DNA of 64,000 bases from NCBI GenBank assembly GCA_951406725.2, contig OX597832.1, positions 35,030,001 through 35,094,000 of the forward strand, given 5' to 3'. Made by a program: the position numbers and the translations under genes. The first letter of the stretch is position 1. Each line of letters begins with the position of its first letter. The stretch is from Octopus vulgaris. Lineage: Eukaryota. The notes under the pieces were generated by a model, which was not told the DNA's origin, searched no databases, and saw only the letters and a list, made by a program, of their open reading frames with translations. Below, piece after piece: positions 1-64,000 of this stretch.

Positions 1-397
1 CTCACGCACGCACACATGTACATCAATGCTTTCGGAGTGAAATGTTAAAATATTGAGTTTTCTCGAATTTTGTCTTAATTGGGGGGTGAAATTGAAAGAA
101 ATTTTTTTATGGCATGACCGAATGGAGTACTTTGAAAAATCTTAGGTAAACTCTAATTGAAGAAATTGTGTGAGGAGTAAATCGTTATGTATTTATTTGT
201 TTCTGTTTGCTGTGTTTTTTTTTTTTTTGAGTAGTGGTTTAAGGTACACTTGCAAAGAGAAAGTGGGAGAAATTATGTTGATAGCATGAGTGATCCGTTT
301 TATAGAAATACTTTCAGTTTAATTGTTGCACACTTGCAAAGAGAAAGTCGTAGAAATGAGAGTGATAGCGTGAGTGAATCAGATCGCTCCCTTTCTC

Positions 398-428
<31 letters not shown>

Positions 429-652
429 CCTGTAGCCCACACTAAGAAAAGCATTTGACTTATACACCACGATGTGAGTTTTCTCTAAATTTTGCTTAAT
501 TGGGGTTGAAATTTTAAAAACTGGACCTGGCACGACCCGATGCATTCTACTCTTAAAAATGCTAGGTAAATTGTAATTGAAGAAATCCTATATTGTAGAT
601 TTCTATAAGATACAAAGGGAGGTAGATAAAATCTGCCTTTTATAATAAGAGA
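1..652 (-). mobile_element. Non-autonomous Helitron-like element (5' part)
   Basis: Minus strand starts TCTCTTATTATAAAAGG; internal diverged direct repeats (about 55-165 vs 477-585) and a (GT)n tract; 3' end not in window. Confidence 0.5.
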
Positions 653-661
653 TATATATAT

Positions 662-2645
662 GTTAGTTTAGATGAGATGCAGTTTGGTTTCGTGCTAGGG
701 AAAAGTACCACTGATGCTATATTCCTGGTAAGGCAGCTGCAGGAGAAATACCTAGCCAAAGATAAGCCCCTGTACCTGGCTTTTGTTGACATGGAGAAAG
801 CCTTCGACAGGGTCCCCCGATCCCTCATATGGTGGTCAATGAGGAAACTAGGAATAGATGAATGGTTAGTGAGAGCTGTGCAAGCCATGTACAGGGACGC
901 TGCTAGTAAGGTGAGGGTTGGCAATGAGTACAGTGAAGAATTCCGGGTAGAGGTAGGGGTCCACCAAGGCTCAGTCCTCAGCCTCCTCCTATTTATCATA
1001 GTCCTCCAGGCAATAACGGAGGAATTCAAGACAGGATGCCCCTGGGAGCTCCTCTATGCTGATGACCTTGCTCTAATTGCTGAGTCATTATCAGAACTGG
1101 AGAAGAAGTTTCAGGTGTGGAAGCATGGTTTAGAATCGAAGGGCCTTAGAGTCAACCTAGCTAAAACCAAAGTCGTAATAAGTAGGAAGGTAGACAAATC
1201 ACAAACGCCTTCAGGTAGATGGCCCTGCTCGATTTGTAGAAAAGGTGTAGGTAGAAACTCTATAAGATGCACCAAGTGTAAGCTATGGACACATAAGAGG
1301 TGCAGCAATGTCATAGGAAGGCTAACTAGGAAGATGGTTTTTGTATGTGGCAGATGCTCGGGAGCATTAACCTCTGAAAATCTGCAGAAAACAACTTCTG
1401 TCACTTTCCAGGGGGAAAAACTAGAAGTAGTTGATAGCTTCCGTTATCTTGGTGACCAAGTCAGTAGTGGGGGTGGGTGTGCTGAAAGTGTAACTGCTAG
1501 AGTAAGAATAGCCTGGGCAAAGTTTAGGGAGCTCTTACCTCTGTTGGTGACTAAAGGCCTCTCGCTCAGAGTAAAAGGCAGACTGTATGATGCATGTGTA
1601 CGAACAGCCATGCTACATTGCAGTGAAACATGGGCCGTGACTGCTGAGGACATGCGTAAGCTCGCGAGAAATGAAGCTAGTATGCTCCGTTGGATGTGTA
1701 ATGTCAGTGTTCATAGTCAACAGTGTAAGTACCTTGAGAGAAAAGTTGGACCTAAGAGGAATCAGATGTTGTGTGCAAGAGACGATTGCGCTGGTATGGT
1801 CATGAGGTGAGAATGGATGAAGATAGGTGTGTGAAAAAGTGCCACACCCTGGCAGTTGAGGGGACTTGTGGAAGAGGTAGACCCAGGAAAACCTGGGTCG
1901 AGGTGGTGAAGCACGACCTTCGAACTCTAGGTCTCACCAAGGAAATGACCAGAGACCGAGACCTATGGAAGTATGCTGTGCGTGAGAAGACCCGGCAAAA
2001 CCAGTGAGAACAATCAAAATCAAATAATATATCAGAAAGCAGGGGTTAAGTGACCTATCCGTTCGTGTCCGCTGTCAGCCTCGTTTGGCACCCATGCCGG
2101 TGATACGTAAAAGCACCATTCGCTCGTGGCCGTTTGCCAGCTCTGCCTGGCCCCGTGTCGGTGGCACGTAAAAGCACCATCCGTTCGTGTTCGTTGCCAG
2201 CCTCGCCTGGCCCCGTGCCGGTGACACGTAAAAGCACCGTCCGTTCGTGGCCGTTTGCCAGCCCTGTCTGGCCCTGTGTCGGTGGCACGTAAAAGCACCA
2301 TCCGTTCGTGGCCGTTTGCCAGCTCTGTCTGGCCCCATGTCGGTGGCACATAAAAGCACCATCCGTTCGTGTCCGTTGCCAGCATCGCCTGGCCCCGTGC
2401 CGGTGACACGTAAAAGCACCATCCATTCATGGCCATTCGCCAGCTCTGTCTGGCACCTGTGCAGGTGGCACGTAAAAAACACCCACTACACTCGCGGAGT
2501 GGTTGGCGTTAGGAAGGGCATCCAGCCGTAGAAACACTGCCAGATCTGACTGGGCCTGACGAAGCCTTCCAGCTTCACAGACCCCAGTTGACCCGTCCAA
2601 CCCATGCTAGCATGGAAAGCGGACGCTAAACGATGATGATGATGA

Positions 2646-2649
<4 letters not shown>
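662..2649 (+). mobile_element. 5'-truncated RTE-clade LINE (RT with embedded PHD finger, tandem-repeat 3' UTR, (GAT)n tail)
   Basis: ORF 677-1810/1771-2007: QFGF, FVDMEKAFDRV, GVHQGSVLS, LLYADD, FRYLG, RRLRWYGH, GRGRPRKTW; one frameshift near 1720; inserted in a (TA)n run. Confidence 0.93.
2058..2482 (+). repeat. About 7 tandem units of 60-62 bp inside the RTE 3' UTR
   Basis: Repeated ccgttcgtg..GCCAG(n6)CTGGC..GTGCCGGTGGCACGTAAAAGCACCAT. Confidence 0.9.
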
Positions 2650-2676
<27 letters not shown>

Positions 2677-2968
2677 ACACACACGTGTATATATACATGC
2701 ATGCATTTTTCTACATTTGATCCCCCTTTCTCATCATTGCCACCACACCTCGACTTACAGAACTAAGAATTCTCCCATTCTGCTGCCAACTGCAGTCTAT
2801 AGATACTGATTCTGTGAGCATGCAACTCCATTTGCTTATACATTTACTTTACTTTTCCACAGATGAAGAAATACTGTATTGAGAATTCTTGTTTGTTCCT
2901 ATTTGGTGTATTATGTTTAATGAAGATATAAATACTTCTAAGGTTTTAATCTTTTTTTCTATCTACAG

Positions 2969-3202
2969 AGCATATCTAATTTGTTGCGGTTGTGGTATCA
3001 TGAAAGCTGCCGTGTATTCCAAGATCGTCTGGTTAATAATGAAGACCGTAACTGGTTTAATGAATGTCTTAAGCAAAGAATTGAGGAAGATTTTGAGATT
3101 GATTTTGATGAAGTCATCGTCGACCATCCAGTGTTGTTTACAGATTTTATGTCCAGGAGTGGTGATATTCGAAATTATGAAGAAGTCACTGATTATCAGA
3201 AG
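2969..3202 (+). CDS. DNAH1: Dynein heavy chain exon (SISNLLRLWYHE...YEEVTDYQK)
   Basis: tacag|AGC ... AAG|gtattt; 234 nt. Confidence 0.9.
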
Positions 3203-3220
3203 GTATTTTACAACAAAAGT

Positions 3221-3355
3221 GGAGGCACATGGCTCAGTGGTTTGGGTGTTTGGCTCATGCTTGTGAGATTAATGTTTCAATTCCTGGACTGGGTGATGCA
3301 TTGTCTTCTTAATCAAAACACTCTATTTCATGTTCCAGTCTGCACAGTTGGTGAA
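3221..3355 (+). mobile_element. Degenerate tRNA-derived SINE (5' part)
   Basis: A-box-like TGGCTCAGTGG and B-box-like GTTTCAATTCC; homologous to the minus-strand copy at 14160-14304. Confidence 0.55.
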
Positions 3356-3398
3356 AAGGAATAATTCTGTGTTCTATCCTAGAAGGAATATATGATGA

Positions 3399-4472
3399 TA
3401 ATAATAATAATAATAATAATGAAATGATTGTATACAGTGCTCAGGTGCACCACAACTTGTCAAAAGTGCGTATAAAGCATATGCAGCAATGTACAAATGT
3501 CTGGAAAGTGAAGAGTGTATGAGTCAGATACATGTTTGCGTGTGTATGGAGGGGAGAAAATCAGGTGTAGTGTTGGCAAATCTCAGGAAGCATGGAAGTT
3601 TCGAAGGATTCAGTGCTCCAACAACTAACAACTGATGCCGGCAGTTTGTTCCATGCTTCAGCAACTCTCAGCGTGAAAAAATGTTTCCAAAAGTCATGAG
3701 AGCTGTGCTGTTTTCTGACTTTGTAAACATGTCCACGGGTGTTAGACGGGTGGAGTTTGAAAAGGTGCTCAGAGTTATAGTTTGTAAGATGGTTAATAAT
3801 TTTATGGGTGTCTGCCAAGTCAGCTGCCAGATGTCGGAATTTCAATGTGTCCATGCCCAGGGAAGTAAGGCATTCAGAATATCGCAAATACCTGATGGAG
3901 GGTATTCTCTTGGTTGCACATCGCTGAACAGCTTCCAGACGATTAATATCCTGGGCAAGATAGGGGCTCCAGACCATCATCATCATCATCATCATCATCA
4001 TCGTTTAACGTCCGCTTTCCATGCTAGCATAGGTTGGACGATTTTGACTGAGGGCTGTCGAACCAGATGGCTGCACCAGGTTCCAATCTTGATTTGGCAG
4101 AGTTTCTACAGCTGTATGCCCTTCTTAATGCCAACCACTGTGAGAGTGTAGTGGGTGCTTTTATGTGCCACCGGCACGGGGGCCAGCCAGGCAGTACTGG
4201 CAACAACCTCACTTGAATCTTTTTACACATGCCACCAGCACAAGTGCCAGTAAGGCAGCGTTGGTAACGATCACGCTCGAATGGTGCCCTTTTATTTTCG
4301 AGTGTGATCGTTACCAACGTTGCCTTACTAGCACCTGTGCTGGTGGCATGTGTAAAAAGATTCGAGCGAGGTTGTTGCCAGTACCACCTGACTGGCCCTC
4401 ATGCCGGTGGCATGGTGATGCAAATTCCAGGTGAGGTCATACCATAGCTATATAAAGCCGCAGATAGATAGC
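3399..4472 (-). mobile_element. CR1-type LINE 3' end, interrupted by an RTE-tail insertion at 3975-4413
   Basis: IYLRLYIAMV*PHLEFAS / VWSPYLAQDINRLEAVQR...HFFTLRVAEAWNKLP; (TAA)n tail at 3399-3420. Confidence 0.85.
3975..4413 (-). mobile_element. Solo RTE 3'-UTR copy with internal inversion
   Basis: (CAT)n tail plus conserved 3' end plus tandem units; 4297-4413 is an inverted copy of 4165-4281. Confidence 0.85.
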
Positions 4473-4854
4473 CTACAAAGAAACAAAGAGACTGGCCCTA
4501 TGGTCTTTATAGATTAATGCAGATTGACCATTCTATAACAAATAACTTGAGTGGTGATCTACTGAATGGTATATGCAAAGAATTCTTAAATGATATTTTC
4601 CTCTTAGGTAGAGAAAGAAAATTTTAAAAATGTAGCAATAATTGTGAGAAACTCCAAAGAAAAGGGAAAATAACTCCATGAAATTAAGAATTGATTTCAC
4701 AAAATTAATTCAAATGCTTAAAGCGGAAATCTGATGTTTGTTTTCAAGCAAAGGAACAGTTATGCAATGTTTTAAGTCTTGTTTCATAATATAATTTACC
4801 TGCTTTGATTGCTTGATAAAGGTTCCCTAACAGTATATAAACAAACATATGACC

Positions 4855-5260
4855 AGTGTGAACGTTGCCAGAGCAGCTGACTGGCTTCCGTGCTGGTGGC
4901 ACATAAAAAGCACCATTTGAACATGATCGTTACCAGCGTTGCCTTACTGGCACTTGTGCTGGTGGCACGTGAAAAAAAACATTCGAGCGAGGTCGTTGCC
5001 AGTGCCGCTGGACTGGCTCCTGTGCAGGTGACACATAAAAAGCACTCTTTGAGCATGGCCGTTGCCAGTACCGCCTGACTGGCCCTTGTGCTGGTGGCAC
5101 GTAAAAGCACCCACTACACTCTCAGAGTGGTTGGCATTAGGAAGGGCATCCAGCTGTAGAAACTCTGCCAGATCAGACTGGAGCCTGGTGCAACCATCTG
5201 GTTTGCCAGTCCTCTGTCAAATCGTCCAACCCATGCCAGCATGGAGAGCAGATGTTAGAC

Positions 5261-5291
<31 letters not shown>

Positions 5292-5297
5292 GTGATG
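4855..5297 (+). mobile_element. Solo RTE 3'-UTR copy
   Basis: Tandem units, ACCCACTACACTCTCAGAGTGGTTGGCATTAGGAAGGGCATCCAGC, (GAT)n tail. Confidence 0.85.
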
Positions 5298-6344
5298 AAA
5301 TAGAAAACTCATTACAAAGATTTGGGGCCAGTACTGTATTTACTTTTTGGTAAACTTTGTGTTGGAATTATAGGACATGTTGGGTAAATACTATTGACCA
5401 ATAAACTTGAAGTTACCTGCTGGAGATAGCAGGCATCTGCTTTATAATGGGTCCTATTGTGACTTATCTCAGGACCTTTAGACACATTCTCTTGATGAAC
5501 AACTTTTTAGTTGGCAATTCATTAAAATATCTGCAGATGACATGTAGAAGAAAGAAACGAAATCTTTCAGAGAGTTGGGCACCTAAATTTCCATTGCTCA
5601 TATATTAGAATAACACATTTGTGTACCATATATTTATCTAGGTCAATGAATAGCTGGAAATTGTTGAAATTCATACTAGATTCCTTGAAATAAAAAAAAT
5701 ACTTCTTTTTACAGTCCAGGTTCAACATCAAAACAGTCCATTTAGTGTTTCATTCCACTTGAATTTCTCCACTGTAAATTTCTCTCTTTGTATTTAAAAG
5801 GAAAAAAAAATCAATACATTAATACATTACATATTAAATTAACATTCCATACACAGCTATAAATGTTTATGTGTAGTTAACATACAGATTTATACTATAA
5901 ATCTACAGTATATGTATTTATCATATTGTTTATTTTATATGTCTACATACACATGTGCATATTTACTATCAACTGCATCTTTATGAAATATTAACTAGCA
6001 TCTATGGGAATAGTTAATACAAAACACTAATAAACTTGCTAATTGCCCTTAAACATGAACTAGAAGTGGTGAATAAAAGATTTCGCTATTGTGAGAAATC
6101 ATTGCTTAATTTTAGGCCATTGATCATAAGTTTACTGTAAAGCCACAAACAATATATTACAATATGAAAGACAAAACCTTCAGTATCATAAAGCTCCTAA
6201 AGATATACATACAAAACTACATTATTTGATGTGTAAATTCCAAAAAAGGAGTTTTGTTTCTGGGTTAGAAACCAGCTCTTTCTCCATTTTGTGAGGAATT
6301 TGAAAAATGAAAACAAAAATAAGTGTTACTATTCTATTCTTTTT

Positions 6345-7495
6345 TTTTTTCTTGAGATGTGCAATTCTGTACATTATTTACGATGGATGGATAAGTGTCC
6401 TCACCTTGTTTGTTGTTATCACAACATTTCGGCTGATGTACTCTCTAGCCTTCATCGGGTGTTCTGGTGGAATTTTTGAATCAAATCCTTTCTTTGACTA
6501 ATGGGGTAAAAACTGTTCTCATTCCTAAAGTATGTTGCTGATGTTATTTTTTTATTGATATTATTTACGATTAACACCATGAAAACCAACCAATGGCTTT
6601 GTTATGTTGATGACCCCTTTATACTCTGGCTCCACCAGGAGGATGTCCAAGTAATGCTAAATCATGTGAACTCAATAAAGTCATTCACACAGTTCACAAC
6701 AGAAGAGGAAAAAGACAATCAGCTGACATTCCTGGATGTATTAATAACAAGCGCTGAATATGGGTTCAAGACATCCGTATACCACAGGCCAGCCTTCACT
6801 GGACGATACCTTAACTTTAATTACCAACATCCATACAGTAGAAAGAGAGGGATTGCTCAGTGCCTGAAACCTCAAGCAAAGGCTATAAGTAGTGATCCTG
6901 ATACACACCACAAAGAAATGATCAGACTAAGAAACAATCTAATATGCAACAACTACCCAGAAAATATACTTTCCACTCCAGTTAGGAAGAGAAAGGATGA
7001 AACCCATAAACTGCCTACAGTCTGTTTGCCTTATGTTGAAGGCCTCTTGGAAAAGATACAAAAGATATGTGCCCCATATGACATCAGGACAGTATTCAAG
7101 AATAATACAACACTTCGCAAATATCTCCTTTGAGTAAAACCACCAATAGAAGAGAATATGACCCAAAACTGTGTACTCCATCCCATGCAGTTGCGGTAGG
7201 TTATACAAAGGTAAAACATATTGCCCCCTCAAAATAAGGCTAGAGGAACATCATAAAGCTATGACATGAGGAGATATTGAAAAATGGGGTATAGCCAATC
7301 ATGTATGACAAAACGGAGACCACCCCCCCTTGTGGGATGAAGTTAAAATAATAGACAGAGAATACCACTGGAAAGTACAAAAATTAAAAGAGAGAGGACA
7401 TATGCTAGGACACAATGACTTCTTAAGCAGCAGGCCTAGTGCAGATAAGAATGTAATATGGGAACCAGTTTTAAGAAAAAATAATATATTAAGTT
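6345..7495 (+). mobile_element. Penelope-like retroelement remnant (RT C-terminus plus GIY-YIG endonuclease) with inverted pseudo-LTR piece
   Basis: WLCYVDD, LTFLDV, TGRYLNF, LPYVEGL; frameshifted NCVYSIPCSCGRLYKGKT...LKIRLEEH; stops present. Confidence 0.8.
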
Positions 7496-7499
7496 TATA

Positions 7500-8045
7500 A
7501 GCTCCAAAATTCACTCTATAATTACCCACAGGCATATAGCATAATAGATAAGAGTGCAGTACGATGTTGCTAAAGCAGTTAACAATGCCATCCACAAATT
7601 AGACTGTCCTGAAATAAACTTAGAAAATTCCTGTTATGAAATACATTCATAAACATCAATTCAACGAATACTGGTGAAATATTCCCATCAAAACTGTCAA
7701 ATGTAAACATAACAGGATATTGTTGTTTGGGACAGAGGGACAAAGGTATGTACCATCATAGAGGTCAGCTGCCCTACGGATATAAATATCTCTTTGAAAA
7801 TCAAAGAAAAAGAGTACATCTATGAACAACTGTTTCAAAACCTCCAGCTTCTATATCTAGACTATGAATTCATATTCATACCAATAATAATTGGAGCACT
7901 AGGTTTTGTTAGTAAATGCTTAAAAGAGAATCTGGATAAACTGGGATTTCAGAAAGAGAAATTGATCGGCTAATTTGTACATTATAAGTGCAATCTATAA
8001 GTGGAACAGTAAAAATATGCAAGACTTTTCTCAAGTTCTAAATGT
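7500..8045 (+). mobile_element. Decayed RLE-type (R4/NeSL-like) LINE 3' fragment
   Basis: Frameshifted CTIIEVSCPTDINISLKIKEKE..Y ... IPIIIGALG, resembling the restriction-like endonuclease region. Confidence 0.55.
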
Positions 8046-8375
8046 GAATTTATCTGTGTTAGCTACATCCCAAAGCTGGGTATCTTTGGTGGAACCCAGT
8101 TTCCTCCTTGGTGGAAGATTTATGATAATTAAAAAATAGAAGAGACATATACACACACACACACATGCATCTATGCATACATATTTATGTATATATATAT
8201 ATATATGTATATACATATATTCACAGACAAATACAAGGAAGCAATCACACGTTATTTTATACACATATATACATGTTTCTACACAAATGTATTGACCGAA
8301 ACTCAGTTTTTCATATCCATGGAATTATTTCATTCTAGCTTTGTCGATCTTTTAATTTCTTATTTTTCTTCACAG

Positions 8376-8572
8376 TTGAGCAGCGTGTTAGATGAGTTCT
8401 TGGAAGATTATAACCAAATCAGCATCAATAAAATGAAATTGGTTCTTTTTATGGATGCAATCACTCACATCACTAGAATTGGAAGAGTTATTCGCCAACC
8501 ATATGGAAATGCCCTTCTTCTTGGAATGGGTGGAAGTGGTCGGCAGAGTCTTACACGTCTTGCTTCTCATAT
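8376..8572 (+). CDS. DNAH1: Dynein heavy chain exon, AAA4 P-loop (LSSVLDEFLEDYN...GMGGSGRQSLTRLASH)
   Basis: cacag|TTG ... CAT AT|gttagt; ends phase 2. Confidence 0.92.
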
Positions 8573-8802
8573 GTTAGTAATACATCATTCTATTTCTTTC
8601 ACTTCAAATTTCATACTCTTGACTCAAGCAATGAAGAACTGATATTAAATGATGATTATGAGGATGACAAAAATGATGACAATCACCGTGGTGGTGGTGG
8701 AGGCGGCGGCAGCAGTGAAGAGATGGTTATGATTCAAGCTACATTGTGATAAAAAACAGATTTTGTTGAGCTGACTTTGATGACAAATGATAATGATGAT
8801 GA

Positions 8803-9327
8803 TCATCATCATCATTGTTTAACGTCCGCTTTCCATGCTAGCATGGGTTGGACGATTTTGACTGAGGGCTGGCGAACCAGATGGATGCACCAAGCTCCAA
8901 TCTTGATCAGGCCGAGTTTCTACAGCTGGATGCCCTTCCTAATGCCAACCACTCTAAGAGTGTAGTGGGTGCTTTTTACGTGCCACCAGCACGGAGGCCA
9001 GTCGGGTGGTACTGGCAATGATCTTGCTCGAATCTTTTTACACATGCCACCAGCACAGGTGCCAGTAAGGCAACATTGGTAACGATCATGCTCAAATGGT
9101 GCCCTTTTTACATGCCACTGGCACGGAAGCCAGTTGGCTGCTCTGGCAATGATCATACTCGGATGGTGCTCTTGGCACCCTACTAGCACGGGCACAAGTG
9201 CCAGTAAGGCGATGCTGGTAATGATTACACTCGAATGGTGCCTTTTATGTGCTACTGGCACGGAAGCCGGTTAGCTGCTCTGTCAACGATCACACTTTTA
9301 TGGTGCTCTTTGTACCCCGCTAGCATC
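8803..9327 (-). mobile_element. Solo RTE 3'-UTR copy (about 5 diverged units)
   Basis: (CAT)n, CCATGCTAGCATGG palindrome, tandem units. Confidence 0.85.
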
Positions 9328-10180
9328 ACTGTTATTATTTCATATTAGATCACTGTTATTATTTCATGTTTATCATATCTTTCTTTTGAGTTTCAAATCA
9401 TCCATCCAACAAAAGAGATTTTGGTATCTAAGTTTGTTTATGAGACTGAAGATAGTGTTAGGACAATTTACAGAAAACTTCTGATTATAGTCATGCTAAG
9501 AATTCTGTGCTACAACTGCTCTGTTGATGATAAAAATCAGCATTGGTACTGGTGGTCAAAATTGCGACCAGTTTGTGTAAACGGACTGTTGTAATTACTT
9601 CTGCTATTGCTCAGAAATGGTTTCCTCCAGCTACATTGTTGTACAGCAAAACAAGCAGATTAATTTAATGAGCAATGTGCCAGGAAGCGGGATGAGCTAA
9701 AGATACAATAAAGTGTGAGTGTATGTAGTAGAGAATGTAGCTTAAATATATTGTGAATAAATATATGGTGAATTAAGCATAATACAAAAGAACAGCTAAG
9801 TATATAGTAAAATAAGGTGTTTACGGCAGTAGATAAGTGTAAGAGATTAGAGATGACCCATGGTTGAACAAGAATGATATTTTGATAATAAGCCATGGTC
9901 ACATAGTCTGCTAGAAATAGCAACCAGATCCCTTCTCTAAAAAAAAGGGAAAAGAAAAACTTATTAGATAATGCAGTTCCAAATATACTATATCTGCAAA
10001 CGAGAGATCATTGTGACTGGGTCGCCTTCGATCAGAGATAACCTGGGTGTAATTTAAACAAAATAGAGGCTGATGGTTAGCAGAGTTTATTTTAGAAGAT
10101 TGTAAGCATATCTATTATATATTCAAATATTTTAGATATAAAAAGCAGGAAGGACTCCAAATTTTTTTGCCATTTTTCAG

Positions 10181-10316
10181 AGTGGAATTTGATTGTTTTC
10201 AAGTGGAATTATCAAAGAACTATGGCATCAGTGAGTGGAAAGAAGATTTAAAAAAGGTATTGATGAAGTCTGGAATAGAGAATCAAGCAGTTGTCTTCCT
10301 GTTCAGTGATACTCAG
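10181..10316 (+). CDS. DNAH1: Dynein heavy chain exon (VEFDCFQVELSKNYG...FLFSDTQ)
   Basis: ttttcag|A GTG ... ACT CAG|gtaata; not in ORF track. Confidence 0.92.
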
Positions 10317-10499
10317 GTAATATTAAAAGTTTTTCTGTGAAGGCTGTTCCTGTTGGCTCACATAACAAATTATTTTGTTCTAACTAAAAGTCTTGAAGGC
10401 CTGAATACCACAGTTTTAAAATCAGAGACTTGTGTCTACATAGCAAAGTATCCTTTTTTGCATGCATTATTCTTCCTTTCACACACACACACACACACA

Positions 10500-10712
10500 A
10501 TCATCATCATCATTATTTAACGTTTGTCATGCTGCATATGTAGGACAGTTTGACAGGAGCTGGCAAGCTGCACTAGACTCCAATCGTCTATTTTGGCAAA
10601 TTTCGCCAGCTGGATGCCCTTCCTAATGCCGACCACTTTACAGAGTGTACTGGGTGCTTTTGTGACATCAGTACAGGTACCTTTTACATGGCACCAGCAT
10701 GGGTGCTTTTCA
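10500..10712 (-). mobile_element. Older RTE 3'-UTR copy with short (about 25 bp) units
   Basis: (CAT)n tail, GCTGGATGCCCTTCCTAATGCC, GGTGCTTTT units. Confidence 0.7.
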
Positions 10713-10754
10713 TCAAACAAATTATTTTCTGATGATAAACACATATGTTACATA

Positions 10755-11143
10755 CTAGCAGTATCACCCAGTGTTGCTTGGGTTTGTTTCTACCCTTTAG
10801 AATTGGAATTTTTGAAAAGTAAAAATTTTGCATTATGCAACTTGTTATTCTCTTCAAGTGAACATTTTTCCAGTTGAAAGACACCGAAAAATGGTGACAC
10901 AGCAGTCAAAAATCGTAAAAAATAGGGATTTTCATAGAAAAAAAGCACCTTTTTGATGTAAATAATTTTTGGTGTTAACACGGTCCGATTTGAATTTTAT
11001 CTTCTACAGAATGAAGAGCAAGCCTTCTTCTATCATACTCTCAATTTTGGTCAACTTGCGCTGCATGGTTTCGAAGGAGATAGTGTTAGTTGAAGGCTAC
11101 CAAACCTGCCACACACAGACAACTTCAGCTTTATATATATAGA
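10755..11143 (-). mobile_element. Non-autonomous Helitron
   Basis: Minus strand A|TCTATATATATAAAG ... hairpin ACCCAAGCAACACTGGGT ... CTAG|T; inserted in an AT dinucleotide without TSD. Confidence 0.85.
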
Positions 11144-11189
11144 TTTGCTACACACTACTTTCCATCCTTAATAATGAAACTTGGTAGAT

Positions 11190-11809
11190 CCAAAAGTTAA
11201 ACACACAGACACACACACAGATACACACACAGACACACAAGTTGAGTTTTATATATATAGATTTCTCAACGGGGATTTCAGGGGAGAGTTTCAGGGAATC
11301 GCTGGCAATGTATCGTGATGATCAAAAATCCGGCCTGCTAAAATTTGGTTAAAGTGATTCAAACTGCAGACTCAATGCAAAATGGTCACATTTAATTCAA
11401 AGCATTAAAAATGTTATGAAAACAATTGCTATGTGATCACAAAGACCAAACGATTAATACAAAAAAACCCTCCAGGCTACATCCCGAAAATTCATTTCTT
11501 TGCCGAATTTCTACAATGTTTACAGCGATTGGTTTTTATATTTTGATTTTTCATGCAATTTACACCAAACAGCTGACTGAGTAAAGTTCACTATTCAATG
11601 CATGGGATAAGGCCTAAACAAACACTATCGATTTTTGCACTTGCGAGATGAATTTCGGAACAGAAATAGTGCAGTTCAATTTTCATTCGCCTAAACTTTA
11701 AGTGACCCATTTTTGGTGGTTCTACGATTTGTTGGCTAGGAGGAGATGTGCCGGTAAGTTAAACACATAGACACACACAGACGCACAAGTTGAGTTTTAT
11801 AGATATAGA
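11190..11809 (-). mobile_element. Two further Helitron-type 5' ends in tandem
   Basis: Two copies of aagttaaacaca..(CA)n..caagttgagttttata(t/g)atatagat ending at 11261 and 11809. Confidence 0.65.
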
Positions 11810-12140
11810 TATCTTAAATCATAAAGGGGAGACGAGAATAGGCATATGTAATATGTATTATAATAAAATTTTGTATACAATGAAATCCAGTGGTTGGAAA
11901 TAAAGACTTGTGTAAAAGTTCAAGGGTGAAAGAATCCAATAAATACTGAGTTACATTACCATAATGACTCAAAAGATTAATAATAATAATTGGATTTTTC
12001 AAAAAAGATCTTTAATCTACTAAGAAAAATCAAATTCTGTAAAGTGAGCAATAGATTCAAGAGGACTCTAGAAGAAGGTCCAACTTACATGAAAAATTCC
12101 AACAAAAATTTCATACAGCTAGATCGGAATAAAAAGCTTG

Positions 12141-12268
12141 TTATATTGACCTCAAAAGGATGAAAGGCAAGGTTGATCTTGACAGAATTTGAACTCAGAA
12201 CACAAAGACAGATCAACTGCCACTAAGCATTTTTGCCTGGCATGCTAACATTTCTCCCAGCTCACTGC
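12141..12268 (-). mobile_element. tRNA-derived SINE (degenerate)
   Basis: Reverse complement of the GAGCTGGCAGAA..GAGTTCAAATTC..CCTTTCATCCTTT family seen at 39083. Confidence 0.7.
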
Positions 12269-12509
12269 TCAAAATACAATTATATTTGAAATAATAATTT
12301 TATGGAAATCGTTCTGTATTATGTATTAGTTATCCTAATCTGTTATATTGTCTAATTATTCAGCCTGAAATAATGTTATAAAAATATTATAATTCATGTC
12401 TTGGTTTGGTCTTTAGCCTCGTTATGTCATGCAATGCAACAATAAATTCGTTTTGGTCTCTCATTTAGATATGTTTTTTCTATCACAGTATTTTGCCAAC
12501 TGTTACAGT

Positions 12510-12873
12510 CATCATTATCATCATCGTTTAACGTCTGCTTTCCATGCTAGCATGGGTTGGACGATTTTGACTGAGGGCTGGCGAACCAGATGGCTGCACC
12601 AGGCTCCAATCTTGATCTGGCAATGTTTCTACAGCTGGATGCCCTTCCTAACGTCAACCACTCTGAGAGTGTAGTGGTTGCTTTTACGTGCCACCGGCAC
12701 GGGGGCCAGTCAGGCGGTACTGGCAACAACCTCGCTCGAATCTTTTTACACATGCCACCGGCACAGGTGCCAGTAAGGCGATGTTGGTAACAATCATGCT
12801 CGAATGGTGCCCTTTTTACGTGCCACAGCATGGGGGCCAGTCAGGCAGTACTGGCAATGACCTCGCTCAAATT
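12510..12873 (-). mobile_element. Solo RTE 3'-UTR copy
   Basis: Same conserved 3' end and tandem units. Confidence 0.85.
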
Positions 12874-13971
12874 TTTGTCTTTTCTTTTATAAGTTTAACC
12901 TCTTCAGCACTTTTCCCCACATCTTCTATAGTCTTCCACTTTCACATTTTCCATTAACTTGGAGAACATGATACTTTTTTTTTATTTACCAACTTCCTTT
13001 TTACTCATCGCCTGCTGATGTCAGCCCAGTCTTCTCTTTTGCACACTACCACATCTGGTTCCTCATATATATCTAGCTTTTCAGTAATCCATTTGCAATT
13101 CAGTGTTAATGTATACCAGTATTACATGTCCAGCAGAGCATACTCCACTCATTTCTTTTCATCTTTGGCAAATTCTTTGCTTTCATAAGCCTGTATCTTG
13201 TTATCATGCAGCTTCAAACTTTGTTTACCAGTATCATGCAATCTACTTTCCAATCTGAGACAGACACCCTTTCTTACCACTGGACGAAATAAATAGTTCT
13301 TTTGCTTTTCCACCCTGTTATGGCACCCTGCTTTCAGAACACACACACTACTGATAAGGTTACCTAGATAACACCAACTGTGAAAGAATTCTTGGTATCC
13401 TGCCAGATATTAAGAACAGTCTGTTTCATGAGTACTCTTACTGCTAGTAGCTCCTGTGCATTCTTCCACTTATCAGTCTACCATCTCTGTTAGTCTGTCT
13501 GTGATACCATTTTGATCTCTTGTATTCCTATAGTTTTCACTAGTTTCACTTTATGGAATTTGTGTCAACTTTTTTTTGTATATTGAGCATGATCCTTTTC
13601 TTGAATGTTGAAGGGTCCTGTATCCTTCCCTGATTACTAAAACTTCAGTATTTGTTAAGTTTACTTTGAGGCTTCATGATTCTATGTCTGGAACTTATTG
13701 CTGGCTCTCACCTTCCTCATAACATCCCTGGACATGGTTTCTACTGTTACCACAAACCATTCATCTAGGCTTACCTTCCCCAGATATTGCTGAACCCTAT
13801 AAATGGCTTTCAGATTAATGAGTATTAGTTGAAGTTACTCCTGGCTAAGTATTTCTTTTCAATAGGAGAAGCATACTAGTGATATGCTGACCTACCACAA
13901 ACCTACATCTCATCTCATCTAATTTTATCTTGACAAGTAGTTGTGTATTTTGGATAATAAAAGGGTGAAAA

Positions 13972-14304
13972 ACCCTTTCAGTCTTGAATGACCATAGGAT
14001 TGCACCTAGAAGGTTCCTCTCCAAGGCACAAGTCTAGGCAAGGTTGTTTATAGAAGACCAACAGTCACCCATGCATACCAGCCTCTCCCTCTCCACGCCA
14101 TCAATGGTATCTAAGGGTAAAGCAAGGGCCAATACAGCTTGGCACCAGTGATATTGCAACTCACTTCTACAGCTGAGTGAACTGGACAACATGAAATAAA
14201 GTGTTTTTATTCAAGAACCCAACATACAGTGCGGTTCAGGAATCAAAACTCACTATTTCATGATTGTGAGCCCAACACTCGAATCACCGAGCCATGTACC
14301 TTCA
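13972..14304 (-). mobile_element. tRNA-derived SINE, second family
   Basis: Minus strand TGGCTCGGTG..TTTGATTCC head, CORE-like centre; matches 3221 and 59944. Confidence 0.6.
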
Positions 14305-14312
14305 TCAACTTA

Positions 14313-17132
14313 CATAATCATCGTTTAACGTCCGCTTTCCATGCTAGCATGGGTTGGATGATTCAACTGGGGTCTGGGAAGCCCGAAGGCTGCACCAGGC
14401 CAGTCATATCTGGCGGTGTTTCTACAGCTGGATGCCCTTCCTAACGCCAACCACTCCGTAATTGTAGTGGGTGCTTTTTATGTGCCACTGACACAGGTGC
14501 CAGACGAGGCTGGCGAACGGCCATGCGCGGATGGTGTTTTTTACGTGCCACCGGCATGGAGGCCAGGCAAGGCTGGCACAGCCATGATCGGATGGTGTTT
14601 GTTACGTGCCACCAGCACGGAGGCCAGTCGATGCGGTCCTGGCTACGGCCATGTTCGGATGGTTCTCTTATGTGCCACTGGCACTGGTACCACAAACTAC
14701 ATATTCCATTGATGTGGATCGATTTTGATTTTGATTTGATTCTTTGATTTTGATTTTCACTTGCCTCAACAGGTCTTCACAGTAGAGTTATGTGTCCCAA
14801 GAAGGAAGGTATGCACAGGTGGACTGACTACGTCCCAGGTAGGGGCCACGGGTTATGGCCTCACTTATCCTGCCGGGTCTTCTCACGCACAGCATACTTC
14901 CAAAGGTCTCGGTCTCTGGTCATTTCCTCGGTGAGACCTAAAGAGCGAAGGTCGTGCTTCACCACCTCGTCCCAGGTTTTCCTGGGTCTACCTCTTCCAC
15001 AGGTTCCCTCAACCGCTAGGGTTTGGCACTTTTTCATACAACTATCTTCATCCATTCTTACCACGTGTCCATACCAGCGTAAACGTCTCTCATGCACACC
15101 ACATCTGATGCTTCTTAGGTCCAACTTTTCTCTCAAGGCACTTACACTCTGTCGGGTATGATCACTGACATTACACATCCATCGGAGCATACTGGCTTCA
15201 TTTCTTGCGAGCTTATGCATATCCTCAGCAGTCACGGCCCATGTTTCACTGCAATGTAGCATGGCTGTTCGTACACATGCGTCATACAGTCTGCCTTTTA
15301 CTCTGAGCGAGAGGCCTTTTGTCACCAGCAGAGGTAAGAGCTCTCTGAACTTTGCCCAGGCTATTCTTACTCTAGCAGTTACACTTTCGGCACCCCCACC
15401 CCCACTACTGACTTGATCACCTAGGTAATGGAAACTATCAACTATTTCTAGTTTTTCTCCTTGGAATGTGGCGGAAAACGGTCTCTGCACATTTTCAGTG
15501 TTTATTGCACTAGAGCATCTGCCACATACAAAAACTATATTCCTAGTTAGCCTTCCTTTGACATTGCTGCACCTCTTATGTGTCCATAGCTTACACTTGG
15601 TGCATCTTATAGAGTTCCTACCTACGCCTTTTCTACAGATCGAGCAGAGCCATCTACCTTAAGGCATTTGAGATTTGTCTACCTTCCTACTTTTTAGGAC
15701 TTTGGTTTTAGCTAGATTGACTTTAAGGCCCTTCGATTCTAATCCTTGCTTCCACACCTGAAACTTCTCCTCGAGTTCTGATAATGATTCAGCAATTAGA
15801 GCAAGGTCATCAGCATAGAGGAACTCCCAGGGGCATCCTGTCTTGAATTCCTCCGTTATTGCCTGGAGGATTATGATAAATAGGAGGGAGCTGAGGACTG
15901 AGCCTTGGTGGACACAAACCTCCACCCGGAATTCTTCACTGTATTCGTTGCCAACCCTCACCTTACTAACAGCGTCCCTGTACATGGCATGCACAGCTCT
16001 CACTAACCATTCATCTATCCCTAGTTTCCTCATTGACCACGAGATAAGGGAACGGGGGACCCTGTCAAAGGCTTTCTTCAAGTCAATGAAAGCCAGGTAC
16101 AGAGTTTTATCTTTGGCTAGGCATTTCTCCTGCAGCTGTCTCACCAGAAATATGGCATCGGTGGTGCTTTTCCCTGGCACGAAACCAAACTGCATCTTGT
16201 CCAGGTTGACTCTCTCTCTAATCAGTTGGGCTATGACCCTTTCCGTAACCTTCATCACCTGATCCAGCAGCTTGATACTTCTGTAATTACTTGTATCTAG
16301 GGCGTCACCTTTACCTTTGTAGCAGTTGACTATTATGCTACTACACCAGTCATTGGGTATGACTCCTTCGTGTATCACCTGGTTAACTATACGGGTGACT
16401 AGGCTATAGCCGACACTGCCAGATATTTTGAGCATCTCAGCAGTAATTCCTGATGGGCATGGGGCTTTCCCTGTCTTCATGCTTCTAATTGCCTTAACTA
16501 CCATGGAACTGTCAACTCGGATAGCTGGTCCCTCTATTGGGTTGACATTCAGCAGACTCTCTTTATCCCATTCATTCTCTTTTTGAGCAACCTTTCATAG
16601 TGGTGTCTCCAAACCTCTCTCTTTGCATTCTCATTTAGCGCAAGTGAACCATCTTTCATGCAAACACATTTCTCTCCTACCACATCACGATTCTCTCTCA
16701 CACACTGTCTTGTAACATGAAACACCTCAAGTCTTTGGTCCTCACGGCGCAGAACATTGGCAAATTTTTTCTTATCTCCTTCCCCTCTGGCTAAATATAC
16801 CTGTCTCCTAGCTTCTCTTTTCGCAGTCTGATACACTTCCCTACTACCGCCATTCCTCCAGTCCTTCCAGGCCTGTCTCTTGTCTCTAATAGCCCTGTCT
16901 ACAACATTGTTCCACCACCACGTTACCCTGGGACGAGATGGGACTTTGCTCCATCCACAGATCTGGTCATTGGCTGTCAGCAGATTGTCCCATAGAAACC
17001 TCCAGTTGGCTTCCACATTATGTGATGCTATATCCCCTTCTATTTTGTCGAAAGCTTCAAGTAGAACTTCTCTAAATCTCCGTCCATTTTCAGGATCTTT
17101 AAGTTTCCAGACCCTTCTCCTAATATGCTTCA
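14313..17132 (-). mobile_element. 5'-truncated RTE-clade LINE, same family as 662-2649
   Basis: ORF fragments 16549-17133, 15659-16504, 14861-15490 (YADD, PHD insert near 15518-15650); 3' UTR with (AATCAA)n, tandem units and tail. Confidence 0.93.
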
Positions 17133-17255
17133 TTAATTTGATGCTTCTGTAGTTTCCCTTCTCTAGACTTTTCTAAGTTTCTAGAGTGATACTACTATAC
17201 AAACCATTGAATATGACACCATCTTGTACTATTTAATCAACTGAGTAAATAGCAT

Positions 17256-20200
17256 ATCATCATCATCATTGTTTAACGGCCGTTTTCCGTGCTAGCACGA
17301 GTTGGACAGTTCGACCGGGGTCTGGGAAGCCAGAAGGCTACACCAGGCTCTAATCTGATCTGGCAGTGTTTCTACAGCTGGATGCCCTTCCTAACGCCAA
17401 CCACTCCATGAGTGTAGTGGGTGCTTTTTATGTGTCGCTGGCACAGAAGCCAGTCAAGGCGGAGCTGGCATCGGCCACATTTGGATGGTGCTTTTTATGT
17501 GTTGCCGGCACAGAAGCCAGTCAAGGCAGCGCTGGCATCAGCCACGTTCGGATGGTGCTTTTTATGTGTCGCTGGCACAGAAGCCAGTCAAGGCGGAGCT
17601 GGCATCGGCCACATTTGGATGGTGCTTTTTATGTGTTGCCGGCACAGAAGCCAGTCAAGGCAACGCTGGCATCAGCCACGTTCGGATGGTGCTTTTTATG
17701 TGTCGCTGGCACAGAAGCCAGTCAAGGCGGAGCTGGCATCGGCCACATTTGGATGGTGCTTTTTATGTGTTGCCGGCACAGAAGCCAGTCAAGGCAGCGC
17801 TGGCATCAGCCACGTTCAGATGGTGCTTTTTATGTGTCGCCGGCACAGAAGCCAGTCAAGGCAGCGCTGGCATCAGCCACGTTCGGATGGTGCTTTTTAT
17901 GTGTCGCTGGCACAGAAGCCAGTCAAGGCGGAGCTGGCATCGGCCACATTTGGATGGTGCTTTTTATGTGTTGCCGGCACAGAAGCCAGTCACGGCAGCG
18001 CTGGCATCAGCCACGTTCGGATGGTGCTTTTTATGTGTCGCCGGCACAGAAGCCAGTCAAGGCAGCGCTGGCATCAGCCACGTTCGGATGGTGCTTTTTA
18101 TGTGTCGCTGGCACAGAAGCCAGTCAAGGCGGCGCTGGCATCAGCCACGTTCGGATGGTGCTTTTTATGTGTCGCCGGCACAGAAGCCAGTCAAGGCAGC
18201 GCTGGCATCAGCCACGTTCGGATGGTGCTTTTTATGTGTCACTGGCACAGAAGCCAGTCAAGGCGGCGCTGGCATCGGCCACATTTGGATGGTGCTTTTT
18301 ATGTGTTGCCGGCACAGAAGCCAGTCAAGGCGGCGCTGGCATCGGCCACGTTCGGATGGTGCTTTTTATGTGTCGCCGGCTCAGAAGCCAGTCAAGGCTG
18401 CGCTGGCATCAGCCACGTTCGGATGGTGCTTTTTATGTGTCGCCGGCACAGAAGCCAGTCAAGGCAGCGCTGGCATCAGCCACGTTTGGATGGTGCTTTT
18501 TATGTGTTGCCGGCACAGAAGCCAGTCAAGGCAGCGCTGGCATCAGCCACGTTCGGATGGTGCTTTTTATGTGTCGCCGGCACAGAAGCCAGTCAAGGCA
18601 GCGCTGGCATCAGCCACGTTCGGATGGTGCTTTTTATGTGTTGCCGGCACAGAAGCCAGTCAAGGCAGCGCTGGCATCAGCCACGTTCGGATGGTGCTTT
18701 TTATGTGTCGCTGGCACAGAAGCCAGTCAAGGCGGCGCTGGCATCGGCCACATTTGGATGGTGCTTTTTATGTGTTGCCGGCACAGAAGCCAGTCAAGGC
18801 AGCGCTGGCATCAGCCACGTTCGGATGGTGCTTTTTATGTGTCGCTGGCACAGAAGCCAGTCAAGGCGGCGCTGGCATCGGCCACATTTGGATGGTGCTT
18901 TTTATGTGTTGCCGGCACAGAAGCCAGTCAAGGCAGCGCTGGCATCGGCCACGTTCGGATGGTGCTTTTTATGTGTCGCTGGCACAGAAGCCAGTCAAGG
19001 CAGCGCTGGCATCAGCCACGTTCGGATGGTGCTTTTTATGTGTTGCCGGCACAGAAGCCAGTCAAGGCAGCGCTGGCATCGGCCACGTTCGGATGGTGCT
19101 TTTTATGTGTCGCTGGCACAGAAGCCAGTCAAGGCAGCGCTGGCATCAGCCACGTTCGGATGGTGCTTTTTATGTGTCGCTGGCACAGAAGCCAGTCAAG
19201 GCGGCGCTGGCATCGGCCACATTTGGATGGTGCTTTTTATGTGTTGCCGGCACAGAAGCCAGTCAAGGCGGAGCTGGCATCGGCCACGTTCGGATGGTGC
19301 TTTTTATGTGTCGCCGGCACAGAAGCCAGTCAAGGCAGCGCTGGCATCAGCCACGTTCGGATGGTGCTTTTTATGTGTCGCCGGCACAGAAGCCAGTCAA
19401 GGCAGCGCTGGCATCGGCCACGTTTGGATGGTGCTTTTTATGTGTCGCCGGCACAGAAGCCAGTCAAGGCAGCGCTGGCATCAGCCACGTTCGGATGGTG
19501 CTTTTTATGTGTCGCTGGCACAGAAGCCAGTCAAGGCGGCGCTGGCATCGGCCACATTTGGATGGTGCTTTTTATGTGTTGCCGGCACAGAAGCCAGTCA
19601 AGGCAGCGCTGGCATCAGCCACGTTCGGATGGTGCTTTTTATGTGTCGCTGGCACAGAAGCCAGTCAAGGCGGCGCTGGCATCGGCCACATTTGGATGGT
19701 GCTTTTTATGTGTTGCCGGCACAGAAGCCAGTCAAGGCAGCGCTGGCATCAGCCACGTTCGGATGGTGCTTTTTATGTGTCGCTGGCACAGAAGCCAGTC
19801 AAGGCAGCGCTGGCATCAGCCACGTTCGGATGGTGCTTTTTATGTGTCGCTGGCACAGAAGCCAGTCAAGGCAGCGCTGGCATCAGCCACGTTCGGATGG
19901 TGCTTTTTATGTGTTGCCGGCACAGAAGCCAGTCAAGGCAGCGCTGGCATCAGCCACGTTCGGATGGTGCTTTTTATGTGTCGCTGGCACAGAAGCCAGT
20001 CAAGGCGGCGCTGGCATCGGCCACATTTGGATGGTGCTTTTTATGTGTTGCCGGCACAGAAGCCAGTCAAGGCAGCGCTGGCATCAGCCACGTTCGGATG
20101 GTGCTTTTTATGTGTCGCTGGCACAGAAGCCAGTCAAGGCGGCGCTGGCATCGGCCACATTTGGATGGTGCTTTTTATGTGTTGCCGGCACAGAAGCCAG

Positions 20201-23200
20201 TCAAGGCAGCGCTGGCATCGGCCACGTTCGGATGGTGCTTTTTATGTGTCGCCGGCACAGAAGCCAGTCAAGGCAGCGCTGGCATCGGCCACATTTGGAT
20301 GGTGCTTTTTATGTGTTGCCGGCACAGAAGCCAGTCAAGGCGGCGCTGGCATCGGCCACGTTCGGATGGTGCTTTTTATGTGTCGCCGGCACAGAAGCCA
20401 GTCAAGGCAGCGCTGGCATCAGCCACGTTCGGATGGTGCTTTTTATGTGTCGCTGGCACAGAAGCCAGTCAAGGCGGCGCTGGCATCGGCCACATTTGGA
20501 TGGTGCTTTTTATGTGTTGCCGGCACAGAAGCCAGTCAAGGCAGCGCTGGCATCGGCCACATTTGGATGGTGCTTTTTATGTGTTGCCGGCACAGAAGCC
20601 AGTCAAGGCGGCGCTGGCATCGGCCACGTTCGGATGGTGCTTTTTATGTGTCGCCGGCACAGAAGCCAGTCAAGGCAGCGCTGGCATCAGCCACGTTCGG
20701 ATGGTGCTTTTTATGTGTCGCTGGCACAGAAGCCAGTCAAGGCGGCGCTGGCATCGGCCACATTTGGATGATGCTTTTTATGTGTTGCCGGCACAGAAGC
20801 CAGTCAAGGCAGCGCTGGCATCAGCCACGTTCGGATGGTGCTTTTTATGTGTCGCTGGCACAGAAGCCAGTCAAGGCGGCGCTGGCATCGGCCACATTTG
20901 GATGGTGCTTTTATGTGTTGCCGGCACAGAAGCCAGTCAAGGCAGCGCTGGCATCGGCCACGTTCGGATGGTGCTTTTTATGTGTCGCCGGCACAGAAGC
21001 CAGTCAAGGCAGCGCTGGCATCGGCCACATTTGGATGGTGCTTTTTATGTGTTGCCGGCACAGAAGCCAGTCAAGGCGGCGCTGGCATCGGCCACGTTCG
21101 GATGGTGCTTTTTATGTGTCGCCGGCACAGAAGCCAGTCAAGGCAGCGCTGGCATCAGCCACGTTCGGATGGTGCTTTTTATGTGTCGCCGGCACAGAAG
21201 CCAGTCAAGGCAGCGCTGGCATCGGCCACGTTTGGATGGTGCTTTTTATGTGTCGCCGGCACAGAAGCCAGTCAAGGCAGCGCTGGCATCAGCCACGTTC
21301 GGATGGTGCTTTTTATGTGTCGCTGGCACAGAAGCCAGTCAAGGCGGCGCTGGCATCGGCCACATTTGGATGGTGCTTTTTATGTGTTGCCGGCACAGAA
21401 GCCAGTCAAGGCAGCGCTGGCATCAGCCACGTTCGGATGGTGCTTTTTATGTGTCGCCGGCACAGAAGCCAGTCAAGGCAGCGCTGGCATCAGCCACGTT
21501 CGGATGGTGCTTTTTATGTGTCGCTGGCACAGAAGCCAGTCAAGGCGGCGCTGGCATCGGCCACATTTGGATGGTGCTTTTTATGTGTTGCCGGCACAGA
21601 AGCCAGTCAAGGCAGCGCTGGCATCAGCCACGTTCGGATGGTGCTTTTTATGTGTCGCTGGCACAGAAGCCAGTCAAGGCAGCGCTGGCATCAGCCACGT
21701 TCGGATGGTGCTTTTTATGTGTCGCTGGCACAGAAGCCAGTCAAGGCAGCGCTGGCATCAGCCACGTTCGGATGGTGCTTTTTATGTGTTGCCGGCACAG
21801 AAGCCAGTCAAGGCAGCGCTGGCATCAGCCACGTTCGGATGGTGCTTTTTATGTGTCGCTGGCACAGAAGCCAGTCAAGGCGGCGCTGGCATCGGCCACA
21901 TTTGGATGCTGCTTTTTATGTGTTGCCGGCACAGAAGCCAGTCAAGGCAGCGCTGGCATCAGCCACGTTCGGATGGTGCTTTTTATGTGTCGCTGGCACA
22001 GAAGCCAGTCAAGGCGGCGCTGGCATCGGCCACATTTGGATGGTGCTTTTTATGTGTTGCCGGCACAGAAGCCAGTCAAGGCAGCGCTGGCATCAGCCAC
22101 GTTCGGATGGTGCTTTTTATGTGTCGCTGGCACAGAAGCCAGTCAAGGCAGCGCTGGCATCGGCCACATTTGGATGGTGCTTTTTATGTGTTGCCGGCAC
22201 AGAAGCCAGTCAAGGCAGCGCTGGCATCAGCCACGTTCGGATGGTGCTTTTTATGTGTCGCCGGCACAGAAGCCAGTCAAGGCAGCGCTGGCATCAGCCA
22301 CGTTCGGATGGTGCTTTTTATGTGTCGCTGGCACAGAAGCCAGTCAAGGCAGCGCTGGCATCGGCCACATTTGGATGGTGCTTTTTATGTGTTGCCGGCA
22401 CAGAAGCCAGTCAAGGCAGCGCTGGCATCAGCCACGTTCGGATGGTGCTTTTTATGTGTTGCCGGCACAGAAGCCAGTCAAGGCAGCGCTGGCATCGGCC
22501 ACATTTGGATGGTGCTTTTTATGTGTTGCCGGCACAGAAGCCAGTCAAGGCAGCGCTGGCATCAGCCACGTTCGGATGGTGCTTTTTATGTGTCGCCGGC
22601 ACAGAAGCCAGTCAAGGCAGCGCTGGCATCAGCCACGTTCGGATGGTGCTTTTTATGTGTCGCTGGCACAGAAGCCAGTCAAGGCGGCGCTGGCATCGGC
22701 CACATTTGGATGGTGCTTTTTATGTGTCGCCGGCACAGAAGCCAGTCAAGGCGGCGCTGGCATCGGCCACGTTCGGATGGTGCTTTTTATGTGTCGCTGG
22801 CACAGAAGCCAGTCAAGGCAGCGCTGGCATCGGCCACGTTCGGATGGTGCTTTTTATGTGTCGCCGGCACAGAAGCCAGTCAAGGCAGCGCTGGCATCGG
22901 CCACGTTCGGATGGTGCTTTTTATGTGTCGCCGGCACAGAAGCCAGTCAAGGCGGCGCTGGCATCGGCCACGTTCGGATGGTGCTTTTTATGTGTCGCCG
23001 GCACAGAAGCCAGTCAAGGCGGCGCTGGCATCGGCCACGTTCGGATGGTGCTTTTTATGTGTCGCCGGCACAGGGATCATAACTCCAATTTCCATTTGGT
23101 TTTTTGATGTTGATGTACTTGACTCAATAGGTCTCCTCAAGCACAGCAGGTCACCCTATGATCCAAGGTAAACACAGCAGGTCGTTCTGCAATCCAAGGT

Positions 23201-23265
23201 ACTTTGGATGGGCTGGGGCTGCTATGCGAAACTGGTACAGGACACATCCATGAACTCACATTATT
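17256..23265 (-). mobile_element. RTE 3'-UTR-derived element carrying a giant internal tandem array
   Basis: (CAT)n tail and conserved 3' end at 17256-17420; UTR-like unique flank at 23074-23265. Confidence 0.85.
17420..23073. repeat. 67-bp minisatellite, about 84 near-identical copies
   Basis: Unit GGATGGTGCTTTTTATGTGTCGCCGGCACAGAAGCCAGTCAAGGCAGCGCTGGCATCAGCCACGTTC; period measured 17483 to 17550. Confidence 0.97.
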
Positions 23266-24021
23266 TATGACTTCACCAAATATTTTCAGTATTTCATCTG
23301 TTCTCCTAACCTTCATTTCTTTGCTCACACTTTTAATTGTTTAGCTGTCAACTCCAATGGCTGGCCCCTCTGCAGATGAAATTGTATTAAGCCCTCTGCT
23401 TCCCATACATTCTCCTTATTCAATAACTTTTTATGAGAAAAAAAAGTATAACACTTCAAAAAAAGCTATATGGAAGTGTTCCATATAGCTTTTTCTTAAG
23501 TGTCACACTTTTTCCAAACAGCTTAATTTTAGTACAATACTTTGCTGTCATGAACACCCTGTGTTTCTGATACTCATGCTTTACAACAAAACAAATCTCT
23601 TACTTTTGACTTCATACCTTACTAAGTGTATATGACATCTATTTTCGTTTTTTTTTTTTTTTCTGTCTACTTAATATTACTGTTTGTGCTCCCCATTCTT
23701 CCTGACTTTCCAGGCTTCTCTCTTAGATTTATATATCTAGAGTATTATTTCACTGTCAGGTGGAATAATACCATAGATATAAACCTCTTCTGTTGTTTGC
23801 AATAGGTTCTTTTACAGAGACTTCCAACCCTATGCTATAAGTTTCTATCTCTTTCTGCCTCCTGTCACATATGCCAGCTAGTACTTCTTTGAACCTATAT
23901 CTAGCCATGGCGTCTTTTGGCCTCCATACTTTCCTTCATGAGATTGTTTTGTGTCCTTGATTCCATCTTACTCTTATCCTGAGCTTGTTGATTACTAATT
24001 TTTGCTGAGTTGTTTATTTTC

Positions 24022-24590
24022 CAAGTGAAATCAAAGTCAAAATCAAATTCGATGACTGGCGTCTGTGCTTCAGGGTGCAAAGAGCACCAGACAAGTGTGA
24101 TCATTGACAGAGCGGCTAACTGGCTTCAGTGCCAGTAGCACTTAAAAGGCACCATTCGAGCGTGATTGTTACCAGCATCACCTTACTGGCACTCGAGCCC
24201 TGTGCTTGTAGGGTATTAAGAGCACCATCCAAGCGAGATCGTTGCCAGCGCGGCTAACTGGCCTCCGTGTTTGTGACGCGTAAGACACCATTCGAGCGTG
24301 ATCATTACCAGCATCGTCTTACTGGCACCTGTGCCAGTGGCATGTGTAAAAAGATTCGAGTTAGGTCGTTGCCAGTACCACCTGACTGGCCCCTGTGCCG
24401 GTGGCATGTAAAAGCACCCACTACACTCTTGGAGTGGTTGGCATTAGGACGGGCATCCAGCTGTAGAAACATTGCCAGATCAAGATTGGAGCCTGGTGCA
24501 GCCATCTGGTTTGCCAGACTTCAGTCGAATCGTCCAACCCATGCTAGCATGGAAGGCGGACGTTAAACGATGATGATAATGATGATGGTG
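24022..24590 (+). mobile_element. Solo RTE 3'-UTR copy
   Basis: (AATCAA)-like head, about 5 units, conserved end, (GAT)n tail. Confidence 0.87.
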
Positions 24591-25074
24591 AATGCTATAA
24601 TGTTGTCTATCCCATTTCCTAGTGAGTACGCAGTCTATTCAGATTCTTTATCTACCAACAAACGATTAAGTTAATTTCATCACAGAATCCTTTTGACTTC
24701 CATGTATTTTATCAATAGCTTTCATATATGTCGAATAAGCCTGCATGGTGTTACCTATTTAAATTAAGGAGAGTATGAATGAATGATAAAAAACCATCAA
24801 AAGCAAACTGTTAATATGTTCATCTTATTTGATTCCACTACATTGACTAGCAACTGAATTTCTAAGCTTACAAGATATTTTCTGCCTGTCTTTTGCTTCC
24901 GACAATCAAGTATCAGTAGAATTGGTTGTTTATTGAAATGTTTTCAGAAGATTTGGGAAAATTGTTTATTTGAGGTCTTTTAGTTTATAAATCTTATTCG
25001 TTTTTAGTATAATCTATTTTGAAGAACTCTCATATTATCTCATGTAGTGTCTTACAATTACATATTGTATATTA

Positions 25075-25287
25075 AGGCACCGAGCTGGCAGAATTGTTAC
25101 TACTCTGGGATAAATGCTTAGCAACATTTCTTCCAAATTTATGTCTTGAGTTCAAATGCTGCCAGGATTAAATTTCATCCTTTTAGGGTTGACAAAATAA
25201 GTATTCGATGAAAGTTGAATACTGGTGCTGGTGTAACGAACATATTCCCTCCTCCAGAATTTATGATCTTCTCCCAAAATTTGAAAC
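25075..25287 (+). mobile_element. tRNA-derived SINE (degenerate)
   Basis: GAGCTGGCAGAATTGTTA..GAGTTCAAATGC..TTTCATCCTTTTAGGGTTGAC. Confidence 0.7.
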
Positions 25288-25295
25288 TGTTTTAT

Positions 25296-25565
25296 AGGCG
25301 GTACTGGCAACAACCTCGCTCAAATCTTTTTACACATGCCACAGGTACAGGTGCCAGTAAGGCAATGTTGGTAACTATCACGCTCAAATGGTGCCTTTTA
25401 CGTGCCACAAGCACGGAAGCCAGTTGGCTGCTCTGGCAACGATTACGCTTGAATGGTGCTCTTGACACCCTACTAGCACGGGCACAAGTGCCAGCAAGGT
25501 GACGCTGGTAATGATCACACTCGAATGGTGCCCTTTCATGTGCCACTGGCACAGAAGCCGGTTAT
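25296..25565 (-). mobile_element. RTE 3'-UTR tandem-unit fragment
   Basis: Units match those in 8803-9327; no tail. Confidence 0.8.
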
Positions 25566-25966
25566 CCATTTTTTTATATGAACCATTTTAACTTTTTACA
25601 TTATTTCAGTACCACTTTGATAATTTCTTGTTGTTTGGGATTTTCTTCCTGGATTAGGTTGATATCTTACATTGACAATATATATTCTTTAATTTTCTTT
25701 CCAAAGTATATTTTATAAAGTTTCTCTTTTGCATCCTTTCCGTACCCTTGTCTCCCTCCTCACACCACTCACAGTGCATAACTCTTGTATAATATTTACT
25801 TTTCTTTGGTGAGCAAAATCAAGGTAACTCTCTTGTATCATTTTGCTTATTTTCTATTAATTAGTCCTTTTCACCTGTTAATTCTAGTCTACATACTTAG
25901 GCAAAAAAGAAAACAAAATACTTTTGTTGTTGTTGTATAGTACTAAATTCCATTCCTTTTTAACAG

Positions 25967-26175
25967 ATAAAGAATGAATCATTTCTCGAAGATTTAAACA
26001 ACATTCTGAATGCTGGAGATGTGCCAAACATTTATAGCCTTGATGAACTTGATAAGATTTATGAAGCCATGAAACCTTCTGTACAAGATATGGGACTACA
26101 ACCAACTAAAACCAATCTGTATACATGCTATACTAAACGGGTTCGTTCCAATCTGCACACTGTAATAACAATGAG
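25967..26175 (+). CDS. DNAH1: Dynein heavy chain exon (IKNESFLEDLNNILNAGDVPN...LHTVITM)
   Basis: taacag|ATA ... ATG AG|gtaaga. Confidence 0.92.
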
Positions 26176-26639
26176 GTAAGACATTTTTAGTCTTTTATAT
26201 ATTTAGACATTGTTAGATAGAGCAATCGATGATGTGGATATGTGGTAAGGTCATTCATTAATGAATGTCACATGTGGTGGGTTATTAAGGAAGCCATGAC
26301 AAGAAAGACATTATTAAGGTGGTCAAGATATGACATACAATTAAGTATTGAACATCATTTGTAGAAGTCAGGACATGTAAAAGTTCTGACATGTGGCTGG
26401 ATGGTAAACACTGGAGTTCATGAGATGTGGTAAACTGAAGTCAGTCATTTAAAGTGAAAGTGAAAGTTAGTGTCTTGTATGTTAGATTGCTTTTTTATAA
26501 TAGTGTGTGTCTATGCAAATATATGTGTATACATATTAATGTATGTAAATATTTATATGCATGTCTGTATGCATAAGTTAAGTATATTAATGGACAGTGT
26601 AACATGCTCCCATAGATGTATAATGTTAATGTGTATGAA

Positions 26640-26940
26640 TGTCAGATTACAAATGAGTTGAAAAATATAAATTTGGTATAGAAGGAATCGAGTTTGGTGT
26701 TCAGGTGAGAAAGCTGAACTGGTACAGGTATGTAATGCATATGAAAAACGATTGCTGCATTAAAAAATGCCAAATATTTCAAGTTAGTAGAACCTGTAGA
26801 ATAGGGAAACCAAGAAATATTTGGGACAAAGTAGTGAATGCCTTGTCTTGTGGAGGAGATAACAAAGGGCCATATTGACTGGGGGTGGTGGTGGTGGGGG
26901 GTATGAAGTGCTACAAAGAATCTGATCACCCATAGCAAAA
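26640..26940 (+). mobile_element. Old RTE 3' fragment
   Basis: Decayed LNWYRYVMHM..CIKKC..RIGKPRNIWDKVV. Confidence 0.5.
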
Positions 26941-28291
26941 TGTACCCTGTTTAGAAGCTAAAATATTTTATACACTGCCATGACTGCATTTCTTGTTCCC
27001 TTTTCCTTGTATCTTTGATTGATCACCCACCACCACCACCATTTTCATCTCTTTGTTCTTCATAACCCTCCATTTCTCATCTCACCACCACTTGTCCTCG
27101 ACTGCATCTCTACATCAATCTGACTTCTTCACCCTTCACTAAACTTATACAGAAGAGATTGCACAAGATTGCCCACATCCCTATACCTAATACACTCTAA
27201 CCTTGTCTTTATTTATTGTCAACCATTCTCTCTTCCCCTGAGCCATTTCTGTGGTCATCAAACACCTACTCTCACCTTTATCCCATCATCTGCCCTTACC
27301 TTTGTCCACTTCTGACATTCTCAATCACTCCCTTCTTGATTCGACCCATGTAACAAAAGATAACCTGGCTTTTTCTATCATGCTCCTCCTTATTTCATCT
27401 ACCCATTCTGTTCCTGATATCATCCTATTCCCCTTGTCAGTCACATTTCCTGGCTTATTAAATAATCTCGACACTTACAAGCAGGCACATCTCAGCTGCT
27501 CATTTCTGGTCTTTCTGTTGTCATCGTTCTCTCTCATAATCCCCTCCTCAGTCTAAATGTCTTCGGTTACTAAGTACCCTATACATTTACTATGTGCAAG
27601 GCACTCTTACCTGTTTTGATGCATTTACAACCCCCTCCTTTTTGCTGGTACAATAACAGATACCCACTGCCACACTCCATTTGTAGTAATTATTGAGTGA
27701 AATGAAATCCCTATTGCTGCTGCCATGATACTTGCATTGAATACTCTGTAAAGTGGTTGGCAAATGAGCAGAGAAAGTATAGAGGTCCCCTTAGTCCTGT
27801 CTCGCTGACACTTATTCAACCTTTCAAGTGTCAGTAGCACAAGAAATACACCTACTACACTTAGTAAAGTGGTTGGCCACAGGAAGGGCATCCAGCCATA
27901 GAAATTAAGCCTAATCAAATGTACAAGAGCAGCAGCCACTGATAAGAAATGACTCAAACCTTGACTGACTGTACAACCCATTTCAGCATCAAAAATGTGT
28001 AATTGTGTATAAATAAGTAAAAAATACACAAGAAAGCAAATGAAAAATCAGTTTTGTATTTGAATATAAAATTCATTGAAGCTATATTTATTTACTTTAA
28101 TGACAGGTAAACAGGTACTGTTGACATGTAAAGTAATTCACATATACAAATTGGTATTTTGTATCCCCATAGCAAGACATTTCATTCTCCTGCTCACTGA
28201 ATTTGATTCCTCTTTTCCTGAGTTCATTTGTGTTCTGTCACTCATGCATAGCATCATAACATATTAAGCAGAAAAATATGCTTCTTTTCTT

Positions 28292-31200
28292 TCATCATCA
28301 TCATCATTTAATGTCCGTTGTCCATGCTGGCACGGGTTGGACGCTTTCACCGAGTTGATACACTGAAAGGCTACACCAGGCTCCAGTCTGATTTGGCATG
28401 GTTTTCTAGAGCTAGATGCCATTCCTAATGCCAAACACTTGAGAGTACAATAGGTGCTTTTGCATGTCACCTGCACAGGTGCCATTTGCATGACACCGGG
28501 ATGCTTTTATGTGCCACCAACATGGGTACCAATTTGTATGACACCGGTATCTGCCATGACTATGGTTTTGCTCAGCTTGATGGGTCTTCTTCTCAAGCGT
28601 GATATAATATGAAAGGTCTGAGACATTGCTTCCGTGAGGCACAATGCTCGAAAGGAACTCAGCCTCTTTGCCTCTATAAGGCCCAGTGCTCAAATGGAAC
28701 TCAGTTACTTTGCTTCATGTGGCCCAACTTTCAAATGCCACCAGAACAGCAAATCTCCAAAGGTCTCGGTCACTAGTCATTGCCTCTGTGAGATCAGGCA
28801 TATGGATGTCCTCAACCATATGCATCATGTGACCAGTGTAGTTGTCTCTCCTGCACACCACATCTGATTCCTCTTATCTCTAACTTTTCTCTCAAAATGC
28901 TTACACTCTGTCGAACATGCATGCTGACATTGCACATCCAGTGAAGCACACTGGCTTCATTTCTCTCAAGCATATGTATATCCCCAGCTGTCATAGCTCA
29001 TGTTTCACTGCCATGCAGCATAGCTGTTTGTACACAGGCATCAAACAATCTGCCTTTCATTCTGAGAGAGAGAGGCCCTTTGTTGCCAACTCTCTGAACT
29101 TTTCCCAGCCTAATATTATTCTCACAGTTACTCTCTTGGAGCATCCACCTCCACTACAAACTTGGTCAGATAGATAACGGAAGCTATCTGCTACCTCTAG
29201 CTTGCCCCACTGGCAGCTGATGGAGTCTATTTTCAGCATTTACCTGTGCATCTTCCACAGACAAACTTTAGTTTCACTGTTAACCCTCCTGATTTTACTG
29301 CACCTTCTATGTGTCCAGAGCTTACACTGGGTGCATCTTATGGAGTTTCTACCTACACCTTTTCTACAGATCGAGTAGGGCCATCTACCTGAGGGGATTT
29401 GTGATTTGTCTGCTCTCCTACTTAACTATGACTTTGGTTTTTGCTAGATTAACTCTAAGGCTCTTTGATTCTAGATCTTGCTTCCCTACCTGGAACCTCT
29501 TCTCTAGTTCTGGTAGTGATTCAGCTATAAGAACAAGGTCATCAGCATAGAGGAGCTCCCAGTAGTAGCCTGTCTTGAATTCTTCTGTTATTGCCAGGAC
29601 TATGATGAACAAGTGAGGGCTGAGCACTGATCCTTGGTGAACCCCTACTTGTACCCAGAATTCTTCACTGTACTTGTTGCCAACCCTCACCTTACTGGTA
29701 GCATCACTGGACATAGCTTGTACAGCTCTCACCAACCACTCGTCTATTCTTAGTTCTTGCATTGAACACCAGATAAGGGATTTGGGGACCCTGTCAACAT
29801 AGGCCAAGTACAGAGGTTTATCTTTGGCTACGTATTTCCCCTGCAACTGCCTTACCAGAAATTTAGCATCAGTGGTGCTTCTATCTGGCACAAAACCCAA
29901 ACTGCATCTCATCTAGACTAACTCTCTCCCTAATTAGTTGGGCTATGACCCTCTCCATAATTTCCATCACCTGATCCAACAGTTTAATGCCTCTGTAATT
30001 ATTTCTATCCAAGGCATCACCTTTAACTTTGTAGTAGTTGACTATGATGCTGCTACACCAGTTATTGGGTGGGTATGACTCCTTCGTGGATCACCTGATT
30101 TACAATACGGGTGACAAGACCATAACCTACACCACCAGATATTTTAAGCATCTCAGCAGTGATTCCTGATGATCCAGCATCTTTTCCTGTCTTCATATCC
30201 ATAATTGCTTTATCTAACATGGGACTGTCGATTTGGATCGCCAGTCCCTCAATTAGGTCATCTGGCAGGCTTTCCTCCTCCCACTCATTCTCTATATTCA
30301 TCAGTCTTTCATAATGGCATTTTCAAGTCTCTTTCTTCTCAGAAATGCATGATCATCCATACGGATACATTTCTCTCCTATGTCATTACGCTTTTCTCTC
30401 ACTCACTGTCTTGCAATTCGAAGCACTTCAGTTCTTTGGTCCTCACATCACTGAAAATAGCCAATCTTCTTCATTTCTACTTCTTTCTTGACAAGATATA
30501 CTTTTTTCCTAGCATCTGTTTGACAATCTGATAGAGTTCCTTGCTATCCCCATTCTTCCAGGCCTGTTTCTTAGCTCTAATGGCTCTCTCTACTGCCTTG
30601 TTCCACCACCACATTACCCAAGGTCTGGATGAGACTTTGCACCAGTCACAGATTCAGTCTGTGGTACTCAGCAAATGGTTACTCAGGAATTCCCAGCTGC
30701 CCTTTATGTTCCTCGTCCCTTTCATCAAATTTCTCAGTTAGGATGTCCCTAAATCTCTGACCATATGAAGGGTCCTTAAGCTTCCAAATCCTTCTTTTCC
30801 AGATTGGAAAAGATGCTCATTGAAATCCCCATCTCTAATGAGGAGATTATTGTCACTTATCTTTGAGGTAGCCTGCAGAAGAATATCATGAAATTGTTCC
30901 TTCTGTTTGTTTGGTAGGCCCGGTCAAGGGGCATAGGCAATGATAATTGTCATTATACTGTTCTGTAAGACTAGCCTAAGCTTAAGCACTCTATTGCATG
31001 CTCTGACTACCTCTATGACCTTATCCATCCATTTTTCTGCAGGAAGTATACCCGTGCCATCTACCTCATTGTTGCTATCTTCCCAGAAGATTTTATATCT
31101 GTCTTGCCTGTGAGGAACTTGGTCGAAGCTCCTCTTCACCTTACCTCTTGGATGCAACATGCATCAACACACCTCTGTTCAACTATCTCAACAGTCTCAC

Positions 31201-31330
31201 TAGACCTACATTTCATTATGCCTACATTGATAGTGCCAACTCTGAAAACTGGGAAAGAGATGTGGGAGGGAACATGGGAAGGAATGATGTTATTCAGCAC
31301 CTGAAAAATAGTTTCTGTGATCATTTGATA
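28292..31330 (-). mobile_element. Near full-length, decayed RTE LINE (APE endonuclease plus RT/PHD plus 3' UTR)
   Basis: FRVGTINVG..VDACCIQEVR, IIIAYAP (APE); GVHQGSVLSP, LLYADD; many frameshifts. Confidence 0.88.
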
Positions 31331-31357
31331 ACAGACATGTCACATCAGCTGCTCCCT

Positions 31358-31670
31358 CATCATCATCATTGTTCGACCGTGGTCAAGACAATGGAATTTA
31401 CCATGCTACGCCAGACTTCACGGTCCATCATAGCATTACGGAGGTCCTGTTACTGGATGCCTGTATCCCTGGAGATTACATCAGAGTAGGAGAGTGTGCG
31501 CCCTCTGGTATTGCAAGTAGATGGCTTCCAGAGGAGAAGAGTAGAAATTGCTTCGTTTTCAGCTCTACAACAATGTCCAGCAAACTGGACTCTCCTACCT
31601 TTCACAAGAGATGAGACCGGTGGTAGTTTCCCATATATTTGCATTTTGGTTGGATGACGCTTCCACGAGA
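31358..31670 (-). mobile_element. 3' end of a different RTE-related LINE
   Basis: GRRVQFAGHCCR..LLLWKPS..RGRTLSYSDVISRDTG; (ATG)n tail. Confidence 0.7.
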
Positions 31671-32259
31671 GATTTTGAGCTGCTCCCTCACTTTCACCTA
31701 CCATCATTCAATCATGTTAAAAATTGTTGCCCCTATTATGTGTGTGGGGGAGTGCAATGTAAGCATTGTAAATACAAGTTTCATGAGTGTTATAAATATA
31801 AGCATTACAGCCGCAAACAGAACTAGGTCAATGTTTAAGTTAAGTAAATGAGTTGCTCTTGGTTAGTCCATTATGGGTGGGCACATCACAAACTAGCAAC
31901 AGTCAGCATCACCACACACAAGAGATAGATAGAGAGAAAGAGATAGCAGTAAGGGACTTGATACCTTTTGCGAGGTTAGGATCATAGTAAAGTATGGAAA
32001 CACAAGGAGTATATGATACGATTGGAAAAGTTATTAAAAAATTTAAAGACTTATAAGCCAGAAAAGTTATTTAAGCTCCAAATACACGGTTGGCATCAAA
32101 GCTTTCATAAATCCTCTGCCATTAAGGTTTTTGTCTTTTAACCATGCAACATCAAACTTTGTATGCAAGATTCATACGATTTACCCTCCACTCTAAATGA
32201 CCTAGTCTTACTCTATTTGGATTTTGGAGAAGCATTGACGATGGTGAAATGTAAAAAAC

Positions 32260-32495
32260 TGATGATGATGGTGCCGTGTAAAAAGCACTGGTAATGGTGC
32301 AACATAAAAAACATTGATGCTGTTACCTGTAAAAAGCATCCAGTACACTTTGTAAAATTATCAGCATTAGAGAAATCCAGCTAGAGAAATCGGTCCAAAA
32401 CAGACATGGAACCTGGTGGTGCTCCTGACCGTGCCAGCTCCAGTCAAACCATCCAACCTGTACCAGCATGAAAAAGGGACATTAAGTGATGAAAT
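32260..32495 (+). mobile_element. Old RTE 3'-UTR copy with about 26-bp units
   Basis: ATGGTGCCGTGTAAAAAGCAC repeats followed by degenerate conserved end. Confidence 0.6.
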
Positions 32496-32549
32496 TATGA
32501 CAGACACATGACCTAAAAGACTGAAGAAAGGACCAGAGGTCTTCATCAA

Positions 32550-32715
32550 CCCCAGTGTTAACCAGGATATCAGCGTTAACTGGTACCAATATTATCAACA
32601 CCAAAAGAATAAAAGACAAAATTGACCTCAACAGAATATGAACACAGAGCATAAAGTTGGGTAAATGCTGCTTAGCATTTCCTCCAGTGTGCTAACAGTT
32701 CTGCCAACTCATCAC
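32550..32715 (-). mobile_element. tRNA-derived SINE (degenerate)
   Basis: Reverse complement of the 39083 family. Confidence 0.55.
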
Positions 32716-32717
32716 TT

Positions 32718-33207
32718 CAATAATAATAATAATAATAATAAGATTTTGTGGGACTTTCTTATTCAAACAGACAAGAAGTTAAAAAATAATAGACCAGACA
32801 TAACAATACGGAAAAGTGAAGTTGCTTACTTATCAACCCATCAAACCCATTTTATTCTAGGATCATAAAGAAAGTGGAAGAAAAACAAAGAAAGTACAAT
32901 CCTTTAAAATTTGAAAGAGGAAGAATTTGGTGCATACAAACCGTAAAGGTTGTAATTATAATAATTGGTACGTTGACGCATTAAGCAAAGATATCGACAA
33001 ATGGCCAAATGTGATTGGAATACAATGCCTGGTAGAGCTCCTATAGAAAGCTTGTCTCTTAGCAACAGCAAGGATTATCAGGAGGGTTCTAAGCACTTGA
33101 AAGACTGTTGAAAACTTGTGGATTCCTAAGGTTACTGGTTGTAACCTGCTACCCACTTAAATCCAACCAGGAATAAGGCCAAACCTGAGCTGAACCAAAA
33201 TAATAAT
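32718..33207 (+). mobile_element. R4/Dong-like RLE LINE 3' fragment in (AAT)n
   Basis: KILWDFLIQTDKKLKNNRPDI..KYNPLKFE..VIIIIGTL; flanked by (AAT)n. Confidence 0.7.
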
Positions 33208-33321
33208 TGTAATATACTTATTCTATACTTATGAGTGTGTGTCCTTTTATCCTGACTTACGAACACTAAGTGATAATATACATAAATATGCACACACACA
33301 CACACACACATACATATGTCC

Positions 33322-33587
33322 TCATCATCATTGTTTAACGTCTGTTTTCTATGCTAGCATGGGTTGGATGGTTCGACTGGGGTCTGGGATGCCAGAAGGC
33401 TGTACCAGGCCCAGTCTGATCTGACAGTGTTTCTACAGCTGGATGCCCTTCCTAATGCCAACCACTCTGTGAGTGTAGTGGGTGCTTTTTACATGCCAGG
33501 GGAGGCTGGCAATGGCCACGATTGGTTGGTGCTTTTTACATGCCACCAGCATGGAAGACAGTCAGGGCGGCACTGGCATCAGCCACG
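33322..33587 (-). mobile_element. Solo RTE 3'-UTR copy
   Basis: (CAT)n, conserved end, about 2 units. Confidence 0.8.
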
Positions 33588-33664
33588 TATATATATATTA
33601 AAAGATAAACATTAAAATTCATGTATTAACTGCAAATAGTTTAAAACTATATATTTCTTTTTAG

Positions 33665-33836
33665 CCCTTTAGGTGAAGTATTCCGTGCTCGCCTCCGACA
33701 GTTTCCAGCTCTGGTCAATTGCTGTACCATCGACTGGTTCAGTGCATGGCCTGAAGATGCATTGCAATCTGTGGCTCTACGATTTCTTGAAGACATTCCA
33801 GAACTTGGTATATTTAGTGAAAAGATAGACAGCCTT
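33665..33836 (+). CDS. DNAH1: Dynein heavy chain exon (SPLGEVFRARLRQFPALVNCCTIDWF...KIDSL)
   Basis: tttag|C CCT ... CTT|gtaagt. Confidence 0.92.
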
Positions 33837-34196
33837 GTAAGTATATTAATTAAAAAACTGTGACTACGTGAAAAAACTTTTGTTGGTCATAAATATCTGA
33901 AGTGTAATTTTCTGCTAAAGTTAGCAAGTTTATTCTAAGCTACAATGTGAAACAGTAACAAGAGGAAAAATTTGGTGTAATCAGACCCCATCATCAAACA
34001 GGTTTCTCCTCTGCATTACAGGATACTAACTTGTTTCATTTTATGAACTTCTCATTCTAACAACATTTAGGAAAATTAATCAATTCATTTATTATTATTT
34101 TTCTGGCAAAATTTGGCTTTTTTCACATGATGTTACTTGGCAATAGTAAACTGCAATATATTTCGCTATCATACTGTCTCGAGCATTGAATTATAT

Positions 34197-34720
34197 ATAT
34201 AGATGTTTTCGATCTAATTTGAATTCTTTGCAATCAAATTTGAATTTTTCAATTGGTGCTCAAGCCTTGAAAAACAAAAAAGAGTTAAAACTACATCAGC
34301 CGTAAGGGAATACATGTCTGTCTTATCTAACTGGTCCAGTAGAGCCCACCAATTGATATCTGAAAAGTTCGATAAAATAACTCATGAACACTGCCATAGC
34401 TTCTACCAAAAGATGCTCCATTAGGTCGATCGGTCTGAACAAGGGGAGATAATAGAAAAGGAATCATTCGTTTATTATCTCCCCTTGTTCAGACCGGTCG
34501 ACGACATAACTATGTTGAAGCATCTTTTGGTAGAAGCTATCGCAGTGTTCATGAGTTATTTCATCGAACTTTTCAGATATCAATTGGTGGGCTCTACTGG
34601 ATGAGTTAGATTCCCTTACGGCTGATGTAGTTTAGCTCTCTTTTTTTTCAAGGCTTGAGCTCCAATTGGAAAATTCAAATTTGATTGCAAAGAATCCAAA
34701 CTAGATCGAAAACATCTATA
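34197..34720. mobile_element. Foldback element / long-TIR MITE
   Basis: Arms about 34197-34453 and 34474-34720 are reverse complements, about 20-nt spacer, TA-flanked. Confidence 0.85.
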
Positions 34721-35096
34721 ATATGCATACTTAGTATCAAAATGATCCATGCTGGTTAACATGTATTTAAGCAAAAAAAAAATGTATTGTAAAAAAAAAA
34801 AAAAGGACAGAAGAATTCAATATTTTCAGTTTAGTCTCTTTGTCGAGGATGAGAAGATATTTTTACATAAATCTAAGGAGTCACTATAACCCCCAGATTG
34901 TCTTCTGCAATAATGTGTTTGAGCATGAAATGTTGAATTTTTTCGTGATTTCTACATTTATACTACTACTAATACTACTACATTATCTTTGGAACTACTT
35001 ATTACTAGCCCAGACCCGCACCAGTTGCCTTTAATTTTAGATTTTACTGCATACTTTCATTTTTCTCTTTTTTCCATCAATGTGACGTATTGGCAG

Positions 35097-35288
35097 GTTT
35101 ATATGTGCCAATATATTCATTCAACCGTTGCAGTCTATACAGATAAATATCGACAAGAATTGTCTCGACACAACTATGTCACACCAACAAGTTATCTAGA
35201 ATTACTTGGTACCTTTTCAAAACTTATAAAGTTGAAAAAGGATGAAATATCCTCTGCATGGAAACGATTGAAAACAGGACTCGACAAA
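35097..35288 (+). CDS. DNAH1: Dynein heavy chain exon (VYMCQYIH...HNYVTPTSYLEL...KTGLDK)
   Basis: ggcag|GTT ... AAA|gtaagc. Confidence 0.92.
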
Positions 35289-35984
35289 GTAAGCCAATTA
35301 TTTTTTAAGTGAATCTTTTATTGCTTCTTTTATGAGCGAAGTCACAGCTAATTCTTTGATATTTATATTTACTGAAGTATAGAAAAGGTGGGTAGATATG
35401 AGAAAATGACCCATGGTCCATTTCTTTGAGGGAGACAAAAGCATTTCCTTTTTCAAATATTCATTTTAAATTATTGCAACAGAATGACCATCTTTCCATA
35501 TGAAGAAGGCAGATCCCTAACCTGGGATGTGATGTGCTGCAACACATTTTCCAGCTCTAACCTTGCTGTATTGGACACAAATCTGGGTTTTTTGCCACCA
35601 GTAACACAGAGGAGAGAAAGATAAACGAACACAGGAACCTGACCAGCTGCTATCAGTTTGTACCAGTTGCAGCCAAGAGCACAAAATTGGGCTAACTGCA
35701 GGCCATCTGAGCAATGAACCCAACAAAGTGAAGTAGCCGTTACAGTTAGTGTTGCTGGCCATTCTCCATAGCAATACCTTTGCAATCATGTCCAGAAGGT
35801 GTGATTGAACATACCATTTGATCTAGAGTATACAACTCATTACTACCCACTCATCTTCTGCTGTTTAATTCCTTTCTCCTTATTTTCATTTTACTTTCTC
35901 TCTCTCTTTTTTTTTTTGTGAGGTGGTCATGGGTCTTTTTGCTCCATAATTTGATCTGTTATACTTTTAATGCTTTTTCTTCTT

Positions 35985-37050
35985 CTTCCCACTGCTCGAA
36001 GGTTGTGCTTCACCACCTCCTCCCATGTTTTCCTGGGTCTACCTCTTCCATATGTTCCCACCACTGTTAGGGTGTGACACTTCTTTACACAGCTGTCCTC
36101 ATCCATACACAACACATGACCTTACCAGCACTGTCATCTCTCTGGCACACCATATCTGATGCTTTTCTCTCAGGGTACTTACACTCTGTCATGCATGCAC
36201 ATTTGCATTACATATCCAGCTGAGCATACTAGCTTCGTTTCTTTGAAGCTTATGTATGTCCTCAGCAGTCATAGCCCATGTTTCACTGCTGTGTAGCATG
36301 GCTGTTCACACACAGGCATCATACAGTCTATCTCTGAGCAAGAGGCCCTTTGTTATCAGCAGAGGTAGGAGCTCTCTGAACTTTGCCCAAGCTATTTTTA
36401 TTCTAGCAGCTATGCTCTCAGAGCATCTACCCCTGCTACTGACTTGGTTACCCAGGTAATGGAAGCTATCAACTACTTCTAGTTTTTCCCCCTGGCATGT
36501 GATGGAATCTGTTTTTTGTACATATTTGGTGCTTTTTGGCCCTGTACATTTGTCACACACAAAAACTATCTTCCCGGTTAACCTTCCTTTGTTATTGCTG
36601 CACCTCTTATGTGTCCATAGAGTTTACACCTTGTCCATATGCATCACTTGACTATACCAGTGCAGTCGTTTCTCTTGCATACCACATCTGATGCCTCTTA
36701 TGCCCAACTTTTGTCTCAAGATGCTTACACTCTTTTGTGCATGCATACTGCCATTATACATCCAGTGAAACATACTAGATTCATTTCTTTCAAGCTTACG
36801 CATGTCCTCGGCTGTCACAGCCCATGCTTCACTGCTGAGTAGAATGGCTGTTTGCACACAAGCATCATACAATCTGCCTTTCACTCTGAGAGACCCTTTG
36901 TTACCAACAGAGATAGGAGCTCTCTGAACTTTGCCCAGGCTATTCTTATTCTAGCAGCTATGCTCTCAGAGCATCTACCCCTGCTACTGACTTGGTTATT
37001 TAGGTAATGGAAGCTATCAACTACGTTTCGTTTTATCCCCTGTCATTTGA
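35985..37050 (-). mobile_element. Two tandem partial RTE RT C-terminal fragments
   Basis: EVVDSFHYLG..AWAKFRELLPLL..LYDACV occurs twice (about 36190-36500 and 36720-37050). Confidence 0.85.
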
Positions 37051-37245
37051 TATAGAAATCCAATAATTGGTATTTTCCCATTCTTTTCATACAAAGTTGA
37101 ATTATAATTTCTAGTTATTGTATTATATTTATTTGCAGTTGCTATTTTTATTTTTGACTGTATTTTGCTTTTTGGTGTTATTGCTTTATTTAAAAAGCCA
37201 ACATTATTACATTTTACCCAATTATGTTCTGAACACTGTCTTTAG

Positions 37246-37365
37246 CTGCTGGCTACTGCAAATGATGTGGCTATCTTACAAGAAGACTTGGCAAGAATGC
37301 GTCCACTTTTGGATGAAGCTGTGAAAGAATCAGTTTCTACGATGGAACAAATTGCACAAGACACT
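37246..37365 (+). CDS. DNAH1: Dynein heavy chain exon, stalk coiled coil (LLATANDVAILQEDL...IAQDT)
   Basis: tttag|CTG ... ACT|gtaagt. Confidence 0.9.
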
Positions 37366-37836
37366 GTAAGTTCTTCAATTTTTGTGATAAATGTGTTATC
37401 ATACAGAGATATTTGTGCAATTTTTAGTTGTGACATACATTCATATCATGCTGAGATTTACATCCTCTCTCATCATTTCAATGCCACAAATAGAGAGAAC
37501 ATTAATGGAGTGATTGATATATTATATTATTTCATCAGGGAAAGAGTGTGGCACACCTGATAGGCTCTTTCCAGCCCATGAGGGACAAGATGTTAATGTA
37601 CAGTTTGAACCACTGTTAATGTCTGTATGGGCCATAAGGGGATTCCTGAAAGCTGAAGTCAAAAGATATTAAAATGTAGATCAAAAACTGCTTTGTTGAT
37701 GAACATTATGACAGAATAATCTGACAGCAAACTGAAAAATGTTTGTAGTCATTGGCAAGCAACTTTGCTTGAAGGTTCTTAGGCTAGAAGCAATCTGATT
37801 TTCAAAAATTTCATGGGGGGAACTATATGAATATTA

Positions 37837-38055
37837 GGGAGAGTTTACGAAAAAAACAAAAGACGAAGACAGGTGGTGTACAAAACAAACAGCTGTATTA
37901 GTATAACGCTCAGGAATAGAAAAAGTCTTTTACGTTTCAAGCCTACACCCTTCTACAGAAAGGCACACAGAAAGAAACAAGGAGAGAAAAAAATGTGTGT
38001 GTAGTGGCTAACGATCTATCATGGCGACTTAGTGTTTTTTTTCGTAAACTCTCCC
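37837..38055. mobile_element. Small element with 22-bp terminal inverted repeat and hammerhead-like motif (Penelope-derived?)
   Basis: GGGAGAGTTTACGAAAAAAACA at both ends in inverted orientation. Confidence 0.6.
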
Positions 38056-39082
38056 CATATATCACATGCTCACATGGTCGCACCAGTTGATCCTGTCATT
38101 TCTTATCACACACAAACTTCTCCACTGGACTTTCTATCTACCCTTTACGGATTTTCTTTTGGACATTTACCCTCCGGCTGCACCTCTCCTACCTACGGAT
38201 CACTATGGACTCTACTCTATATGAATATTAGATAGTTTAGCAATTCCCATCTGGCTCAATGAAAGCCTATTGGTGATCATTGAGATCAAAAGCTTGTTTG
38301 ATTTCCTCTAAACCTTTGAGGAGGAAGGTTAAGAGAAGGATAAGTTGGAAATGATAAGAAAAGTTTTCTTGGTGTTTGTAAATATATGCTCATGAGATAG
38401 ATGCATAGTTTGAAAAGTATTTTGTTGTGTGTATGCACAGTGAAGAGTTGGAAATAAAAGAGGCAGAAATTAGGTGGGGGATTTTTTGTGAGGAAGTATT
38501 TCTTGCAATGTCTCATGTTTGAAAAGAAGCTAGTTGAAGGATTTTAAATGGATAGCAGAGACCCACTTGTTAGGGAACTAGAAGACCCAGGCAACCTTTT
38601 TCTCCTGAAAATCTAAGGCAGGCATTTTAGTTGTGGGTAAATATTTCCAAGTTGAATGACATTTTCCGCCTGCAGATTCTTTGCATTTGTAACTGTTGAT
38701 CTGTTTATATGTGAAGAGCTCAGGAATTTGGGGGTTTGTGAGCCTTGACTGCCAGGGGTATGCTGGCTCACCGCATTGAAGGATTTAAGAGAACACATCA
38801 ACTTGTTTTAAGCCTGATACTTAATCTATTGGCCTCTTTTGCCAAATTACAGGGGTGTAAATCAAAACTGGTTGTCAAGCATGGAACCATATTTTGAGGA
38901 AGTCAACTTCTTACTACGTGGCCTGTGCCTAGAATAATAAATGAAATCTGAAATATAAGGTGTGAAGTATAGAATCTAAAAAGAAAAATCCTAAAATCAA
39001 ATCTTATTTTTAGGTGGAAAGGTTGCTACAAATGGATCTGAGCGATCAAAGTGTTGGTAAAGCTGAAGTAGTCAGTTCAAAC

Positions 39083-39290
39083 GGCGGTGAGCTGGCAGAA
39101 ACATTACCATGTTGGGTGAAATGCTTAGTGGTATTTCATCTATCTTCACGTTCTGAGTTCAAATTCTGCCAAGGTTGACTTTACTTTTCATCCTTTTGAA
39201 GTCGATAAATTAAGTACCAGTTATGTACTGGGGTCAATCTAATTGACTGGCCCCCCCACTCCCCTAAAATTTTCGGCCTTGTGCCTAGAA
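39083..39290 (+). mobile_element. tRNA-derived SINE
   Basis: GGCGGTGAGCTGGCAGAAAC..GAGTTCAAATTCTGCC..TTTCATCCTTTTGAAGTCGATAAATTAAGTACCAG. Confidence 0.8.
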
Positions 39291-40155
39291 GAGAAGAGGA
39301 AAAATAAAACTGTTGGTTCAAAAGCAGTGCAGTGTAAAAAGAGGTACAAGGGGTGTGAAAATGAAAAGATGTCTCAGTTTAAAAGATATTAAAGCACAAA
39401 ACAGATGTTTAGGTGATAATCTACAATGTTAGATTACCAACTGTGGTATGTGGCAGATAAGAGGTGAATGATTTTGTTCAGATCAGAAGCTGCCGTGTGC
39501 AGAGGCTGAAGGATTTAAAAAATTTTTATTTCTGGATTATGATTTTGTATTAGATAAAATGTTTCACTTTTAGTTACCATTATTTGTTTTTACATCTCAA
39601 AACCCAAATGTAATTAGAAAATAAAATGTTTTTTTCTTCTTTTTAAGTTTCAAAATCTATGTATATGTTGACTAGAACATAGTTTCAAAAAGATACAGGT
39701 GGGTCAAATATATGAAATGGATAGAATGTTGGTGTGTATAGAGCACTAATATGCAATAACTTTGTCTAAACTATTGGAATCAAAGAGTAAGTATTTAGAT
39801 TATTACAGTAGCAATTATTAGTGGTTTGGTTGGTAGTGAATTGATAGAATTTTGCTTGATTGAAAGGGGAAAGTGTGAAGCTAAATGTTAGCTAAAACTT
39901 CATTGGGCCAAGTGGTATGTTTATGTTTGAACTTCTGAATGAGAAACAAGTTTAATTTTATCATCATATGTTTTAGACTAGACTTAGAATGCACATGAAG
40001 AACTCGATACAATACAAATGTCTAACCCTAACTGTAAATATAAACAATCTGTTTTAATGAAATTTCATGTTAACTGGCTAATTAGTCATAGTTAAAGTTT
40101 TATAATTAAAGGCCATAAGTTTACTTCATAATTTTTTAATTTTTTCATTTTTTAG

Positions 40156-40281
40156 AAAGTTAGTGAAGAAACCAAAGTAGTTGTTCAGAATGAAGAAGCA
40201 CAAGCTGGTGAGAAAACACGAGAGACGCAAGCTATTGCAGACGATGCACAGAGAGATCTCAGTGAGGCTTTGCCAGCATTA
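40156..40281 (+). CDS. DNAH1: Dynein heavy chain exon (KVSEETK...ADDAQRDLSEALPAL)
   Basis: ttttag|AAA ... TTA|gtcagt. Confidence 0.9.
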
Positions 40282-40669
40282 GTCAGTAACATTTCATATT
40301 GTCCTTCAACTGCAAATTGTTATTTATTGGTGACTCTTTGATACTCTCTCTACAGCAATTTATAAACTATGTTTAATTGTTAGTTATATTTTTATCATCT
40401 CGTATAATATATTCTCGTGTGTTTTTGTTTGTCTAAATTCATAATAGATTATTTTGTGAATGCTTTTCACAATACATTTTTACTTTGATTGCAAATTGAA
40501 ACTAAAAATTGAAGATTTTGCACAAAATGTTCTTTATTTATTAACAAAAAATGGGGTGGGGTGAGGGACCTTTCAAGTTAAGATGGTTTATTATTGCTTT
40601 GGATATAATGAAAATATTTGATTAAAAATTAATTTGTCTTATGATGGAATTAATAATTAAATATTTCAG

Positions 40670-40819
40670 GAAGAAGCCCTGGCTAGTTTAAAAACACTTA
40701 ATAAGAATGATGTTGTTGAAGTGAGAGCAATGCAAAGACCACCAGATGGCGTCCGTCTTGTCATTGATGCTGTCTGCATAATGAAGTCTGTCAAACCAAA
40801 ACGTGTTCCTGGAGAAAAG
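40670..40819 (+). CDS. DNAH1: Dynein heavy chain exon, MTBD (EEALASLKTLNKND...KRVPGEK)
   Basis: tttcag|GAA ... AAG|gttaga. Confidence 0.92.
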
Positions 40820-41073
40820 GTTAGAAAACTCAGTTTTTTCATGAAAACGATGCAAATTATTTCATTACCCAGTATCTCTAATATCCACTGCTTGAGATAT
40901 TGTAACATATGTACTCACTAATAATAGTTGGGTTTCTTTGAGAAGCAGATCTTAAAATTGGGATGCATTCTGGATAAAATAAGACTTTTTTTATATTTCT
41001 GATATTATTTAGATCTAATAAGGATATTTAGTTCTTGGTACAGAAAACTTGTTACTTGATTTTGCAGTATCTA

Positions 41074-41480
41074 TCCATCCCTCCATCCATCCCTCCATCC
41101 TTCCATCCATCCCTCCATCCCTCCATCCCTCCATCCATCCATCCATCCCTCCATCCCTCCATCCCTTCATCCCTCCATCCATCCATCCCTACCTCCATCC
41201 CTCCATCCCGCCATCCCTCCATCCTTCCATCCCTCCATCCATCCATCCCTACCTCCATCCATTCATCTATCCATCCATCCATCCATCCATCCCTACCTCC
41301 ATCCATTCCTCCATCCCTCCATCCCTTCATCCCTCCATCCATCCATCCCTACCTCCATCCATTCATCCTTCCATCCCTCCATCCATCCATCCTTCCATCC
41401 CTCCATCCATCCATCCCTACCTCCATCCATTCATCCATCCCTCCATCCATCCCTCCATCCCTACCTCCATCCATTCATCC
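41074..41480. repeat. Imperfect (TCCA/TCCC)n microsatellite
   Basis: About 400 bp of CCAT/CCCT tetramers. Confidence 0.95.
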
Positions 41481-42261
41481 ATTTTCATTGCTCATTGGGA
41501 CGGGTTGTGAGACTTGTGTCTTCAGGTACCTCTTCTACAAGATTCTAACCGAAGCAACCATCATTACATTTTCCTGTTGCATTCCCAAACATGACCAGCT
41601 GAGATTATGGATATATTATCCAATCATCTCACACACTGTCTACCCCTACATCTTCTACCAATTTGTCCAGTTTGAGAAGTCTGTCTTGCAATTTTTCCGT
41701 ACCATATTCTAACCATGTATCCAAAGTAGTGGAGCCATTGCCTCTCAATAAGAGAAAGTAGCTGTTTGAGAGAGACTTCCTGACTTTTGAGTTAGACACC
41801 TTGTATGTGATGTTACTCCAGAGTTCCTTAAGAGAAACCCAATTTCAGTTGCTAGTATTTCTGATTTTTTGGTCATTACCCAGCAATCATGACCATAATT
41901 GGAAAGACATGGGAACCAAACTGAAAATGGCTAGTTTTTTTTTCTTTACCTTCTTAGAATTGGATACTGGAGCAGGTGCCTTACTATAACAGCACACCTG
42001 CAATTTAGCAGGAAATTCAGTCTACTGCTTCCCATTACTTGTGAATATGGTCCCAAGACATGTAAATTTCTCCACTTGTCTCAGAGCTGCTCTACTTGCA
42101 TGCAAAATGCAGTTGGAAAACTTTCTGAAAAGGACCAATGCTGGAGTCTTCACAACACGTATTCTCATCCTTTCCTTGCAGCACTTGACAGTAAATCCAT
42201 TCAGTGAATGCTGGAGATCACCTTCTCATGAACCAGGTATATAATATATAATGAAATTATA

Positions 42262-42418
42262 AGGCGGCAAGCTGGCAGAAACGTTAGCACGCCGGGCGAA
42301 ATGCGTAGCCATATAAGTACCAGTTATGCACTGGGGTCAATATAATCAACTTAATCCGTTTGTCTGTCCTTGTCTGTCCCCTCTATGTTTAGCCCCTTGT
42401 AGGTAATAAAGAAATAAA
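42262..42418 (+). mobile_element. tRNA-derived SINE, internally deleted
   Basis: GGCGGCAAGCTGGCAGAAACGTTAGCACGCCGGGCGAAATGC joined to AAGTACCAGTT..AATAAAGAAATAA. Confidence 0.8.
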
Positions 42419-42862
42419 TATATAATGAAATTATTGTATACAGTGCTCAGGTGCACCACGACATGTCAAAAGTGCATATAAAGCATATGCAGTAATGTAC
42501 AAATGTCTGGAAAGTGAAGAGTGTATGAGTCAGATACATTCTTGCATGTGTATGGAGGGGAGAAAATCAGGTGTAGTGTTGGCGAATCTCAGGAAGCATG
42601 GAAGTTTTGAAGCATGCAATGCTCCGACAACTAACAACTGATGCTGGCAGTTTGTTCCATGCTTCAGCAACTCTTAGCGTGAAAAAATGTTTCTGAAAGT
42701 CATGGGAGCTGTGCTGTTTTCTGACTTTGTAAACATGTCTGTGGGTGTTAGACAGGTGGAGTTTGAAAAGGTGCTCAGAGTTATTGTTTGTAAGATGGTT
42801 AATAATTTTATGGGTGTCTGCCAAGCCAGCTGCCAGACGTCGGAGTTTCAGTGTATCCAATG
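42419..42862 (-). mobile_element. CR1-type LINE 3' end
   Basis: Near-identical to 3420-3850. Confidence 0.88.
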
Positions 42863-44386
42863 TAGTACTAATTATCTGCAAATATTAGCTGGCAGCCTCC
42901 ACATGCTCCAGTTGCAATACCAATGACAATACATACTCCTGTCAAAGTTTATCAGCCAAGTTTTTGACTTAAAAAAACATTTACCTGAGCATAAATATCT
43001 GGGCATGGCAACCAGAAGTTGCCTCTTAATTTTAAAAACTTCTGCAAAACACTCCACAGTAGCTCATGCACACACACAGTCATATACGTTTTTGAGGTCA
43101 ACAAAGAATGCATACACCTCTTGGCAATATGCCTGTGATTTCTTGAGCTTCGACTTGACTAATCTCTACTCTTCTTTTCCAGATTTTACTGGGGTGGTTC
43201 AACCAAATGATTCCCCTGTAATTAGAGCACTTTTTCTTGTCACCCTTTTTTAAAAATTAGGATTATCACTCTGGATTGCCATTGCTTTGGAGTCTTTCCA
43301 GGGGTCAAAACCACCTGGCATACATAATTCAGCTACATACTACTTTCTCTATTTAATACTTCATGCATCTCAGGCCATATTTCATCTTCTCCAGCAACCT
43401 CGACAGATCTGAGCTCTTAAATTGCCACTATGACTTTAGTCTTTGTGAGATCAGCAAAAATATTCTTTCTATCGCCCAGGGATATTCTTCTCTGTAGAGA
43501 GAACTCCAACTGAGTTCTCAGTGGTAGGTTTAGAAAAGGGTTTCTTGTTATGAAATTGATGCTATGTCGACCAGAATACATTATTAGCTGATCTAAAGTT
43601 TGAGTTCATCTCAACTCCAAACTCCTCCCATTATTTCATTTTGGACGTTTTACTGTCTCTGCTGCAACCTTTTGTGCCTCAGTGTTCTGCATGCAAAAAA
43701 AAAAAAAAATAAACAAAAATGGTGTGGTGTTTGTGTGGGGGAGGCTTGTTTCCAAGTCAAACATTGTATGCTTCCTTCTTTGCTTGGATAGTATCTTCAA
43801 CTTATTGGTAAAACCAGGAGGTTCTTCTACCACCTAACACCACACCAGTATTCCTTTGTATTATCATTTATTCTTTTGTATATATTTAAATTGCCTGTAA
43901 AACTTTGATGTTTATTTGAAAGTTTGAGGTGGAGGAAATGTTTATTTCAGCATCACCCACCCCCAGTCCTTATTCATCACTCATTCAATTGTAGAAACTA
44001 AGACACTGGAGCAGATGATAATAATGGTGATGATTACAATGATGATATAAATTGAATAAATGTACATGAACTGTTTCCATATGTCAAGGTCATCTTAAGT
44101 ACAAAAGCAGTAAGTTTCAACAGAAAGGCTGTGGTTAATTGAACTGGCAATATTTTGTATCTTTTACATATTTTTTTTTATTTAACCAAAAGTGATGAAA
44201 ATAATAGAAACTTTAGTGGAGTGAAAGGATATAATTAATTACTACACCTACTACAATCACTCTGTCCAACTTTTTATTACTTTTTTCATTTGACATAATA
44301 GAAAAAAAGATTTTTTTTTGGTCCCTGTTTTATTTTATTTTCTGGAAACCTGTAAAATATTGTTATTATTATTTATTGTTTTGTAG

Positions 44387-44560
44387 GTGGGTAGCAAGGT
44401 AGATGACTACTGGGAGCCAGGTAAAGCTTTGCTTCAAGATCCCGGAAAATTCTTAGAAAGTTTGCTGAAATATGACAAAGAGAATATTCCAGAAGAAACA
44501 ATCAAAAAGATCTCTCCATATATGGAAGACGAAGCCTTTACCCCACATGCTATTTCTAAG
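44387..44560 (+). CDS. DNAH1: Dynein heavy chain exon, MTBD (VGSKVDDYWEPGK...HAISK)
   Basis: ttgtag|GTG ... AAG|gtaatc. Confidence 0.92.
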
Positions 44561-44848
44561 GTAATCATGTCAAATCTTACCACGTTTTATTTCCTTTTAC
44601 AAATATCATTTTTGTTTTTCATTATTGTTATACACCATGTCAAGACAGAAGCACTACAAATCTAAAATGAGTATCGAAAATTGAAAAGGTGTATGTGACA
44701 AAAACATGTCCAATACCTACGAATATACTAAGTACATACATGTGTGTGTGTGTGTGTGTGTCATCATGGAAAGCAGATGTTAAATGACAACAACAATGAT
44801 GATGATGATCCATTTTATAGTAGTTTTATCCTACATAAATCCCTTTAA

Positions 44849-45068
44849 CCCTTTAGCATTCAAACCGGCCATATCCGGCCAAAATATTTAACCTGTTTTA
44901 TATTGAAACTGACCAGATCTCGCCTCTCACCTCAGCCCTACCATGTCATTCTAAAACTAAAAAATCACATCACTGAAATCTCTAAACTACAAGATAATGC
45001 ATGATTAATTCAAAACAATATAAACAAACAAATATCACATTTGACAGAATAATCTGAACACTAAAGGG
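44849..45068. mobile_element. piggyBac-type MITE
   Basis: TTAA|CCCTTTAG ... CTAAAGGG|TTAA. Confidence 0.85.
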
Positions 45069-45231
45069 TTAAGCTATACCTTATGAATCTTACATATATA
45101 CCATTCTGCCTAGAAAATGGATCTACACCTTCAATGTCCCTACATATCTCACATCTATTTTCTTTCCTCCACCTCACTCTCTATTTTGTATCACATCTAA
45201 ATTAACTATTACTTAACCGTCCTTTCACACC

Positions 45232-45283
45232 GTCTCCGATGAAGGGATATAATTAATAAATATCCTGGAAACAGCTGTAAGAC
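45232..45283 (+). ncRNA. Minimal type I hammerhead-ribozyme motif (U4C core variant)
   Basis: GTCT-CCGATGA-AGGGATAT(loop)ATATCCTG-GAAA-CAGCTG-TA-AGAC. Confidence 0.6.
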
Positions 45284-45482
45284 CTTCTATCTATAAGTGT
45301 TCTAATATCTACACAGCCTTGGTTTTTTTATCTCATTATGTAAAAAATTCTTATATACACACGCCGACATATGATCAATGTTGAACCCCTTATTCGCAAA
45401 ATTACCGAACCTGGATCTTAACTATGGTCTGTCTATATTCAGCATTACCTGACACCTTTGGGTCTCAATGACACCATTACCT

Positions 45483-45520
<38 letters not shown>

Positions 45521-45525
<5 letters not shown>

Positions 45526-45862
45526 TTAAATTAGAGATAAAACCACTATTAGGCAAATCATACAATGAAAAACTTAAGCCAATACATAAGATTATTTAAT
45601 TTATATTATTTAAATATATAACAAAATTATTAAAAAAATATAATTAATATAACACTACGATCGTTTCATGGCTGTTAATTTCTTTAAATTTTCGAGTTAC
45701 AGTCATTCATCAGGTGGTTTAAATATTTAAACCACCTGATGAATGACTGTAACTCGAAAATTTTGTTATATATTTAAATAATATAAATTAAATAATCTTA
45801 TGTATTGGCTTAAGTTTTTCATTGTATGATTTGCCTAATAGTGGTTTTATCTCTAATTTAAT
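45521..45862. mobile_element. Nested inverted-repeat element, Penelope pLTR-like
   Basis: About 105-bp outer IR plus about 38-bp inner perfect palindrome centred at 45724/45725. Confidence 0.75.
45653..45716 (-). ncRNA. Minimal type I hammerhead ribozyme with canonical core
   Basis: Minus strand CAC-CTGATGA-ATGACTGT(loop)ACAGCCAT-GAAA-CGATCG-TA-GTG. Confidence 0.7.
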
Positions 45863-46066
45863 ATAATATAATATTTTACTATAAAATTGGATTCAATACT
45901 AAATCTGATTTTTCCCTGTAAGTTTGGATTTATTCCCTAATATTTATTATATGCATGCATTTATGTATGTATATGTGTATGATTTGGAAATTTTTTGTTG
46001 ATCTTCATTTTTAATGACTTCAATATATTTGAAACATTTTCCCTTTAAATTTCTTCTATTATCTAG

Positions 46067-46345
46067 GTCTCTAAAGCATGTACATCAATATGTCAGTGGG
46101 TTCGTGCCATGTACAAATATTACTTTGTTGCTAAAGCGGTTGCTCCAAAAAGAGAAGCATTGAAAATTGCTCAGGCTGATTTATATGAAACTCAAAAAAT
46201 ATTGGATGCTGCCAAACAACGTCTGCAAGCAGTACAAGATGGCATAGAATCTCTGCAGGCAAAATATGATGACACTATGCGTAAGAAGAAAGATCTTGAA
46301 GAAAAGTGTGAGCAGTGTCAAGCACGCCTTGTTCGAGCAGATAAG
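46067..46345 (+). CDS. DNAH1: Dynein heavy chain exon (VSKACTSICQWVRAM...RLVRADK)
   Basis: atctag|GTC ... AAG|gtagag. Confidence 0.92.
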
Positions 46346-47350
46346 GTAGAGTATGAACTCTAATTTGTTCAGTCTGTTGACGTATTTAAATATTCATGAC
46401 ATTTTATAACCAGAAAATGTCCTGATATTCTGCTGTGTCTGGGGAGAGTCATTTTCTTTTTGTGTCTTATAATGTACTCACTGGTAAAATTTCCACTTGT
46501 TTCTTATTTTTATTTTCCTAAAATTTTTGTTGCGTCTTGCAATCTTTTCAATAGTTTGTCTTGATGTTATTGCTGATATTTAGCCTTGTTCCAGGAGAAC
46601 TGTAAACAAAGCTGCTTCATTCATTAACATCCTCGTTAATTAAATTTTGAACTACATTGTTCAGTATGCCCATTCCTATTTAGACTGGTTAGGTTGATTT
46701 AAGGAAATTTAGCTGCTATTTCTAGAAATGAAACAGCTGCATAGAGAAGTTGATAAACTTGCCATAGAAGAACTTGTTGGTATATATGAGAGAGAAAAGG
46801 AAGAGGAAGAGAGTTTGCCAGTTAACTTATTTAATGGAAGAAACATTGGAAAGCGAACTACAGTGAGTATGGAAGTTAATTCCAGAAATGTTTCAATGTC
46901 GTGATGTCATCAGTGAAACACAATCATGTGTCTTTGCTAAAATAATAATAAGATAATAGGTAAGTGTACAAGTAATATGTCCTGGCTGAAGTGGAAAAGC
47001 AGAAATGTTTTGAGACTAAATTAGTCCTTAACACCATTAAATATATGTCCAACAAGCTGAGTTGGACATATTTGATGCAGGGAACATAAAAAACAAAATA
47101 GAGCTAATCAAATAAAATGTCTACAGTGAAGACTAATCAAGGAATGCAAATGAAGGGGATGTATTGGTAAAGAATTACTATGGGATAGGTGTAGAAGGTA
47201 CCATAATGTATGGGAAGACCTAAGAACGCTTGATGTGAAGTAAGGGAAATGAATTAAAAACAAAATACAAAAAATATCTGAAATAAGATAAGGTTGGAGT
47301 ATTGAGAAATATGTTGCACTGTAATGGTGGCATCTAAAGCCAGTAAAATG

Positions 47351-47382
47351 GATGATGATGGTGATGGTGGTGGTGGTGGTGG

Positions 47383-47413
<31 letters not shown>

Positions 47414-47439
47414 GATGATGATGATGGTGGTGGTGGTGA

Positions 47440-47473
<34 letters not shown>

Positions 47474-47494
47474 CGTGGTGGTCGTGGTGGTGGT
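47351..47494. repeat. (GAT/GGT)n trinucleotide microsatellite
   Basis: Mixed GAT/GGT run. Confidence 0.95.
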
Positions 47495-47580
47495 ATTCCT
47501 GAATAGAAATAAATGATATCTTTTGTCTAAGGAAATGATTCTCTGAAAAATGTAATTCCAAATTTCCTTTCTGAAATCAG

Positions 47581-47712
47581 TTAATTGGAGGACTTGCAGA
47601 TGAAAAGAATCGGTGGAAAGCTTCAGCATTGAGATATGAGAAAATCCAAGACAATATGGTTGGTGATGTTATGGTATCAGCTGCATACATTGCCTACCTT
47701 GGAACATTTACA
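47581..47712 (+). CDS. DNAH1: Dynein heavy chain exon (LIGGLADEKNRW...IAYLGTFT)
   Basis: aatcag|TTA ... ACA|gtaaga. Confidence 0.92.
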
Positions 47713-48730
47713 GTAAGATCTTTATTCTTTAAATACAGACACATATTACACTTTAATCAAAGAGTGTCGTTTATGGCTATTAAACGATTAGAAGATATCT
47801 ACAGATTCCCTCCGTTTCCCTGCTGTTGTTTGAACCTTTAGCTTTGTTCGTCTTTATATCTCCATAGAAACTTATTACTCAAATGTATGTGATACCTCTG
47901 AAAAAAGCGAAACAGATAAATTTTTATGCTAATAGTTTTGTTAAGATTTATTACCATTTAATTGTAACAGAAGCAGTGTTAATACCAAAAGACTATCTCT
48001 ATTTCCAACTCAACTTGGTTGTTGTGTTAGAACATAGAATACTGTGTTATTTATTTAGAGGGGACCTCTCATATGAACTCATGCTGCATAAAAGCACTCA
48101 TATTTATACTGAGAACCCTCTGCTATGGCTGCCAGAACTGCCAGATCCTGTGATTTCACCCTGCCTGGGCTCCTCAGTGATAGGTGCCTGGTAGTGATAA
48201 CAGTTGAGATTCATCTGTCTCTGAGGTGCCCAGACATATGATTTGACTGTAGCAGATGGTTCTAATCTGTCAATAATATAAATATGAGTAATTTTACGCA
48301 CCATCAGTTTGTATGAAGGATCTTTTCAAGGTAAGTAATGCAGTATTCTATTCTAACACTATGTCCACATTAAGTTGGATATAAAGTTTCCCTTATTAAA
48401 GTTTATTACATTTGGCTTCATAAGTAGCTAATGTATGATTGCGGAATCTTAATACAAAGTGTTATTATTTGTTAGATTTTATTGTATTACATTTTTCCAT
48501 GATAGCAAGACCAGGATGGGTTTTGTAATTAATGCAAAAGAAATGTTAGAATCTGTTGTCAGTTCCATAGACTGAAGCAAGTAAAGCTATAAACTTTTCC
48601 CAGAGATTCAACTGAATTTTAAGGTTTGAAGTTATTTGTAATGAGCAGTTTCAAGATAAAGTGCAGAGCCTTAATTTTATGTTTTCTCAATGAAATATAT
48701 TTCTCCTTTTGTTTTTTCAAATATTTTTAG

Positions 48731-48976
48731 GGAGAATATCGAGCTGCCATGTATTCCTCTTGGATTCAAAAGATGCATGAATTGGATGTGCCTCAAACAG
48801 ATGATCCGAGTCTTATTTCGACTTTAAGTGATCCAGTTTTGATTCGTCAATGGCAAATCAATGGCTTACCTAAAGACAATTTGTCAGTTGAAAATGGAGT
48901 TATTGTACATTATGCTCGACGCTGGCCACTTTTTATTGACCCACAGGGACAGGCTAATAAATGGATAAAAGCAATG
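48731..48976 (+). CDS. DNAH1: Dynein heavy chain exon, AAA5 (GEYRAAMY...RWPLFIDPQGQANKWIKAM)
   Basis: ttttag|GGA ... ATG|gtaaga. Confidence 0.93.
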
Positions 48977-49011
48977 GTAAGACGCAGCAATTTACTTAAT
49001 TTGTATAAAAA

Positions 49012-49230
49012 TGTTGTGTCTGGGGAGAGTCATTTTCTTTTTGTGCCTTATTATGTAACACACTCACCGGTAAAATTTCCACTTTTTTCTTATTTTCATT
49101 GTCCTATAATTTTCATTGCATCTTGCAACATAATAAGGCACAAAAAGAAAATGACTCTCCCCAGACACAACAGAATATGCTTCAACACACGAAATCATAT
49201 AAAGAATCTTGCAAACCAACTCTAAAAACG
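49012..49230. mobile_element. Dispersed repeat with a perfect 45-bp inverted duplication (other copies at about 46425-46555 and 60760-60960)
   Basis: TGTGTCTGGGGAGAGTCATTTTCTTTTTGTG shared by three loci; arms 49012-49056 and 49128-49172. Confidence 0.75.
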
Positions 49231-49929
49231 AATTATAAAAATGTTATTTATCCGTGTAAACTTTTGATTTTGGAATCAGTATATTTCACTGATTGTGTCT
49301 AAAAAACCCAGAAACATGTCTTTTATTTTCATTTATTGACTTTAAAAAAACAAATTTAATCTACATTTTGGTATCCAACTGATCTTTTTGGAATTTTGTT
49401 TACTTGTTTGTTGTTTTTAGAATGTCTTTGTCTTGTAATTATTTTGATAATAGCTGATCAAAGATTTTTTAACTCACTATATTAAATATGTCAGACCCTA
49501 CTATATTTGTATTGAGTATGCCTTCCCATGTCTTCATGTCTTCATCAAATGGTGGAGTGGTTACAAACAGTGGCCTATATTTAATACTAGTGTGAATGAA
49601 TGTAAGCAAGAGTTAATTATTTATATGTGAACAAACACTTCCTAGTTACTCCTTTTAAAAACAATTTGAAGCGATGTGTACTTTATACGTTGATGTATTA
49701 TCTGATCTGAATACATATTTTCACGTCTGTTGGTATAAAAAAAAATGTGCATTTGATTTTTCGGCACGTAAAAAAACACAATTTGAGTAAATATACCAAA
49801 GATAAGCCGGTTCACTGGTTGATCAACAAATTTCTCCTGTGCAATAAATTTTTTTTGGTTAAGTCTGCATTAAATGGTGTGCACAGGAAAACAAGAAAAG
49901 GCTAACATAACAATGACCTTAGTGGCTTA

Positions 49930-50720
49930 AATGATGGATGAATACTCAAGGCAAGACTGCTCATTATATACTGATAGTATCTATTCTTCTGCCCAAATGA
50001 CAGAATATTTGTTGAAGAAGAAAGTCATTGGACTGGGTTGTTTTGCCATGATGAAAAGAAGTAATTTCCCAAAGTCTTTAATTAGAAGAGACAGTCAAAA
50101 GGCAAGCGTTAACTTTAACCAGTTTTTTCAATGGAAAGATTGCTACTGTAGTCTGAAAGAACAAACATCCTGTTTATTTCATCATGTCACAGAATATCAG
50201 GCAGCTGAGCACAGGAGGGCCCCAGTTCTTGTCCCAGAGCCAGGAAAAAGTGTGTAACTACAATCTGGTGCATGGCATAGACCTGAACAACCAAACTTCA
50301 CAAATGTCCTCACCACTATAAAAACATAGAGTTTTTCCTATGGGCTCCATATAATGTCTTTGTCAGATGGGATTTCTAATTCTTTATTAGCCATCTTCAC
50401 CATCTATAATTTTTGTTGAGGCTCTGCATGAGGAATTTGTAGCACCAGCATAAAGAAAATTGTATTTTGGTTGATATGCCTGTGGTTACAGTCAAAACAA
50501 AATGACGTAAAGGAAATGTTCCCCACAATGTTGAAAAGACTGCTAATTGCACTACGAGGCAGTGTTGTTATGTCTATAGGGGAAGATATTTCAGATCTAA
50601 AGGAGCAGACACCAGTGCAAGAGATATGGTCATACCTTAGAGATGCATTGCTGTCATTTTTGTAAGGAATCTCTCTGCTTTGGCAGTCCAGATGGAAATT
50701 GTTTGAATGGTTGGTACTTC
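49930..50720 (+). pseudogene. Decayed piggyBac-like transposase remnant
   Basis: LYTDSIYSSAQMTEYLL (cf. xxDNFYTS..LAEYLL), YNLVHGIDLNNQ (cf. YN..MGGVD..DQ), C-terminal LCFGSPDGNC; broken frames. Confidence 0.45.
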
Positions 50721-51920
50721 ATATTAATCAACGCAAAGGAAATACTCTGAAAATAATAGTCACACAAATTACTGACATCTGAATTACACCAATAAAAGAG
50801 CCACCAGATGTTTTCTTTGCCTGCTAGAAATAGCTGCTAACTCTCACACAAATTACATTCTACTATCTAAAATTAGGAACAGATTGCATAGCGTAATCTC
50901 TAATACATAAAAAGTCAGGTTATTGAGAGTTGAAACATTTTTGGTCATAGATCTGCTGGATCAAAGCCGATCAAGGTTTAAATAATGGACTAAATGTATT
51001 TACGCAGAATGAGACCTCTATTCAGAATCACTAATATTTACCTGTCTATATCTCTTCACTTACAACTTGTCTCTTTCTGTTTCTCTTCCTGGAACAATCT
51101 TCTACTGTCTCTTTAATGTGGACTTGGCCATTTTAAAAACCACAAGGTATCCCTTAGGTTAAATCTGATTTACTCCAGCTTCAGTTTCACTTAATATATG
51201 CTAAAAAAAAAAACATCTGGATTAGCTACTTATTTTCCTCAAGGAACTTATTCGATAGGTTTGGTATCAATCACCCCCACCAACCACCAACTAGTTTCAC
51301 AAATGGCTGTAATAAATCTCCTATAATACTCATTATAAATAAGCTTATAGTCTAAAATACTACATTTGGCCATAAATTTGACCCCCACTTCTATTTTCAC
51401 CAATAACTCACTTTCAGAGGTTTGAGAAAATAAATGACTGCATTAACTTCATCCAATCTTTTGCTTTAACTTCCTAGACCATTGTTGTTCATCAGCTAGT
51501 TTCCATAGCTTATTGTCTAGCATAGTATATAGGCATGAATACCCTTTAATGATAAAAAGACTATAAGAATGAAAAGAAGAGAATGAAAATCTTTTTAGTA
51601 TAATGTTGTATAACTCTTGGAGACTTGAGTATTTTTTCTAAAAATATTACATCAGTTAAAGGACAATTTTATTAATTTGTACTAACTTGAAGCATAAATA
51701 TCTCATACTAGATTTCCAACTTATTCTTATTTTTTGTGCCATTTATCTAAGGTTTAACACACTGAATATATCTGTAATTGTGATGTTTTAATTACTAAAT
51801 TATTTTTCAAATCTATTCCTGATTTCTCTGTGACTGATGCATGATAACTTATTTTGATATAACTCCTCTCATACACATTTTCTTCTATCAGTGAGTTGAC
51901 ATATTTTATTGTGCTTCTAG

Positions 51921-52070
51921 GAGAAGGATAATTCCTTAGATGTTATCAAGCTCTCTGACAAAGATTTTCTACGTACACTTGAGAATGCCATAAGGTTTGG
52001 GAAACCATGTCTGCTTGAAAATGTTACAACAGAACTAGATCCGGTCCTTGAACCAGTGTTATTGAAACAA
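51921..52070 (+). CDS. DNAH1: Dynein heavy chain exon ([11 protein letters not shown]...[12 protein letters not shown])
   Basis: ttctag|GAG ... CAA|gtaagt. Confidence 0.92.
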
Positions 52071-52386
52071 GTAAGTTTTTCTTCAATTTTCTTCACTTTT
52101 TCTGGAGGCAATAAAATGTATAAAATAAAATGATAAATACTGAACTGTTGAATAAAATAAAAGTTAATATTATAAAAATGTTAAATTGTATTTTTTTTCT
52201 TCTAATAGGTGTGTATTCTGGTGTTATTAGGGTTTTATATTTTTTATCCACCTGTGTTTGCAAGTTATTTCTCTACCAACTGGGACTAATCAGTCTTTTT
52301 TAGTCAAGTTTCTTCACTGAAATTCTCATTTTTGGTTTCCTTTCTCTTACAGGTTTCCTTTTCCAGCCACAAATAGTTGTTTTATA

Positions 52387-53155
52387 TCATCATCATCATC
52401 ATTTAATGTCTGCTTTTCATGCTAGCATGGGTTGGACGATTTTGACTGAGGGCTGGCAAACCAGATGGCTGCATCAGGCTCCAATCTTGATCTTGCAGAG
52501 TTTCTACAGTTGGATGCCCTTCCTAATGCCAACCACTCCGAGAGTGTAGTGGGTGCTTTTTACGTGCCACCGGCACGGGGACCAGTCAGGTACTGGCAAT
52601 GACCTCACTCGAATCTTTTTACACATGCCACCGGCACTGGTGCCAGTGCCCTTTTACGTGCCACAGTACGGAGGCCAGTCAGGCGGCACTGGCAATGACC
52701 TCACTTGAATTTTTTTACACATGCCACCAGCACAGGTGCCAGTAAGGCAACGTTGGTAATGATCACGCTCGAATGGTGTCCTTTTACGTGCCACCGGCAC
52801 GGAAGTCAGTTGGCTGCTCTGACAACGATCACGCTCGGATTGTGCTCTTGGCACCCTACTAGCACAGGCACAAGTGCCAGTGAGGCGACGCTGGTAACGA
52901 TCACACTCGAATGGTGCCCTTTTATGTGCCACTGGCACAGGAGCCAGTTAGCCACTCTGTCAACGATCACCCTCGTATGGTGTTCGTTTGGTGCTCTTTG
53001 CACCCTGCTAGCATGGATGCCAGTCGTCGAATTTGATTTTGATTTCACTTGCCTCAACAGGTTTTTGCAAGCAGAGTTTAGTGACCAAAGAAGGGAAAGG
53101 TACGCATAAGCGGGCTGGTTACGCTCCTGGCATAGGCCACAGGTTATGGTCTCAT
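52387..53155 (-). mobile_element. RTE 3'-UTR copy reaching almost to the ORF stop
   Basis: Tail, about 7 units, GATTTTGATTTCACTTGCCTCAACAGG..GGTTATGG matching 14740-14862. Confidence 0.88.
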
Positions 53156-53240
53156 TTCATAAGCCGCAATATTATCTTATTTCATTGTTTGTGTTGATGT
53201 ATTATAAAGAATTAAGTACTTTTTTTTTTTATTCCTTTAG

Positions 53241-53401
53241 ACTTATCGGCAACAAGGTAGCCTTGTGATCAAACTTGGAGATGCTGTTGTGCCGTATCAT
53301 GAAGACTTTAAATTCTATATCACAACCAAACTTCCAAACCCTCACTACACACCTGAAATTTCAACCAAAGTGACTTTAGTTAACTTTACTTTATCACCAA
53401 G
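53241..53401 (+). CDS. DNAH1: Dynein heavy chain exon (TYRQQG...TTKLPNPHYTPEISTKVTLVNFTLSP)
   Basis: ctttag|ACT ... CCA AG|gtaact. Confidence 0.93.
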
Positions 53402-53689
53402 GTAACTGAAATCATTTGACTATTTTAATGTTTATGCTTGGTGCATGTGCACACACACACACACAATTGAAGCAGGTGCCCACAACATTTGTAGGTACTC
53501 CCATCCCAGTGAAGTTCATGTTATTCCTGTTCACATCAAATTTCACTGGTTGATGAGAGTAGAAAAATATGGGGGGGGGGGCAGCAATAGAGACTACATC
53601 ATCATGTAACCTGTTAGAAAGTGCAGTTAGATGTTCCTCAGGGTGCATCTTATCTTAAGAAAAGATGCGTTATATGTGTGTATGTATGT

Positions 53690-54300
53690 AAACCAAAAAA
53701 GAGGTATAAGGACTTGCTGAAGGCTTCCTTAAGAGACGCTTGCATCTCTCCTGACACATGGGAGGGCATAGCTATTGATTGTAGCAGGTGAAGAAGGATT
53801 GTGCACGAGGGGGCAGCTACTTTTGAGAAATCTCGAGTTGCGCATGAGAAAGTAAGGGGGGGATGTCGAGAAGGGCATCGCTGTTACACTTCCAGATGGG
53901 AAGGGTCTTCCTATGATGCTGACATGCAATGTCTGTGCAAGACCCTGCCCCAGTAAAGCTGGACTCATGAGTCATCTTCGTAGTCAGAAAGCGAGACAGA
54001 TGAGTGACAACCTGGCAACTGGTGGTGGTGTAACACACCATACTAATCATATCTGTCGGGCATGTGGAAGAGAGTGTAATTTGGCAGGAGGACTTAAACG
54101 ACATGCAAAGGTACATGAAGCCCAGTTACAACTACAGCTGGCAACTACCGGTAAAGGTTTTAGCTGCCAATTCTGTACAAGACATTGTAGATCTTTAGCT
54201 GGGCTAAAAAGTCACATTCGATCACAGCACCAGTAACAGTAAAGCTTCTTGCAATGGCCATACTCAATAACGAGGAGGCAGCCATCATGTATGTATGTAT
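53690..54300 (+). mobile_element. RTE-type LINE 3' end encoding three tandem C2H2-like fingers, (TATG)n tail
   Basis: TWEGIAIDCSR*RRIVHEGAATFE (RTE C-terminus) in frame with ORF 53913-54236; (TATG)n on both flanks. Confidence 0.7.
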
Positions 54301-54465
54301 GTGTGAAGTTATTAAAGATGAAATGTCCAATTTTCTTATGCACCAAGTTTGACAGTCTCAAATATTAAAACTCTAATCTTAAAACTCCAATATTTTATCC
54401 TGACAATTCTTTGTTTTACAACATTGAAGAGTTACCTCATTATTTTTCAAAATGCAAATCATCGT

Positions 54466-55571
54466 ATCTGATTATATTGTGAGTTTTCTCTTGTAAATCA
54501 ATTTTTATGAACCCATGGATAGATAAAAAATTTCTGTTGTTTATGAATATAAATTCCATCATGGAACCAATGCATCCCAGACAGTTCAAAACATCAATGA
54601 GGTGTTTGGTGAAGAATTAGTGAATGAGTGCACTGTACGTTGATGGTTTGAGAAGTTCTGGTCTGGTGACTTTACTCTTAAAAATCAGCCCCACGGTAGA
54701 CCTGAGACCAAGGTGGATAATGATGAGCTGGAAACATCTCATACTATGCATGAGTTAGCAGCAAAGTTTGATGTTTCAATTCCAACTGTATTGGACCATC
54801 TGAAACAAATCGGCAAGGCAAAGGAGCTGGACAAGTGAGTACCACACGAACTGAGCAAGCATCAACTGATTCATCATCTTGAAAATTGCTGTTTTTTGCT
54901 GTCACAGCATAAAAGTGAACCATTTTTGCATCATATTGTTATGTGTGATATAAAATGGATTCTTTTCAATAATACCAAGTGTTCTGCATGGTGGTTGGAT
55001 AGAGATGAAGTGCCAAAACACAATCGAAAATAGAATATTCACCAAGAAAAGCTAATGGTGTCTGTTTGGTGGTCCAATGCTGGTGTCATCCACTACAGCT
55101 TCATGAGACCTGGTAAGTCAATAACAGTGGATGTATACATCAACCAATTGGACGAAATGATGAGTGAACTTGTAATTAAACAACCAAGACTGGTCAATAG
55201 AGATATGCAAATTCTCTTACAAGACAATGCTCGACCACATGTTGCATAAACAACACTACTCAAGTTTCAGGAACTGAACTTGGAAGTACTCTGTCATCCA
55301 CCATATTCACCAGACCTTGCACCAAAGGATTATGATGTTTTCCAGACATAAGATAACTTTTTGCAAGGAAAAAACCTCAAGTCTGAAGAAGATGTGAAAA
55401 CATCCTTTCGTGAATTCATCACCTCTTGCTCTCCAGAATTCTTTGCTGCCAGCATAAATAAGCTATCAATAAAATGGTAAAATTGTGTGGATAATTTAGG
55501 TGCATACTTTAACTGCGTTGCTTTTAGAGTTTCAGTTCAAAATCAGACATTTCATTCGTAATGACCTGATA
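54466..55571 (+). mobile_element. Decayed mariner (DD34D-type) transposon
   Basis: WFEKF.SGDF.LKNQPHGRP, VPHEL, IVMCDIKWI, MVSVWW, LLQDNARPH, HPPYSPDLAP.DY; stops and frameshifts. Confidence 0.9.
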
Positions 55572-56389
55572 TGTTTGTATATGAGTGTGTATATATATGT
55601 GTGTGTGTGTGCATAAAGCTAAATTTGAAATTAACGATTGAAGCTTAGAAAAGAGACATTAAGATGTTGTATCCAAACCTTGTTTTGGGTAAGTCCCAGG
55701 CAGTGTACTTGCAGAGTACATTCACTACTTCTGGCTACCAGCTGTTATCTGTGGTACTTCGCTTTCGTTGCTGGATTTACGTCAAGAATTTCTAGGTACA
55801 CGTTGTGTATATATAAAATGATTGATAACAAAGATGGAGAATAACTAGAAGCTTTATTTGGCACAGAAATCTTTTCAGCTTCCTTCTCTACTCTTCCCTA
55901 GTGGCTGTGGAATGATGATGTGCTGACATCAGATGCAATGCACAGGGCAGAAAGCCTCATCAAGTGACATAACATGCTTCAAAAGTTTTAAGATTTACAT
56001 TTTGTTTCCATTCCAAGTTATAAACTGATGGAGTGTCACTAGTCGTTCACACATTATATAGTATAGTGAATAGGAGATGAGCTATTGGGGAGATAAGTGA
56101 GTACTGAATAGATTAGAGGTGTAACAACAAGATACTTTGTAGGTACAAAATAATGAAAGGTCCAGATGTAGATAAATGATATATATCTACATCACTTACC
56201 CATTTTCATGTCTATTTCAACATGCTTGCATTCATAGACATCAAGATATATGGAAAGAAACTCAAAGTAGTGACGGAGTGAATTATCATCTTTGAATGAA
56301 TAATCTCTACTATATTAAGTATTGAATACTTTTTCTCTAATTTGTTTATTCAGTTGTATATATTTTATGCAAAAATATACTTTAAACAG

Positions 56390-56615
56390 TGGCCTTGAAG
56401 ATCAGTTACTTGGGATCGTTGTTGCAGAAGAACGACCAGATTTAGAAGAAGCTAAAAATCAACTGATTGTCAGCAATGCTAAGATGAAGCAAGAACTGAA
56501 AGAGATTGAAGACAAAATTTTGAACAGACTCAGTTCTTCAGAAGGAAACCCTGTAGATGATTTTGACCTTATAAGTACATTAGAGGCATCCAAAATCAAA
56601 TCTGAGGAGATAAAG
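56390..56615 (+). CDS. DNAH1: Dynein heavy chain exon (SGLEDQLLGIVVAEERPDLE...SEEIK)
   Basis: aaacag|T GGC ... AAG|gtattc. Confidence 0.93.
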
Positions 56616-58177
56616 GTATTCATTTTATGGTTCCATAATGTTTTAAACTCGATTATTGTTTTGTGTTTTGTAAACTAAAATTTGACATGAAGCTAACTGG
56701 ATCCTATAAAGGTGCTGTTGTGGTAGCAGACCACGAAACACGGTTGTAATTCCATATCTGTGCAAATACTGAATTGCATTTCACCTCAATTTAAGTAAAC
56801 TAATGCTCCTGTTCTTACCAATCCAATAGTTTTTCTAATCTTTCAATATAAGCAATATTATTATGATTTAGAATGTTTTTCCTGTTATAGCATGTGGAAA
56901 TTAGGTTGAATCCTCATAAATAAATGAAGTTTCTGTTGAAGTAGCTTTCATTGAAGTCTGGATAGAAAGCTAAACTTTATGTTCATTCTATTTTTCTGCC
57001 ATTTCATCCACCACATAGATAACATTGTCAAATTCTGATGGATTATATCAAAACTACACCCACAATAAAGTTTCTTTTGTGTACATGCTTTCATCTGTAC
57101 ACAAAAGATAAAATGTGCTACTTTATAAGAAACAATGAAACACATAAAGATATGTTGGCTAAACTGGCAAAATGACCATTCCGAAATACAACAATATAGG
57201 GATTTGCCAAATTCAATGTAGTGAGAGTATACAGATGAAAATTATAATGTAAAAATCTTATTCTGTGGCAGAATATTCAACCTTTAACTTGAAATCTTCA
57301 TGAAATAAATGTTTACATAATTATTTGAAATCCATTTTACCGAAGTATATTCATACACCTGTGTTTTGTTATCTATCGGTAGTCTCACCTGTTTATCTTG
57401 TTTTGGTATTAAAGACGTTTATTTATCTTTTTCTTCATTTCTGTCTCAAGTCCTCATTCTCAGTGACTTCAATGTAAACAGCTTCTCCCACAGCAATACT
57501 GCTGGCATAAAGGCCAGAATCATTTACCATTTTAAATTGTCTGCACCAAATAGTATCTACACCTACCTCTATTCCTAACTGGCACCCTTCACTTATTTCT
57601 CTCCTTGAAACCTAGCTTTTACAAGCTATCATCTTCTCTGCACCTATTGAATTATCTGATTAAGGTTAATCAAGGTAACATGTCCCATATCCCTCTAATT
57701 CACAGTAAAAGTCATCCCCAGAAATCTTCTAGTGCTTCAAATCAGTTAACTGATGAGAATTCCACCATCTTTATTCCAAGTCCCCCAAGAATCTGTTTTT
57801 CTCCTCTCTTCATCTGAAACAGGAATGTTGGTAACCAAAGTCATTCTTTGATATTCTTCATTCAACCAAATACCATAACTTGGCTCCTGGCCTCACCCAA
57901 TTCGTCACTCTTTACTTGTGTCTGTTGCAGTCTTTGGAAACTTGCTAACCTATCTCTGCTCCATCAGAGCAACATCTCTCACCCAGTTTCTCTCACTTTA
58001 AAAACCACAAAACTCATGGACTAAGTTTGTTCACTTCCTTCGTTATCTTGACTCGTTATCCTCTCCTCACTAATTACTCGTATGGCTTAGTGCCTGATGG
58101 TCTCTCGTAGCAATATTTCAGACAGAACTTTGCCAAAGCTGCATCTCAATGATTCTTTTAGAGAGCCATGTGCTATC

Positions 58178-59117
58178 CTCTTTCTTTCTTTCTTTCCTTC
58201 CTTCCTTTTTTCTTCTTTTCTTTCTTCCTTTCCTTCTTTCTTTTCTTCTTTTCTTTCTTTCTTTTTCTTTCTTTCTCTTTCTTTCTTTTTTCTTTCTATT
58301 CTTTTTCATTCTTTCTTTTCTTTTTTTCTTTCTTTCTTTCTTTTCTTTCTTTTCTTCTTTTCTTTCTTTGTTCCTTTTTTTTTCTTTCTTTCTTTTTTTT
58401 TTCTTTCTTCCTTTTTCTCTTTCTTTTCTTTCTTCCTTTCTTTTCTTTCTTTCTTTCTTTCTTCCTTTTTCTCTTTCTTTTCTTTCTTCTTTTCTTTTCT
58501 TTCTTTCTTCTCTTTTCTTTCTTTCTTTTCTTCTTTTCTTTCTTTCTTCTCTTTTCTTTCTTCTCTTTTCTTTCTTTCTTTTCTTTCTTTCTTTTCTTTT
58601 CTTCTTTTCTTTCTTTCTTCTCTTTTCTTTCTTTCTTTTCTTCTTTTCTTTCTTTTCTTCTTTTCTTTCTTTCTTTTCTTTCTTTTCTTTTTTTTCTTTT
58701 CTTTCTTTTCTTTTCTTCTTTTCTTTCTTTCTTCTCTTTTCTTTCTTTCTTTTCTTCTTTTCTTTCTTTTCTTCTTTTCTTTCTTTCTTCTCTTTTCTTT
58801 CTTTCTTTTCTTTTCTTCTTTTCTTTCTTTCTTCTCTTTTCTTTCTTTCTTTTCTTCTTTTCTTTCTTTTCTTCTTTTCTTTCTTTATTTTCTTTCTTTT
58901 CTTTTTTTTCTTTTCTTTCTTTTCTTTCTTTTCTTTTTTTTCTTTTCTTTCTTTTCTTTCTTCTCTTTTCTTTCTTTCTTTTCTTTTCTTTCTTCTCTTT
59001 TCTTTCTTTCTTTCTTTCTTTCTTTCTTTTCTTCTTTTCTTTCTTTCTTTTCTTCCTTCCTTCCTTCCTTTTCTTTTCTTTCCTTCCTTCTTTCTTTCTT
59101 TCTTTCTTTCTTCCTCC
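58178..59117. repeat. About 940-bp polypyrimidine (CTTT/CTT/CTTTT)n tract
   Basis: Almost purine-free on the + strand. Confidence 0.97.
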
Positions 59118-59630
59118 TGCTTACATATCATTACTACAACAGCCTCTACTTCTTTCAACCATCCAACTGCTCATCCACACCACACCATGCATGCAAACCG
59201 TGACCTGCTTACTATATCTCATCTTCTAAAATCTCTTGTCTTTCTCCACTCAATCATTTCCCCCTACAACCAAAGCTCTTTGGAAATCTTACGACTTCTA
59301 TGTTTTTTTTTTTCCTTTTTTTTTTTTTTCCATCTTATGGATATCAACCTACATATGTTTGAACTGATCATCAATTGTATTAATTTCATCCTGATATTGG
59401 ATGGCCAGCAAATGATGTGATCACTACTACGTCACATCTGATTAACTTGTTGAAAAAAATATTGATGAAGAAACATTCCTACAAGAGGTCTTGTTATTAA
59501 TAAACAAACAATAGTTTTAGAGTTTAACTTTCAACTGTTATAGGCAAAACTTATGATTTCTGTTTCCAATTTCCTTATCACATAAAACTTTAGAATATCA
59601 TTTATAGACGTCAATTTGTCTTTGATTCAG

Positions 59631-59826
59631 GCCAAAGTAACCATAGCTGAACAGACAGAGAAGGACATAGATGAAACCCGTGGCCAATATATCCCCGTGG
59701 CCGTCAATACACGGATTATGTTTTTCTGTGTTGCTGATTTAGCAAACATTGATCCCATGTATCAGTATTCTCTGGAATGGTTCATCAATATTTTCCTCTT
59801 TGGCATTGAACAAGCTGAAAAAGCAG
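59631..59826 (+). CDS. DNAH1: Dynein heavy chain exon (AKVTIAEQTE...IDPMYQYSLEWF...EKA)
   Basis: attcag|GCC ... GCA G|gtatgt. Confidence 0.93.
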
Positions 59827-59943
59827 GTATGTTCATTATTATCTTACCTTCCATCCTGTTCTACCTTTTCTTGGAATATCCATAATTTCAATCGCAATCT
59901 TTCATTTTCTAGTCTGACCATACATTCATCACCAGATTATGTG

Positions 59944-60025
59944 TGGAGAAACATGGCTCAGTGGTTAGGATGTTTGATTGTGAGGTTGTGGTTTCGATTC
60001 CTGTCCAGGAGTGATATGTTGTGTT
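59944..60025 (+). mobile_element. SINE head fragment
   Basis: TGGCTCAGTGGTTAGG..GGTTTCGATTCC. Confidence 0.5.
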
Positions 60026-60085
60026 AGAAAAGAAAACTGATATACATATTGGTTTGAATAAATCTTTATTTTCCACATTCTACAG

Positions 60086-60237
60086 ATAATATACCCATGA
60101 GAGTTGAAAACATCAATAAGTACTTTACATACTCTCTCTATACCAATGTTTGCCGAAGTCTTTTTGAGAAGCATAAACTTCTTTTTGCATTTCTGGTGTG
60201 TACCAAGATTAAAATGAATGACTCTTTGATTGATATG
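60086..60237 (+). CDS. DNAH1: Dynein heavy chain exon (DNIPMRVENIN...VCRSLFEKHKLLFAF...LIDM)
   Basis: ctacag|AT AAT ... ATG|gtaagt. Confidence 0.93.
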
Positions 60238-60333
60238 GTAAGTCTCTTATTAATTGCACATTACTTTTACTGCTTTCATTAAAAAGAAATGAAATATATT
60301 TTTTTAATTCTCTTTTTCGGTTTTTGTTTGTAG

Positions 60334-60533
60334 AGCGAATGGCATAATTTGCTGGCTGGTGGCACTCATAAAGAATTAGAGTTAGAAAATCCTGCTCCAG
60401 AATGGTTGACTGAGAGGTCATGGAATGACATTCTGTGCTTAAATATTTTACCAAATTTTGGAAATATAGCTGTTGACTTTCAGAAGTATCTTGATGACTT
60501 TAAGAGGATATTTGATAGTTCTGAACCTCATAG
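60334..60533 (+). CDS. DNAH1: Dynein heavy chain exon (SEWHNLLAGG...NPAPEWL...SSEPH)
   Basis: ttgtag|AGC ... CAT AG|gtaaat. Confidence 0.92.
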
Positions 60534-62243
60534 GTAAATCCTATTTTTTGAAATTTCCTTCTACAATATGCACTGTTTAGTTTCAGGACTGAGAAGGAAT
60601 GAAGATAAATGTATATAGAGTGTGTAGTCAGGAAGCAGAAACAAATGGTGTGTAGACAATATATAATGTGTTGACAGATGATGCAGAAGTCTGTTATATA
60701 TATACAATGTATATCATGTGTAGATAAAAGTCATATAAATATATATGTCGATAATATAAATATATATTTCGTTTTTGGATTTGGTTTGCAAGATTCTTTA
60801 TATGAGTTTGTGTGTTGAAACATATTCTGTTGTGTCTGGGGAGAGTCATTTTCTTTTTGTGCCTTATTATTTAACACACTCACCGATAAAATTTCCACTT
60901 ATTTCTTATTTTTATTTTCTAAAATTTTTTGTTGCGTCTTGCAACCTTTTCAATAGTCTTGACTCTGTCCGTTATTTACACTGCGTTCCTTTTTGTTTGT
61001 TTGTGCGCATGTGTGTGGGTCAGTGTGTGTGTGTGTGTGCCTATACATGTACGTATGTATGTGTGTGTGTGTTTGCATGTGTATGTATATATGTATGTGT
61101 ATGCATATGTATGTATGTATCCTGCATATTTATGTGCTTGCCTGTCCATGTTTGTGTATTTTCTATGTATGTGTGTGTGAGCATGTGGTTGTATATGTAT
61201 GCACCTCCGTCTCCTTGTTGGCTACTTATGTGGAAATCATTGACTGGAATAGTCACAGTCATACCAAGGATCAACTCCTGTTGGATAAAATTTTGCAAAA
61301 GGTGGGTGAGAGTGGTGAAATTAGTCTGGTTAACTGTGTCCTCACTAAATATGTCGCTGTAAGTTGATGGCAAGAACTAGGAGAGGTTTGTGTGTAGTTA
61401 TTGCATAGTGTTGTTTATTGATTGTATAAGATATAAGTTCTTTGGTGAATATCTAGAATATCCATTGTTAGTTGTGTTGTGTATTTTACAGTTGGGAAAT
61501 TAATAAAAGAAAAATTATCATCTCAAGAGAATTTTTATATATTGCAACTGAATTATTATAACATATTCACATTTGTTAGCTATTTTTGATGTGACACAAA
61601 TACCAGAATGAGAAACGTGTAGTTTTCAATGCATCTTTCTGGAAGAAGACTGGGTTTTGGTATTAAAAATATGTTTTTTTTGTAACCCCCTATTATGAGG
61701 TAGCATTACATAATAATCATACTTTTTTTTAGTTTCATGGTTATATAATTACATATTTCATAAAATTGTCTTTATTAGACTACACTTAATTGAAAATGGC
61801 TTCCTATCTGCCTATTCTAACAAGTTCTGTGTAATGTGTTGTGATGTTTTGTATCACCAGATTATTTTGTATATTCAACATATTCTATGTCACTGTGCCA
61901 CTGTTTGACCAAATGATTATGTCAGTGTGTCAATAGGTCACTGTGATATCGTGCCATTGGATCTCTGTGTCACTCATGACACCATGTTATTGTGTCACCA
62001 AGTCACAGTAACTTATTCAATAAGTATTCGGTTGATGTATACATTGGTCCCTCTTATGGAGCTCTATCATATTATTACCATCATGCTTAATGGTTTTCTA
62101 ATAATTAATAGATATCTAGTTGTTAGGCCCGTAAAAACATACATTCCTTTTGTATTAGTACACAAGTGAGAGAAGGAAACCTGATTGTGAAGAAGGGGAT
62201 TTTTTGTTATCTTTCTCAATCGTAATTTTATTCTGTTGTGCAG

Positions 62244-62388
62244 AGAAGAACTTCCAGAAGAATGGGAATCAAAACTGGATAGTTTCCAGAAGATATTGAT
62301 TCTGAAATGTCTTCGCTCAGACAAAGTAACAAATGCCATGCAAGACTTTGTAGCTAACAACCTTGGCCAGATGTTTATTGAACCTCAG
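62244..62388 (+). CDS. DNAH1: Dynein heavy chain exon (EELPEEW...CLRSDKVTNAMQDFV...FIEPQ)
   Basis: gtgcag|A GAA ... CAG|gtttgt. Confidence 0.92.
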
Positions 62389-62460
62389 GTTTGTGTTTTT
62401 AGCTTCTAACCATGTTTTCCTATTAGTCTACTCATAACTATTGGTAATAACTTCTTTTAA

Positions 62461-62681
62461 CCCTTTCGTTACCAACCCGGCTAAAACCGCCTCTGGCTCT
62501 CTAGTACAAATGTCTTGTTTTCATAAGTTTTAAATTAAAATCTTTCACCAAACCTTAGTCACAATTTATGTTCCTAACACTAGCTTAATAATAACTAAGT
62601 TATTTAAATAAATTCTTTGTTACATTTAAAATAATTGAAAGAAATACAGAGCATCTCAAAATAAATACGGTATTGAAAAGG
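62461..62681. mobile_element. piggyBac-type MITE (second family)
   Basis: TTAA|CCCTTTCGTTACC ... GGTATTGAAAAGG|TTAA. Confidence 0.8.
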
Positions 62682-62851
62682 TTAAAGTTTTATATTTTAA
62701 ACTGTACTTGATTAGTATGCTTGACTAGTAATTGTATTATTATTACAAATAAGAGTTTGTTTTCAATGTCATGACATGTAAAAATCATAATTTTCATAAA
62801 ATAATTTGCTCTAATATTTATCTTTATTAATGAATTTGTAATATATTTCAG

Positions 62852-63010
62852 ACATCCGATTTAGGTGTGGTTTATAAGGATTCTTCTCCAACAACTCCCC
62901 TGATCTTTGTTTTGTCTCAAGGAACAGATCCAGCAGCAGATCTTTACAAATTTGCTGAAGAAATGAAATTTTCACGAAAAATGTCAGCCATTTCACTTGG
63001 CCAAGGCCAG
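62852..63010 (+). CDS. DNAH1: Dynein heavy chain exon, AAA6 (TSDLGVVYKDS...PLIFVLSQGTDP...ISLGQGQ)
   Basis: tttcag|ACA ... CAG|gtaaaa. Confidence 0.93.
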
Positions 63011-63482
63011 GTAAAATAGTAGTTTTTTAATATACTATTTGACTGACTAGTAGTTGGTCTCACTGACCAGTGGTTGATCTCACTGACCAAATGATTATGT
63101 CAGTGTGTCAATGGGTCACTGTGATACCATGCCATTGGATCTCTGTGTTACTCATGATACCAGTAGTAATCTTATCTGACCAATGGTCAGTTTGTTTGGC
63201 CTACAAATATGTGTCTCTGACTGACCAATAAATATCTGGATCTCATTGGCAGCAAAAATGATTTTTACAGACTGGTGAATATATGGTTCTCACTTAACGG
63301 TAGTGAGTGTCTTAAACCAGTGAATATATGTCTGTGTGTGTGTGTGGGGGGGGCAATGTCCAGTTGTATGTCTCATTCAATGAATTATATGTTTGATCCA
63401 ATATGTTTAGATAAGTAACACAGTTAATGTCAAGATCAGGTTTAGTTCCCACCTCTATTTGAAATCCATGTATTTAAGTCAT

Positions 63483-63781
63483 TAATAATAATAATAATAA
63501 TAATAATGAAATGATTGTATACAGTGCTCAGGTGCAGCACAACTTGTCAAAAGTACATATAAAGCATATGTAGAGTAATGTACAAATGTCTGGAAAGTGA
63601 AGAGTGTATGAGTCAGATACATGCTTACGTGTGTATGGAGGGGAGAAAATCAGGTGTAGTGTTGGCGAATCTCAGAAAGCATGGAAGTTTTGAAGGATGC
63701 AGTGCTCCAACAGCTAACAACTGATGCTGGCAGTTTGTTCCATGCTTCAGCAACTCTCAGCGTGAAAAAATGTTTCTGAAA
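63483..63781 (-). mobile_element. CR1-type LINE 3' end
   Basis: (TAA)n tail; near-identical to 3400-3690. Confidence 0.88.
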
Positions 63782-63920
63782 GAAACTTATGAGGAAACAG
63801 AAAATGCAAATTCTTATTGACTGTGAAATAGAAGCCTTATGTCAAAATTACAAATAAGCTCAATAAATATGTTCAATAGCTTTAAATATAAAACTTTGAG
63901 TATATTTCATATTTTCAAAG

Positions 63921-64000
63921 GGTCCACGGGCTGAAGCCATGATGCGTGCTGCTCAAGAGAGGGGCAAATGGGTTTTCTTTCAAAACTGCCATTTGGCTCC
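63921..64000 (+). CDS. DNAH1: Dynein heavy chain exon, truncated by window end (GPRAEAMMR...WVFFQNCHLA)
   Basis: tcaaag|GGT; continues GQGQ-GP motif. Confidence 0.92.

What the first reader, a model, noticed from the sequence alone, without database searches (positions are those of the whole stretch)
17420..23073. Retrotransposon 3'-UTR unit expanded into a 5.65-kb, roughly 84-copy minisatellite inside a dynein intron
Seen: the 67-bp array sits exactly where other family copies have 2-7 units, flanked by the family's terminal cassette and tail (17256-17420) and by UTR-like sequence (23074-23265). It makes up over a third of the 15.6-kb intron. Inference: a satellite being born from a LINE UTR module. 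Every insertion of this family may be a seed for a hypervariable VNTR, and the pre-mRNA carries about 84 antisense copies of the UTR module that could pair with or yield small RNAs against the family.
Basis: partly seen in the sequence, partly recalled or inferred. Interest (0 to 1): 0.7.

Follow-up and report, generated by a model that had tools for sequence, protein, structure and literature searches.

The report
Dead LINE tail grown into minisatellite
A 67-base piece in the tail of a truncated jumping gene has been copied 84 times inside an intron of a flagellar motor gene, likely in place and long after insertion; the same has happened at other copies in this genome, so it is a large but likely harmless example of a known way repeat DNA arises.

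Summary
The array is real: 84 units of 67 bp plus a 27-bp stub, 36% of a 15,650-bp DNAH1-like intron, inside a 5'-truncated RTE-like LINE in antisense orientation. Its subfamily normally carries one 62-bp unit, one 67-bp unit and a stub. Genome-wide exact-pattern counts: 1,844 matches with ≥1 unit, 48 with ≥2, 8 with ≥5; 11 loci with ≥9. This one is the longest 67-bp array found (next: 45 units; a sister 62-bp array has 65). All units share three private changes, so growth was local. Six of seven common variants are CpG transitions, units tend to alternate as dimers, and other variation is about 0.15%, implying a long short-array phase and then recent growth. Independent short-read runs show the array-specific words at about 5-14 times single-copy depth; no long read spans it. 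Multi-unit copies favour small chromosomes and the ends of large ones, hinting at recombination. A small-RNA role was not testable and has no support. Same route as Alu-, B1- and Ogre-derived repeats. This scan already noted it elsewhere in this genome (22 and about 110 units). New member of a known kind.

The parts
17256..17269 (-). (ATG)n microsatellite tail: 3' end of the host LINE copy
   Evidence: sequence; same tail on other copies
17270..17419 (-). Conserved 3'-terminal cassette of the LINE family
   Evidence: 11 other near-full copies in the window at 72-87%; 75-93% in L002-L030
17420..23046 (-). 84 tandem copies of the 67-bp UTR unit (one is 66 bp), with three private fixed changes, CpG-decay variants and dimer periodicity; the subfamily's 62-bp unit is missing
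23047..23073 (-). 27-bp stub, a direct repeat of the unit's start; together with the unit's own start it brackets the amplified segment
23074..23265 (-). Proximal 3' UTR of the subfamily; the copy is 5'-truncated at the ORF end and has no coding sequence
   Evidence: about 90% to 39 other top genome hits; ORF end seen in L002 and others
17116..17241 (-). Older decayed RT fragment (matches RT aa 69-114): left side of the insertion target
   Evidence: tblastn E 1.2e-5
23269..23391 (-). Older decayed RT fragment (matches RT aa 13-60): right side of the insertion target
   Evidence: tblastn E 0.001
10181..10316 (+). DNAH1-like exon upstream of the intron
   Evidence: Pfam AAA_8 48-92
25967..26175 (+). 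DNAH1-like exon downstream of the intron
   Evidence: Pfam AAA_8 93-161; DNAH1 best solved match

Best explanation
This is an 84-unit minisatellite inside the 3' UTR of a 5'-truncated RTE-like LINE copy, likely grown in place by unequal exchange or slippage long after insertion and likely neutral. Steps: (1) Shown: a UTR-only copy sits within an older decayed RT fragment in the DNAH1-like intron. (2) Shown: the subfamily's single 67-bp unit is bracketed by ~27-bp direct repeats. Inferred: mispairing between them made the first duplication, and the same process removed the 62-bp unit. (3) Inferred: the array stayed at a few units long enough for two lineages to gain three CpG transitions each. 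(4) Inferred: once longer, it grew quickly by copying dimers and shuffling variants, probably by meiotic gene conversion or unequal crossover. It would be spliced out with the intron.
For: All 83 67-bp units have their nearest neighbour in this array and share three fixed changes. The diagnostic 40-mer occurs 22 times in the 2.8-Gb genome, all here. Most other arrays carry their own fixed changes (15 of 22 with ≥4 units), so expansions are independent rather than copied from an expanded master. Heavy-tailed counts: 1,844 / 48 / 8 anchored matches for ≥1 / ≥2 / ≥5 units; 11 loci with ≥9. The 62-bp unit does the same: 17 loci with ≥3 units, arrays of 65.5 and 30.4 copies. Lag-1 difference 4.04 and lag-2 2.41 against a shuffled mean of 3.09 (0 and 1 of 2,000 shuffles as extreme). 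6 of 7 multi-copy variants are CpG transitions (p 5e-4). Non-CpG variation is 6 singletons plus one 5-copy variant over about 4,300 sites, against 2.3% in single-copy units and 9/182 in this copy's UTR. Copies with ≥2 units are enriched on small chromosomes (17/48 vs 5/64, p 5e-4) and near the ends of C1-C10 (p 5e-4).
Against: No long read spans the array, so the exact 84 is unverified. The position test was post hoc, used a mutation-defined background of 64 copies, and was not significant over all chromosomes by relative distance (p 0.80). This array lies at the middle of its 71.8-Mb contig (relative distance 0.49). 7 of 22 other arrays have no fixed private change, and some of their units are as close to other loci as to their own, so a few short expansions could have been retrotransposed. 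Neutrality is assumed, not tested.
Confidence: 0.8

Rival explanations
1. Assembly artefact: a few real units were over-expanded by the assembler.
For: No spanning read was available; all laid runs were short contigs. Depth ratios in other runs (about 14, 5, 5.6) are lower than the 19-22 copies of the same words in the window.
Against: 25 distinct unit variants in a non-repeating mosaic whose longest identical block is 6 units; only one indel in 5.6 kb. Array-specific exact contigs have depth 716 and 721 vs 52 for the junction contig (X1), 258 vs 53 (X3, another organism label) and 99 vs 18 (X4).
Confidence: 0.05
2. The array was already in the RNA of an active master element and was inserted at full length (SVA-like VNTR carried by retrotransposition).
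For: Some copies carry short multi-unit tails; the copy is short enough to be reverse-transcribed.
Against: No other locus has the diagnostic 40-mer. Units are far more alike (about 0.15% non-CpG) than the copy's own UTR is to the subfamily majority (4.9%), which rules out equal age.
Confidence: 0.04
3. The array is functional: DNAH1 pre-mRNA supplies 84 antisense copies of the LINE tail as a small-RNA source or decoy, or the array alters splicing through repeated weak acceptor-like sites.
For: Orientation is antisense to the element. DNAH1 is a flagellar, germ-line-expressed gene in mammals (recalled). An inverted sister copy at 24080-24583 could pair with the first 443 nt at 73.5%.
Against: Family copies in both orientations are already common in this gene. 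The array adds 84 units to at least 1,844 genome-wide. Units are decaying at CpGs. If the unit core is the pseudoknot proposed in earlier notes, both helices are broken in 83 of 83 units, against 12 of 26 single copies fully intact (this concerns the element strand). No unusual folding: z -0.5 to +0.7 for dimers, -1.3 for a standard UTR. No Rfam match.
Confidence: 0.06
4. An incipient satellite DNA: the array is on its way to becoming a large heterochromatic or centromeric block that spreads to other loci.
For: It is the longest 67-bp array found and lies mid-contig. In Lathyrus, Ogre-derived arrays expand near primary constrictions (PMC7004042, abstract).
Against: Only 5.65 kb, confined inside one element in a gene with intact exons; no spread. 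Centromere position is unknown.
Confidence: 0.05

Closest known systems
Alu-, B1- and MaLR-derived minisatellites/VNTRs (Jurka & Gentles 2006; Bois 1998; Haber & Louis model), as reviewed in PMC6947457 and PMC3389668 (passages read)
   Same: A segment of a dispersed retroposon bracketed by short direct repeats is duplicated, then amplified locus by locus; subtelomeric bias; polarity at one end (the UTR-side units here are closest to the family unit).
   Different: The host is an RTE-like LINE in a mollusc; the bracketing repeats are 27 bp rather than 5-10 bp; the UTR is itself built of old duplicated modules, giving thousands of equivalent seeds.
Ogre LTR-retrotransposon 3'-UTR tandem repeats that expand into satellites (PisTR-A, Macas 2009 via PMC9659126 passages; Vondrak et al. 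PMC7004042, abstract and outline)
   Same: Short tandem modules in a retrotransposon 3' UTR that stay short in most copies and occasionally expand, giving a heavy-tailed length distribution.
   Different: Non-LTR host; arrays reach only a few kb here; expansion is biased to chromosome ends and small chromosomes rather than primary constrictions.
Octopus RTE-2_OV (PMC9115989, passages read)
   Same: RT followed by a Cys-rich finger; a repeat-rich 3' UTR (the paper says a microsatellite makes up most of it).
   Different: No sequence comparison with RTE-2_OV was possible. The paper's main text has no 'tandem' or 'minisatellite'.
SVA VNTR (recalled; PMC3287187 seen in a search listing only)
   Same: GC-rich VNTR inside a retroelement, variable between loci.
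   Different: The SVA VNTR is a standard multi-unit part of the mobile element; here about 97% of copies have one unit and large arrays arise after insertion.

Membership tests
TE-derived minisatellite (VNTR) | Head-to-tail units of about 10-100 bp in an array of up to about 100 copies | tested here: met
   67 bp x 84.4; size definition from PMC6947457 passage
TE-derived minisatellite (VNTR) | Unit homologous to a single-copy segment of the host TE, flanked by TE sequence in register | tested here: met
TE-derived minisatellite (VNTR) | Short direct repeats bracket the amplified segment | tested here: met
   27-bp stub repeats the unit start in single copies and in the array
TE-derived minisatellite (VNTR) | Length varies between individuals | tested here: inconclusive
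   Contig-depth ratios of about 14, 5 and 5.6 vs 19-22 in the window; depth is a rough proxy and may reflect variant mix or haplotype depth
Satellite DNA (classical) | Very long arrays or spread to several loci, heterochromatic | tested here: not met
   5.65 kb, one locus, 22 of 22 diagnostic matches here; chromatin state not testable
RTE-clade LINE (host) | Non-LTR RT ORF upstream of the UTR | tested here: met
   RVT_1 in the sister copy; subfamily copies match that ORF at 50-80% up to the UTR
RTE-clade LINE (host) | 3' microsatellite tail and 5' truncation | tested here: met
   (ATG)n tail, truncation at the ORF end; tails typical of RTE per PMC6007223 passages
RTE-clade LINE (host) | Single ORF with AP endonuclease plus RT | tested here: inconclusive
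   The two extended copies whose ORFs I listed were 5'-truncated; no endonuclease domain was seen
RTE-clade LINE (host) | RT phylogeny places it in the RTE clade | not tested
   No named reference RTs were at hand. The RTE label rests on recalled C-terminal motifs and earlier notes; the Atlas gave only unnamed mollusc clusters
RTE-clade LINE (host) | 7-15-bp target site duplication | tested here: inconclusive
   At most a 3-base overlap at the junctions; the insertion is old
piRNA/siRNA source locus | Strand-biased small RNAs mapping to the array | not testable with these tools
   No small-RNA reads available

The most novel reading that the evidence does not exclude
Run-away LINE-tail arrays in germ-line genes act as antisense amplifiers: the excised DNAH1 intron would deliver 84 tandem antisense copies of the element's 3'-UTR module in the gonad, feeding piRNA production or titrating the RNA of active family members, with allele length tuning the strength.
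Probability: 0.04. Interest if true: 0.65.

Novelty: new member of a known kind. Interest (0 to 1): 0.27.

Why it matters
The locus itself is probably inert, though it could be a highly variable marker. The value lies in the family: at least 1,800 near-identical, similarly aged seeds with a measurable outcome (1, 2, 5, up to 84 units) form a natural experiment on how minisatellites are born. The first duplication looks rate-limiting (about 3% of copies), and one in six of those reaches five units. The bias to small chromosomes and chromosome ends can be tested against a recombination map. CpG decay inside the arrays also implies germ-line methylation of these repeats, whereas octopus TEs are reported to be mostly unmethylated outside gene bodies (PMC9476566, passages).

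Tried and rejected
No RNA holder was listed for the stretch, so expression and small RNAs stay open. The left junction could not be confirmed: 17176-17244 had no cover in 4 of 4 runs at 95%; a hole proves nothing. X2 and X3 did not cover the right flank at 98%. Folding of unit dimers (DNA, both strands) and of a standard UTR (RNA) gave no structure beyond shuffles. Rfam: 0 matches. The 800-1,900-aa open frames over the array were rejected as genes: the 67-bp unit has no stop on that strand, and short copies show the same frames. The chromosome-end bias was not significant when all chromosomes were pooled by relative distance (p 0.80). The search for a full-length subfamily copy failed in 2 of 2 loci whose ORFs were listed (3 were fetched). 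A clear TSD was not found. Literature: 'octopus + minisatellite + retrotransposon' gave 3 papers, none on this by title or abstract; searches found no description of these arrays. Only part 1 of 3 of PMC13282606 was read, and no supplements or repeat libraries were seen; these may already list the unit.
Full report
Observation. TRF finds a 67-bp array at 17420-23073 with 84.4 copies and 93% matches. It splits into 83 units of 67 bp, one of 66 bp and a 27-bp stub, with 25 distinct full-unit variants. It lies between an (ATG)n tail plus terminal cassette (17256-17419) and 190 bp of UTR (23074-~23265), all reading on the minus strand. The host gene is on the plus strand. The exons at 10181-10316 and 25967-26175 are consecutive in Pfam AAA_8, and the best solved relative is axonemal dynein heavy chain 1 (E 5.5e-25, next paralogue 1e-12). 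The intron is 15,650 bp and the array is 36.1% of it. The genome is 2.8 Gb with about 30 large contigs. That it is an octopus is my reading from recalled repeat sequence, mollusc Atlas hits and earlier notes; no call named it.

The host element. The right flank plus one unit finds a large subfamily (3,625 first-look candidates, 40 scored, 89-92% identity). Longer copies continue into an RT ORF that ends where the window copy begins, so the window copy is a UTR-only, 5'-truncated LINE. It splits an older decayed RT fragment: residues 13-60 match on one side and 69-114 on the other. The standard tail is cassette, one 62-bp unit (A), one 67-bp unit (B) and a stub repeating the first 27-29 bp of the units. 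Of 29 copies examined, 23 had one B unit, 3 had two or three, and 3 had none detected. The window copy has lost A, as have L064, L071 and L074. The RTE label rests on the RT, the microsatellite tail and recalled motifs; endonuclease and phylogeny were not shown.

How often it expands. Exact patterns anchored on the UTR gave 1,844 matches with at least one B unit, 48 with at least two and 8 with at least five; reversed-pattern controls gave 0. These are lower bounds, and a few loci count more than once in the first figure. An unanchored pattern for nine or more units gave 38 matches at 11 loci including this one. I fetched 23 candidate loci; measured B arrays ran from 5 to 45 units, and one locus was a 167-bp repeat instead. 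The A unit also expands: 59 triplet matches at 17 loci, with arrays of 65.5 and 30.4 copies in the two I measured. The window's array is the longest of its unit type found, not a different kind of object.

Local growth. Every one of the 83 67-bp units is closest to another unit of this array, and all share three changes from the subfamily majority. A 40-mer holding them occurs 22 times in the genome, all in this array. Of 22 other arrays with at least four units, 15 have their own fixed changes and 7 have none. Six of the seven multi-copy variants are CpG transitions (p 5e-4), and CpG sites change 11 times faster than others in single copies. Two main lineages each differ from the undecayed unit by three such transitions and tend to alternate: neighbours differ more (4.04) and next-but-one units less (2.41) than shuffled arrays (3.09; 0 and 1 of 2,000). 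Non-CpG variation is about 0.15%, against 2.3% in single-copy units and 4.9% in this copy's UTR. I infer a long phase as a short array followed by recent growth in dimer steps with exchange between units. The undecayed units sit at the UTR end, the one-sided polarity described for minisatellites (PMC3389668, passage).

Is it real and variable? Only short-read contigs were available. X1 and X4 hold a contig over the right junction and flank, with 2 differences and with 4 differences plus a gap (depth 52.1 and 17.7). X3, under another organism label, holds a 72-nt contig with this locus's diagnostic letters at depth 52.7. Exact contigs over the array-specific words had depth 716 and 721 (X1), 258 (X3) and 99 (X4), about 14, 5 and 5.6 times those references, where the window has 19-22 copies of most of those words. 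This supports a multi-copy array outside this assembly and hints at length differences. It is rough: the reference may be one haplotype, variant mix may differ, the table was truncated, one run may be the assembly's source, X2 showed nothing usable, and the left junction was uncovered in all four runs.

Where expansions happen. Against a background of 64 subfamily copies picked by one substitution, copies with two or more units are enriched on contigs C19-C31 (17/48 vs 5/64, p 5e-4) and lie nearer the ends of C1-C10 (median 0.12 vs 0.21 of length, p 5e-4). Pooled over all chromosomes the relative distance does not differ (p 0.80; absolute distance p 0.02). This fits recombination-linked growth but is post hoc, and the window's array is mid-contig.

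Function. Nothing here supports one. Family copies of both orientations already fill this gene; an inverted sister copy 7 kb away could pair with the cassette whether or not the array exists. Unit dimers and a standard UTR fold no better than shuffles, and Rfam has no match. Earlier notes propose a pseudoknot in the unit core. I did not verify that fold, but my own pairing scheme for it is fully intact in 12 of 26 single copies and in 0 of 83 array units, where both helices are broken, so this array is not an amplified intact signal. Small RNAs could not be tested.

Comparison. TE-derived minisatellites arising between short direct repeats are established for Alu, B1 and MaLR (PMC6947457, PMC9659126, PMC3389668; passages), and 3'-UTR arrays that occasionally expand are established for Ogre (PMC7004042; abstract and outline). 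I found no paper describing these octopus arrays (PMC9115989 passages; PMC13282606 part 1 of 3; supplements unseen). This scan has already noted the same process at other loci of this genome.

Verdict. New member of a known kind, interest 0.27, mainly for the family-wide natural experiment.

Noticed in passing
L066 and L067 (G000:C16:57.919 and 57.973 Mb): Two copies 53 kb apart share the same rare fixed changes and about 95% identity over the element, with 13 vs 9 units: a local duplication or two haplotypes showing length divergence from one seed.
   Followed up: partly
L105:416-5395: A 65.5-copy array of the 62-bp unit lies next to a 10.9-copy array of a different 67-bp unit: two expansions side by side.
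   Followed up: no
L078 (G000:C1:838.7-840.2 kb): A 167-bp tandem repeat made of the 67-bp unit plus 100 bp of UTR; L015 has a two-copy version of the same.
   Followed up: partly
window 14306-17135 (-): A 5'-truncated sister-subfamily LINE with long RT and Cys-finger frames, about 120 bp from the array element and within the same decayed RT region (12880-13930 is also decayed RT): nested insertions.
   Followed up: partly
window 17354-23171 (+): The unit has no stop codon on the + strand, so the array gives open frames of up to 1,917 aa that gene callers could mis-annotate.
   Followed up: yes
window 41069-41482 and 58179-59112: Long simple-repeat arrays in other introns: ATCC-based with a 44-bp higher-order period, and a 930-bp TCTT-rich tract.
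   Followed up: no
window 6510-7300, 3561-4004, 42567-42884, 53856-54236: Fragments of other retroelements (Penelope-like RT/GIY-YIG, CR1-like C-termini, a C2H2-finger tail), labelled from recalled motifs only.
   Followed up: no
L106:4-1465: A 169-bp tandem repeat, unrelated in sequence, directly beside a 30-copy array of the 62-bp unit.
   Followed up: no
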